Source: an uncultured bacterium
GTDB taxonomy: Bacteria > Bacteroidota > Rhodothermia > Balneolales > DATFMH01
Assembly (NCBI GenBank): GCA_963783355.1
Contig: CAWANF010000015.1
Coordinates: 86,021 to 150,020, forward strand
Direction of reading: 5' to 3'
DNA: 64,000 nucleotides
Below, piece by piece: positions 1 to 64,000 of the stretch. The stretch's first letter is position 1. Every line of letters begins with the position of its first letter. The notes under the pieces are model-generated. The model was not told the origin of the DNA. It saw only the letters and a list, made by a program, of their open reading frames with translations, and did not search any database. Made by a program: the position numbers and the translations under genes.

Positions 1-213
1 AGGATTCACTTTAGTTGCTAAAAGCTACCACTCCCCGCAAGCATTCGCAAGCTATAAAATGGCATATATTCATCATTTTATTACTCTTTTTTGAATCACA
101 AGGGTATTTGTGACTATATTCATTCAGAAAATAATAATGGAATGTAACCAATGGATTTTTATGTTCGTTTGGTACGGACAGTAATTCGAATTATTAAAAT
201 TTTGGAGCAAGAA

Positions 214-1824
214 ATGTCTGACAACATAAGAGAAACGTTTTACAATGAACGGCATCTGAATTTTTCTGATGAAAGTATTAGCAGTGCTCAGAAATCTGCT
301 TTAGATGATGTTCGTTCAAATTTTAATAAAGAATATGACATTTTTATTAACGGAAAATGGATCAAGGGTGATAAAGGTACATTCAAAAGTGTAAACCCAT
401 CCAATACAAAAGAGGTTATCGGAACTTTTCAGAAAGCGAGTAAAGAACAAGCACAGGAAGCGCTGTCTCAAGCCTGGAAAGCTTTTGAGACCTGGAAATA
501 TATTTCCGCCCAACAACGAGCCGACTTTTTATTCAAAGCTGCAGAAATTGCTAAAAGACGGCGGATGGAAATAAATGCATGGATGATTAGTGAAGCCGGT
601 AAAAATTACCTCGAAGCAGATGCTGATACGGCCGAAGGAATTGATTTCCTTAACTTCTATGCTCATGAGGCTCTTCGTTTCGACAAGGGAATGCCTGTAT
701 TTGATACTTGGGGGGATAAAAACAAAACTATTTACGTTCCAATTGGAGCAGGAGTTTCCATTTCTCCCTGGAATTTCCCATTCGCAATCTGTGTTGGTAT
801 GGCTGCCGGACCAATTGCAGCCGGTAATACGGTTGTTGCAAAACCGGCACCGGATACTCCTAAAATGGGACAGTTAATTGCCGAAATTTTTGAGGAAGCT
901 GGTCTCCCTGCCGGTGTCTTTAATTTTATTACCGGGGAAGATCTTGAAGTGGGTGAAAACCTGGTGAAAGATCCCCAAACACGGTTTATTTCTTTCACAG
1001 GTTCTATGGCTGTTGGACTCCATATTACAGAAACAGCCGCAAAACCATTCGATAATCAGCAGTTTATTAAACGGGTAATCACCGAACTGGGCGGTAAAAA
1101 TGCCGTTCTTGTAGATTCCGACGCCGATCTGGAAGAAGCTGCAACCGGAATTATTAAATCGGCTTTCGGTTTTCAGGGTCAAAAATGTTCCGCCGGATCA
1201 AGGGCTGTTATTGTTGCTGATATTTATGACAAATTGCTCGAAATGATTGTAGAAAAGACGAAGAATTTGAAGATTGGTGATGCAAAAGACAATAACATTT
1301 CCGGTCCCGTTATCAATCAGAAAGCAGTAGACAAAATCATGAGTTACATTGAAATTGGCAAGAAAGAAGGACGGTTGCTATGTGGCGGAAAGATGGCAAA
1401 TACTCAAAATGAAGGTTTTTATATTGAGCCAACTGTTTTTGCCGATGTGAAACCCGATGCCCGCATCGCACAGGAAGAAATATTCGGACCGGTTGTCGCT
1501 TTAATTAAAGCTAAAGATTTGGATGAAGCTCTGAATATTGCCAATGGAGTCCGTTACGGACTGACCGGTGCTTTTTATTCTAAGAATCCGAAAAAAGTGG
1601 ATCGTGCCTTGCGTGAATTTCATGTAGGGAATCTTTATATCAACCGAAAATGTACCGGTGCTTTGGTGGGCGCGCAACCATTCGGAGGATTTAATATGAG
1701 TGGTACTGATGCAAAAGCCGGAGGACGCGATTACCTGCTTTATTTCCTGCAGGCCAAGTCAATGACAGAACATCCAATAGAAGGCCAATCCACCGCCATT
1801 GATTCATTCATTTTTACAAAATAA
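214..1824 (+). CDS. pruA: Delta-1-pyrroline-5-carboxylate (L-glutamate gamma-semialdehyde) dehydrogenase
   Basis: ALDH motifs PWNFP, FTGS, ELGGKN, catalytic GQKCSAGSR, EEIFGP, and P5CDH-type C-terminus GALVGAQPFGGFNMSGTDAKAGG. ATG at 214 has GGAG upstream (ORF is open from 151). Confidence 0.9.
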   Translation: MSDNIRETFYNERHLNFSDESISSAQKSALDDVRSNFNKEYDIFINGKWIKGDKGTFKSVNPSNTKEVIGTFQKASKEQAQEALSQAWKAFETWKYISAQQRADFLFKAAEIAKRRRMEINAWMISEAGKNYLEADADTAEGIDFLNFYAHEALRFDKGMPVFDTWGDKNKTIYVPIGAGVSISPWNFPFAICVGMAAGPIAAGNTVVAKPAPDTPKMGQLIAEIFEEAGLPAGVFNFITGEDLEVGENLVKDPQTRFISFTGSMAVGLHITETAAKPFDNQQFIKRVITELGGKNAVLVDSDADLEEAATGIIKSAFGFQGQKCSAGSRAVIVADIYDKLLEMIVEKTKNLKIGDAKDNNISGPVINQKAVDKIMSYIEIGKKEGRLLCGGKMANTQNEGFYIEPTVFADVKPDARIAQEEIFGPVVALIKAKDLDEALNIANGVRYGLTGAFYSKNPKKVDRALREFHVGNLYINRKCTGALVGAQPFGGFNMSGTDAKAGGRDYLLYFLQAKSMTEHPIEGQSTAIDSFIFTK

Positions 1825-1841
1825 TTGTTTCCCAAAAACAG

Positions 1842-1870
1842 AAAAGCCTGCACTCAAAATGCAGGCTTTT
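1842..1870. terminator. Bidirectional intrinsic terminator
   Basis: AAAAGCCTGCA-ctcaaaa-TGCAGGCTTTT between convergent genes. Confidence 0.85.
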
Positions 1871-1928
1871 TAAATTAAAACAACGTAACAATACAAATAG
1901 ATTCAAATCAATTGTTAATTGAGCATTG

Positions 1929-2612
1929 TTAATCGTCTAAATCAGCAGATTCATCAAGATCGTCGGTAGATTCAAGGCTGCTTTCATCTATACTGCTATC
2001 TTCTTCATCTTCTTCATTATCATAGACGATTGTTTTCTTTTTCGGCTTATTTTCCGTTGCCCCGGCACGCCGTAATAACATAGCAATTTCCGCCTGATCA
2101 TTATCCAAGGCCATTGACAATGCCGTGTCACCATTTTTATCCCGCTCAGTCACATCAGCCCCCATGGAAATTAGATAACGGACGGTGTTGGTATGGCCTT
2201 CTCTTGAAGCCAGCATTAACGCAGTAAGCCCCCAATGTTGCTTCGCATTAATATCTACCCCCTTACTCATCAACAACTTGACGGCCTCCATTTGTCCTTC
2301 ACGAGCAGCAATAATTAATGCAAGTGGACCAATTTCAACATCATGATCCATTAAATATTGCATCATCTCAATATTACCGTTTTCGGCTGCACGATTAAGA
2401 GCAGTACCACCCATTTTATTTTTGATATTGGCATCGGCACCATTTTCAATCAACAATTTAACAGCCCCAAAATTATTGTTTTGAGCTGCATAAATTAAAG
2501 CTGAAGAACCGCTCTTAGAAACCTCGTTAATTTCAGCTCCATCCTTAAGCGATTTTTTAATTAGTTCCGTATTGCCGTCAATGGCAGCCTGAAGTAATGT
2601 GGATAACTCCAT
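1929..2612 (-). CDS. Ankyrin-repeat protein with acidic C-terminal tail
   Basis: About 6 ankyrin repeats (G.TAL..AA..G......LL..GAD.N) and a D/E/S-rich tail. Confidence 0.9.
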   Translation of the reverse strand: MELSTLLQAAIDGNTELIKKSLKDGAEINEVSKSGSSALIYAAQNNNFGAVKLLIENGADANIKNKMGGTALNRAAENGNIEMMQYLMDHDVEIGPLALIIAAREGQMEAVKLLMSKGVDINAKQHWGLTALMLASREGHTNTVRYLISMGADVTERDKNGDTALSMALDNDQAEIAMLLRRAGATENKPKKKTIVYDNEEDEEDSSIDESSLESTDDLDESADLDD

Positions 2613-2834
2613 ATCTATCGTATCTGTTGATTTTAAAAGTGTAATGAAAAAAACCCGCAGGAAATTAAATCAAATTTTTATTATTACGAACTACGAATTA
2701 CAATAAATTTTGTTGTCTTTCTAAATTAATGCTCTGATCACAAAAACACAGCATTCCTCGTATTTCTCTCTAATTTAATCGGAGTTGTTAAAAAAGAAAG
2801 CCTTAAATCGTGTTTTAAATAATCTATAATTTTA

Positions 2835-3752
2835 TTAATAATCTATTTTTTTTTCACCCTTATAACCTCTGAAAAAGTCCACGGCGCTCATAGCTTTTTT
2901 CCCTTGAAGCTGTACTTCTATTAATTCTAAGGCCTTATCGCCACAACCGATATAAATCCGGCCATTGGCTTCATGGATCGTTCCTGCCGTAACAGTGATA
3001 TTTTGATTTAACTGACTTTTATTAATTTTAAATTTTAATCCATCCAGGGTCGTCCAGGCTGAAGGAAAAGGACTTAAACCACGAATCCTGTTATGAACCT
3101 CCCGGGCACTTTTAGAAAAGTCCAGTTTCCCATCCTCACTGAATAGTTTCGGGGCACTCGTTGCAACGGTATGTTCCTGAACCTGTGTTTTGTAGTTACC
3201 TTCTTCAATTTGATTAACGGCTTTAACGATTAGTCTTCCACCTATTTGCATCAACCTGCCATAGACCTCTCCTGTCGTCTCATTTTCACCAATTGGTGTC
3301 TTTTCACGAAGAATAACTTTTCCGGTATCAACTTTTTCTTCCAAAAAAAAGATACTGCAACCTGTCTCTTTGTCACCATTAATAACCGCCCAGTGAATCG
3401 GAGCCGCTCCCCTATATTTCGGCAATAGGGACGCATGTAAGTTGATGGAGCCTTTATGGGGTATTTCAAGAATATTTATCGGAAGGATTCTGAATGCGAC
3501 AACGACCAGTAGATCCGGATCCAGCGCTTTTATTTTTTCAGCAAATACATCACTTCTCAAATCCCCAGCTTCGATCACGGGCAAGCCAAGTTCGAGGGCT
3601 TTAGCTTTAACGGGTGTTGGTGACAGGGCCTTGCCACGTCCTCTGCGTTTATCAGGACCACTAACTACCGCAATGACGCGATGGCGGCTCTGGTGCAGAG
3701 CTACAAGGCTTGGAATGGCAAATTCTGGAGATCCCATGAAAACGATACGCAT
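2835..3752 (-). CDS. fmt: Methionyl-tRNA formyltransferase
   Basis: MRIVFMGSPEFA, NLHASLLPKYRGAAPI; adjacent to def. Confidence 0.97.
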   Translation of the reverse strand: MRIVFMGSPEFAIPSLVALHQSRHRVIAVVSGPDKRRGRGKALSPTPVKAKALELGLPVIEAGDLRSDVFAEKIKALDPDLLVVVAFRILPINILEIPHKGSINLHASLLPKYRGAAPIHWAVINGDKETGCSIFFLEEKVDTGKVILREKTPIGENETTGEVYGRLMQIGGRLIVKAVNQIEEGNYKTQVQEHTVATSAPKLFSEDGKLDFSKSAREVHNRIRGLSPFPSAWTTLDGLKFKINKSQLNQNITVTAGTIHEANGRIYIGCGDKALELIEVQLQGKKAMSAVDFFRGYKGEKKIDY

Positions 3753-3887
3753 ATAGCTTCAATAACTCTTACGTTTTGAATTATATTAAGAGTACTTATG
3801 ATAAGGCCTTTTGTGACACCCATCAAAAATTATTCAGCTAAACCCCAAGTGTAAAAAGGGATTTGCTAATAATTTCAGAAACATCTC

Positions 3888-4448
3888 TTACTTAGACACA
3901 ACCGGGTAATCAACCTCTTTCAAACCGCTTTCGATTTCCTGAAGCTTACCTTTGATCAGGCGTTTTCTGAATGAACCCAGATAATCGATAAACAAAACCC
4001 CATCCAGGTGATCCTTTTCATGCTGTATCACCCTTGATAACCAACCGGTAGCCTTAAGTTCTTTTTCCTCATAATCACGATTTAAATAACGAACAGTGAT
4101 ATCTGCAGGACGCAAAACTTTTTCACGAATATCGGGGATACTCAGACAGCCTTCTTCAAATTCAATCTCTTCGTCACCCTTGTATATTATTTCAGGATTG
4201 ATAAATACCTCGGGGCCAAATAAAAACTCTTCGCCTTCTTCATCCCTGATAACCGGATCGGCATCCAATACAAAGACTCGCACTTCTCTGCCTACCTGTG
4301 TTGCAGCCAGCCCAACCCCGTTCGAATTGTACATTGTTTCGAACATGTCGTCTATCAGTTGTTGCAAATCTTTAGAATTTTCCTCTACATCCCCAACTTT
4401 CACCCGTAACACAGGATCATTATATGTCACTATTGGTAATACTGCCAT
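3888..4448 (-). CDS. def: Peptide deformylase
   Basis: GVGLAATQ, EGCLS, QHEKDHLDG motifs. Confidence 0.97.
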   Translation of the reverse strand: MAVLPIVTYNDPVLRVKVGDVEENSKDLQQLIDDMFETMYNSNGVGLAATQVGREVRVFVLDADPVIRDEEGEEFLFGPEVFINPEIIYKGDEEIEFEEGCLSIPDIREKVLRPADITVRYLNRDYEEKELKATGWLSRVIQHEKDHLDGVLFIDYLGSFRKRLIKGKLQEIESGLKEVDYPVVSK

Positions 4449-4454
4449 TGATAC

Positions 4455-4880
4455 TTAAATATTTTTCTGATCTAGATAGTTTTGCAAAAGTATAGCAGCC
4501 GCAACAGCATCAACAATGCCTTTCTGCTGCCTCTTTTTTTTGGAAACACCGGAGTCCAGAATGGCTTGCTGTGCCATCACACTGGTAAAACGCTCATCCA
4601 ATGTCACCACTTCAATATCGGGAAACTGTTTTTTTAATTCACCTATAAATGAACGTACCATATGAACCGATTCTTTTTCTTCCCCTTTTAAAGTAATCGG
4701 CCAGCCCACGATAAACTTTCTGACGTTCTCTCCTGAAATTCTTTTTTTCAATTCAGAGAATATCTCTGCTGGTGCAAAAGCTCCAATCGGACTTGCCAGT
4801 GTTCGTGACAAGTCCGATTGCGCTAATCCTATTCTTTTTTTTCCTACATCGATACCGATGATACGATAGTATTCAGCCAA
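4455..4880 (-). CDS. ruvX: RuvX/YqgF family nuclease
   Basis: GIDVGKKRIGLA, VGWP, DERFTS, DAVAAAILLQNYL; TTG start abuts the upstream stop codon. Confidence 0.93.
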   Translation of the reverse strand: MAEYYRIIGIDVGKKRIGLAQSDLSRTLASPIGAFAPAEIFSELKKRISGENVRKFIVGWPITLKGEEKESVHMVRSFIGELKKQFPDIEVVTLDERFTSVMAQQAILDSGVSKKKRQQKGIVDAVAAAILLQNYLDQKNI

Positions 4881-5204
4881 TTATCCTTTTAATTCAGATT
4901 CTGACTCAAGGGGCAGACGTAAGAATTCTTTGAGCAACTTACTTGGTTTAAAATGTGTTTTTCTGTGCTCAGGAACATAAATAACTTCATTCGTTTTCGG
5001 ATTCCTGGCTTTTGGCTTAGCTTTGGTAACCTTAACTTCAAAGACTCCAAAATCCCGTATTTCAATTCTGCATGTAGGGTCAGCCTCCATCATTGTGTCT
5101 CTGAGCGATGCGATAACGGCATCCACCCAAGGCTCAACTTGTACCATGGGTACATCCATTTCTTCAGAGATACGACGAACAATGTCGCGCTTTGTGTATG
5201 TCAT
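4881..5204 (-). CDS. HU/IHF family DNA-binding protein
   Basis: IEIRDFGVFEVK...ARNPKT...HFKPSK signature. Confidence 0.92.
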   Translation of the reverse strand: MTYTKRDIVRRISEEMDVPMVQVEPWVDAVIASLRDTMMEADPTCRIEIRDFGVFEVKVTKAKPKARNPKTNEVIYVPEHRKTHFKPSKLLKEFLRLPLESESELKG

Positions 5205-5409
5205 AATATTTCAATCCTTACTTTAAAATTATTGTTTAAGCTTAGGCTTAAAATCAGATGATAACTAACACTTATCTTTGCTATAACGTGCTTTTCATCA
5301 AGATGTTATTAATGAATTAATAATAACAGCTAATAGCTTGTTTATTAAAATCTTGACAAAGGATACGAAAACTTTAAATGATCAAAAAGAGGTATTTCTG
5401 TAAAAGTTT

Positions 5410-7665
5410 TTATTCGTAACGATATACCTGCTTAATACCATTGATTTTTTGAATTCTTTTGATAGCATTTTCAAGATGATCAATATGGTCAACATACAAT
5501 ATTAGTGTTCCTTCAAACATCCCGCTGTCACTACTTACATTAATACTTTTCATATTGGTTTTCAATGACTTAGATATCACATTGGTGATATCGTTTATAA
5601 GGCCGACCCGGTCTTCACCGATGATTTTTATCGCACCGATGAACCTTGAATCGGTATTTTTAGCCCATGCAACATCTACGATTCGTTCTGAATCGGTGTT
5701 AATTAAGTGTCGGGTATTTTTACAATTCACCCGATGTATTTTGATATCGCCATTACGACTAATAAAACCAATTACTTCATCGCCCGGAATGGGGTTACAA
5801 CATCGTGCATATGAGTACTTTACATCGGTTAAATCACCATTTATAATCAGTCCTTCACGGTTTCTGGAGGTCCGTGCATCCTCATAAAAGAGTTCCTGGA
5901 ATTCTTCTTCGTCAATTTGGGCAAATTCTTTATCCTTATCTTCGTCAATACTGCCCAGACTCTGATATTGTTTTACAACTCTTAACAGTTTACCCGGATC
6001 AAACACGCCAGAACCGATGTCATAGAACAATTTTTGAGATGAAGAAAACTTCATTTTAGATGCAATTTTCATCAAATCCTGTTCTGAAATTTCAACTTTA
6101 GCCTTCGCAACACGTTTTTCCCATATGTCGCGACCCTCTTCGGCAACCTTCCGTTCTTTTTGTTTTATAAATTGCCGGATACGTGCTCTGGCTTTGTGTG
6201 TAACAACATCATTAATCCAGTCACGATTGAGATTAATATGTTTTCCGGTAATAATTTCTACCTGGTCACCACTTTGTAATTTATGACGAAGCGGCACGAT
6301 CTTTCCATTCACTTTTGCTGCAAGAGCATGGTCCCCTACTTCACTGTGAATATCGAAAGCAAAGTCGATAGGAGTAGCGCCATTCGGTAATGTAATTAAT
6401 TCTCCACTCGGCGTAAATACATAAATTTCATCAGTATACAGGTTAAGCTGAAAATCTTTCACAAACTCAGTAGCTGCATCCGGACGAGGATTTTCAAGGA
6501 TATCTCTCACCCAGTGAACAAATCGATCAATAGTATTTCTATCGCCGCCCTCTTTATACTTCCAATGTGCTGCCAGGCCTTTCTCAGCGATTTCATCCAT
6601 TTTACGGGTACGTATCTGTATCTCTACCTTAACACCTTTGTTGGTTATCACGGTAGTATGCAGCGATTGATAACCATTCGCTTTAGGTACGGAAATGAAA
6701 TCGCGAAATCGCTCCGGAATAGGTGTATAGGCATCTGTAATAAATGAATAAACCCGCCAGCAATCTTCCTTTGTATGCGGTTCATCAAGGATGATACGAA
6801 TCGCAAACAAATCATAAATTTCTTCAAATGGCTTCTGCTGGCGCATCATCTTGCGATAAATCGAATAGATATGCTTTGGACGGCCTTTTATATCAAAATG
6901 AAATCCGGCCCGCTCCAATTGCGTCTTAATAGGCACCATAAACTCATCGATGAAACTTTCCCGCGATTCCTTCTTTTCACGAAGTTTTCTGGCTATAAAT
7001 TTATAACCCGTTGGGTCCAGGACTTTAAAACTTAAATCTTCGAGCTCACTTTTTATTTTATAAAGGCCAAAACGATGTGCTAAGGGAGCATACAATTCAA
7101 TTGTTTCTGTGGCAATACTTAGTTGTTTTTCTTTTGTCAGATGCTGAATGGTCCGCATATTGTGCAGGCGGTCAGCAAACTTAATCAATACAACCCTCAA
7201 ATCTTCTGACATCGACAGAAGCAGCTTCATAAAGGTTTCGGCCTGCTTGGTATTCTTATTTTTGAATACTCCCGATATCTTTGTAAGTCCATCAATCAGA
7301 TGAGATACCGTAAATCCAAAATGTTCTTCAATATCGGCTAATGTAACTTCTGTATCCTCAACCGTATCGTGCAGTAAAGCAGCGGCAACCGAGACATCAT
7401 CTATGCCAATTTCTTTAGCGACAATAATGGCAACAGCAACCGGATGCAAATAATAAGGTTCTCCGGAAGCTCGAGTAACCCCCTGATGAGAAAGGAAACA
7501 AAGTTTAAATGCCCTGGTTACTAATTTATCATCACAGTGTTCCAAATTCTCATGGCAAATCTGCAATAGGTTTTCCACCTCGAATTGCTGAGCTTGTTCG
7601 AGTTTAAACTTATCCAAATCCTTATTTATCCGGATACCTGTTTCTTCCATACGGCTAAAACCCAA
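5410..7665 (-). CDS. spoT: Bifunctional (p)ppGpp synthetase/hydrolase (RelA/SpoT family)
   Basis: HD motif LHDTVED, KFADRLHNMRT, NGYQSLHT, AAHWKYK, TGS and ACT domains. Start may be ATG 7650. Confidence 0.95.
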   Translation of the reverse strand: MGFSRMEETGIRINKDLDKFKLEQAQQFEVENLLQICHENLEHCDDKLVTRAFKLCFLSHQGVTRASGEPYYLHPVAVAIIVAKEIGIDDVSVAAALLHDTVEDTEVTLADIEEHFGFTVSHLIDGLTKISGVFKNKNTKQAETFMKLLLSMSEDLRVVLIKFADRLHNMRTIQHLTKEKQLSIATETIELYAPLAHRFGLYKIKSELEDLSFKVLDPTGYKFIARKLREKKESRESFIDEFMVPIKTQLERAGFHFDIKGRPKHIYSIYRKMMRQQKPFEEIYDLFAIRIILDEPHTKEDCWRVYSFITDAYTPIPERFRDFISVPKANGYQSLHTTVITNKGVKVEIQIRTRKMDEIAEKGLAAHWKYKEGGDRNTIDRFVHWVRDILENPRPDAATEFVKDFQLNLYTDEIYVFTPSGELITLPNGATPIDFAFDIHSEVGDHALAAKVNGKIVPLRHKLQSGDQVEIITGKHINLNRDWINDVVTHKARARIRQFIKQKERKVAEEGRDIWEKRVAKAKVEISEQDLMKIASKMKFSSSQKLFYDIGSGVFDPGKLLRVVKQYQSLGSIDEDKDKEFAQIDEEEFQELFYEDARTSRNREGLIINGDLTDVKYSYARCCNPIPGDEVIGFISRNGDIKIHRVNCKNTRHLINTDSERIVDVAWAKNTDSRFIGAIKIIGEDRVGLINDITNVISKSLKTNMKSINVSSDSGMFEGTLILYVDHIDHLENAIKRIQKINGIKQVYRYE

Positions 7666-7836
7666 AGGCCATTAAAAACCAATTAAAATCATAAAACACC
7701 TAAAGCTATTAAATATAGGTATTTAACAATTCATATACGATTTCTGATCATAATTGAAGAAATCGACGATTAATAAAATAAAACAATGAAATACATCGAA
7801 AGAACGATGAATTAACGTTCATTCTTATATCAAAAT

Positions 7837-7878
7837 AAAAAAGAAGAGAGCATTATGTTACGTTGCCCTCTTCTTTTT
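7837..7878 (-). terminator. Intrinsic terminator after OMP gene
   Basis: AAAAAAGAAGAGAGCA...TGCCCTCTTCTTTTT inverted repeat. Confidence 0.75.
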
Positions 7879-7909
7879 GTTTAAAAATAGGTAAAAAGTT
7901 TAACGGATA

Positions 7910-8524
7910 TCAGAACTGAAGCAATATACCGAAGATGTAACGCCCGTTGGTATTGGAAGGGTTCACACCTTTAAAGTCCTTCAGATTACTTTTTGTCACA
8001 CGGTATTCGATGAATGGCTTTAGCACAGGAATGATACCCAGTTGAACACCAATCGTTCCGTTATAGAATATGCTGCTCTGCTGTTCATTGCTGAGATTGG
8101 CTATTGCTTTATAGTCAACTTTATAGGTTCTGGAACCTATACCCAATCCAATATACGGGTTCACAAGGCCCAATTTAACTTCACCAATTGCATCGAGACC
8201 TAAGTCATAATCTTTAATACTATTAGTTTCATAAGAGATATTTCCGTTGGTCGTTATTTTATTATTGGCATTGAAATAGCTAAAATGAGCTCTGAAACCC
8301 AGTGAAAGCAACGGGATAGGAAGCTTTGCCATGTTTTCGATGCGCAGTCCAAAACCATTTTGCGGGTCTTTACTGCGTACTTCATATGTTGCACCGATTC
8401 CGAACTGAGCTGCCGCCGTCGAAATCATAAAACCACCGACAAAAAATAATGTTACAATCCATTTAAGTAAATGTGGATAGAATAGCTTTTTCATGAGTAG
8501 ATCCTTTTTAATGATTAAGAACAA
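7910..8524 (-). CDS. Small outer-membrane beta-barrel protein
   Basis: Signal peptide (AAAQ), alternating amphipathic strands (PYIGLGIG), terminal Phe. Confidence 0.75.
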   Translation of the reverse strand: MFLIIKKDLLMKKLFYPHLLKWIVTLFFVGGFMISTAAAQFGIGATYEVRSKDPQNGFGLRIENMAKLPIPLLSLGFRAHFSYFNANNKITTNGNISYETNSIKDYDLGLDAIGEVKLGLVNPYIGLGIGSRTYKVDYKAIANLSNEQQSSIFYNGTIGVQLGIIPVLKPFIEYRVTKSNLKDFKGVNPSNTNGRYIFGILLQF

Positions 8525-8699
8525 ATGAATTACACTGCCAAATGTATTTTACTAATAGTAAACAATTTTCATATAAACTGTTAATTCACTTACCATAATA
8601 TCAAGCTATTCACGACATAATCCATTTTTTTCAAATTTATATATTTACACTGTTGTTCTTTTCTGCTATAATATGTATTCTTGCGTTCCTGAAAAGGAT

Positions 8700-8786
8700 G
8701 CCGCCGTGGTGGAATTGGTAGACACGTTGGACTTAAAATCCAATGGGACTTATAATCCCGTGCCGGTTCGAGTCCGGCCGGCGGTA
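8700..8786 (+). tRNA. tRNA-Leu (TAA)
   Basis: Acceptor stem GCCGCCG/CGGCGGT, D-loop GGAATTGGTAGAC, anticodon arm TTGGA-CTTAAAA-TCCAA, long variable arm, GGTTCGAGTCC. Confidence 0.97.
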
Positions 8787-8789
8787 CTT

Positions 8790-8827
8790 AAAAAAGCCCA
8801 TAAATAATTATATTTATGGGCTTTTTT
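8790..8827. terminator. Bidirectional terminator
   Basis: AAAAAAGCCCATAAATA-atta-TATTTATGGGCTTTTTT. Confidence 0.85.
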
Positions 8828-8846
8828 ATTTGTTCAACTTTAATTC

Positions 8847-11800
8847 TTATTTGAGTAACAGCATTTTACGTGTTTGAACATATCCTTTTGTCCGCAAACG
8901 GTAAAAATACAATCCGCTTGCCAGGTGTAAAGCATTGAACTCAATTTGATGGGTTCCTGATGGTTGCCATCCCTTGACTAATGTTGCAACCTCCCGGCCT
9001 AAAATATTATACACTTTAAGAGAAACATCCTGAGATCTGACTAAAGAATACGTAATTGTTGTTGTTGGATTGAACGGATTCGGATAGTTTTGTTCCAGCG
9101 AGATATGAGCCGGAAAAGTGGGGTTACCCTGACCTTCGATGGCCGTACTTGTTGGAGCATTGGGATTTATCAGGTTCCAGGCTATATTGTTGTCCTCATG
9201 TATTTCAGCTATCGTGTTTTTAGGATCTACCACGGCATAAAGCTTTGACTCATTGTTCAGATTTAGCGGTACTTTCCAGTTGGCCAATTCTACGATAGCA
9301 TGCCCCCTCGCCTTTATTGCAGGAACGGCCACACTGTCCGCACCATCCTGGTTGGTGATCTGTGTTCCCCCGTTTTGCGGATCTCCGTAATAAAATTTAA
9401 TGATTGTTCCGGTGGTCATATCTTTGAGGCTGTAATTATCCACACGGGCATAGATCGACACCACTTCTCCCGGCTGCGGATTCACCGGATCGAAAATAAT
9501 GTCACGGGATTCTTCTTTTTGAACTTGTGGATCGGTGCTTCCGATGCCTTTTTGCTGATCATAAAACCAGGGAAGATTAAACGTGAGATCCGGTTTACCG
9601 CCGTACATTTTCGCCCACCATGAGGGCACCCCGCCCGACTGGTCCGGGTGAACAGCATAATTAAGGACCAGTGCTCCTACTTTATCCCAGTACACATAAG
9701 GCGAAACAGTATACGTTTTGGTACCCAGGATAGATTGATTGATCGTTCCAAAATGTACCTGTAGTCCGCTTTCCTGATGCACTGTTGTTGTTTGAGTCGA
9801 TATCTGGTTACTTCCATAGGTTCCAGACATTGAAGCTTCCAAATCGACTGATGCTCCGCCAATACTTTCACTGAAATTTGTGGTTATGCTGCGACTGAGT
9901 GTTTGGTAGGATGATCGCGTCCGCTCTGAAATTTTATCGGAACTGAACATAAGGCTCCAGTCCTGTGTCGCTGAACCGGAAAGTTCCCAAGTGTCGGCGC
10001 CTCCCCCGCTGGCAAACCCTCCATTGCCAAATAGTGTAGATCCCGCAGGCAATGCAACTGAATCGGGATAAGAGAGAATATTACCCACTTCATGATTCGC
10101 CAGATATGTACGGGCCAGTTCACTTTTTCCTGAAAACCAGGTATTCTTCAGGCCATTAAGTCCCGTGAATTTAGGCAGCACAACAGCTACATGGCCTACC
10201 AGCTTACCCTTTACATACGTCGGATATTCAAAAATGTAGTAATCAGATATTGTGGCATAAATACGATCATCGCCTATAGCATCGGAGGTTACCGTTACTC
10301 TGTAGGTTTTGGATGCCCCATTGACCTTGGAGAACTCCCCACCATACGTACGATCCATTGTTCCCTTTACCGATGCGGAAACAGAATACAGATCTTGCAC
10401 CCCTCCCCCTACCGATAACCCTTCAGAAAGGGAATTAGAAATTCCCCAATCGGCGCTGACCTGGGTAGAAACTTCCATCGAACTATCAGTGGCATTTTCG
10501 TACATTGATGTAAAATCGCAGCCATTACCACTAAAACAGTTGTCGATATCGTAGGGTGTCCCGTTAAATATATCATAATGTATAGGAGGAGCATTCAGGA
10601 TCACAAGGGGCTGTACGATGTTATGAGCAGTCATTTTGCTGGGGGTGCCGAGGTGAACACCATCCGCATTCAGATCGCCCGCTACCAATACAAAGTAATC
10701 CTCACTATTAACGGGTGTCTGAGGGTCTGCTACCGATTGTGTAGAGCCAATAAACTGATAATTTAATTGGTAAGGATGGGCCTGGTAGTCACTCAATTCA
10801 TAATTTCCCCCGCTATTTGCCGGACCATTATAAGCCATGATATCCGTTCTCAATGAATCGCTGTATGGGAGGTCGCAATCAGTGAGAAGCACAGAACGGT
10901 GACTATCTCCAATATTAATATTGGAATAGGGAGCGGTTGCATATAGGTATGTGGTTCCAGACTTGTCGAATCCATATATAGAGATTTTGCCATTCCCGGC
11001 GCCAGTCTGAGATACATTCGGTATGAGATCATCGGTGCCGTTATAATTATAATCCCCAGAGCTTAAACTCACGTTATACCTGTTGGTCTGGTAAGGATTA
11101 CCAAGTGGTATTAAGTTAACAGGACTTCCATTATTTGTGACATTCCCGCTGCCGCTAAAGTCGATGGCAAGGCGCTGTAATCCTCCAGAGTATGTTAATT
11201 CATATTGGTTATTTGAAATATTTTGGCTTTCGTATTCATCTTCGTATGCATACGCCAGATGATCGTGACCGTCACCGTAATAATCGCCGGCAGCCAGGGA
11301 CAATTGTGTAATCTCTTCACCTGTATGGACGTTGATGTCTAATTTATATCCTTTGGCAACCGGAGTCTGGGAGTCAATATAATCCTCCCAATGACCGGTA
11401 ACTTTATTTTTTCTTACGATATGAGCCATCAGATACCATTTGTTTATACCCGATGGCTTTATGTTCATGACGGCGACTTCATCAACACCATCACCATCAA
11501 AATCACCGACCGCAATATCAAATAATGTAGTCTTCGAGTTCGGAGAAAGGAGAACACTCCCAACCTTAATACTGTCTACTGGAGCAGGTGTACCATTTAT
11601 CATCTTGTAAAACACGAGCTGAACCGGTCCGCGGTCGGAACTGCCGTTATCGGCGCAGTAGGCTACTACAAATTCTTCCGCCGGATCCTCATCAAAATGG
11701 CCCGTAGCGACCCGAATAATGTTATGATCACCGGACGGAGCATTAAATATTTTGGGTACTCCATAATCCTGAACGGTACCATACCAGGCCCCTGTACGCT

Positions 11801-12197
11801 GCAGATTAGTCGTATCTATTTGAGGAACCATAACAGTTACCGTACGATTGGGTCCCTGCCATGCTGCAACGATGTTGTCTTGCCCATCGGCATTCAAATC
11901 GCCGGTCGCTGCGTCAATCGCGAAATCCGATCCATAAATACCATGTGAACCGTTGTCTTCAAAATAGGTTTTAAAAAGCATCCCGTTTTCAACCGCACCT
12001 TTGGTATCGAAAATGGAAGCTACAACCGTGTGATTATTAGTAACATGCGGCTTAAAAACAACGGCTTCGTCGTCCCGGCCAAGGTTATATGTCTTATATA
12101 GTGGATCATTCTGATTAACCTGCCCATAGGCAAGCCTTGTAAGAAAAAAGACACTAATAATGATCATTCCCTTTAGTGCACAGCGATTTATGAACAT
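8847..12197 (-). CDS. T9SS-secreted protein: FG-GAP/VCBS-like repeats, Ser/Thr-rich beta core, CARDB-like Ig domain, T9SS type A CTD (paralog A)
   Basis: Signal peptide; repeated GDLNADG/GDFDGDGVDE; YAVVDPKNTIAEIHEDNN (CARDB-like); LEQNYPNPFNPTTTI...LASGLYFYRL...RKMLLLK. Confidence 0.85.
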   Translation of the reverse strand: MFINRCALKGMIIISVFFLTRLAYGQVNQNDPLYKTYNLGRDDEAVVFKPHVTNNHTVVASIFDTKGAVENGMLFKTYFEDNGSHGIYGSDFAIDAATGDLNADGQDNIVAAWQGPNRTVTVMVPQIDTTNLQRTGAWYGTVQDYGVPKIFNAPSGDHNIIRVATGHFDEDPAEEFVVAYCADNGSSDRGPVQLVFYKMINGTPAPVDSIKVGSVLLSPNSKTTLFDIAVGDFDGDGVDEVAVMNIKPSGINKWYLMAHIVRKNKVTGHWEDYIDSQTPVAKGYKLDINVHTGEEITQLSLAAGDYYGDGHDHLAYAYEDEYESQNISNNQYELTYSGGLQRLAIDFSGSGNVTNNGSPVNLIPLGNPYQTNRYNVSLSSGDYNYNGTDDLIPNVSQTGAGNGKISIYGFDKSGTTYLYATAPYSNINIGDSHRSVLLTDCDLPYSDSLRTDIMAYNGPANSGGNYELSDYQAHPYQLNYQFIGSTQSVADPQTPVNSEDYFVLVAGDLNADGVHLGTPSKMTAHNIVQPLVILNAPPIHYDIFNGTPYDIDNCFSGNGCDFTSMYENATDSSMEVSTQVSADWGISNSLSEGLSVGGGVQDLYSVSASVKGTMDRTYGGEFSKVNGASKTYRVTVTSDAIGDDRIYATISDYYIFEYPTYVKGKLVGHVAVVLPKFTGLNGLKNTWFSGKSELARTYLANHEVGNILSYPDSVALPAGSTLFGNGGFASGGGADTWELSGSATQDWSLMFSSDKISERTRSSYQTLSRSITTNFSESIGGASVDLEASMSGTYGSNQISTQTTTVHQESGLQVHFGTINQSILGTKTYTVSPYVYWDKVGALVLNYAVHPDQSGGVPSWWAKMYGGKPDLTFNLPWFYDQQKGIGSTDPQVQKEESRDIIFDPVNPQPGEVVSIYARVDNYSLKDMTTGTIIKFYYGDPQNGGTQITNQDGADSVAVPAIKARGHAIVELANWKVPLNLNNESKLYAVVDPKNTIAEIHEDNNIAWNLINPNAPTSTAIEGQGNPTFPAHISLEQNYPNPFNPTTTITYSLVRSQDVSLKVYNILGREVATLVKGWQPSGTHQIEFNALHLASGLYFYRLRTKGYVQTRKMLLLK

Positions 12198-12820
12198 AAG
12201 TCCCCCTAATTTCTGATTCCGGTTAGCCTGGTCTATATACTAAATAATGTTAGTTTGGGATAATGAAGAGATACGTTCCTGTACAACCTGTCCAAAACGA
12301 AACTCTTACTCATTCCTCTACAACAGCATCTTTTAATTATTCAAATAGTCGTTCGACTGATTTTCTGAAATTTCACCTGGTCTGGCATTTGAACAAGAAT
12401 CGACCTTTGAATCATCATCAGTCGATTATTTGCTCTGATGCTAATCTATTTATATGTTTAAGAAACTCTGAAATTTAAGATATTTGTATTAAAAACTGCA
12501 ATTTTACCTCATTTTTTTAATACACTTGGCAAAATAATATAACATAACAGTGGTTAAAAGACTAAATGATGCAGGAGGAAGAGGGTTATAACAAATCCCG
12601 CAAATGTTTGTACTTTTTGTTTAAACAGCTGCAGATGGGAATGAAAACAGCTTCTGGGTGAGAAAAAGACGAATCCTCACCAATAAAAGGGCATAGCATT
12701 AAAAACAGCCAAACGGATAATACCGTCTGACTGCTTATATAGCGATGACTCGTTTGATAGGCCAATTCCGTATAGCAACTATAGGAGGTGCATTGCTGCA
12801 CGCCCTATACTTAACACGGT

Positions 12821-15800
12821 CTATTTGAGCAACAGCATTTTTCGTGTGAGTACATATCCTTTTGTCCGTAAACGGTAAAAATACAATCCACTCGCCAGAC
12901 GCAAAGCATTGAACTCAATTTGATGCGTTCCCGATGGTTGTCTGCCTTTGACTAACGTTGCAACTTCCCGGCCCAAAATATCATAAACCTTCAATGAAAC
13001 ATCCTGGGACCTGACCAGCGAATATGATGATCGTTGTTGTAGGATTGAACGGATTAGGATAGTTTTGTTCAAGCGAGATGTGTGCCGGAAGTCTTGGATT
13101 TCCCTGACCTGCAATGGCCGTAGCAGTCGGAGCTTTCGGATTGATCAAATTCCATGCGATATTATTATCTTCATGCACTTCAGATATTGTATTATCGCCA
13201 TCGACTACGGCATATATTTTCGACTGATTCGTCAGGTCGGCCGGCACTTTCCAGTTGGCTAATTCAATTACAGCACTTTTCCGGGCCTGCAAGGCAGGAA
13301 CATTCACGCTGCTCACTCCATTTTCATTGGTTATCAAAGTTCCACCATTCCGGGGATCTCCATAATAAAATTTAATGGCAGAACCGGTACTCATGTCGGT
13401 CAGGCTGTAATTATCTACCTTTGCGTATACCGAAACCACCTCGCCGGGTTCAGGATTTACAGGATTGAATATAATATCACGGGTTTCTTCTTTCTGAACC
13501 TGGGGATCTGTGCTCCCAATACCTTTTTCCTGGTCATAAAACCACGGCAAATTGAAGGTAAGATCGGGTTTACTGCCATATTGTTGAGTCCACCATGATG
13601 GAACACCGGTCGATTGATCGGGTTGAACTGCATAATCGAGAACCAATGCTCCCGCTTTATTCCAATAAACATAGGGAGAAACGGTATACGTTTTGGTACC
13701 CAGGATCGATGCATCAATCGTCCCGAAATGGACCTTAAGCCCGCTTTCCTGGTGTACGGTTGTCTTATGCGTAGAAATCTGATCGTTGTCGTATGAATCG
13801 GACATGGAACCCTCCAAATCAACATCCACCACTCCATAACTGACACTGAGATCAGCCGATACACTTCGGTCCAGTGTCTGATAGGAAGAACGGGTTCGTT
13901 CGCTGATTTCGGTTGAGCTAAACATCAGCTCCCAATCCTGGCTTGAACTCCCGGAAAGCTCCCAGGTATCGGCACCTCCCCCGCTGGCAAAGCCACCCTT
14001 CCCAAATAGAACAGCACTGTCGGGCAGCGTGGCCGTCTCCTGATACGATAGGATATTGCCCGCTTCATGATTAGACAGGTACGTTCTGGCCCTCTCACTT
14101 TTGCCGGCAAACCACGTGTTCTGCAAACTTTCCAAACCGGTAAATTTTGGCAGAACCACAGCAATATGCCCGCCCAGTTGTCCCTTCGAGTAAGTCGGAT
14201 ATTCAAGGATATCATAATCAGATACGGTTGCATAGATACGATCGTCGGCAATGGCATCGGAGGTCACGGTTACTTTGTAAGTAGACGACGATCCCTGTAC
14301 TTTCGAAAATCCGCCTCCATACGTGCGATCCAGCGTGCCGGTTATCGAAGCGGATACGGAAAATGGTAATTTTTTTAAAACTCCACTTCCCCCCGCTGAC
14401 ACAGATGCCGATATTGATTGCGACACCCCCCAGTCGGCATTTACTTCAGTAGAGACTTCCATGGTATTGTCTGTTGCATTGACATAAGTCGATTTAAAAT
14501 CACACGGTGAACCGCTAAAGCATCCGTTCACATCATAGGAAGTACCATTTATGACATCATAATGAATAGGAGGAGCGTTCAATATTACCAGTGGCTGAAC
14601 GATATTATGAACGGTCATTCGTTTTGGGGCGCCAAGGTGTACCGCATCGGCATTCAGATCTCCGGCAACCATCGCCCAATGGGCATATGTTGGAGACATC
14701 TGATCGGTAACGGATGCGGTCGGGCTTGAAAATGATGTATAGGATTGGCCCGGCTGAGCCTGGTAATCATGAAGTTCATAATACGTTTCCCAACTATAGG
14801 TCATGATATCCGTTTTCAGAGAATCGCTATAAGGAAGATCGGAATCGGTCAAAACCGCAGAACGGCTGCTGTCTTCCTGCTGGTGATTTCCAACGAAAGC
14901 TACCGCATACTGCTTTAAGTTATTGTTGCTGATAGTATTATTATTGAACCCGTAAATACGGACATCTCCTTTAGCCCTGAACACTAATTCGTCGATACCG
15001 TCATAATTATAGTCCCCCGAGCTCAGACTTACAATGTATCCCCAACCACTTGAACCGGATATTAGAGGCGAGCTTTTATTGCCACCCGGTGTTGTTATAT
15101 CAGAACCGGTAAGATCAATATTCAAAGGCTGAAGTCCGATGTAATAGGCACCACTGCTGACATCCCGTGTTTCATACGCATAGGCAAGGTTGTCGCGTCC
15201 GTCTCCGTTAAAATCCCCGGCAGCTAATGCCAGTCGGGCTACCGTATAATTAAAGTTGTAAGGCTCGCTATCTAATGGCTGGCCGGAATTAATAAAAGCC
15301 GACCATCGATCTGTACTGCTATTTTTTCGGACAATATGAGCCATCAGGTTCCAGCCAAAACTGCTTTTACTGCTGTTCGAAGGACCGGGTTCAACATCAA
15401 TAACAGCAACTTCATCTACGCCATCCCCGTCGAAATCGCCTACAGCAATATCGAATAAATTTGTTTGAGACAGTATTCCAGGGTATTTCGTTTGTAAAGG
15501 CCGGATATCCCCAACCTGAATACTGTCGGTGGGACTTGGGGTGCCATTTACCATTTTATAAAATACCAGCTGGACCGGCCCACCCGTGGAATCACCGATA
15601 TCAGCCCAGTAAGCTACGACAAATTCCCTGGAGGCATCGTTATCAAACTGTCCGGTTGCTACCCGGATAATACTTTGAAGATGATTATCTGCAAACTTTG
15701 TTGAATCGAAAAACATTTTAGGCACACCATAATCCTGTACCGAACCATACCATGCACCGGTGCGCTGCAGGTTTGTGGTATCAATTTGCGGTACCATTAG

Positions 15801-16187
15801 CGTAATGGTATGATCCGGGCCTTCCCATGCCGCTACAATATTATCTTGTCCGTCGGCATTTAAATCTCCGGTTGCAGCATCTAATGCCTGGCTCGTTCCA
15901 TATATACCATGCACTCCCGTATCTTCGAAAGAAGTCATTACGGAAAGCCCGTTTTCAATGGCACCTTTAGTATCGAAAATAGTTGCTGAAACTTTGCCGG
16001 ATATGACATTATTGCTAAGATACTGAGGTTTAAAAACGATGATTTCAGCATCCTGGCCTAAATTATAGGTATTGTAAAAAGGATCATTCTGATCCAATTG
16101 AGCGTATGACGATTGTAAACCTGTCAGTGAAAATATTGACAAAAGAAAAAATACGCACAGAGATTCTCCACAAAGATTTTTTTTCAT
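12821..16187 (-). CDS. T9SS-secreted paralog B with a +1 frameshift inside the CTD (~13025-13028)
   Basis: Colinear homolog of 8847..12197. ATG 16187 has a GGAGGA SD. The CTD remainder (YSLVRSQDVSLKVY...RKMLLLK) is in another frame (ORF 12821..13114). Total span is 3n+1. Confidence 0.8.
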
Positions 16188-16429
16188 AAATCCTCCAGCT
16201 ACTTTTACTAAACCTGAATCAGACCTGGCAGTTACAAATTCCACTTTCTATATAATCAAGCATAATGAGATAATAATCAATAGCTTAATTATATATTAAT
16301 GATTTAAATAGAATAAATACCTGCGCTTTTTTAATATCAAATAAAAGAAAGGGATTTGATATTACATGCTAATTAGCATCGTCTAATAAAGAATTAAAAC
16401 AGGAATCCGGATTAGAACCGAAATTCCGT

Positions 16430-17155
16430 TTATATCATGTGCATCAATGCATAGCGTATCATAACGCCTACAAGAATAGCCAATGCCCAGCTCATCAGGG
16501 TCCCTATCAAAATATATTCAGCCTGTTTTCTCCCTGATTTACTATCCACTCCGATTCTCAAAATTGATTTTGCAGCTATAAGCAAACCTAAAGCGGAATA
16601 GGCCGACAATAACACAAACGTGAGAACCAAAATACGTTCGAAATAACCAATCCATTTCCCGGCCTCTTTTAATCCCTGATCATCATCGTCGATTTCGAAG
16701 CGATATTTCACAAACTGTTGAATGATGATACCAATCGGCCAGATTACCAAGACATACCCCAGGATCATCAGCCATATATTATCGTTTCTCATCAATCCAT
16801 ATAAATAACCCGGCATATCATTTAGGAATCCGGTAAAAAGTCCCCATACAATGAAAATGACGATGAGGTGAGTGCTCTGATCGATAAAGAAATAGCGTAA
16901 TTTTTCCGGGCGATAGGATTTCCAGATATCAATCATCAAATGAGCAAGGGCAATGGCCACAGCTACCCACCACGCCTGCAACTGAAAGATAAAAAGCCAT
17001 GCCAGTCCTCCATGTATAAACACATGTCCCCAAAGGGAGCCTGATTTCCAATGCTTTTCGCGGCGTTGTTTAATCCAGGAATCGGGTTGAAATGGAAAAT
17101 CCGCCAGGATATGAGCTGTAATCAATTTTATGAGGAGTAAATAATTCATAGGCAA
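16430..17155 (-). CDS. DUF3307 (SatE-like) membrane protein
   Basis: AHILADFPFQ, HLMID, DQSTH, AGKWIGYFER, AAKSILR, EYILIGTL; paired with satD. Confidence 0.85.
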   Translation of the reverse strand: MPMNYLLLIKLITAHILADFPFQPDSWIKQRREKHWKSGSLWGHVFIHGGLAWLFIFQLQAWWVAVAIALAHLMIDIWKSYRPEKLRYFFIDQSTHLIVIFIVWGLFTGFLNDMPGYLYGLMRNDNIWLMILGYVLVIWPIGIIIQQFVKYRFEIDDDDQGLKEAGKWIGYFERILVLTFVLLSAYSALGLLIAAKSILRIGVDSKSGRKQAEYILIGTLMSWALAILVGVMIRYALMHMI

Positions 17156-17157
17156 AA

Positions 17158-17793
17158 TTATAATCCGTCGGTAAATTTCGTCTCAAAAAAAGCAACGACC
17201 TTATTGATTTCATTCCAGTGCGCCGATTGCAGCCTCTTATTCACGGCCGATTGAACAATGGACAATTTATTGGCAATCTCCGTTTGAGTAAAACCGCAAC
17301 TGCTCCAATACACGGCTTCAGCTTGTGCCGCGGACCATCCTGTAATAATCACATCTGTAAGAACGCTAAGTATTTCCATAAAGTCATCATTCTTTTTGTC
17401 CCCAGTATGAATAACCAAATGTTTTTTTTCACTTTTCAATGCATCCAAACCCTGACCGGAACGGCGAAAGGCCGTACCATCTGAACTCCCCAGTGTTTTA
17501 CCTTTGAATGAAATATCCCCAAACCCGATGGAGATTCGTAGGTCTACTCTGGTTTTGGCATATTTCGACATTCCTGATTTGACCAGGCATCGCAATTGTA
17601 TCGCTTTTTTAAAGGCTTGCTGTGGATCATCAACTAATAACTGGAAGCTGTCACCTCTCAGAACATCATACCGGTCCTTATGTCTTTCCAATTGTTCAAG
17701 CGTCTCCCATAAAACCTGTTCCAGCTTTTTCCGCTGTGGCGGGTTCAGGCGTGTTGAGTTTACGACATCGCCGGTTATTACTGCTGCTTTCAT
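17158..17793 (-). CDS. satD: SatD family protein
   Basis: AVITGDVVNS, RGDSFQ, RISIGFG, DGTAFRRSG, C-terminal HTH TQTEIANKLSIVQSAVNKRL. Confidence 0.85.
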   Translation of the reverse strand: MKAAVITGDVVNSTRLNPPQRKKLEQVLWETLEQLERHKDRYDVLRGDSFQLLVDDPQQAFKKAIQLRCLVKSGMSKYAKTRVDLRISIGFGDISFKGKTLGSSDGTAFRRSGQGLDALKSEKKHLVIHTGDKKNDDFMEILSVLTDVIITGWSAAQAEAVYWSSCGFTQTEIANKLSIVQSAVNKRLQSAHWNEINKVVAFFETKFTDGL

Positions 17794-18360
17794 GCTTTTG
17801 AGTATTATCTCAATTTTATTTTATTCCTATTTTAGACGATTTTATCAAAATATCTCTAATAATAGTGATAATATTTAATTATCTATATTTTTGGTGATAA
17901 TATCAAGAAACTTTTATGGAACAAAGTATAATCAGCCATCGGCGTTACGAAATAGTAATGTTACAGCATCTGAAGTTCATCAAGCATACCTGTTCCTTGT
18001 TAAAAAAGGACTGAATTCTAATTCAAAATCTAAAATTTAACATTCGACATTTTTCTTTCCCATATACTTCAAACCCCGACAATTAATTATGAAACTCCTT
18101 AACTCTGGTTAGATTTTTGTAATGTAAAACCCCACCCAAAAGAGTGTCGATCTAACCACGATCCTTCAAGTTTATATCTGCCCAACCTACTGTTTTTTAA
18201 TACTTATAATTTTGTAAAGAAAATCACAGACTTCTGTCAGCGATTTATGTATTAACCATTTTCAGGTTTGTGACGGCAACAAATTTCGTCATCATCATCA
18301 CGACCCGGAACATTAGCAATACAGTTCTACAAAACTATTGAGAATAAAGTGGAGATTATT

Positions 18361-19485
18361 ATGATCGAGCAAACATTATCAGGCGATTATTTAAAAATGG
18401 CTGACGTTCAGCAGACACGGCTGGACGAGCTCTTCGCAAAGGAAAATGTAATCGGCGTATCATTGGGTTTAAAAACCATCCAGAATAAAGAAACAAATGA
18501 GCCCTCAATCATCGTGATGGTCAGAAATAAAGTAACCCCGGATATGCTTCGCAAAGAAGATCTGATTCCCAAAAAATTTGGTGATTATAAAACCGATGTT
18601 GTGGAAGTTGGCGAAATATTCGCCGGTCATGGATCCCTCGCTCCGGATGTTGAAAATATTGTAGAAGGGGAACTCGATTATGATACCCGCAGCCGCCTCC
18701 GTTTCTTTGAAGAAGCCGACCGAAGCGCCCTGGATGCTCACGAACCAGTAACCGAAACACGACGGTCTGCGGCCACTCAACCCGTCCGGGAAGCGACTCC
18801 GCTGGCATTGCGCCAGAGAATTCGTCCTGCTATGGGTGGATTTAGTGTAGGACATTACAACGTAACCGCGGGAACCATTTCCACCAGCTGTTATGACACA
18901 TCCGCATTTCCCGGCATTCCTCAACAATTTTATATTCTTAGTAACTGCCATGTGCTGGCCAATTCCAATAATGCACGGATTGGCGATCCTATCCTGCAGC
19001 CAGGTCCGTATGACGGCGGACAATATCCGCGCGATCTTATCGGCCGGTTAAGCCGTTTCGTTCCCATTCGCTTTAAAACCGATAATTATACACCCATAAA
19101 TTATGTGGATGCGGCCATCGCTGAAGTGCCATTCCACCGGGTAAATCGTGAAATCTATTGGATTGGCCATGTTAAAAATCTTCACACGGCACCCAATATC
19201 GGTGATATCGTACAAAAAACCGGGCGTTCAACTAATTATTCGACCGGACGGGTCATCGGATTGAACGCGACCGTGGATGTTAATTACGGAAACGGCCGCA
19301 CAGCACGATTCTCCCGCCAGATTATCACGACCTGCATGAGTGCCGCCGGCGATTCCGGAAGCCTGGCTACCAATCTCGATGAGCAGGGTGTCGGACTATT
19401 GTTTGCAGGTTCGTCTGTTGTTACGGTTATGAATAACCTGCTGTATGTACAGGCACTATTGAAAATTCGTATTCATGAAAAATAA
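18361..19485 (+). CDS. NAL1-like trypsin-fold (S1) serine protease, no signal peptide
   Basis: Triad motifs LSNCHVL, VDAAIA, GDSGS; QKTGRST; GLLFAG; N-terminal pro-like domain. ATG 18361 has GGAG upstream (ORF is open from GTG 18349). Confidence 0.85.
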   Translation: MIEQTLSGDYLKMADVQQTRLDELFAKENVIGVSLGLKTIQNKETNEPSIIVMVRNKVTPDMLRKEDLIPKKFGDYKTDVVEVGEIFAGHGSLAPDVENIVEGELDYDTRSRLRFFEEADRSALDAHEPVTETRRSAATQPVREATPLALRQRIRPAMGGFSVGHYNVTAGTISTSCYDTSAFPGIPQQFYILSNCHVLANSNNARIGDPILQPGPYDGGQYPRDLIGRLSRFVPIRFKTDNYTPINYVDAAIAEVPFHRVNREIYWIGHVKNLHTAPNIGDIVQKTGRSTNYSTGRVIGLNATVDVNYGNGRTARFSRQIITTCMSAAGDSGSLATNLDEQGVGLLFAGSSVVTVMNNLLYVQALLKIRIHEK

Positions 19486-19513
19486 ATGGTAACAGAAACT
19501 CATACATAAACTT

Positions 19514-19549
19514 AAAGGCAGTGAGTGGGATGAAGCTCCTGCCTTTTTT
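19514..19549 (+). terminator. Intrinsic terminator after protease
   Basis: AAAGGCAGTGAG...GCTCCTGCCTTTTTT. Confidence 0.7.
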
Positions 19550-19578
19550 GTTTTATTTTTTATTGAAAAATTTAGACC

Positions 19579-19800
19579 ATGAACAACAATATTCAATCGA
19601 CGCTTAAAAAAGCACAGGATCAGTGGATGGATGTGAAAGGGATTGTGGCCATTTCGAGAGGGAAAAAGGATGACTCCGATTGTATTGTTATTTTCGTTAC
19701 AAACCGGCAAAATGAGCAGGTCAGGAGAATAATACCATCCATTTTTATGGATATCCCGGTGGATATACGCGTTGCGGGTATCATTCAGGCGGAAGAATAA
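19579..19800 (+). CDS. 73-aa protein homologous to the N-terminal domain of the upstream protease
   Basis: Pattern GIVAISRGK..CIVIFV...IPSIF..IPVDIRVAGII aligns with NVIGVSLGLK..SIIVMV...IPKKF..YKTDVVEVGEI. Confidence 0.7.
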   Translation: MNNNIQSTLKKAQDQWMDVKGIVAISRGKKDDSDCIVIFVTNRQNEQVRRIIPSIFMDIPVDIRVAGIIQAEE

Positions 19801-19842
19801 CTACGGAGAATGGAAACCGGAAGAAGGAAAACGGAGGTCTAA

Positions 19843-20056
19843 GTCATGGTAGCGGGGTCGAACCAAACTTCGGGATTCTCCTGCGTTATGGTGTCATCAC
19901 GAGAACTCCTATAATTCGGAGGACGAAGTGATCCCCTACTGATTTTTAATTTAAATTTGTACATCTAGCTACGTCACTCCGGGGCGTAGCAAAAATATTA
20001 TACTAAATATTAATAACAAGAATGATACACTCCTGGCCGAAGTCCCGGAGCGAGAC
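19843..20056. repeat. Cluster of degenerate GTCA-headed REP-like palindromes
   Basis: GTCATGGTAGCGGGGTCGAACC (19843), TGTCATCACGAG...GACGAAGTGATCC (19892-19934), CGTCACTCCGGGG...CCCGGAGCGAGAC (19972-20056). Confidence 0.45.
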
Positions 20057-20269
20057 GGTAAGAGAAAAGACTAAAAATCAACTATTCAGCATTTAATATT
20101 TTTATGATCTTTTTTCAAAAAAGGATTTTAATCACCCCGTTTAAACCCCGCGTAACTCATCTTATTAAAATTTGACTTATTTTAGGGTCTTACGATGAAA
20201 CTTATTTATGACTGAATAACTTAAGACTCATAAAACAATATTAATTAGTAAATATTTCAACCCTGCTGA

Positions 20270-23200
20270 ATGAACGACATCAGAGCCGGAAAGACCATTC
20301 AATCTCTCAAATCCGAATTACAAAAAAGAATTTTAGTCCTCGACGGTGCCATGGGCACCATGATTCAATCCTATCAATTATCTGAAAATGAATTCCGGGG
20401 AACAATATTTAAAAATCATTCCAAAGAATTGCGGGGCAATAATGATCTGTTATGCCTTACCCAACCCCAGATCATTTCCGAAATACACGAAGCATTTCTT
20501 GAAGCCGGGGCAGATATTATTGAGACCAATACATTCAACGCCAACCCGGTCTCACAGTCCGATTATCAATTGGAATCTCTTGTTTACGATATTAATCGGG
20601 CCGCGGCAAAATTAGCCAGGAAAGCGGCTGATACGTACACTCAAAAGACCCCGGAAAAACCACGTTATGTAGCCGGCTCTATAGGCCCGACCAACAGAAC
20701 GCTTTCAATGTCGCCGAATGTAAATAATCCCGGTTATCGGGCCATCACGTTCGATCAATTAGTTGAGGCCTATACCGAGCAGGTCAGGGGGCTTATCGAC
20801 GGCGGATGCGATCTTTTGCTTGTTGAAACCGTGTTCGACACACTGAATTGCAAAGCGGCGATCTTCGCTATTCAGCAATACGGATCAAAAGTCGGTATCG
20901 AAATTCCGGTGATGCTTTCCGGTACCATCGTGGATCAAAGCGGACGCACGTTATCGGGCCAAACGACGGAAGCCTTTTGGATTTCCATCGCTCATACCCG
21001 GAATCTTGTGAGCGTCGGGCTCAATTGCTCCCTGGGCTCCGAACAAATGCGCCCGTTTATCGAGGAGATGTCACGCATTGCGACCTGCCCGATCAGTTTA
21101 TATCCAAATGCCGGCCTGCCAAATGAATTCGGAGAATATGACGAAACGGCCGATTTCATGTCGGAGCAGATTAACCGGTACTGCAAAGATGGTTTTCTCA
21201 ACATTGCCGGTGGCTGTTGCGGAACAACCCCGGAACACATCAGGGCAATGGTTGACGCGGTCAGTAAATGCAAACCGCGAAAAATTCCAAAATCGGAGCC
21301 CTATCTCCGCTTGAGCGGACTGGAACCGCTGGTCGTTCGTCCTGATACTAATTTTATAAATATAGGCGAGCGTACCAATGTTGCGGGATCTAAAAAATTC
21401 GCCCGGCTGATTCTGAATGAAGAATATGAAGAGGCTTTGTCGGTGGCACGTCAGCAGGTTGAAAACGGGGCCCAAATCATCGATATCAATATGGACGAAG
21501 GCATGCTCGATTCGGAACATGCCATGGTTACTTTTCTGAATCTGATTGCCGCTGAACCGGACATTTCCCGTGTACCAATCATGATCGACTCATCCAAATG
21601 GTCGGTTATCGAATCCGGACTGAAGTGCACACAGGGCAAATGCGTGGTCAATTCCATCAGTCTGAAAGAAGGCGAAGAAATCTTTCTTGAACATGCCCGT
21701 AAAGTCCGGGATTTCGGGGCCGCGGTCGTAGTCATGGCCTTCGATGAAAAGGGCCAGGCCGATTCCCTGGAACGCCGCATGGAAATCTGTAAACGCTCCT
21801 ATGATCTGCTCACTCAAAAAGTGGGTTTTGCTCCCCAGGACATCATTCTGGATCCAAATATTCTGACCATTGCCACCGGCATCGAAGAACATAATAATTA
21901 CGCTATCGATTTCCTGAAAACGACCGAGTGGATTAAGAAAAACCTGCCATTAGCTAAAGTGAGTGGAGGCCTGAGCAACATTTCCTTTTCTTTTCGCGGC
22001 AACAACCCTGTTCGTGAAGCCATGCATTCCTCATTTTTATATCACGGCATCAAAGCCGGACTGGATATGGCCATTGTCAATGCCGGACAATTGGAAGTAT
22101 ATGAAGAAATTCAGCCCGATTTACTGGAACTTGTTGAGGATGTGATTTTTAATCGACGTACTGATGCCACAGAACGCCTGGTGGATTTCGCTGAAAAAAT
22201 TAAAGACAACGGACAAAAAGAGCAGAAAAAAGACGAATGGCGGAATGGTACGGTCGAAGAACGCCTGAGTCACGCTCTTGTGAAAGGTATTTTGGATTAT
22301 ATCATTGAAGATACCGAAGAAGCCCGTCTCCAATACGATGATCCGCTGCACGTCATCGAGGGACCTTTAATGGATGGAATGAACGTTGTGGGCGATTTAT
22401 TCGGATCCGGGAAAATGTTTTTGCCGCAGGTCGTTAAAAGCGCCCGGGTGATGAAAAAATCCGTGGCTCATCTTCTGCCCTTCATTGAGGCCAATAAAAT
22501 AGCGGCCGGTGATACGTCCGCCGTTGCCAAAGTGATGCTGGCTACGGTCAAAGGGGATGTTCATGATATCGGGAAAAATATCGTTGGTGTGGTGCTGGCA
22601 TGCAATAATTACGATGTCGTCGATTTGGGAGTCATGGTTCCGGCTAATAAAATCCTGGAAGAAGCCCGAAAACAAAAAGCGGACATTATCGGGCTGAGCG
22701 GACTCATCACTCCTTCTCTTGATGAAATGGCCCATGTTGCTTCGGAAATGACAAGAGAAGGATTTGATATTCCATTATTGATTGGCGGAGCGACGACATC
22801 ACGGCTTCACACTGCGGTTAAAATCGCTCCAAAATACAAGGGAACCACCGTTCACGTTCTCGATGCATCAAGAAGTGTCACGGTGGTTAGCAAATTGATT
22901 TCCAAAGAATTGCGAAAACCGTTTGAACAAGAGATCGCCAGTGAGTATGCAGATCTTCGTGAAAAACAGAAAAAGAAAACACAGAAAAAGACTTATTTAA
23001 ATATTGAAAAAGCCAGGGAAAACAAGACCGAAATAACCTGGGATTCGAAGGACATTAAAAAACCAGATCATCCCGGGATCACGGTTTTCAAATCTGTTGA
23101 TCTTGCTGAAGTCCGTAAATATATCGACTGGAATCCGTTTTTTATCGCCTGGCAGCTGACCGGTAAATATCCTCAGATTTTTGAGGACGAAACAGTAGGA

Positions 23201-23984
23201 ACAGAGGCAAAAAAATTATTCGATGATGCAACAAAACTCCTCGATAAAATTACTAAAGAAAAATTACTGCAGGCGAAAGCGGTAATCGGGTTGTTTCCTG
23301 CCAGCGCCGTTGGTGACACAATTGAAGTATATACCGATGAAAATCGTGACCAAATCCGGGCAAAATTTCACATGCTGCGCCAACAAGCTCAAAAACGTAG
23401 GGGACAACCCAATAAATCGCTGGCGGATTTTATTGCTCCGAAAGAAACGGGCATTCCTGATTATATCGGTGGATTTGCAGTAACGGCCGGACTTGGAATA
23501 GAAAATCTGATTGATAAATTCGAAAAGGATCATGATGATTATAACAAAATCATGATTAAGGCCCTGGCCGATCGTTTAGCTGAAGCATTAGCTGAAATGA
23601 TGCACGAAAAGGTTCGGAAAGAGTACTGGGGATATGCTGCGAATGAAGATTTAAAAAATGATGAATTAATTATCAGAATCATATACTGGTATTCGTCCGG
23701 CGCCGGGATATCCTGCCAATCCCGATCATACGGAAAAAGAAACATTGTTTAAATTGTTAAATGCCGAAAAAAATACGTGCATCCATTTAACGGAAAATTT
23801 TGCTATGTACCCGGCGGCATCAGTCAGCGGACTCTATTTCGCACATCCCCAGGCCGATTATTTTTCAGTAGGGAAGATTAGCAAAGATCAGGTCGTTGAT
23901 TATCAGAAAAGAAAAGAAATGTCTCTTAATGAAATAGAGAAATGGTTGTCTCCTATCCTAAATTATGAACCGAATCAAAGCTAA
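20270..23984 (+). CDS. metH: Cobalamin-dependent methionine synthase, with a +1 frameshift near 23672
   Basis: [39 protein letters not shown]. After the shift the frame reads [22 protein letters not shown]...[13 protein letters not shown]. Span is 3n+1. Confidence 0.93.
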
Positions 23985-24234
23985 AACAATGAATTTTTAT
24001 ATCTTTTGTGCAACCACTTAATAAAACGTATTATATTGCGTTACATAAATTATTAATTGGTCATATTAGAATATATCAAAAGATGTTCATTGGACTCTTG
24101 TCTTTGCAAAAATTTAATTTAATTTAATTTTAAAGTAACTTGGCTTTGATGTTTTTCCAGAACATAGATTTTAAAAAGCTTTCGATGCTCGACTATTCAG
24201 AATTACTTTCCTGACATGACGCAGAGCGTGTTTT

Positions 24235-25938
24235 ATGAATAATAAATTTTCATTTCGCTGGGTCTTATTTGGTATCGGCCTGATTGCCATCATCGGGTTG
24301 ACGGGCATGAATGTTTATTCATTATACGAATTACATGAAAATTCTATCACGACCTCCTACGAAAATCAAAAAGATCAAATCTCCGAATTAGCTTCACAGG
24401 TACGTAATCGTTTTTTGGTTGTTTCCCGTAACATTTGGAAAATCAATACGGAAACCCTTCAGGACGCCATCGACAAGAACAAATCATTTCCAAAACCATT
24501 TTTAAAATTTTTGGCTCAAACAGCTAAAGATTCACTTTATAGTGCTATCTATTTTTCATTCCCTGATTCAAAAGCCTGTGATGTTCATGGCCCATTGCTC
24601 AAGTACGAACCTGTAAAAAATGCCATGGTCAGCGATACCAATTATCCCGATTTGGTCTGCGATGGAGTCGGTTTGGCCCGTACGCGCATGAAAGTGTTGG
24701 TTAAGGATTATCAATTTCCTACAAAAACCCTCTTCGATACCAACCGAAGCATGACAATTACGATAATAAATACCAAAAATCACTCTGTAATCGGTTATCT
24801 CTGCCTGGTCATTAATAATGATTACCTGATCAATGATTATTTACAACCCCTGCTGGTTAAGACATTTGGAGGTAATAATTCCCATGGTATCACCGTGTGG
24901 GTACACGATTGGGTTAAAAATGAAGTGCTGACTTCTAATAATCCAAAAGTTCAATTTGATCGAAAAAGGGTACATATCATTGAACAATTCCCGGATCTTT
25001 TAAATAACTGGAACCTGATGGTAGCTTTTGATGAACTTCCTTCAGTTGCCGCCTCACGGGCTCAGTTTGCACGAAATCTAACCGCATTGGGTGCGGCCGT
25101 ACTCTTATTGCTCGGAAGCCTGGTTTTCATCTTTCTTACGGCTCAAAAAGAACGCGATCTGGCTTTGCGTCAATCAGGTTTTCTTGCTAATGTTACCCAT
25201 GAACTTAAAACACCTTTATCTGTGATGCAGGCTGCTGGTGAAAACCTGGCAGACGGCCGTGTTAAGGATCCGGAACGTTTGATCTCTTATGGTAAACATA
25301 TTTACAACGAGTCGGTCCGCCTGAGGCGAATGATTGAGAAGTTATTGGATGTCGCCAAATACGACTCCGGTCAAATGATGGCCAAACCCAAACCAAACTA
25401 TTTGAATAAATTAGTAAAAGATTATATTGATAATCATCGGAACTATATCGAGAGCAATAATTTTACATTAAAAGTTCAAATAGACAATTCTGTATCGATG
25501 GTAAAGATTGATACAGAAACATTCGATAATATATTGGGTAATCTTATTGAAAATGCCATTAAATACAGTCATGATGAAAAATATATTGGTGTGACGGTTA
25601 GGCAGGATCACCGGGAAGTCATTATCGATGTGGAAGATCACGGTTTAGGAATTCCTCACAAGGCACAAAAGCATATTTTTGATAAGTTTTACAGAGTAGA
25701 AGACAGTCTGACGGCTAATTCAAAAGGCCATGGACTCGGTTTATCTATCGTTCAAAATATGATGAATATGAATGGCGGATATATCACTCTGAAAAGTCAG
25801 TATCGCAAAGGTTCAAAATTTTCATTACACTTCCCTGTTCTTACGAATAGTGAAGCAAAAAAAATGGGCTTGCAAAACAACGAGTCCACTAAAGCTATAA
25901 CTAAAGAAAGCGATTCAAACTATGTCGTTCACGGATAA
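24235..25938 (+). CDS. Membrane sensor histidine kinase
   Basis: Two TM segments, H-box NVTHELKTPL, N-box NLIENAIKYS, D-G-G, F-box, GHGLGL. Confidence 0.93.
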   Translation: MNNKFSFRWVLFGIGLIAIIGLTGMNVYSLYELHENSITTSYENQKDQISELASQVRNRFLVVSRNIWKINTETLQDAIDKNKSFPKPFLKFLAQTAKDSLYSAIYFSFPDSKACDVHGPLLKYEPVKNAMVSDTNYPDLVCDGVGLARTRMKVLVKDYQFPTKTLFDTNRSMTITIINTKNHSVIGYLCLVINNDYLINDYLQPLLVKTFGGNNSHGITVWVHDWVKNEVLTSNNPKVQFDRKRVHIIEQFPDLLNNWNLMVAFDELPSVAASRAQFARNLTALGAAVLLLLGSLVFIFLTAQKERDLALRQSGFLANVTHELKTPLSVMQAAGENLADGRVKDPERLISYGKHIYNESVRLRRMIEKLLDVAKYDSGQMMAKPKPNYLNKLVKDYIDNHRNYIESNNFTLKVQIDNSVSMVKIDTETFDNILGNLIENAIKYSHDEKYIGVTVRQDHREVIIDVEDHGLGIPHKAQKHIFDKFYRVEDSLTANSKGHGLGLSIVQNMMNMNGGYITLKSQYRKGSKFSLHFPVLTNSEAKKMGLQNNESTKAITKESDSNYVVHG

Positions 25939-26623
25939 AAACATACTCATCGTTGAAGATGAACCAAGCCTGATCTTTACTCTTCGCGACACCCTTGAAA
26001 ATGAAGGCTACATCGTTCATGTACGGGAGAAAGGACAGGAAGCCCTTGATTTCATCAAGGAGAAAACACCTGACCTCATGATATTGGACATTATGCTTCC
26101 GTCCATGAGCGGTTACGAAGTTTGCAAACAGATTCGTGAAGAGAAATATACTTTTCCGATAATCATGCTCACGGCCAGAGATCAGGAAATAGATAAAGTG
26201 ACGGGTTTAAATATTGGCGCCGACGACTATATCACGAAGCCTTTTGGAGTCAAAGAATTGCTGGCACGTATCCAGGCCCGCCTGCGCCGCGCTAATTCGT
26301 ATTCCAAATCAGGTCCTATAGATGTCGTTACTCTGGGACCGGTACGGATTGAGCTCAACGACTCCGTGGTTCTGCGTCCCGATGATGATGTCGAATTGAC
26401 AACCCGTGAAGTTGAATTGATTCGTTATCTTGTTTCCCACGCCAATGAACCGGTTTCGAGAGACGATTTACTGGAAAATGTCTGGAGGTATGAATACAGT
26501 ACCAATACACGAACGGTAGATGTTCATATATCTAAACTTCGTTCTAAAATTGAACTAAAACCAGACGATCCACAATACCTGGTTACCCTGCATGGTGTAG
26601 GATACATGCTCAAATTAAATTAA
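25922..26623 (+). CDS. OmpR-family response regulator
   Basis: ILIVEDE, LDIMLP, GADDYITKPF, wHTH RTVDVHISKLR. Confidence 0.95.
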   Translation: MSFTDKNILIVEDEPSLIFTLRDTLENEGYIVHVREKGQEALDFIKEKTPDLMILDIMLPSMSGYEVCKQIREEKYTFPIIMLTARDQEIDKVTGLNIGADDYITKPFGVKELLARIQARLRRANSYSKSGPIDVVTLGPVRIELNDSVVLRPDDDVELTTREVELIRYLVSHANEPVSRDDLLENVWRYEYSTNTRTVDVHISKLRSKIELKPDDPQYLVTLHGVGYMLKLN

Positions 26624-26634
26624 GTTATTTTTTC

Positions 26635-26667
26635 AGGGTTCACATTTCATTATGTGAACCCTTTTTT
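26635..26667 (+). terminator. Intrinsic terminator
   Basis: AGGGTTCACAT-ttcatt-ATGTGAACCCTTTTTT. Confidence 0.85.
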
Positions 26668-27469
26668 GTTTTCGAATACGACTATTCATAATCTCTTCGC
26701 AGTAAAACTTCTCATCAAACATTACTGTCCCGGCTTCTATAAATCTGCAAAAAAGGATCCTAAACTGTTGAACCGCTTGATTCTTTTTTCATCAACCCCT
26801 CACCATTTTCACTCCTGAGATAATAACCTGAACACGGGAATATTCCTTTACTATAATCATCGTCACTGCACAATAATTATTTATGCTATTACATCCATTT
26901 TATTAATTTTTATCCGCCAAATAGCATTGTAATAAAAATATTTTTAGCATTTATAATTTTTTTTCCTAAATAAAAGCGCTTTTTAATTAATAATAACTTA
27001 ATAAATAAATTAATTTACCATATATACGTAATTTATTATTGACTTTTGGAAATAAAGCATTAAATTTTACGTCAGATAAAACGAAATACCTTAAGTATTT
27101 ATTGACAATAGGATTATCAATTAGACTTTTTAGTCGACAAATAAAATAAAACGTATCGGGTTTAATTTTTTGGGAGTGGACATGAAATCAGCAAAAAATA
27201 TTTTTATAAAAGAGGATTTAAGAACAGAAGAAATTGACATGACAGGAATTGTTTCAATTACATACAATTCATATAAAGAATTTTACCTGGCCCCTGAATT
27301 GGGGCGAACTGATTTTTTGTTTCTCACAAAACACAAAAATAAAACGAGCTGTTCATCAGAAAGAAATTGCGAACAGAGTGCTGCTCTGGCAGTATCTCTT
27401 TCCTCAATCTCCCATCCTGCAAATCCTTAATTGATTTGCGACACTTAACAACACATACAGCCGATACAT

Positions 27470-27511
27470 ACCGGGATTTCTCTTGAATGCGGGAGATCCC
27501 GGTTTCTTCTC
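27470..27511 (+). terminator. Terminator-like hairpin in the glnK leader
   Basis: 13-bp stem ACCGGGATTTCTC/GGGAGATCCCGGT followed by TTCTTCTC, about 80 nt before glnK. Confidence 0.55.
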
Positions 27512-27584
27512 AATAATTAAAACCGCAACTCTAAAAATAGTCTCTTCTCACTAGCTGTCTATAAACTAAAACTATACTTGCTTT

Positions 27585-27923
27585 ATGAAAAAAGTAGAAG
27601 CAATCATACGGACTTCAAAATTTGAAGAAGTTCATACAGAACTAAAACAAATCGGTATCGGATTCATGACCTTTATGGATGTAAAGGGATTTGGATTGGA
27701 ACACAGCGCAACGCAAATGTATCGTGGCGCCACGGTTGAGATTGGATTCATTCCACGAATGCTTCTGGATATCGTCATACCTGACGATCGTCTCAACGAC
27801 TTAATTGACTGCCTGATGAAATCAGCATCAACAGGCGATGTTGGTGACGGAAAAATATTTGTCTATGACGTCTCTGAAGCCTATCGCATACGCAATGGCG
27901 AACGTGATGATAACGCGTTGTAA
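27585..27923 (+). CDS. glnK: P-II nitrogen regulatory protein
   Basis: 112 aa; VKGFG, YRG, TGDVGDGKIFV, RIRNGE; adjacent to amtB. Confidence 0.93.
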   Translation: MKKVEAIIRTSKFEEVHTELKQIGIGFMTFMDVKGFGLEHSATQMYRGATVEIGFIPRMLLDIVIPDDRLNDLIDCLMKSASTGDVGDGKIFVYDVSEAYRIRNGERDDNAL

Positions 27924-27999
27924 ACGACCCTGAAAATATGGGTTGAAAAAAACTGACTGACCTAACTTTGACTCTCTTTAATAAAAAATAAAAAACATT

Positions 28000-29574
28000 A
28001 TGGGAACTAATGCGATTAAAAAACATTTTCCATCAAGCCTGTTTTCAATATTAATAGTCATATTTTTATTGATGACGGCTGCTCCACCTACAACATATGC
28101 ACAGGCGCAAGCTGATCCGACAGGGGCACACACCGGTACGATAAACGATGTGCCTGCGGCTACGGCTGGAAAACCGACACTTACGGAACTCGGTAATGCC
28201 GTTGGCCACAATATGATTTCTATAAACCTGGTCTGGACTCTGATTGCCGGATTCCTTGTCATGTTCATGCAAGCCGGTTTTGCAATGGTAGAGGCAGGTT
28301 TTACCAGGGCGAAACACGTAGCACACACCATGAGTATGAACTTCTTCATTTACGTTCTGGGTATCATAGGTTTCTGGATTTGCGGATTCGCACTAATGTT
28401 CGGTGGGGTGGGATCCATCGGCGCCTTAGGTGGAACCCCTGGATTAAACCATGAAATAACCCTTCATTTATTCGGAAAAAGTTTCGGATTATTCGGTGGT
28501 TCCGGATTCTTCCTGAACGGTTCCGTGTATGACGTTGGTATTTTTGCCCTTTTCCTCTTCCAAATGGTCTTCATGGACACCACAGCCACCATTCCAACTG
28601 GAGCTATGGCTGAAAGATGGAAATTCAAAGCTTTTGCGGTTTATGGTCTTTTCATCTCTGCAATCGTATACCCACTCTACGGCAACTGGGTATGGGGAGG
28701 CGGATGGTTATCCGCTTTAGGAACCAACTTTGGTTTAGGACACGGTGTTGTTGATTTTGCCGGATCTTCCGTAGTACATATGGTTGGCGGTGTTGCCGCT
28801 TTGGCTGGTGCCATGGTTATTGGCCCGCGTATAGGAAAATATAATAAAGATGGTTCCGTCAATGCTATTCCGGGACACAACCTCCCAATGGCCATAATAG
28901 GTACATTCATCCTTGCTTTTGGATGGTTCGGTTTCAATCCTGGCTCAACGTTAGCCGGAACCGATCTCCGTATCGCTGTCGTTGCTACGAACACGATGTT
29001 GGCCAGTGCCAGCGGGGCTTTATTCGCGACACTTTACATGTGGATTAAATTCAAAAAGCCGGATCCCAGTATGATGGCTAACGGTATGCTTGCAGGTCTT
29101 GTTGCCATTACGGCTCCCTGTGCATTCGTTAACGCTGAATCAGCTTTCCTTATCGGAGCTATTGCCGGTGTCCTGGTGGTTGCAGCCGTATTCTTCATCG
29201 ACCAAAAATTGAAGATAGATGATCCTGTCGGAGCTATTGCCGTTCACGGTGTAAACGGATTTTGGGGCATCCTTGCTCTTGGCCTTTTCGCCGACGGTAG
29301 CTATGGCGCCGGCTGGAATGGCGTTTCCGGTACCGTAACCGGTTTATTCTATGGCAACCCCGGTCAGTTCGTAGCTGAATTAATCGGTGGTATTGTATGC
29401 TTCGTCTTTGTATTCGCAGTAATGTACGCTTTCTTCAAAATATGCGACAACGTCATGGGTATTCGTGTGAGTGCCGCTGATGAAATTGCCGGTCTTGATA
29501 TTCCGGAAATGGGTGTCCACGGATATGATGAACCCACATCAGTACAAGAATTTATTCCTGCAGCTGAAGCCTAA
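28000..29574 (+). CDS. amtB: Ammonium transporter
   Basis: FMQAGFAMVEAG, DFAGSSVVH, GWFGFNPGS, DDPVGAIAVHG. Confidence 0.96.
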   Translation: MGTNAIKKHFPSSLFSILIVIFLLMTAAPPTTYAQAQADPTGAHTGTINDVPAATAGKPTLTELGNAVGHNMISINLVWTLIAGFLVMFMQAGFAMVEAGFTRAKHVAHTMSMNFFIYVLGIIGFWICGFALMFGGVGSIGALGGTPGLNHEITLHLFGKSFGLFGGSGFFLNGSVYDVGIFALFLFQMVFMDTTATIPTGAMAERWKFKAFAVYGLFISAIVYPLYGNWVWGGGWLSALGTNFGLGHGVVDFAGSSVVHMVGGVAALAGAMVIGPRIGKYNKDGSVNAIPGHNLPMAIIGTFILAFGWFGFNPGSTLAGTDLRIAVVATNTMLASASGALFATLYMWIKFKKPDPSMMANGMLAGLVAITAPCAFVNAESAFLIGAIAGVLVVAAVFFIDQKLKIDDPVGAIAVHGVNGFWGILALGLFADGSYGAGWNGVSGTVTGLFYGNPGQFVAELIGGIVCFVFVFAVMYAFFKICDNVMGIRVSAADEIAGLDIPEMGVHGYDEPTSVQEFIPAAEA

Positions 29575-29900
29575 TATGTCATGGTCAGCAGGTTGTTCTG
29601 TAGACGACTCACTTTATTGTGGGTCGTTTGCAGGACGTAATAATTCTCTTTATTAAAAAATGGAATGGAAAAATTTATTACAAATATCCTTTAACCAATT
29701 AATAATCATTCCTTTGTGCTTTCTTAAATTGCCCTGACCAGGTAATATGAAAGCACAACAATTATACAAATTTTGACTTTTTGTTGGCCAGCTGAAAAGA
29801 AACAACATTTCTTTATTCAACTTGTATACCATCTCTTTGTCTTTTTTCAGGCCCAAAAACTATCAAACAAATAACCATAACCTTTAACACAGGTATTATT

Positions 29901-30647
29901 ATGGACCTCAAAAGCACAAATTTCAAAAATTCATTTTATAAAATATTATTGATCGCAATTTGCCTGTTCTCTGCTAAAAGCGTGATGGCACAGGCTTCCT
30001 TCAGCGCCTCTATGGATATTTACAACCAATATATCTGGAGGGGGTTCAATTTTGGCGATTCTCCTTCGTTACAACCATCGTTCATGTTCGATGATTCTAA
30101 TTTCGAAATTGGAGTTTGGGGAGCTTTCTCTACGATGAGAAATCCAACCTCGGAATCCAAAGCGTATACTGAAACAGATGCTTATGCTTCATATACCATT
30201 CCTACGGCATCATCAGGAAGTTTCAGCCTTGGGATCACAGACTACTTCCTCCCTTATACAAGTACGGGATACTATTTCGATTTCAACAATTATCACGTTT
30301 TCGAAGCTAACCTTGGATATACTGGCCCGAAAAGCTTTCCAATTGGTTTATCAGCCAACATAAATTTTGCAGGAGCGGATAAAAAACATTCAGTCTACTT
30401 ACAGGCTTCTTATCCTATATTAACAGCCGAACTTACTTTAGGATTTATTCCAATGAAAACAGGGTATTACGGCCAGGAAGAAAAGGGATCTTTTCAGGAA
30501 ATGACAAAACCTGGCCTTGTGTTAATTGGTTTCAGCAATACACAAGATGTTAAAATTACTGATAAGTTCAGTCTTCCTGTTAACGGAGCGGTACAAGTAA
30601 ATCCATACACCAAGAATATTTACCTCTTATTCGGTGTAACTATTTAA
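29901..30647 (+). CDS. TorF-like putative porin in the nitrogen operon
   Basis: Signal peptide, YIWRG...P.LQP, ETDAYASY, beta-barrel pattern; downstream of amtB. Confidence 0.7.
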   Translation: MDLKSTNFKNSFYKILLIAICLFSAKSVMAQASFSASMDIYNQYIWRGFNFGDSPSLQPSFMFDDSNFEIGVWGAFSTMRNPTSESKAYTETDAYASYTIPTASSGSFSLGITDYFLPYTSTGYYFDFNNYHVFEANLGYTGPKSFPIGLSANINFAGADKKHSVYLQASYPILTAELTLGFIPMKTGYYGQEEKGSFQEMTKPGLVLIGFSNTQDVKITDKFSLPVNGAVQVNPYTKNIYLLFGVTI

Positions 30648-30702
30648 TCATTCATTGCAATAGAAACGGAAGTGATATGAATTTCACAAAAAGTAGCAGA
30701 GA

Positions 30703-32061
30703 TTATTTATTATCGTCTTTCTCCTGATTCATAATATTTTGTAATCGCTGCCAATAACGTGGTTCATATCCTTCCTTTCCCGCTTCAAACCATTTCTTAT
30801 TTTTCAGGTTGTCAGGTAAATATTGTTGGTATACCCAATGATGCTCAAATGAATGTGGATATTTGTAATCCTCAGAAGCATTTTTCACATCAAGATACTT
30901 CGCTTCCAGTTTATTGGCTGTCTTATCTTTTAAATGGGTAGGAACATTCCCGATTCCCTTTTTCTGAATCTCACTCATTACCGAAAATACAGCGGAGGTA
31001 CTGTTGCTCTTTGGAGCTAAAGCACAAAACAAACAGGCATGAGCTAGAAAATACCAGCCTTCCGGCATCCCGCATTTTGTATAGGCTTCATGCGCCGCAT
31101 TGACGGTTACCAATACCGACGAATCCGCTATACCGATATCTTCAGAAGCAAAAATCATCATTCTCCGGAATATAAAATTCGGGTCTTCGCCGCTTTCAAC
31201 CATGGCCGAAAGCCAGTATAATGCCGCATCCGGATTAGAGCCTCTCATCGATTTTATAAATGCTGATGCATAATGATAATGCTCGTCTCCAGTGGTATCG
31301 TACTTAAACACTCTTTTTTGAAGACACTCCCGGGCTAAATCCAGATCAACACTACGTCGATCGTTCTTATCCGGTTTAGCCGTAACAACAGCTAATTCAA
31401 GGGCATTCAATGCATTGCGGATGTCTCCGCCGGAATATTCAGATAAAAATTTCTTTGCTTCATCCGTAATATCAACATGATATTTTCCCAATCCCCGTTC
31501 TTCATCTTCAAGTGCACGATCAATTAAAAAACTGATTTCATCGATAGTAAAAGGAAATAACTCGAACAACTGGCATCGGGACAATAGTGGTCCGACAAGG
31601 GAATAAAAAGGATTTTCAGTGGTAGCCCCAATCAATGTCAGCAAACCGGATTCCAGGTGAGGCAGTAATCCGTCTTGTTGAGCCTTGTTCCACCGATGAA
31701 TCTCATCAACAAAAAGTATCGTTTTTCGGCTATTTACTTTTTCACGATCCCTTGCCCGCTGAACCACCATTTTCAATTCTTTGACACCATCCAGCACAGC
31801 ATTTAATATTTCAAAATCGGCATTGACTTCACGGGAAATAACGTAAGCCAGCGTGGTCTTTCCGGAACTGGGCGGGCCATAAAATATAACCGATCCAATC
31901 ACACCGCTTTCAATCATACGCCGAAGCAATTTTCCCTTGCCCAAAACATGTTCCTGTCCGGCAAATTCATCCAGATTGCGCGGCCGCATCCTTGTTGCCA
32001 AGGGTTCACGGATTGAAGATTCTTTTGAATTTGTATTCTTTTTTTCCTGAAATAAATCCAT
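30703..32061 (-). CDS. rarA: Replication-associated recombination protein A (MgsA)
   Basis: PLATRMRP, GPPSSGKTT, DEIHRWNKAQQD, GATTENP, SAFIKSMRGS. Confidence 0.95.
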   Translation of the reverse strand: MDLFQEKKNTNSKESSIREPLATRMRPRNLDEFAGQEHVLGKGKLLRRMIESGVIGSVIFYGPPSSGKTTLAYVISREVNADFEILNAVLDGVKELKMVVQRARDREKVNSRKTILFVDEIHRWNKAQQDGLLPHLESGLLTLIGATTENPFYSLVGPLLSRCQLFELFPFTIDEISFLIDRALEDEERGLGKYHVDITDEAKKFLSEYSGGDIRNALNALELAVVTAKPDKNDRRSVDLDLARECLQKRVFKYDTTGDEHYHYASAFIKSMRGSNPDAALYWLSAMVESGEDPNFIFRRMMIFASEDIGIADSSVLVTVNAAHEAYTKCGMPEGWYFLAHACLFCALAPKSNSTSAVFSVMSEIQKKGIGNVPTHLKDKTANKLEAKYLDVKNASEDYKYPHSFEHHWVYQQYLPDNLKNKKWFEAGKEGYEPRYWQRLQNIMNQEKDDNK

Positions 32062-32076
32062 AAAAATAATTTAGAC

Positions 32077-32107
32077 AAAAAAAGGCGTGAATAAATACTC
32101 ACGCCTT
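32077..32107 (-). terminator. Intrinsic terminator after carboxylase gene
   Basis: AAAAAAAGGCGTGA-ataaatac-TCACGCCTT. Confidence 0.75.
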
Positions 32108-32129
32108 CAAATAAAATTCACTGTTTAAC

Positions 32130-33677
32130 TTATAATGGTAAATTATCGTGCTTTTTACGGGGAACACTGTCCACTTTATTTTTAATCAGTTCGAAAGCAG
32201 ATATTAGTTTTTCCCTGGTTTCAGATGGCAGGATAACATCATCGATATACCCTCGTTCAGCTGCCCTGTAGGGATTGGCAAAAGCTTTTTCATACGAATC
32301 TTCCAGCTCTTTTTGCTTTGATTCTTTATCATCGGCTGCCGCAATATCTCTTTTAAAGATGATTTCAACGGCACCTTTCACCCCCATCACTGCGATCTCA
32401 GCTGTTGGCCACGCCACATTATAATCAGCTCGTATGTGCTTCGAATTCATCACATCATAAGCCCCGCCATAGGCTTTGCGTGTGATAACTGTCATTTTCG
32501 GCACCGTAGCTTCGCAAAATGCATATAGCAGTTTTGCACCATGTTTGATGATACCACCCCATTCCTGATCGGTTCCGGGAAGAAAACCCGGCACATCTTC
32601 AAAGACAAGAAGAGGAATGTTGAAGGCATCACAAAAGCGTACAAAACGTGCTCCTTTTATGGAAGCATCAATATCCAGGCATCCGGCAAGCGATAAGGGT
32701 TGATTGGCAACCACACCGATGCTTTTTCCGCCCAAACGGGCAAACCCGACGAGAAGATTATCCGCATAGTTTTCGTGAACTTCCATGAAAGTATCGTTGT
32801 CTACAATTCCTGATATGACATCATGCATGTCATAGGGTTTATTTGGATTATCCGGAACCATGGCGTCGAGCAATGCCACTTTGGACGGATCGGGCTCAGT
32901 CGAATCCGTAACCGGAGCTTTTTCCTCACAGTTCATCGGCAGATAAGACATTAACTGCCGAATATCCATCAGGCATTGGGCGTCATTTTCGCAGGCAAAA
33001 TGGCTGACACCGGATTTAGAACTATGGGCCATGGCTCCACCTAATTCTTCAGAAGTCACTTCTTCATGCGTCACGGTCTTAACCACATTCGGACCGGTAA
33101 CAAACATGAAACTTGTCCCCTTGACCATAAATGTAAAATCGGTAATGGCCGGACTATACACAGCACCACCGGCACAAGGGCCCATGATTGCTGAAATTTG
33201 CGGTATGACCCCGGAAGCCATTGAATTACGCCAGAATACTTCGGCATATCCTCCAAGTGACGCCACCCCTTCCTGGATGCGGGCACCACCGGAATCATTC
33301 AAACCGATAATCGGCACACCATTTTTCATCGCCAGATCCATTATTTTAACAATTTTCTCGGCATGTGACTCCGATAATGATCCACCAAAAACCGTAAAAT
33401 CCTGGCTAAAAACATACACCGGTCGATCGTCAATTTTACCAAAACCTGTTACGACGCCGTCCCCGAGATATCGTTGCTTATCCAGGCCAAAATCTTTGGA
33501 GCGGTGTTTAACAAAAGCTCCAATTTCCTGGAAAGACCCCTTATCAAGCAGCAATTCAATTCGTTCTCTTGCTGTTAGTTTGCCTGATTTATGCTGGCGC
33601 TCAATTCTATCAAGGCCACCGCCCAACTTTGATTTTTCCTTAAGTTGAGCAAGTTCTTCAATTCGTTCGTTGGACAT
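32130..33677 (-). CDS. pccB: Acyl-CoA (propionyl/methylmalonyl-CoA) carboxyltransferase beta subunit
   Basis: [45 protein letters not shown]. Confidence 0.92.
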
Positions 33678-33695
33678 GCTCTTATAGTTTCGTTC

Positions 33696-35357
33696 TTATT
33701 TTTTTTCAATAAAATACGTTTGAAGCCTGTCGGTAAAGTCAATCGCTGATTCCGAATAAATATTTATCATATTTCTCCTGAATATTTCTGAAGAAATATA
33801 CTTACTGGCTTTACTCCAGGATTCAAACTCAGCAATCATTTTTAATGCTTCTGTAAAACTGTTATTATCGCCCCCGAATATTTCATCCGTAAAACGATTC
33901 TCTTGATCTTCAACATAATGATAAAGTAAATCAAACGGATCAGACTCTTCACTTTTTTCCTGATCATTAACTAAATCTATGATTGGCTTTTCATTATACT
34001 CATCCGGCTCATTTTCCTCAGCCAGTTGTTGTGCCAGGGATTTTTTAGTTTGAGATAACTCCCGGCCATCGTCCGAATGATCATATTTTTTCAGAATATT
34101 ATCATCTTCTGAACTGGCTACTGCAAATCGTTTCCATATTGGAACAGCATCCTCCGATTCTTCCGGAACGTCTATGTCCGGTTCGGATTCTTCGGCAGCC
34201 TCTGTTGGAGTGGTAACTTCTGATTTTTCTTCTTCAATCTCTGCTGCTGTTTCCTGTTTATTTTCTCCAGAAACAACCTCCGATTCCTCCGATTCTTCTT
34301 CTTTCACTTCCGGAGCGTCTTTTGCTTCCGTTTCCTGCTGCACTTCCTCAGCCTTTTCTTCCTCAGCCTCTTTTTGTAATTCCGATTCTTCTGAGGCAAA
34401 AAATCTATCTGCGGATAATTCCCCAATTTTTGAATTTATTTCCGATTCCTCCTGAAGAGCCTGCTGCGCCTGTAAAAATGCCTCTGCCAGATTATTTTCT
34501 TTCTTATTGAATCGCTCTACCAGTGGTTTTTGTTTAACATCTTCCTCATTAAATGATTCAGCCAACGATTTTTCTTCCGATGCATTTGAAATATCCTCAA
34601 CGGTTTCCACTGGCTCCTCCGGTTCTTCATTATAATAATTCGCATCGGGGGCAGATAAGATTTCAATAAATCTCGACCGGGTTACCAGTTCACTTTCCCT
34701 GTCAAATCGATTCGCCCAATTCGTTTTTTCTTTATCCTCAAAAAAGCATCGAATCAGATCGGGATCTACTTTATTATCTGTCATAATAAATAGAGGATCC
34801 AGATGTTGAGCCCAATTCAAAGGTGAGAAATGTTCGGTTAGCCGGTCATCAATGCGTGCCACGACCTGATTTGCACGTTCCCTGCTAATGGTATCTAATT
34901 CTTTTTTTTGCATGAAACGAAGTATGGCCTGTGCTAAATGAGAAAATACAACAATGCCCTGAGCTCGTTGCACTATCTCCTGGCGGAAAAGATCAGCGCG
35001 TTCTCCAAAGAGGAGTTCAGTAATATAGGTACGTGGTTCAGACAGCACCGATATGATATCGTCGATACAATTCTCGAACACGGATCCCCCATAACTCATG
35101 GGTAACCTGACATTCTCCGCAATTTCTTCAAGAAAAACATTCCATTGTGCTTCTATTTGCTCATCCTTCATATCAGCCCAATCGGTTTCAGGAATAATCA
35201 GGGACTGAATCAGGTTATTCTTAAGCTCGAAACGAACTCTCTCAACTACAAAATCCGGAATTCCATAACGGGCTAATTCTTCCGGAAACAGGTATTCCTC
35301 ATGTTCGGGTAACCTGCTGACATATTTGTTTGTTATTTCTTTAACGACATTATGCAT
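33696..35357 (-). CDS. Hypothetical protein with long acidic disordered linker
   Basis: 553-aa ORF with helical N- and C-terminal regions and an E-rich centre. Confidence 0.8.
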   Translation of the reverse strand: MHNVVKEITNKYVSRLPEHEEYLFPEELARYGIPDFVVERVRFELKNNLIQSLIIPETDWADMKDEQIEAQWNVFLEEIAENVRLPMSYGGSVFENCIDDIISVLSEPRTYITELLFGERADLFRQEIVQRAQGIVVFSHLAQAILRFMQKKELDTISRERANQVVARIDDRLTEHFSPLNWAQHLDPLFIMTDNKVDPDLIRCFFEDKEKTNWANRFDRESELVTRSRFIEILSAPDANYYNEEPEEPVETVEDISNASEEKSLAESFNEEDVKQKPLVERFNKKENNLAEAFLQAQQALQEESEINSKIGELSADRFFASEESELQKEAEEEKAEEVQQETEAKDAPEVKEEESEESEVVSGENKQETAAEIEEEKSEVTTPTEAAEESEPDIDVPEESEDAVPIWKRFAVASSEDDNILKKYDHSDDGRELSQTKKSLAQQLAEENEPDEYNEKPIIDLVNDQEKSEESDPFDLLYHYVEDQENRFTDEIFGGDNNSFTEALKMIAEFESWSKASKYISSEIFRRNMINIYSESAIDFTDRLQTYFIEKK

Positions 35358-35440
35358 AATTCAACTTTTTTGAAGAATATAGAACGACATTTGTGTCAAT
35401 ACAACCTTTTGATTGGTGATTTGCTTAACACTCATTACTT

Positions 35441-36082
35441 TTGGGCATGCTAAAACTTACGGTTAATAATTTATCTAAGAGATTCGGACAAAGAAACATC
35501 TTTAGCAAAGTATCTTTTGAACTTTCTGAAGGAGTCTTCGGAATCGCCGGCCCCAACGGATCCGGGAAAAGCACATTATTAAAATGTTTGAGCCGACTAT
35601 TACGGCCAACAAAAGGTTCAATCCAGTGGATTCGTAACAATAACGAAATACTCCCTTTGTTATTGAAAGATTATCTCGGTTATGCAGCACCATATGTAAA
35701 TCATTACCCCGAATTAACTTGCCGGGAGAATTTGAAATTTATCTGCAATCTCCGAAGCATCGATTCTTCCGAAAAACGCATCGAAGAAATCCTAAAATTC
35801 GTTGGAATCGCTCATAAAACTGATGAATTATTCGGAAACCTATCCTCGGGGCAGCAACAAAGAATCAAACTTGCCGGTGCCATCATACATTCCCCGGAAA
35901 TTTTAATGCTCGATGAACCCGGAACTAACCTCGACCGTAAAGGCCACGAATTAATTGAACAAATTTCGCAACTTTGGTCCGCTAAAAAAAAATTATTAAT
36001 TATCGCTACGAATGACCCGCAGGAACTCGAATTATGCGACAAAATCATTCACATTGATAATTTCTCTGAACAAAAATATTAG
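35441..36082 (+). CDS. ABC transporter ATP-binding protein (CcmA-like)
   Basis: GPNGSGKST, LSSGQQQR, LMLDEP. Confidence 0.88.
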   Translation: MGMLKLTVNNLSKRFGQRNIFSKVSFELSEGVFGIAGPNGSGKSTLLKCLSRLLRPTKGSIQWIRNNNEILPLLLKDYLGYAAPYVNHYPELTCRENLKFICNLRSIDSSEKRIEEILKFVGIAHKTDELFGNLSSGQQQRIKLAGAIIHSPEILMLDEPGTNLDRKGHELIEQISQLWSAKKKLLIIATNDPQELELCDKIIHIDNFSEQKY

Positions 36083-36106
36083 AACATCGGTTAATATTAT
36101 AATCTG

Positions 36107-37246
36107 ATGTCTGCTATACAACTTACTAAATATGCAAAATCTATGAATTACAGTTTAAACGATTATCACCTTGCCGAAAAAATTCTTTCATTCAGTGTCG
36201 GTTTACAAAAAGATGAAAATGTGATGATCCATCTCATCGGTCTGAATGGAATCGGTCTTGCAAGAGCATTAGCTGAAATTGCCCGAAAAATGGAAGCGAA
36301 ACCATTTGTACATATCAATGATACCGAAATAGATAGAATATTATTAGAAACCGGCAATCTTGATTTTTGGAAGTATCTGGCAGAACAAGATCAATTGCCA
36401 TTAATGAAAAAGATGGATGCCTATGTCGGAATTCGGGCAACTGAAAATATTTATGAGGCATCATCTGTCAGCAAAGAATCCAACCAAGCATATGCCGAAG
36501 AATATTTAAAACCGGTCCATTTTGAAGAACGCGTCAAACATACCAAATGGTGCATCATGCGCTATCCGTCACCGGCTTTCGCCATGAATGCCAAAATGTC
36601 TACTACCCTTTTCAACGATTATTTTTACAAGGCCTGTCTACTCGATTACAGTAAACTTAAGGAGGCAATGAAACCTTTGGAAGCACGTCTCAGAAAGGCA
36701 AAAATGGTTCATTTGAAAGGTGAGGGAACAGATATTGAATTATCCATAGAAGGGCAAAACTGGGTCCCTTGTTATGGAACACATAATATCCCCGATGGTG
36801 AAATATTTTCATCGCCGGTATTGGAATCCGTTAATGGCCAGATAAGCTATGCTGCTTCTGTTTACCAGGGAAAACCTTTTGAATTCGTGAAATTGGTGGT
36901 TAAAGACGGAACGGTTATAGATTTTGATTCTTCCAATAACAGCGCCCTGGAAAATATCCTGGATACCGATGAAGGTGCCCGACGTTTTGGCGAATTCAGT
37001 TTCGGTACAAATCCGATTATTGAAAAACCAATGTACGATATCCTGTTTGATGAAAAAATTTACGGTTCCAACCATCTTACACTCGGACAAGACTACGATG
37101 ATGCTCCAAACGGCAATAAAAGTAATATTCATTGGGATTTGGTATGTATTGGAGCAGATGTTTACCTCGACGGGGAATTGATCAGGAAAGGCCGTTATTA
37201 TATCCCTGATGATTTAAAAGTACTTAATCCGGATTCTTTATTGTAA
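36107..37246 (+). CDS. Aminopeptidase, M29 (AmpS/AmpT) family
   Basis: NIPDGEIFSSP, TDEGARRFGEF, ILFDEKI, SNIHWDLV. Confidence 0.92.
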   Translation: MSAIQLTKYAKSMNYSLNDYHLAEKILSFSVGLQKDENVMIHLIGLNGIGLARALAEIARKMEAKPFVHINDTEIDRILLETGNLDFWKYLAEQDQLPLMKKMDAYVGIRATENIYEASSVSKESNQAYAEEYLKPVHFEERVKHTKWCIMRYPSPAFAMNAKMSTTLFNDYFYKACLLDYSKLKEAMKPLEARLRKAKMVHLKGEGTDIELSIEGQNWVPCYGTHNIPDGEIFSSPVLESVNGQISYAASVYQGKPFEFVKLVVKDGTVIDFDSSNNSALENILDTDEGARRFGEFSFGTNPIIEKPMYDILFDEKIYGSNHLTLGQDYDDAPNGNKSNIHWDLVCIGADVYLDGELIRKGRYYIPDDLKVLNPDSLL

Positions 37247-37365
37247 ACCTTCAGGGAAGGGAGCCGTGCCAGCAAATCAACCGGCACGGCTATGGTGTTT
37301 GGGGTATGGGTAAGATCCTTGGGTGAGATCTTATGGGTAAAGCATGGGTATTTATTTGGTAAAAT

Positions 37366-37800
37366 TCATGCGACCAGCCTTTCTTCCATGCTGGTACTTT
37401 TTATTTCATAACTCATCAAACGTGTTCCGAGTTCTGAATAAATATGTTTCACAAAATTCTTATAAGCGTCCAGGCTTTTAACATGACTCTTTAAAATAGA
37501 AGGAGTCATATCTAAATGTTTTTTTACAAAGTAGCATAAGCTGTTATCGTCACCGAGGCCAACATCTAAAGCTACGGCATAATATATTTTGTCAGGGTTA
37601 TAGTGTAGTTCTTCAACTATTTTTATCAGACGTACCTTTCTCAAAATTTGTTCAGGAGTCATACCGTAAAAATCTCTCGTCTGTCGCAGAAAATAAGATT
37701 TAGAATAGCCAGCTGAATGAGCCCAATCTTCAACTGTCTTAATCTTATCAATATTACGGATCAGATGAATTATGACATTTTTTACAGGTACTTTACTCAT
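37366..37800 (-). CDS. Short AraC-type HTH regulator (DNA-binding domain only)
   Basis: VEDWAHSAGYSKSYF...YGMTP...VALDVGLGDDNSLCYFVKKHLDMTPS. Confidence 0.75.
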   Translation of the reverse strand: MSKVPVKNVIIHLIRNIDKIKTVEDWAHSAGYSKSYFLRQTRDFYGMTPEQILRKVRLIKIVEELHYNPDKIYYAVALDVGLGDDNSLCYFVKKHLDMTPSILKSHVKSLDAYKNFVKHIYSELGTRLMSYEIKSTSMEERLVA

Positions 37801-38027
37801 TTTTTATCCTCGTGAAATTGGCTCAAATCTTGCGCATTTGATCGGCCAAAACATGATTGCTAATAAATACTACTTCCCAAAAATCTGTATTCTATATTAT
37901 TCCCTAACTTTTACTACAAGAGAGCAGGTAATCCCATTTGTTACATTTTTTTTAAGATTTAGAGAAGAAAAACGCAGCCCGCACCTTTATATAAAATCGT
38001 AAACGATTATTATTTTTGCCTTTAAAC

Positions 38028-38061
38028 AAAAAAAGGATTCCCATTTTTTAGGAATCCTTTT
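38028..38061 (-). terminator. Terminator after clpB
   Basis: AAAAAAAGGATTCC...GGAATCCTTTTT. Confidence 0.8.
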
Positions 38062-38079
38062 AATTTTACTGAATTGGAA

Positions 38080-40713
38080 TCATTTTGCCCACGATTTCAC
38101 ATCCTGATACACTTCCGGAAATTCAAGATGTTCACCATCGCCTGATACTTTGGCTTCAAATTCGGTCGGCCCTTCGCTTTCTTGAGACAACAAGAGCTTT
38201 GCAAGTTTATTTACGACCTCTGTCTGTATGAGTCGTTTTAGCGGCCGTGCTCCATAAACCGGATCATATCCTCGTGCAGCCAGCCAATCTTTAACATCAT
38301 CACTAACAATTAATGTTATTTGATTTTTTACCAACAACTTATGTACGTGTTGCAGCCGAATATCAACAATAGAACGCAGGTCGGCTTTTCCAAGCGGATG
38401 GAATACAATCACATCATCAACACGATTCAGAAACTCGGGACGAATCGTTTGTTTTAATAAATCCATTAGCTTATTTCTCAGTATATCATATTCATCTTCC
38501 GAAAATGTCCCGCCGGTTTCCTGAATCTTATTTTGAATAAGATGGGAACCAATATTACTCGTCATAATAATGATGGTATTCTTGAAATCTACGGTAACGC
38601 CCTTATTATCTGTTAATCTTCCATCATCGAGCACCTGCAGGAGGATATTAAACACATCAGGATGTGCTTTTTCTATCTCATCCAGCAATACAACCGAATA
38701 TGGACGCCGGCGCACAGCCTCTGTTAATTGACCCCCTTCTTCATATCCGACGTAACCCGGAGGCGCTCCAACGAGCCTGCTCACACTATGACGTTCCATA
38801 TACTCACTCATATCAATTCGGACCATCGCATTTTCATCATTAAACAAGTATTCCGCCAGGGACCGGGCCAGCTCGGTTTTCCCGACACCAGTCGATCCCA
38901 GGAATATAAATGAGCCGATTGGGCGCCCGATGTCCTGCAAGCCTGCACGTGAACGGCGAACGGCATTCGAAACAGCTTCAATGGCCTGTTCCTGTCCGAT
39001 AACTCTTTTATGAAGTTCTTCTTCCATTAAAAGAAGTTTCTGACGCTCACTTTGCAGCATTTTCTTAACCGGGATGCCCGTCCATCTTGAAACAATATCA
39101 GCAATGTCCTCATCTTCCACTTCTTCTTTCAACATAGCTCGGTTTTTCTGAACCTCGGCCAGTTTTTGATTCGCTTCTACCAGATCACTTTCCAGTTTTT
39201 TGATGGTTCCGTAGCGTAATTCGGCAACGCGTTCATATTCGCTATTTCGTTCCGCTTTATCCGCTTCCTGTTTTGCAGCTTCAATAGCCTGTTTCATTCC
39301 CCGAATATTTTGAATCAGATCTTTCTCAGTCTTCCAGTGCGTTTTAAGCATATCTCGCTGTTCTTCGAGATCGGCAATTTCCCTGGAAATACTTTCGATT
39401 TTGACCTTGTCATTTTCACGTTTTAAAGCCTGACGCTCAATCTCTAACTGACGAATCTGACGATCGATGTTATCCAACTCCTCGGGCATCGAGTCGATTT
39501 CCAGCCGTAATTTTGAAGCAGCTTCATCAATCAAATCAATGGCCTTATCCGGGAGGAAACGGCCGGCAATATAACGATGAGATAGTTCAGCTGCTGCCAC
39601 GATAGCGGAATCTGTAATCCGAACCCCATGATGCAGTTCATAACGCTCTTTTAGTCCGCGCAAAATAGATACAGTGTCTTCTACCGATGGTTCCCCAACG
39701 AATACGGTCTGCAACCGGCGTTCCAGGGCTTTATCCTTTTCGATAAATTTTCTATACTCGGCCAATGTAGTGGCACCAATAGCTTTCAATTCACCCCTTG
39801 CCAGGCTCGGTTTCAAAATATTGGCGGCATCCATGGCTCCCTCAGTAGCTCCGGCACCTACCAGTGTATGGATTTCATCGATAAACAGAATAATTTCGCC
39901 ATCGGAGTCGCTGACTTCCTTCACAACGGCTTTTAAACGATCCTCAAATTCACCTCTGAATTTTGTGCCGGCAATAAGCGCACCCATATCCAAAGCGACA
40001 ACGCGTTTGGTTTTCAAACCTTCGGGAACATCTCCTTTTACGATTCGGAGAGCCAAACCTTCGGCAATGGCCGTTTTACCAACACCCGGTTCGCCGATAA
40101 GTACAGGATTATTTTTCGTCCTGCGGGTTAATATCTGCATGACCCGGCGGATTTCGTGGTCACGTCCAATTACCGGATCCAGTTTATTTTTTTCTGCAAG
40201 TTCATTCAAATCACGTGCAAAACGTTTTAATGCCTGGTAACGGCTTTCCGCATTTGGATCATCCACTTTTTGTGAACCGCGAACATCCTGTAAAATTTTA
40301 AGGACATTTTCACGATTGACTCCGGATTGACGTAATAGCTTTCCGATGTCACTCTTACTATCAATCATTCCAATAAGTATGTGCTCGGAACTGATGTACT
40401 CATCACCCAGTTCACTTGCTGATTTCTGGGCATTATCAAAAATCTCTTTGGAATCGTTCGACAGGTACTGACCTGATACCGACGCACCTTTCACTACCGG
40501 CAACTGAGCTATTTGCTTATCTAATTCTGCCGTTAAACTTTGAACCTGTACTCCCAGTTTCTTCAAAACGGTTAAAACGATGCTATCGGGATCAGATATC
40601 ATGATCTTCAACAAATGAGATGGCTCCAATGCCTGATGATTTCGGTTGGATGCCATATCCAAAGCACTCTGGATAGATTCCTGAGCTTTTAGTGTAAACT
40701 TATTAAAATTCAT
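38080..40713 (-). CDS. clpB: ATP-dependent chaperone ClpB
   Basis: Two AAA+ modules ([16 protein letters not shown]), coiled-coil middle domain, GYVGYEEGG. Confidence 0.97.
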
Positions 40714-40758
40714 AATTTATTCTGATTTATATATTCGTTTTATCTGGAAAGATTAAAG

Positions 40759-40773
40759 GCATATATCATACCA
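40759..40773 (-). promoter_or_regulatory. sigma54-type -24/-12 promoter of clpB
   Basis: Minus strand TGGTATGATATATGC (GG-N10-GC), 45 nt upstream of the ATG. Confidence 0.65.
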
Positions 40774-40835
40774 ATTTCTGAATACTGACTTTTTTTCATG
40801 ATTTTTGAAACGAAAGAATGCATGACCTGAAGATT

Positions 40836-41795
40836 TTATATATGATTTGTTTTTTGATGCTTAGCCAGTTTTTCAAATAATTCTTTTTCTTCGCTGCTCA
40901 GATGTGTCGGAAGTTTTACTTTTAACCTTACGAACAGATCGCCAAATTTATCACTCTTGAAAACGGGCATGCCCTGTCCTTTCAGACGCATGAGTTTATC
41001 GTTCTGACTACCGGCAGGAATCGTCAATTTAAGTGAACCGCTTAATGTTGGCACATGAATTTTACCACCGAGTACCATGGCATATAAATCAATGGTTTGA
41101 TTTACGTACAGGTTATCATCTTTTCGTTCAAAACGTGCATCGGGTATAATTTTCACGATAAGATATAAATCTCCCGAATTTCCGCCACCGGCTCCTGAGT
41201 AACCCTTACCCTTCAGTTTCAGTTTTTGACCATCACGGATTCCCCTTGGGATTTTAACACGCATTTGCTGCCCATTTAACTCGAAACTCCTTGTCGAACC
41301 GCTATACGCTTCCTGTAACGATATTTTTAATTCGGCTTCCACATCCTGCCCCGGACGCTGGGCATTCCACATACCACCGAATGGGGAACGTGCCGTTCTT
41401 TGAGCACCGCCCATTCGTCCGCCAAACAAGCCTTCAAAAAAATCGGAGAATCCCCGACCAAAAATATCCCCGATATCACCCTGAAACTGAGTGGATTGGT
41501 GAAATCCACCAGGTTGAGAAGTCCAGCGAGACCAGTCAAAGTCTTCAGCACGCCCACCTGATTGCTGGTATTGTTTCCAATTGGAACCTACTTTGTCGTA
41601 CAGACTTCTTTTTTCCGAATCCTTCAGCACTTCATAGGCTTCCTGTACATCTTTAAACTTTTTCTCTGCTTCCGCATTATCAGGATTTACATCAGGATGT
41701 AGTTTTGAAGCCAATTTTCGGTATGCCTTTTTTATCTCGCTGGCATCTGCCTTTTTGCTAACACCCAAAATCTTGTAATAATCTTTATAATCCAT
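40836..41795 (-). CDS. cbpA: DnaJ class II co-chaperone (CbpA-like, no Zn finger)
   Basis: J domain with HPD, G/F-rich region, DnaJ C-terminal domain, no CxxCxGxG. Confidence 0.85.
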
Positions 41796-41911
41796 ATTCT
41801 GCCAGGTTTAACCACTCAAATAATTATAGTCACGTAACAATGTCACAATTTTCTTCAGAAATGTGACACTTTAATACTCAATGTCTTATCAATATGCTAC
41901 TATAATTCATA

Positions 41912-41926
41912 GCAAAATGCCTGCCA
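41912..41926 (-). promoter_or_regulatory. sigma54-type promoter of the DnaJ-like gene
   Basis: Minus strand TGGCAGGCATTTTGC, close to the TGGCAC-N5-TTGC consensus. Confidence 0.7.
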
Positions 41927-41961
41927 AAAAATAAATATTTAAAGAAAATTCAGATACTCAT

Positions 41962-41996
41962 AAAAAAAGGCCCCTGTCATTTTCGACAGGAGCCTT
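41962..41996 (-). terminator. Terminator after degP
   Basis: AAAAAAAGGCCCCTGTC-attttc-GACAGGAGCCTTT. Confidence 0.75.
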
Positions 41997-42019
41997 TAAT
42001 CATCCTAATTGCTCACTCA

Positions 42020-43513
42020 TTAATAAATTTTGAATGCCATAAAGAATGAATTGTTTTGTCTGGTAACGCGCAGCAATACAACACTTCCTTTGTGTATTCC
42101 CTTAATTGCATTATCAAAATCATCGACATTACGAACAGGTTTACGATTCACAGCATTGATTACATCGCCTTCCTGTAAACCGGATTGATAAGCCGAACCA
42201 TGATGATCGATATTGGTAACGACAACCCCTTCGGTATTATCTGGTATGCGATATTTTTGAGCGTTACTGTTTGTGATATTGCCAACTGAGAAATTAAGGA
42301 GATCCTGAGCGCTTTTACCGGAGGATGAACGGCCCATTTCAGTTCCTTTACTATTGAGTTCTCCCAGTTTTACCGTGTACTGTTTGTCTTTGCCATCTCT
42401 TAAAACGGTGACCGTAACTTCCGTTCCTGGTTTTGTGCTTGCGATTTGATTGCGAAGTTCATTAGCACTGTCCATTTCTTTACCATTCAGCTTGATGATA
42501 ATATCACCCTTTTTCAATCCGGCTTTAGCGGCAGGGCCACCTGGACTTACTGATTGAACCAGGGCACCTTTGTCGTCTTTAATGTCAAATGCCTGAGCCA
42601 TGAGATCATCCATCTGGCTGATCTCAACGCCCAGCTCACCCCGTTTAACTTTTCCATATTTAATTATGGAATCCATAACCCATTTGGCCATATTCACCGG
42701 AATGGCAAAACCAATACCCTGGTAACCACCCGATTCGGTAGCGATAGCTGAATTGATACCTACTAATTGACCGTATAGGTTTACTAATGGTCCTCCGGAA
42801 TTACCGGGGTTAATAGCAGCATCGGTTTGAATAAAATCCTCATAAGAAGCGAGATGTAAATTATCACGGCCTTTTGCACTCACGATACCCATCGTAACGG
42901 TATTATGCAGGCCTCTGTCGAGAGGGCTTCCTACGGCCATAACAATCTGACCAACTTTCAAATTATCACTGTTGCCAAAATGGATAACCGGCAGATTCTT
43001 GGCGTTTACTTTAACAACAGCTAAATCGGTTTCGGGGTCGGTCCCGATCACTTTTGCCGGCAATTCTTTACCGCCATAGATCCGAACCATAATAGAGTCG
43101 GCGTGACTAACAACGTGATTGTTCGTCAGGATATATCCGTCTTTGGAAACGATAATTCCTGATCCCATACCCTGTTCAACCTGAGGAGGTTGCTGCATTT
43201 GGAAACCATTACCAAAAAATTGTTGAAACGGACCCATATTCATAGGGACTTGTTTCCCTTTAATTTCTTTTCGCACAAAAATGGTAACTACAGTAGGATT
43301 TGTTGTTTTGGCAATCTTCGCAAGTGCGTCATCCAGATTTTTCAGTGTTTCAAATGATTTATCCTGTTTATTAATTATACCTTTTTGATAAGTGTGTGGA
43401 TAAACAAACATTGAGGCATTAGCGATATCCCCGTTTGTTGAAAACCGAAACACCAGGACAGCTAAAATAATAGTTGCAGCCGCATAAATTATTTTAGGAA
43501 AACGATTATTCAT
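42020..43513 (-). CDS. degP: HtrA/DegP serine protease with two PDZ domains
   Basis: TNNHVV, DLAVVK, QTDAAINPGNSGG, two PDZ domains. Confidence 0.93.
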   Translation of the reverse strand: MNNRFPKIIYAAATIILAVLVFRFSTNGDIANASMFVYPHTYQKGIINKQDKSFETLKNLDDALAKIAKTTNPTVVTIFVRKEIKGKQVPMNMGPFQQFFGNGFQMQQPPQVEQGMGSGIIVSKDGYILTNNHVVSHADSIMVRIYGGKELPAKVIGTDPETDLAVVKVNAKNLPVIHFGNSDNLKVGQIVMAVGSPLDRGLHNTVTMGIVSAKGRDNLHLASYEDFIQTDAAINPGNSGGPLVNLYGQLVGINSAIATESGGYQGIGFAIPVNMAKWVMDSIIKYGKVKRGELGVEISQMDDLMAQAFDIKDDKGALVQSVSPGGPAAKAGLKKGDIIIKLNGKEMDSANELRNQIASTKPGTEVTVTVLRDGKDKQYTVKLGELNSKGTEMGRSSSGKSAQDLLNFSVGNITNSNAQKYRIPDNTEGVVVTNIDHHGSAYQSGLQEGDVINAVNRKPVRNVDDFDNAIKGIHKGSVVLLRVTRQNNSFFMAFKIY

Positions 43514-43681
43514 TTCTAATCTCCTTTTATTCGCTCGTATCTTTTAAAGTTTAATATCAGCAAATCGTAACGTCAGTATTTTTGATTCATTTAATGAGTA
43601 AAAACACAAAACTTGTTAATTTATTGTATTTATTATCATATATAATCTTTTCATCCGGAATACGTTATTTAGGGTTTTCAT

Positions 43682-43718
43682 AAAAAAAGGGGATACAATT
43701 CCTTGTATCCCCTTTTTT
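43682..43718 (-). terminator. Terminator after hsp20
   Basis: AAAAAAAGGGGATACAA-ttcc-TTGTATCCCCTTTTTT. Confidence 0.85.
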
Positions 43719-43765
43719 CTTATCAACCATGGAGACTTTCTTAACTTAATAATATGGTCTCTCTT

Positions 43766-44212
43766 TTATTTGATATCTATTTTTCTGCTCACTTCACTTT
43801 CTTTTTTAGTCAGAATCAGATTCAAAATGCCATTTTCGAATTTGGCATCAATGCTTTCTTTATCAATAGCTTCATCTAAAACAAATGAGCGGCTGAATGT
43901 TCCGTAACCACTTTCGAGCAAGTGATATCGTTTATTTTTTTCTTCTTTTTCAAACTTACGCTCACCGCTAATGGTTAATTTATTCTTATCGAGATTTACC
44001 GAGATATCCTCTCTCTTCATTCCCGGCAATTCAACTTTAATATAATATGACTTATCGTCTTCGCTGATATCAACATTAGGATGGAATGTATTGTTTTTGG
44101 ATGCTACGGCATCACTGAAAAATTCATCTAAAATATCGCTGAAGCGAACAGGCATTGAAGTGAAGTCCATCAAATCGGTTGGTGATATTGGTGAATATTT
44201 CGTGAGTTTCAT
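43766..44212 (-). CDS. Hsp20/alpha-crystallin small heat-shock protein
   Basis: PNVDISE, VELPG, LTISGERK, YGTFSRSF, AKFENGIL. Confidence 0.95.
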   Translation of the reverse strand: MKLTKYSPISPTDLMDFTSMPVRFSDILDEFFSDAVASKNNTFHPNVDISEDDKSYYIKVELPGMKREDISVNLDKNKLTISGERKFEKEEKNKRYHLLESGYGTFSRSFVLDEAIDKESIDAKFENGILNLILTKKESEVSRKIDIK

Positions 44213-44266
44213 AATTATGATCTCCGTTTGTTTGTTCTTGGTTTCTCAATTACATTTTACCATAAA

Positions 44267-44281
44267 ACAAAAGTCGTACCA
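44267..44281 (-). promoter_or_regulatory. sigma54-type promoter of hsp20
   Basis: Minus strand TGGTACGACTTTTGT (GG-N10-GT variant), 54 nt upstream of the ATG. Confidence 0.55.
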
Positions 44282-44419
44282 TTCCGCTTTTTCAAAGAAT
44301 TAATGAAATATTTTCATATAGCCTGTTGAATGGTCAGTATGAACCCTGCACGAATGACATTCACAGTTTAATTTCGTCAGGCTGTCCTGCACTTTTTGCA
44401 GATATTCTCAGTCTTAAAT

Positions 44420-44453
44420 AAAAAAAGCCCATACTTATTAAGGTATGAGCTTT
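44420..44453 (-). terminator. Terminator after DAHP synthase
   Basis: AAAAAAAGCCCATAC...GTATGAGCTTT. Confidence 0.65.
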
Positions 44454-44473
44454 ATAAAAGAGCATTATCCGAA

Positions 44474-45865
44474 TTAATGAGCCGCCTGAATATTTTCTTT
44501 GAGTTCTTTTGCAATTAAAAAAGCCATCTCCAGGCTCTGTTCATAGTTGAGACGAGGATCACAATAGGTCTGATAGTTCATTTTCAAACCATCTTCATTC
44601 AATCCTTTAGCCCCGCCAATACATTCTGTGACATTATCACCGGTCAATTCAAGATGCACTCCACCCAGATTTGTTCCTTCAGCACGATGTATGGCAAACG
44701 TCTGTTTAATCTCACTCAGAATATCTTCAAAACTTCTCGTTTTTATTTCCTGATCGGTTGCGAATGTATTTCCATGCATCGGATCGCAGCTCCATAGCAC
44801 ATTATAGCCCTCAGCTTTAACGGCCCGGATCAAACCCGGTAATCCATCTGCTACTTTATTCTTTCCGAAACGTGTAATAAGCGTAATCTTGCCTTCTTCC
44901 TGGTTTGGATTCAGGATATTGATAAGCTTTAAAATTTCATCTAAATCGTACGGGGGACCAACTTTAATTCCAACCGGATTTTGAATACCGCGAAAATATT
45001 CAACGTGACCTCCATCAAGATTACGCGTTCTGTTGCCGAGCCAAATCATATGTCCGCTTAGATTAAACCAGCCTTCTTTATGAGGTACTTTACGCGTTTG
45101 AGCAGAATCGTAATACAGGTTTAGTCCTTCGTGGGAGGTATAAATATGTACCTGTTGTAATGTCACCAGGCGATGTGGCGATATGGTTTCAACAAAATTG
45201 ATGGCATTATTGATAGAATTCACCATCGCTTTGTATTCATTGTAATACTTATTACGCCGCATGAAATCCAATTCCCAGTAACCGGGATTATGAAGATCCG
45301 CAAAACCTCCGCCTTCGGTAAGGGCACGTACAAAATTTAATGTCAACGCTGCTTTCTGGTAGCCATCAATCAATCGGCGGGGATCCGGCAGGCGGATATC
45401 TTCAAGAGCAGGAAAACCATTTACAAGATCACCTCTGTATATCGGTATTTCTTTTCCACCGACAATTTCAGTGTCATTAGATCTTGGTTTGGCGTATTGT
45501 CCGGCTAAACGTCCAACCCTGATAACCGGTATCTTAGTCTCATGAATAAGCACCAGGCTCATCTGAAGCAAGACTTTCAGCAAGTTTACAATCTGGGGAG
45601 AACTGACATTTTCGAATGTTTCGGCGCAATCGCCACCCTGAAGTAAAAAGGCATTTCCCCTGGCAGCTTCGGCAATCTGTTGTTTTAGTGCCTCCACTTC
45701 CCATGAAGTAACCAAAGGAGGATAATTTCGTAATTCCCTAAAGCTTCTTTTTAGTTCCTGTTCATCGGGATAATCAGGCATCTGCTTCGCCGGGAAATCT
45801 CTCCATGAATCGGGAGTCCATTTCCTTATTTTATTCTGAGACATGGGTAAAGCGTAATTGGTCAA
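44474..45865 (-). CDS. Class II DAHP synthase
   Basis: LLQGGDCAE, GRLAGQYAKPRS, TSHEGL, CDPMHGNT, CDPRLN. Start may be ATG 45844. Confidence 0.95.
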   Translation of the reverse strand: MTNYALPMSQNKIRKWTPDSWRDFPAKQMPDYPDEQELKRSFRELRNYPPLVTSWEVEALKQQIAEAARGNAFLLQGGDCAETFENVSSPQIVNLLKVLLQMSLVLIHETKIPVIRVGRLAGQYAKPRSNDTEIVGGKEIPIYRGDLVNGFPALEDIRLPDPRRLIDGYQKAALTLNFVRALTEGGGFADLHNPGYWELDFMRRNKYYNEYKAMVNSINNAINFVETISPHRLVTLQQVHIYTSHEGLNLYYDSAQTRKVPHKEGWFNLSGHMIWLGNRTRNLDGGHVEYFRGIQNPVGIKVGPPYDLDEILKLINILNPNQEEGKITLITRFGKNKVADGLPGLIRAVKAEGYNVLWSCDPMHGNTFATDQEIKTRSFEDILSEIKQTFAIHRAEGTNLGGVHLELTGDNVTECIGGAKGLNEDGLKMNYQTYCDPRLNYEQSLEMAFLIAKELKENIQAAH

Positions 45866-45952
45866 CGATTAAAAGTTTTCTGTACATGTTATCAGCAAAA
45901 TAGTATATCAATTTACTAAGGCAAATATCCACAAAAAATAATAAAATCAAAT

Positions 45953-46140
45953 AAAAAAAGCCGCCCAACAGATCATAAGATCGTGTATGAACGGCTTTTC
46001 CCTGTAATCCTACTCATAGGTAGGTAAAATCTTTGAAAATCTGCGTGGACAAAGTTCACAACACCGGCGAAATATTCGATTGTTTACATTGTCCCCTAAT
46101 GTTAAACCCAAACACCCGAAGAGATAAATCTTCAGATATA
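45953..46140 (-). ncRNA. Candidate structured leader RNA or sRNA ending in a terminator upstream of DAHP synthase
   Basis: Three hairpins plus a U-tailed terminator on the minus strand, downstream of a TATCTT -10-like box. Confidence 0.4.
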
Positions 46141-46340
46141 AACTTTTATAAGATACTAAATAAAATTTTCTAAAAAAAGAGAAACTAATCAAGCAACAAA
46201 ATTTGTTGACGAACATCAGGGATTGGATATTTCCATGATGTTCAAAGGATATAAAGAACTATGTTTTTTAAAAATACAATTCCGCAACAAACTGATTAAT
46301 TATGTATTTTATTCTTTTTGAATCTTAAACGGTCAGGCCC

Positions 46341-49196
46341 TTGCACGACTCTATTATTATCCGCGGAGCACGCGAGCATAACCTTAAAAATATAGATATT
46401 AATATTCCGCGCGACCGGTTTGTGGTGTTAACCGGTTTATCGGGTTCGGGTAAATCTTCCCTGGCTTTTGACACCATTTATGCCGAAGGCCAGCGACGTT
46501 TTATGGAATCGTTATCGGCCTATGCGCGACAGTTTCTGGGAATGATGGAACGTCCGGAAGTTGATTTTATAGACGGATTATCTCCTGTAATATCTATTGA
46601 TCAAAAAACCACAAGCCGTAATCCTCGTTCAACGGTTGGCACCGTAACCGAAATTTATGATTTTCTGCGCCTTTTGTATGCCCGGGTTGGTATTCCCTAT
46701 TCTTACTTGTCCGGCAACAAGATGGAAAAACAAACCACCGACCAGGTTGTGGATAATATTTTAAAAATGCCGGAAGGCACCAAAGCTTATTGCCTGGCAC
46801 CGGTTGTTCGTGGACGCAAAGGTCATTATCGTGAGCTGTTTGAACAAATTCAGAAACAGGGTTTCATCAGGGCAAGAATTGACGGCGAATTCGTTGAAAT
46901 TGAAAAAGGCATGCAGATCGACCGGTATAAAACACACAATATTGAAGTGGTTGTCGACCGGTTTGTAATCAGCCAAAAGAGCGACTCGCGCATTTCGCAA
47001 AGTGTACAAATGGCGCTTGAAATGGCCGACGGAACGGTAATTATTTGTGTTCAGCAAGGCGGAAACGATTACCACGATCACCTGTTTTCCCAAAAATTAT
47101 TCGATCCGGAAAGCGGCCTTGCTTATGAAGACCCTGCTCCCAACCTATTTTCTTTTAATTCCCCATTTGGAGCATGCCCTAAATGTGACGGGCTCGGATA
47201 TCGTTACGATGTCGATCCGGATCTAGTCATTCCGAATAAAAATTTATCTGTTCGTGAAGGTGCTATTCGATTTCTTGGTGTACCACGTGAAATTTTTGTA
47301 TTCAAGCAGATTCAGGCTGTACTTAAGACATTTGGGCTGGATTTTGATTCTCCTGTTAAGGAATATCCACAGGAAGCCATCGACACTCTTATATTTGGCG
47401 GAGGCGAGCAAAAATATGATGTGAGTTATGATTTCAATGACAACAGCGTGACTTACAAACATACCTATGACGGTCTGGCGCTCATGATACGCCAGCATTA
47501 CGAAGGTAAGGGCAAAGCAAAACAGCGCGAAAAAGCCAAAGCTTTCATGAATAAGGTATTATGTGATGAATGTCATGGCGGCCGGCTCAACAAGGAGGCT
47601 CTTTCTTATAAAATTGATCGGTTTTCCATCAACGAACTGGTCACGATGGATATCCGGGCTTTACGGGATACCGTCAATAAACTTGATCTGAATGAACGGC
47701 AAAGAATTATCGGTTCACAGGTCATTAAAGAAATAAGAGATCGCCTGGATTTCCTTATTAATGTCGGTTTGCATTATTTAAGCCTGGATCGGGAAGCACA
47801 AACCCTTTCGGGCGGAGAAGCACAACGTATTCGTCTTGCCACACAAATAGGTACGCAATTGGTTGGAGTGTTGTACATTCTTGATGAACCCAGTATCGGC
47901 CTGCATCAAAGAGATAATCTTAAACTCATCGACTCTCTTGAAACACTGCGGGATCTTGGAAACAGTGTTGTGGTTGTAGAACACGACCGGGAAACCATAG
48001 AACATGCCGATTATGTGATTGATATGGGTCCCGGTGCCGGCGATTATGGAGGCTATATTGTAACAAAGGGAAAACCCAATGAATTAGATTCCAAATCAAT
48101 GACTGCCAAATATCTGCGGGATGAAATGGTCATTAAAATCCCGGAGAACAGGCGGCCGGGAAACACAAAAAATATCCAATTACTGGGTGCCCGCGGACAT
48201 AACCTGAAGAATATCGATTTGGAAGTTCCGCTTGGCAAATTTATCAGTGTGACCGGTGTTAGTGGCAGTGGAAAGAGCTCATTAATCAACCAGACCCTCA
48301 TTCCAATACTCAGTAACTACTTTTATAATTCAAAAGCAGCGGCTTTGCCCTACGATGATATCAAAGGGATTGATAACATCAACAAGATAATTTCCATCGA
48401 TCAAAGTCCAATTGGCCGAACACCACGTTCAAATCCGGGAACATACACTAAAGTATTTGATTATATCCGCCAGCTTTTCGCCGAACTGCCGGAAGCTAAA
48501 ATCCGGGGCTATGGTCAGGGGCGTTTTTCCTTCAATGTTAAAGGCGGGCGTTGTGAGACGTGCCAGGGTGATGGGCTGAGAAAAATCGAAATGAATTTTC
48601 TGCCCGATGTTTACGTAACCTGCGAAACTTGCAATGGAAACCGGTACAACCGGGAAACGCTCGAAATTTTTTATAAGGGTAAAAATATCGCTGACGTACT
48701 GAATATGTCGGTTAGTGAAGCTTTAGAATTTTTCGATGCGGTCCCCCGAATAAAACGTGTTCTGAAAACACTCGATTCCGTAGGTTTGGGATATATCACA
48801 ATCGGACAAAGCAGCACGACTCTTTCAGGTGGGGAAGCCCAGCGAATCAAACTAGCCAGAGAGCTTTCAAAAATCGGCACCGGAGACACGTTATATGTTA
48901 TGGACGAACCTACGACGGGCTTGCATTTCCAGGACGTCAATATGCTGGTGAATGTGGTTCAGAAACTGGTTAACAAAGGAAACACCGTTATTGTTATTGA
49001 ACATAATATGGATTTGATAAAAGCTGCAGACTGGATCATCGATATTGGTTATGAAGGAGGCAACCAGGGTGGATATATCATAGCCACAGGAACACCCGAA
49101 GAAGTGGCTTCCGATTCAAAAAGTTATACCGGGCAATACCTGAAAAAAGAGTTTGAACGTATCAGCCATCCAATAAAAACCAGTTTGGCAGAATAA
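46341..49196 (+). CDS. uvrA: Excinuclease ABC subunit A
   Basis: [31 protein letters not shown], two ABC modules, Zn fingers. Confidence 0.98.
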
Positions 49197-49376
49197 TTTT
49201 TTCATTCTTTTGGTAAAAGATAGAAAATAGAATTATTATACGCGTCTGTGTTGTGCCTGATCCATTTTCTAGAACAGGCTTTATACATAAAAAACTAACG
49301 ACAGATCCTTTAAATAAGCTTTTAATTAGATAAGAGTTACCTTGTCGATTGACAGCAAACTCCTTATTTTGACGCG

Positions 49377-49931
49377 GTGTCATTCTTTCGTAAACATATA
49401 ATCCGTCTTTTTACCATCCTGATTATTCAGGCTGGATTTTTGGTTTGCCTGTTGCCTTCGCAACAACAAAACCAGACAACGCGGCATTTTACGAACTGGC
49501 TGAGCAGCTTCATAACGGGTAAATCGAACGATCCTATCAAACAGCAGGTTCGGGAACTCGGGGTTTCCAACCATGCTATTTCCCAACTCATGGCCAGGGC
49601 ATCGGAACTCATCAGTAAGCATGCGGATCAATTCAAAATCCCCTTTAAAAAGCAAAATCCATCTGAAAAGGATGTCTATAAAGTGTTATTGGTTGAATGG
49701 AACCTGTATCATCAGTCCACAGCAACTAATAATATGGTACTTTTGGAGCAGACCAAAAGTCAGAATTTATTTAACCCCGACAAACATCCGACCGTACCGG
49801 TTCTTTCTTCTGTTCTGATTCAAAAACAACCAACGAATTTTACGGAACATTATTTAGAAACACGGGATGGCCGGTTCATCAATACTTCAGCCAAACCCCT
49901 TCGCAGCGGAATTGCTATTGGCGCACCCTAA
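49377..49931 (+). CDS. uORF of secDF with N-terminal signal/TM segment; candidate translation-arrest peptide
   Basis: GTG start, hydrophobic N-terminus, C-terminus KPLRSGIAIGAP-stop, co-oriented 121 nt before secD. Confidence 0.65.
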   Translation: MSFFRKHIIRLFTILIIQAGFLVCLLPSQQQNQTTRHFTNWLSSFITGKSNDPIKQQVRELGVSNHAISQLMARASELISKHADQFKIPFKKQNPSEKDVYKVLLVEWNLYHQSTATNNMVLLEQTKSQNLFNPDKHPTVPVLSSVLIQKQPTNFTEHYLETRDGRFINTSAKPLRSGIAIGAP

Positions 49932-50052
49932 GCGCTATGAAACAAATCAATCCATTTTTGATACTTCTGACGAAGTATCCGTAAACTGGCTGTGTCTGTC
50001 ATTTTCATAGCCGGTTCAACTCATTATTAATATTAAAAGTTAGTAGGATTCA

Positions 50053-51864
50053 ATGAAAGGTAACGGAACAAAAATAGCATTTATTCTGGCGTTTCTGATT
50101 ATATCAGTATACTATCTCCAGTTTTCTGTTCGCTATTGGCTGACCATGCGATACGCCAATAACTTACCTCAAACGCAGAAACAGGAATACCTGGAAAAGA
50201 ACCAGAAAAAAATTGATGGTTTACGTGATAATATCCTGAATCTCGGCCTCGACTTACAGGGCGGGATGCACGTAACATTACAACTGCAAACACCTCAACT
50301 GCTCCTCGATTTGGCACGCGAGCATGCCGATACGACTCTGAGAAATGATATGGGCTCAGCGGAAAAAATTGCAGATAAAAACAATACCGACCTTGTTGAC
50401 GAATTCGTAAAGATTTTCGAACAACGTCATCCGGATGGGAGACTTAGCCGCTATTATCGATCTGAATCAGATAATATTACCCGGAGATCATCCAATGCCG
50501 AAGTTGCTTCTTTCCTTAAAAAACAACGGAATGCGGCGGTCGGACGCGCTATCCAGATTATTCGTACCCGTATCGACCGTTTTGGTGTAAACGAACCCTC
50601 GATTGTAAAACAGGGGCAAAACAGGATCGCTGTTGAGCTTCCCGGTGTAGAAGATGAACAACGTGTACGCCGCCTCCTGAAAGGTACGGCGCGTTTGGAA
50701 TTTCACCTGGCGGCTGATCCTCAGGAACTGGCAAGTTCACTGAAACAGATTATCAGTTTTTATCAAACGGATACTACGGGTACAAAAAACGATACCTCTG
50801 CAACGCAGAACAATCCCCTTTTAAAAGTATTTGTTCCACAGGGACGAGGAATCATTTTTGGCTCTGCAACCGCACGTGATACGGCTGAGGTGAATAAACT
50901 GTTGCATAAAAGAGCGGTTCAGGATTTACTGCCACACGATACCGAACTGATGTGGACCGCGAAAAGTGAATTCTCCGACAAAAACGGGAATAAATATTTC
51001 AACCTTGTCGGTGTGAAAAAACAAGTTGAACTTTCCGGTGATGTAATTACCGAAGCTCGTCCGACATTCGACCGTTATACTAATGCTGCGGAAGTATCGA
51101 TGACCATGAACCGGGAAGGAGCACGCAAATGGGCGCGGATAACCGGTTCGAATATCGGAAAACCCATTGCCATTGTACTCGATGGTTATGTTTATACTTA
51201 CCCAAATGTTATTACTAAAATTAGTGACGGACGTTCTTCTATCACAGGTTTGAAGAATGTGCAAGAATCTGAAGACCTTGTGAATATTCTGCTTTCCGGT
51301 GCCCTTCCGGCTCCGCTGGATATCGTTGAAGAACGTACCGTAGGGCCAACACTCGGACAGGCTTCCATTCATTCCGGTTTCTATTCCACCCTGATTGGTT
51401 TATTCATTGTGACCATTTTTATGATCGTATATTATCACACCGGTGGAGGTATTGCCGACCTTGCCCTCATATTTAATATTCTATTTATACTCGGGATATT
51501 GGCGGCCTTCAAGGCCACACTCACCTTGCCGGGTATAGCGGGTATCGTGTTAACCATTGGTATGGCGGTCGATGCAAACGTGCTCATCTTTGAGCGGCTT
51601 CGAGAGGAAATAGGAGCTGGAAAAACCATTCGTGCTGCTGTGGACAGTGGATACTCAAACGCGATGAGCGCTATCCTAGACTCCAACATTACCACCTTCC
51701 TGACGGGAGTGATTCTTTACAGTTTCGGCGCCGGGCCTATCAAGGGTTTTGCCGTAACGTTAATGGCCGGTATTGTTTCATCACTCTTCACGGCTATCAT
51801 AATCTCCCGGGTTGTTATTGACTACCTGATTAGGGATAAAACAAAAACAGTCAATATTGGTTAA
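50053..51864 (+). CDS. secD: Protein translocase subunit SecD
   Basis: LGLDLQGG, RIDRFGVNEP, VGPTLG, LTLPGIAGIVLTIGMAVDANVLIFER. Confidence 0.97.
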   Translation: MKGNGTKIAFILAFLIISVYYLQFSVRYWLTMRYANNLPQTQKQEYLEKNQKKIDGLRDNILNLGLDLQGGMHVTLQLQTPQLLLDLAREHADTTLRNDMGSAEKIADKNNTDLVDEFVKIFEQRHPDGRLSRYYRSESDNITRRSSNAEVASFLKKQRNAAVGRAIQIIRTRIDRFGVNEPSIVKQGQNRIAVELPGVEDEQRVRRLLKGTARLEFHLAADPQELASSLKQIISFYQTDTTGTKNDTSATQNNPLLKVFVPQGRGIIFGSATARDTAEVNKLLHKRAVQDLLPHDTELMWTAKSEFSDKNGNKYFNLVGVKKQVELSGDVITEARPTFDRYTNAAEVSMTMNREGARKWARITGSNIGKPIAIVLDGYVYTYPNVITKISDGRSSITGLKNVQESEDLVNILLSGALPAPLDIVEERTVGPTLGQASIHSGFYSTLIGLFIVTIFMIVYYHTGGGIADLALIFNILFILGILAAFKATLTLPGIAGIVLTIGMAVDANVLIFERLREEIGAGKTIRAAVDSGYSNAMSAILDSNITTFLTGVILYSFGAGPIKGFAVTLMAGIVSSLFTAIIISRVVIDYLIRDKTKTVNIG

Positions 51865-51891
51865 TAAAGAATTTAAGGAATAGATAAGATT

Positions 51892-52821
51892 ATGAGAATT
51901 TTTGAAAACGCCAATTACCCAATGATAGATATCCGGAAGATAACTTATACCATCTCCGGAACCCTGTTTCTTATAGCTGTATTGGGTATACTTATCAGAG
52001 GTTTACAATACGGTATTGATTTTAAAGGCGGTAAGGAATTCGTTATTGAATTTCAACATGATATCACGGTAACAAAAACCCGTACAGCCTTAACCAAACC
52101 TCTTGGAAAAGAACCGGAAATCAAGCTATTTGGTGCGAAAAATGAAATTTTACTGCGCACCAGTGCTCCCGGAAATGAAACACAAATCCAGGATGTCATA
52201 CTTTCAACACTGAAAAAGGCATATCCCGATAATAAGGCACAAATATTGAAATCTGATATTGTCGGGCCGCGATTTGCTAAAAGTTTGAAACTTGGAGCGT
52301 TATATTCCGTTATCACATCTGTATTTGTGATTTTCATTTACGTTCTTATTCGATTTCGAAAGTGGACGTATTCGGCAGGAGCTATAGTTGCTCTTGTACA
52401 TGATGTAACAATTACGCTTGGGTTGTTCACCATTTTTGATAAAATATTACCATTCAATTTGGATTTAAATGAGTCGCTTATAGCGGCATTATTGACGATT
52501 TTTGGTTATTCTATTAACGATACGGTGGTGGTTTTTGACCGTATCCGTGAAAATCTGAATATCTTCAAGACCGATCCATTTCAGCAAACAGTCAATAAAA
52601 GTATCAATGATACCCTGAGCCGTACAATCATTACTTCAAGTACTACGATGTTTGTGGTTGTTGTACTGTTTCTTTTTGGCGGACAAGTACTGCAGGGATT
52701 TGCACTGGCATTAATTATTGGTATTTTTGTAGGTACCTATAGTTCTATTTTTATTGCTAGCGCATTAGTAGTAGATTTTGAAAGAATACTGGCCAAGCGT
52801 AAGAAAAAAGTTTTAAAATAA
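51892..52821 (+). CDS. secF: Protein translocase subunit SecF
   Basis: GIDFKGG, VGP, GYSINDTVVVFDRIRE, TLSRTIITS, GTYSSIFIA. Confidence 0.97.
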   Translation: MRIFENANYPMIDIRKITYTISGTLFLIAVLGILIRGLQYGIDFKGGKEFVIEFQHDITVTKTRTALTKPLGKEPEIKLFGAKNEILLRTSAPGNETQIQDVILSTLKKAYPDNKAQILKSDIVGPRFAKSLKLGALYSVITSVFVIFIYVLIRFRKWTYSAGAIVALVHDVTITLGLFTIFDKILPFNLDLNESLIAALLTIFGYSINDTVVVFDRIRENLNIFKTDPFQQTVNKSINDTLSRTIITSSTTMFVVVVLFLFGGQVLQGFALALIIGIFVGTYSSIFIASALVVDFERILAKRKKKVLK

Positions 52822-52846
52822 GATTGGTTCTAACATAACTTAGGAG

Positions 52847-53197
52847 TTGAGTTCTATGAATTTTAAAGTATTAGAGCGTTATAACTGTATAGTTCTCGAA
52901 TTTAAAGGGAATGTAATGGGTGGCCCTGATGCGGTTAGCCTGAATGAACAGCTTCACAAACTTATTGATGAAGGAAAGAAAAACGTTGTTGCTGATCTTG
53001 GAAAAGTTAAATTTATGAACTCTTCCGGTTTGGGAATGCTCATCGGCGCACTGACTACCATGAGAAATGCCGGCGGCGATTTGAGAATTGCTAACGCTTC
53101 CGACAAAATTGAAAGTCTTCTGATGATCACCAAGCTTATTACTGTTTTTCAAAATTTCAGATCTGTTGATGAAGCAGTTAATTCATTTGAATCATAA
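52847..53197 (+). CDS. STAS anti-sigma factor antagonist
   Basis: DLGKVKFMNSSGLGML; SD AGGAG suggests ATG 52856. Confidence 0.9.
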   Translation: MSSMNFKVLERYNCIVLEFKGNVMGGPDAVSLNEQLHKLIDEGKKNVVADLGKVKFMNSSGLGMLIGALTTMRNAGGDLRIANASDKIESLLMITKLITVFQNFRSVDEAVNSFES

Positions 53198-53233
53198 ATC
53201 TGAAAAAATAGTACAAAGTCATTTTACTGATAA

Positions 53234-54565
<1,332 letters not shown>

Positions 54566-54588
54566 CATCGTTATCACAGGTTTAAAAA

Positions 54589-55713
54589 ATGGAAGCAGCA
54601 TTTCAGGTAAGGTATCGGATCACCGTACTAAAAGGTGAAAATATCGACCAGAAAATTCAAGATATTTGCCTGGAACAAAGTGTGGAGATGCCGGCAGATG
54701 TATTGCCAGCCGACATTCGTAATCACATTGTTGGGAAACCGGTTGCTGTTGAGAAAATAAATCCAACTTTGTTTGAAGTTATCATTGAGTGGCCGGTTGC
54801 CAACATTGGTGACGAGATAACACAGTTCATTAACATCCTTTTTGGCAACATTTCCCTAAAGCCCGGTATTCTCATCATTGGGGTGGAATGGGAAAAGCTT
54901 GACCATCTCTTTTACGGGCCAAAATTTGGTATCCGTAAGATTAGGCAAATGTGGGATATTCAGGATCGTGCCCTTTCCAGTACCGCATTGAAGCCTATGG
55001 GATACACGGCGAAGCAAATCGGCGAATTATGTTATGAATTTGCATTGGGTGGCATCGACATCATCAAAGATGATCATGGGCTTGCCAATCAGACTTATGC
55101 CCCTTTTGCCGATCGGGTTGCATCCTGTGTTGAAGCCATCCAAACGGCTGCCCGGGAAACAGGCCGAAGATCCCGGTATTTTGCCAATATCACCTCTTCA
55201 CCATCCAAAACAATTGAGAATTATATTCTTGCAGCTGAATTAGGTGCGGATGGCGTCCTCTTTGCCCCACAATTAAGCGGATTCGATATTCTTCAGGAAT
55301 TAACAAATATGGAGATCGATTTGCCCATTATGGCTCATCCGAGTTTTTCAGGGAGTTACGTCATTCATAGGAATCACGGTTTCACTCCATCTTTTTATTA
55401 CGGGGAACTTTGGCGTGCTTTGGGTGCCGACTTCGTCATTTATCCCAATTCGGGCGGACGATTTTCATTTACTCCTGATGAGTGCCAGCATATCAATAAT
55501 GCAGCCAGGAATGCAATGGCATCTTTTAAACCAACGTTTCCCACACCTGGCGGCGGGATAGACCGAAACAAGATTCGAAAATGGATATCGTTATATGGAA
55601 ATGATACCGTCATGCTTATTGGAGGCAGTCTTTATCAACATCCGTTAGGTATCCGTAAGGCTGCTGAAGAAATACAGTTTGAGCTGGAAAAAAATGAATT
55701 CGATCATTCCTGA
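54589..55713 (+). CDS. RuBisCO-like protein (form IV, KDDH motif)
   Basis: ICLEQSVE, FGNISL, GPKFGI, ALKPMG, GGIDIIKDDHGL, AHPSFSG, PTPGGG, IGGSL. Confidence 0.88.
   Translation: MEAAFQVRYRITVLKGENIDQKIQDICLEQSVEMPADVLPADIRNHIVGKPVAVEKINPTLFEVIIEWPVANIGDEITQFINILFGNISLKPGILIIGVEWEKLDHLFYGPKFGIRKIRQMWDIQDRALSSTALKPMGYTAKQIGELCYEFALGGIDIIKDDHGLANQTYAPFADRVASCVEAIQTAARETGRRSRYFANITSSPSKTIENYILAAELGADGVLFAPQLSGFDILQELTNMEIDLPIMAHPSFSGSYVIHRNHGFTPSFYYGELWRALGADFVIYPNSGGRFSFTPDECQHINNAARNAMASFKPTFPTPGGGIDRNKIRKWISLYGNDTVMLIGGSLYQHPLGIRKAAEEIQFELEKNEFDHS

Positions 55714-64000: not shown

Follow-up and report, generated by a model that had tools for sequence, protein, structure and literature searches.

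A candidate secretion-monitoring arrest peptide of the uDF_NAP-stop type encoded upstream of secDF in a Balneolales bacterium

The window, i.e. the whole 64,000-nt stretch of DNA analysed here, encodes a small ORF directly in front of secD and secF. This layout raises the question whether the ORF encodes a peptide that senses protein export by pausing its own ribosome, and how such a pause might reach the expression of secDF. An earlier note on this DNA had proposed an export-sensing arrest peptide that acts through an RNA switch. The conserved layout, motif and synteny in all 53 related loci described below speak for the arrest peptide, whereas folding energies speak against the switch.

Locus layout and conservation of the upstream ORF

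The following features define the locus:
49342..49370, + strand: promoter-like element, with -35 box TTGTCG (49342-49347), 17-nt spacer and -10 box TATTTT (49365-49370)
49377..49931, + strand: upstream ORF, candidate for a uDF_NAP-stop arrest peptide that monitors Sec
50053-51864, + strand: secD, 603 aa (TIGR01129, 443.7 bits)
51892-52821, + strand: secF, downstream of secD (TIGR00966, 303.6 bits)

The upstream ORF encodes 184 aa, starts with GTG and ends with RSGIAIGAP followed by TAA at 49929-49931, and a spacer of 121 nt separates it from secD. Length, C-terminus, coordinates and distance to secD are as the earlier note had given them. While secD and secF were identified by searches against Pfam and NCBIfam, no family match was obtained for the upstream ORF in either collection. 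A genome search returned the secD of the window as the sole secD match in the source genome.

Homologues of the ORF were found in 25 of 41 related genomes and in 69 of the 401 genomes of a wider search, and 181 cluster representatives matched the family (E <= 0.001). From Balneolales we fetched 60 loci, of which 53 distinct loci remained after seven duplicates were dropped. The relatives carry the labels Balneolales, Balneolaceae or Cyclonatronaceae. In the NCBI taxonomy the order is placed in the phylum Balneolota; under GTDB we take it to belong to Bacteroidota, in agreement with the phylum-level sampling. The gene directly 3' of the ORF was secD in all 25 loci from the 41 related genomes and in all 53 distinct Balneolales loci, with 87-489 nt between stop codon and secD in the latter. 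Judged by this conservation, the upstream ORF is a real, conserved gene.

The -10 box of the promoter-like element ends 6 nt 5' of the GTG start, a proximity which implies a putatively leaderless or near-leaderless mRNA. A TATATT, TATCTT or TATTTT box was present in 51 of 52 related loci and ended 5-11 nt 5' of the start codon in 50 of them, and TTG at a spacing of 17-18 nt from this box was found in 31/52. A control window 300 nt upstream contained a TAnnnT hexamer in 19/52. None of the 11 public runs listed was an RNA run; all 11 consist of metagenome DNA.

A conserved C-terminal motif ending in Ala-Pro-stop

The C-terminus of the ORF carries the candidate arrest motif:
49896..49931, + strand: P174-L-R-S-G-I-A-I-G-A-P184 plus TAA; at the predicted stall, the P site holds codon 49926-49928 (Pro184) and the A site the stop codon

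The predicted position of the stall is borrowed from toeprinting of a published member of the uDF_NAP-stop class (Fujiwara, Tsuji, Yoshida, Takada and Chiba 2024, Nat Commun 15:2711, PMC10987492). The consensus P-[LMF]-x-x-G-x-[AS]-I-[G/N]-A-P-stop was seen across all 53 Balneolales loci, one of which ends with I-R-A-P, and A183 and P184 were invariant among the 52 aligned sequences. From the 41 related genomes, 24 of 25 loci carried the motif in frame at the C-terminus, and the 25th encoded it intact in another frame, its linker having undergone a net shift of 1 nt. Among the best 150 of the 181 cluster representatives, 143 ended in A-P, and of these 136 had Pro at -11, 124 Gly at -7 and 140 Ile at -4. 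In the comparison that the earlier note had proposed for ORFs upstream of secD, the C-terminal motif and the synteny with secD are kept while the middle parts diverge (53/53 loci). All four Pro codons were used at position -1 and all four Ala codons at -2 in the 53 loci, and this synonymous turnover indicates selection on the peptide rather than on the RNA. Its presence in all 53 distinct loci puts the protein motif far beyond chance.

The ending varies at position -3. Gly stood there in 82, Asn in 54 and His in 5 of the 143 A-P representatives (among the best 150 of 181), and Gly and Asn in 26 loci each of the Balneolales set; the two residues interchange inside single genera. Some relatives outside Balneolales but within the same class end with R-A-P-stop. 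The window ORF has Gly182 at -3 in place of the Asn that gives N-A-P its name, and the Gly/Asn swaps among its relatives make it a G-A-P variant in a family with true N-A-P members.

The stop codon itself is strongly biased. TAG was used in 47 of the 53 loci compared to 435 of 3154 crude gene calls of the source genome, a comparison that ignores shared ancestry, as well as in 10 of 13 same-class loci outside Balneolales and in both of two Bacteroidia-type N-A-P loci. This preference points to RF1 and gives only indirect support to a stall that depends on the stop codon and holds it in the A site. The window uses TAA, a minority choice (5/53), and its pause may be weaker if UAG matters.

Signal anchor, helical domain and linker of constant length

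Three parts precede the motif in the upstream ORF:
49407..49454, + strand: hydrophobic core (L11-L26) of the predicted signal anchor, preceded by R5, K6, H7 and R10
49458..49730, + strand: small helical domain (about residues 28-118) with the motifs F-T-x-W-L, K-A-S and E-W-N-x-Y
49731..49895, + strand: linker (about residues 119-173), predicted to be disordered, with unconserved sequence and conserved length

The N-terminal hydrophobic signal or transmembrane segment described in the earlier note was recovered as basic residues followed by a hydrophobic stretch of 16 residues. F4, R5 and G20 were nearly invariant in the alignment of relatives, and residues 3-25 formed a helix in an AlphaFold2 model. 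The positive N-terminus suggests an N-in/C-out topology, and the helical domain would presumably be periplasmic. The model contained further helices at residues 28-43, 53-63, 68-81 and 97-131 with pLDDT values of about 70-90. Within the domain W41 was invariant and L42, A75, S76, F86 and W108 were nearly invariant in the alignment of relatives. Residues 1-94 showed homology (probability 94.7%) to upstream ORFs from other orders of the same taxonomic class, and comparison of the domain with PDB folds yielded nothing at E <= 0.001, with generic helical bundles only.

The linker had pLDDT values below 50 for residues 119-170 and contained not a single consensus residue in the alignment of relatives. 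Despite this unalignable sequence, the distance from W108 to the C-terminus was 74.6 +/- 1.4 residues in 130 representatives and lay between 73 and 76 in 117 of them (counts that ignore shared ancestry). Measured from the W-L motif, the C-terminus was 138-145 residues away in 51 of 52 Balneolales ORFs, shared ancestry again being ignored, and 138-144 residues away in 12 of 13 same-class ORFs outside Balneolales.

Relation to published arrest peptides

The class uDF_NAP-stop was described for Bacteroidota (GTDB r202) as ORFs with a signal sequence upstream of secDF in three orders; the main text of the paper names neither these orders nor the tested species, and the underlying dataset comprises 396 ORFs from 400 genomes (PMC10987492). 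The tested member accumulated 30-50% of its product as peptidyl-tRNA in the E. coli PURE system, and the share exceeded 50% with B. subtilis ribosomes; a fusion in place of the stop codon abolished stalling, mutations at -3 and -1 affected it, and according to the toeprint the A site held the stop codon (PMC10987492). A link between stalling and downstream expression was tested in that paper for another class, not for uDF_NAP-stop (PMC10987492).

The window ORF likewise is an ORF of unknown function upstream of secD, with an N-terminal signal, a long gap and a conserved C-terminal Pro; 158 residues lie between L26 and P184, compared to the more than 30 required of the class between localisation signal and conserved C-terminus. 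Both also lie directly upstream of secD(F) with a long spacer and end in Ala-Pro-stop. The window differs from the N-A-P form in its Gly at -3 and its TAA stop, while half of its relatives end in I-N-A-P. We therefore consider it probable that the ORF is the Balneolales form of these published secretion-monitoring arrest peptides. As a separate observation that counts against an arrest, the tested class member has Asn at -3 where the window has Gly, and mutating -3 there weakened arrest (PMC10987492).

A second termination-type class with a C-terminal Pro, uA_NSP-stop, precedes secA in Sphingobacteriaceae and depends on positions -3 and -1 for stalling; unlike the window ORF its members have about 100 aa, Ser at -2, a different protein family and secA downstream (PMC10987492). 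The two classes bear out the statement in the earlier note that Pro-stop motifs had been reported, and the published uDF_NAP-stop class takes away the novelty of an Arg-less motif (PMC10987492). Since uDF_NAP-stop is already published, the arrest-peptide reading itself is not new, and the basic claim of an arrest peptide upstream of secDF is in print. Among the papers listed by full-text and abstract-level searches, there was no follow-up on the NAP-stop class beyond the 2024 paper and its preprint; the LudP preprint concerns a D-G-M-K-stop class and a 2025 EMBO J paper RAPP/RGPP. In the available text of the 2024 paper we found no mention of a stop-codon bias, of Gly being as common as Asn at -3, of the 11-residue motif, of a leaderless promoter or of a G-poor spacer lacking a Shine-Dalgarno sequence, and a search of that text for the terms RF1, RF2, UAG, "release factor" and TnaC gave no hit (PMC10987492). 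The distance from signal to arrest site was analysed there for the new classes, including those upstream of secDF, with per-class figures in Supplementary Fig. 33b; outside these figures no mention of a domain-to-stop spacing of ~75 residues was found in the available text (PMC10987492).

SecM, VemP and ApdA/ApdP resemble the window ORF as exported leaders that precede the gene of a Sec component and are freed from arrest by export, and VemP, ApdA and ApdP also precede secDF genes. They arrest elongation, whereas a termination pause is predicted here: SecM stalls with Pro-tRNA in the A site and the RAPP type at the third motif residue. They also mostly control a second secDF copy, whereas the window ORF precedes the only secD of its genome. 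Membership in the SecM family was rejected because the downstream gene is secD and Pro precedes a stop instead of a sense codon, and membership in the RAPP-like group (RQH/ApdA/ApdP) because the last residues of the window ORF contain no (R/Q/H)-(A/G/D)-(P/G/S)-(P/G). The SecM arrest motif is quoted as FxxxxWIxxxxGIRAGP (PMC10987492), and the likeness of G-I-A-I-G-A-P to its G-I-R-A-G-P is probably a coincidence.

As a uDF_NAP-stop peptide, the ORF would have its own promoter and come first in a leaderless uORF-secD-secF mRNA, and its signal anchor would deliver the nascent chain to SecYEG. With the 11 C-terminal residues, P-L-x-x-G-I-A-I-G-A-P, lodged in the upper part of the exit tunnel and peptidyl-Pro-tRNA in the P site, hydrolysis by the release factor would be hindered and the ribosome would pause at termination, as was seen in vitro for one N-A-P member. 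The linker of fixed length would set the helical domain ~75 residues from the peptidyl transferase centre, i.e. at about the combined length of an exit tunnel and a translocon channel, and periplasmic export or folding of this domain might pull the chain and end the pause. Poor export would then result in a longer pause and higher secDF expression, in analogy to SecM and VemP.

Export-sensing arrest peptides serve as models of the dialogue between nascent chain and ribosome and of how cells read out force, and for termination-type (Pro-stop) members there is so far only the first in vitro description. The locus and its relatives represent a large natural data set with an 11-residue motif that swaps Gly and Asn at -3, a strong UAG preference, a linker kept in length but not in sequence, a presumably leaderless first cistron and a secD without a Shine-Dalgarno sequence. 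These features bear on force-sensitive termination and on the way in which a pause reaches the next gene if this has no ribosome-binding site that could be unmasked.

How a pause could reach secDF

The region between the two genes is:
49932..50052, + strand: untranslated spacer of 121 nt with local hairpins at 49960-49979 and 49984-50016

TnaC of E. coli, a cytoplasmic peptide of 24 aa that responds to free tryptophan and terminates at UGA with RF2, ends with Pro-stop, pauses at termination and is followed by a long untranslated spacer before the regulated gene, where the paused ribosome blocks Rho. The window ORF shares the Pro before the stop and the long spacer; unlike in TnaC, Rho dependence would be a guess here. 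The coupling of a pause to secDF does not appear to be a helix switch, and as our leading guess, a tentative one, a paused ribosome might, in a TnaC-like manner, keep transcription from ending prematurely within the long, G-poor spacer. C exceeded G in all 53 spacers (median C/G 1.72) compared to 46.6% of 753 co-directional intergenic regions of the source genome and to 23 of 52 upstream control regions. Terminator-like hairpins occurred in 25 of 53 spacers versus 3-11 in shuffles, and rho is present in the source genome. The spacer of the window itself is not C-skewed (22 C, 20 G) and no terminator-like site was found in it, which makes the termination guess weakest at this very locus. Promoter-like matches in this spacer numbered 3, with 2.6 expected by chance, and both an intrinsic terminator and an internal promoter within it were rejected on these grounds.

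An output like that of SecM or VemP, in which lineage-specific RNA structures would hide the secD start region until a paused ribosome opens them, seems rather unlikely. This mechanism has been shown for SecM, MifM, VemP and one arrest peptide encoded upstream of secDF (PMC10987492). The spacers are more structured than shuffles, ten sequences of one Balneolaceae genus share three hairpins, the first of which lies directly 3' of the stop codon and shows compensatory changes, and in the window the opening energy dropped by 1.4 kcal/mol under a simulated stall. Over the 53 loci, however, the simulated ribosome shifted the energy needed to open the secD start region by only 0.38 kcal/mol on average, with negative values in many loci and shifts above 1 kcal/mol in 17. 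Unmasking as in SecM is not predicted from so small an effect, and a general unmasking of the start region was rejected because constraint folding of the 53 loci gave an inconsistent effect. SecM, MifM and VemP unmask a Shine-Dalgarno sequence, whereas here there is none to hide: the last 40 nt before the ATG of secD are A/U-rich, contain 2-6% G and lack a Shine-Dalgarno sequence. Bacteria of this phylum are known to start translation without one. The pause site also lies 87-489 nt away from the start codon, and the conserved helices of the genus alignment stop short of the start region, apart from an invariant 4-bp CCUU/AAGG pairing.

A wider proposal combines the TnaC-like guess with the constant linker. 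The ORF would be a force sensor at the stage of termination, with a ruler of ~75 residues that sets the domain just beyond SecYEG when the ribosome reaches UAG and RF1, and the pull from folding or export of the domain would make the Pro-tRNA ester releasable. The pause would raise secDF expression in the manner of TnaC, with Rho or terminator hairpins kept off the G-poor spacer that lacks a Shine-Dalgarno sequence, rather than through the unmasking of a ribosome-binding site, and the design would be common to the whole class of Balneolales and sister orders, with the endings x-G-P, R-A-P and [G/N]-A-P. That all of this holds together is speculative and, taken as a whole, unlikely.

An ordinary exported protein as an improbable alternative

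The ORF might instead encode a small protein of an ordinary kind, exported or anchored in the membrane and perhaps an accessory of SecDF, whose C-terminus acts in the mature protein and causes no regulatory pause. Conservation of the helical domain over a whole taxonomic class would be in line with such a role, and no family or fold match gives the ORF a function; the published stalling moreover covers an N-A-P member and not the Gly variant (PMC10987492). A motif of the mature protein would, however, explain neither the UAG preference nor the fixed distance of 75 residues over an unconserved, disordered linker, nor Pro as the very last residue in 143 of the best 150 representatives, and stalling in vitro has been seen for a class member that ends alike (PMC10987492). 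We therefore regard an ordinary protein as improbable. Among candidates for an accessory, the identity with YajC (PF02699) was rejected since the ORF has no Pfam match and the YajC of this genome (98.4 bits) is encoded elsewhere, on another contig. YajC is the known small partner of SecDF. A separate point that counts against the arrest-peptide reading is that the conserved helical domain could give the mature protein a job of its own.

Spacer RNA and the proposed helix switch

The earlier note had proposed that a ribosome paused at GAP-stop covers 49934-49942 and thereby frees 50003-50011, so that an 11-bp helix forms and secDF expression is tuned. All three helices were confirmed in the sequence: a 9-bp helix of GCTATGAAA (49934-49942) with TTTCATAGC (50003-50011), with nine Watson-Crick pairs; an 11-bp helix of AACTGGCTGTG (49984-49994) with CATAGCCGGTT (50006-50016), with 11 pairs including two G-U; and a fixed hairpin GATACTTC/GAAGTATC (49960-49979). 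The 9-bp and 11-bp helices do exclude each other, and a ribosome paused at the stop codon would cover 49934-49942. When the spacer was shuffled with its dinucleotides kept, a perfect inverted repeat of at least 9 bp arose in 14 of 500 cases, and the 176-nt region folded with z = -2.05, with 4 of 200 shuffles folding equally well; by these statistics the helices are real and mildly unusual.

In the predicted free RNA, however, the 11-bp helix had a pair probability of 0.999 and the 9-bp helix one of 4e-6, and an ensemble forced into the latter was 9.1 kcal/mol worse. With the 11-bp helix already formed, a ribosome over 49934-49942 would flip nothing. As the more local of the two, the 11-bp helix would also be expected to form first during transcription. 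Neither helix overlaps a terminator or the secD start region; the earlier note itself had seen neither helix cover the secD SD. In the closest relatives (54% and 50% protein identity) the spacer has another length and another sequence and is unalignable, so that neither conservation nor covariation supports the helices. On the folding energies and the lack of spacer conservation the RNA switch was rejected, and we consider it very improbable. A hairpin right after the stop codon as a family-wide feature was rejected as well, since mean energies were -7.6 compared to -5.7 kcal/mol in shuffles and the structures differed by lineage; a post-stop hairpin conserved with covariation was confined to the one Balneolaceae genus.

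Locus organization and conservation of the ORF

The window encoded a small open reading frame (ORF) directly before secD, with the following features around it:

46341-49196, + strand: uvrA (Pfam and NCBIfam agree on UvrA)
49342-49379, + strand: promoter-like element and ORF start, a sequence pattern common to related loci
49377-49931, + strand: small ORF of 184 codons, GTG start, C-terminus RSGIAIGAP followed by TAA
between ORF and secD, + strand: spacer of 121 nt
50053-51864, + strand: secD (Pfam and NCBIfam agree on SecD)
51892-52821, + strand: secF (Pfam and NCBIfam agree on SecF)

The small ORF had no match in Pfam or NCBIfam. In a protein search it was matched in 25 of 41 related genomes, always with secD downstream (25/25). 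The C-terminus P-[LFM]-x-x-[GD]-x-[AS]-[IV]-[GNR]-A-P followed by a stop codon was in frame in 24 of these loci, among them L025 with the less typical ending A-L-I-S-G-Q-F-V-N-A-P. In the 25th, L005 (G003:C1, about 1467944-1468500), a net shift of 1 nt within the non-conserved linker left P-L-A-S-G-I-A-I-G-A-P-stop intact but in a different frame from the N-terminal region; as the genome is a 5-contig assembly, this may equally well be an indel error or a broken gene.

Searched with a profile, 401 genomes of the phylum gave 69 matches, all within the order of the window's genome except for a spurious one (E = 0.009, inside a 1188-aa frame). The 60 loci fetched up to this search comprised 53 distinct ones after removal of 7 duplicates, and all 53 showed the motif and a downstream secD at a distance of 87-489 nt, so that the conservation of motif and synteny to which the earlier note had looked was borne out. 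Relatives were labelled Balneolales, Balneolaceae or Cyclonatronaceae; Balneolales are placed in the phylum Balneolota by NCBI and in Bacteroidota by GTDB. Among 1.84 billion cluster representatives a profile search recovered 181 members (threshold E <= 0.001). The best 150 of these included 143 that ended in A-P (G-A-P 82, N-A-P 54, H-A-P 5, C-A-P 1, S-A-P 1) and the remaining 7 were apparently truncated or shifted. These comparisons identify the ORF as a conserved gene tied to secD.

C-terminal motif and stop codon

Several signs suggest a function of the C-terminus within the nascent chain, when the ribosome is at the stop codon. Across the 53 loci the last four codons covered every Pro and every Ala codon (four each) and three Ile codons, with both Asn codons or three Gly codons at position -3 (counted back from the stop codon, terminal Pro being -1), and this synonymous turnover indicates selection on the amino acids. 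Among the best 150 of the 181 representatives the motif extended beyond N-A-P, with Pro at -11 in 136/143, Gly at -7 in 124/143 and Ile at -4 in 140/143, and the approximately 50 preceding residues showed no consensus whatever in the alignment. In the window's genome 70 of 3154 crude gene calls had a terminal Pro, and a G-A-P or N-A-P ending was found only in this ORF (1/3154).

Raw counts of stop codons in the 53 loci, irrespective of kinship, were 47 TAG, 5 TAA (including the window) and one TGA, compared with 1713 TAA, 1006 TGA and 435 TAG in crude gene calls of the window's genome. That TAG was kept alongside saturated synonymous sites argues for selection. UAG is read by RF1 alone, and the preference for it therefore points to RF1. 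The base directly after the stop was C in 21/53 loci.

Predicted structure and linker length

An AlphaFold2 model of the ORF product based on a 52-sequence alignment (mean pLDDT 65) comprised:

residues 3-25: transmembrane helix
up to about residue 118-131: four helices (pLDDT about 70-90)
residues 119-170: disordered stretch
C-terminal, after the disordered stretch: the motif

In 130 representatives the distance from W108, the conserved Trp that ends the helical domain, to the C-terminus was 74.6 +/- 1.4 residues (range 70-79; within 73-76 in 117/130), and that from W41 to W108, inside the folded part, was 54-77. A linker free in sequence yet fixed in length is what a force sensor needs. Its length would set the position of the exported domain once the ribosome meets the stop, and might be about enough to span the exit tunnel and the translocon.

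Assignment to a published class

The kind of system is already known. A screen of more than 30,000 GTDB genomes (Fujiwara et al. 2024, PMC10987492) defined uDF_NAP-stop as a group of ORFs that precede secDF, carry a localisation signal and end in Pro. Its six clusters hold 396 ORFs from 400 genomes and fall in three orders of Bacteroidota; the main text names neither these orders nor the species. One member yielded 30-50% peptidyl-tRNA in the E. coli PURE system and over 50% when B. subtilis ribosomes were used; a fusion in place of the stop codon abolished its arrest, mutations at -3 and -1 had an effect on it, and by toeprinting the A site held the stop codon (PMC10987492). The window ORF shows the sequence and layout characteristics of this class except Asn at -3, where it has Gly; since half of its close relatives carry Asn there, we filed it as a member, in a G-A-P variant. 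The arrest-peptide reading put forward in the earlier note is well supported by comparative evidence together with the published experiments on the class.

In the literature searched, no later paper on uDF_NAP-stop was found. In the text of PMC10987492, regulation of the downstream gene is reported for one different class only (section 11), neither release factors nor UAG nor TnaC came up when it was searched by term, and distances from signal to arrest site are analysed for the new classes, with per-class plots in Supplementary Fig. 33b. Additions that did not appear in the portion of that text consulted are the Gly at -3, the preference for UAG, the fixed spacing, the promoter of a probably leaderless mRNA and the homology across the class.

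Promoter and translation starts

In the 50 nt preceding the ORF, 50/52 loci had a sigma-70-like promoter (TTG..., 17-18 nt, TATATT/TATCTT/TATTTT) that ends 5-11 nt before the start codon, and for this reason the first cistron probably has no leader or almost none. GTG served as ORF start in 16/52 loci, including the window. The 40 nt before the secD ATG were A/U-rich with 2-6% G, leaving no Shine-Dalgarno sequence to mask. Most of the 53 secD genes started with ATG-[AC]AA-GG[ACT]-AA[CT] (M-K/Q-G-N; window 50053-50064; exceptions include L007 and L021-L025), that is, with an AAGGA-like purine run directly after the start codon, in contrast to the nearly G-free 40 nt upstream.

Possible coupling of the pause to secDF

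For the output step our leading guess, possible rather than probable, is a tnaC-like one in which the paused ribosome would block Rho. In tnaC, a ribosome paused at Pro-stop blocks Rho. The likeness lies in the Pro-stop ending, the C-skewed spacers, some with terminator-like hairpins, and the presence of rho. C exceeded G in 53/53 spacers (median ratio 1.72), compared with 46.6% of 753 co-directional intergenic regions of the window's genome; in control regions upstream of the ORF the count was 23/52. Terminator-like hairpins with a T-rich tail occurred in 25/53 spacers versus 3-11 in ten shuffled sets. The window's genome encodes rho (580 bits, above the family cut-off, 524-aa frame). A further Rho-like match in it (428.9 bits, 421-aa frame) falls short of the cut-off; the two matches lie at C6:74529-75665 and C5:499080-500198. 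The tnaC-like guess is weakest at the window locus itself, since the spacer there shows no C-skew (22 C, 20 G) and no terminator-like site or hairpin was found in it.

A stalled ribosome was also simulated in 53 loci, with all positions as far as 10 nt beyond the stop codon kept unpaired. The mean change in the opening cost of the secD start region was 0.38 kcal/mol, and 17/53 loci showed a change above 1 kcal/mol. In one Balneolaceae genus, three local hairpins were common to 10 aligned spacers, the first directly after the stop codon and with compensatory changes; so far as this alignment shows, lineage-specific spacer structure exists.

The earlier note had proposed that the stalled ribosome flips the spacer between a 9-bp helix (49934-42/50003-11) and an 11-bp helix (49984-94/50006-16) flanking a hairpin (49960-79). 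All helices are present at the coordinates that it gave, which confirms the observation, but the switch was rejected. Neither of the two alternatives reaches the secD start. In the equilibrium ensemble of 49900-50080 the pair probabilities were 0.999 for the 11-bp helix, 0.98 for the hairpin and 4e-6 for the 9-bp helix, which cost 9.1 kcal/mol to force. With the 11-bp helix already dominant, a ribosome on 49934-42 would leave the structure unchanged. Perfect inverted repeats of at least 9 bp arose in 14/500 dinucleotide shuffles of the spacer, the 176-nt region folded with z = -2.05, and the spacers of the nearest relatives (163 and 169 nt) were unrelated in sequence.

Related ORFs outside Balneolales

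Of 201 genomes sampled across the phylum, 200 had secD, and we inspected the DNA upstream of it in 40 genomes outside Balneolales (13 of the same class, 27 others, one of the latter loci with only 362 nt). All 13 same-class genomes (L067-L079) encoded an ORF of 167-200 aa before secD that shared the N-terminal pattern and ended in Pro. The endings of these homologous ORFs were P-M-G-P, P-L-G-P, P-Q-G-P, A-L-G-P or R-A-P, as opposed to [G/N]-A-P in Balneolales. The whole class has no more in common there than the final Pro and a small residue at -2; stops were TAG in 10, TAA in 2 and TGA in 1. When 11 of these ORFs were compared, profile against profile, with the Balneolales alignment, the probability was 94.7% (E = 5.8e-8, residues 1-94). 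The W-L motif lay 138-144 residues from the C-terminus in 12/13, versus 138-145 in 51/52 Balneolales ORFs.

Two of the remaining 27 genomes, from one family of another class with fused secDF (L098, G229:C15; L105, G167:C1), encoded a shorter ORF (116 and 119 aa) before secDF with a signal peptide and the ending I-S-[TP]-N-A-P followed by TAG. This is a different, unrelated protein that shares the N-A-P ending and the TAG stop.

Elsewhere in the window, a 374-aa protein at 54589-56173 matched the RuBisCO large chain catalytic domain only (95.5 bits) and overlapped the start of a cupin-domain ORF; the locus may encode a RuBisCO-like protein.
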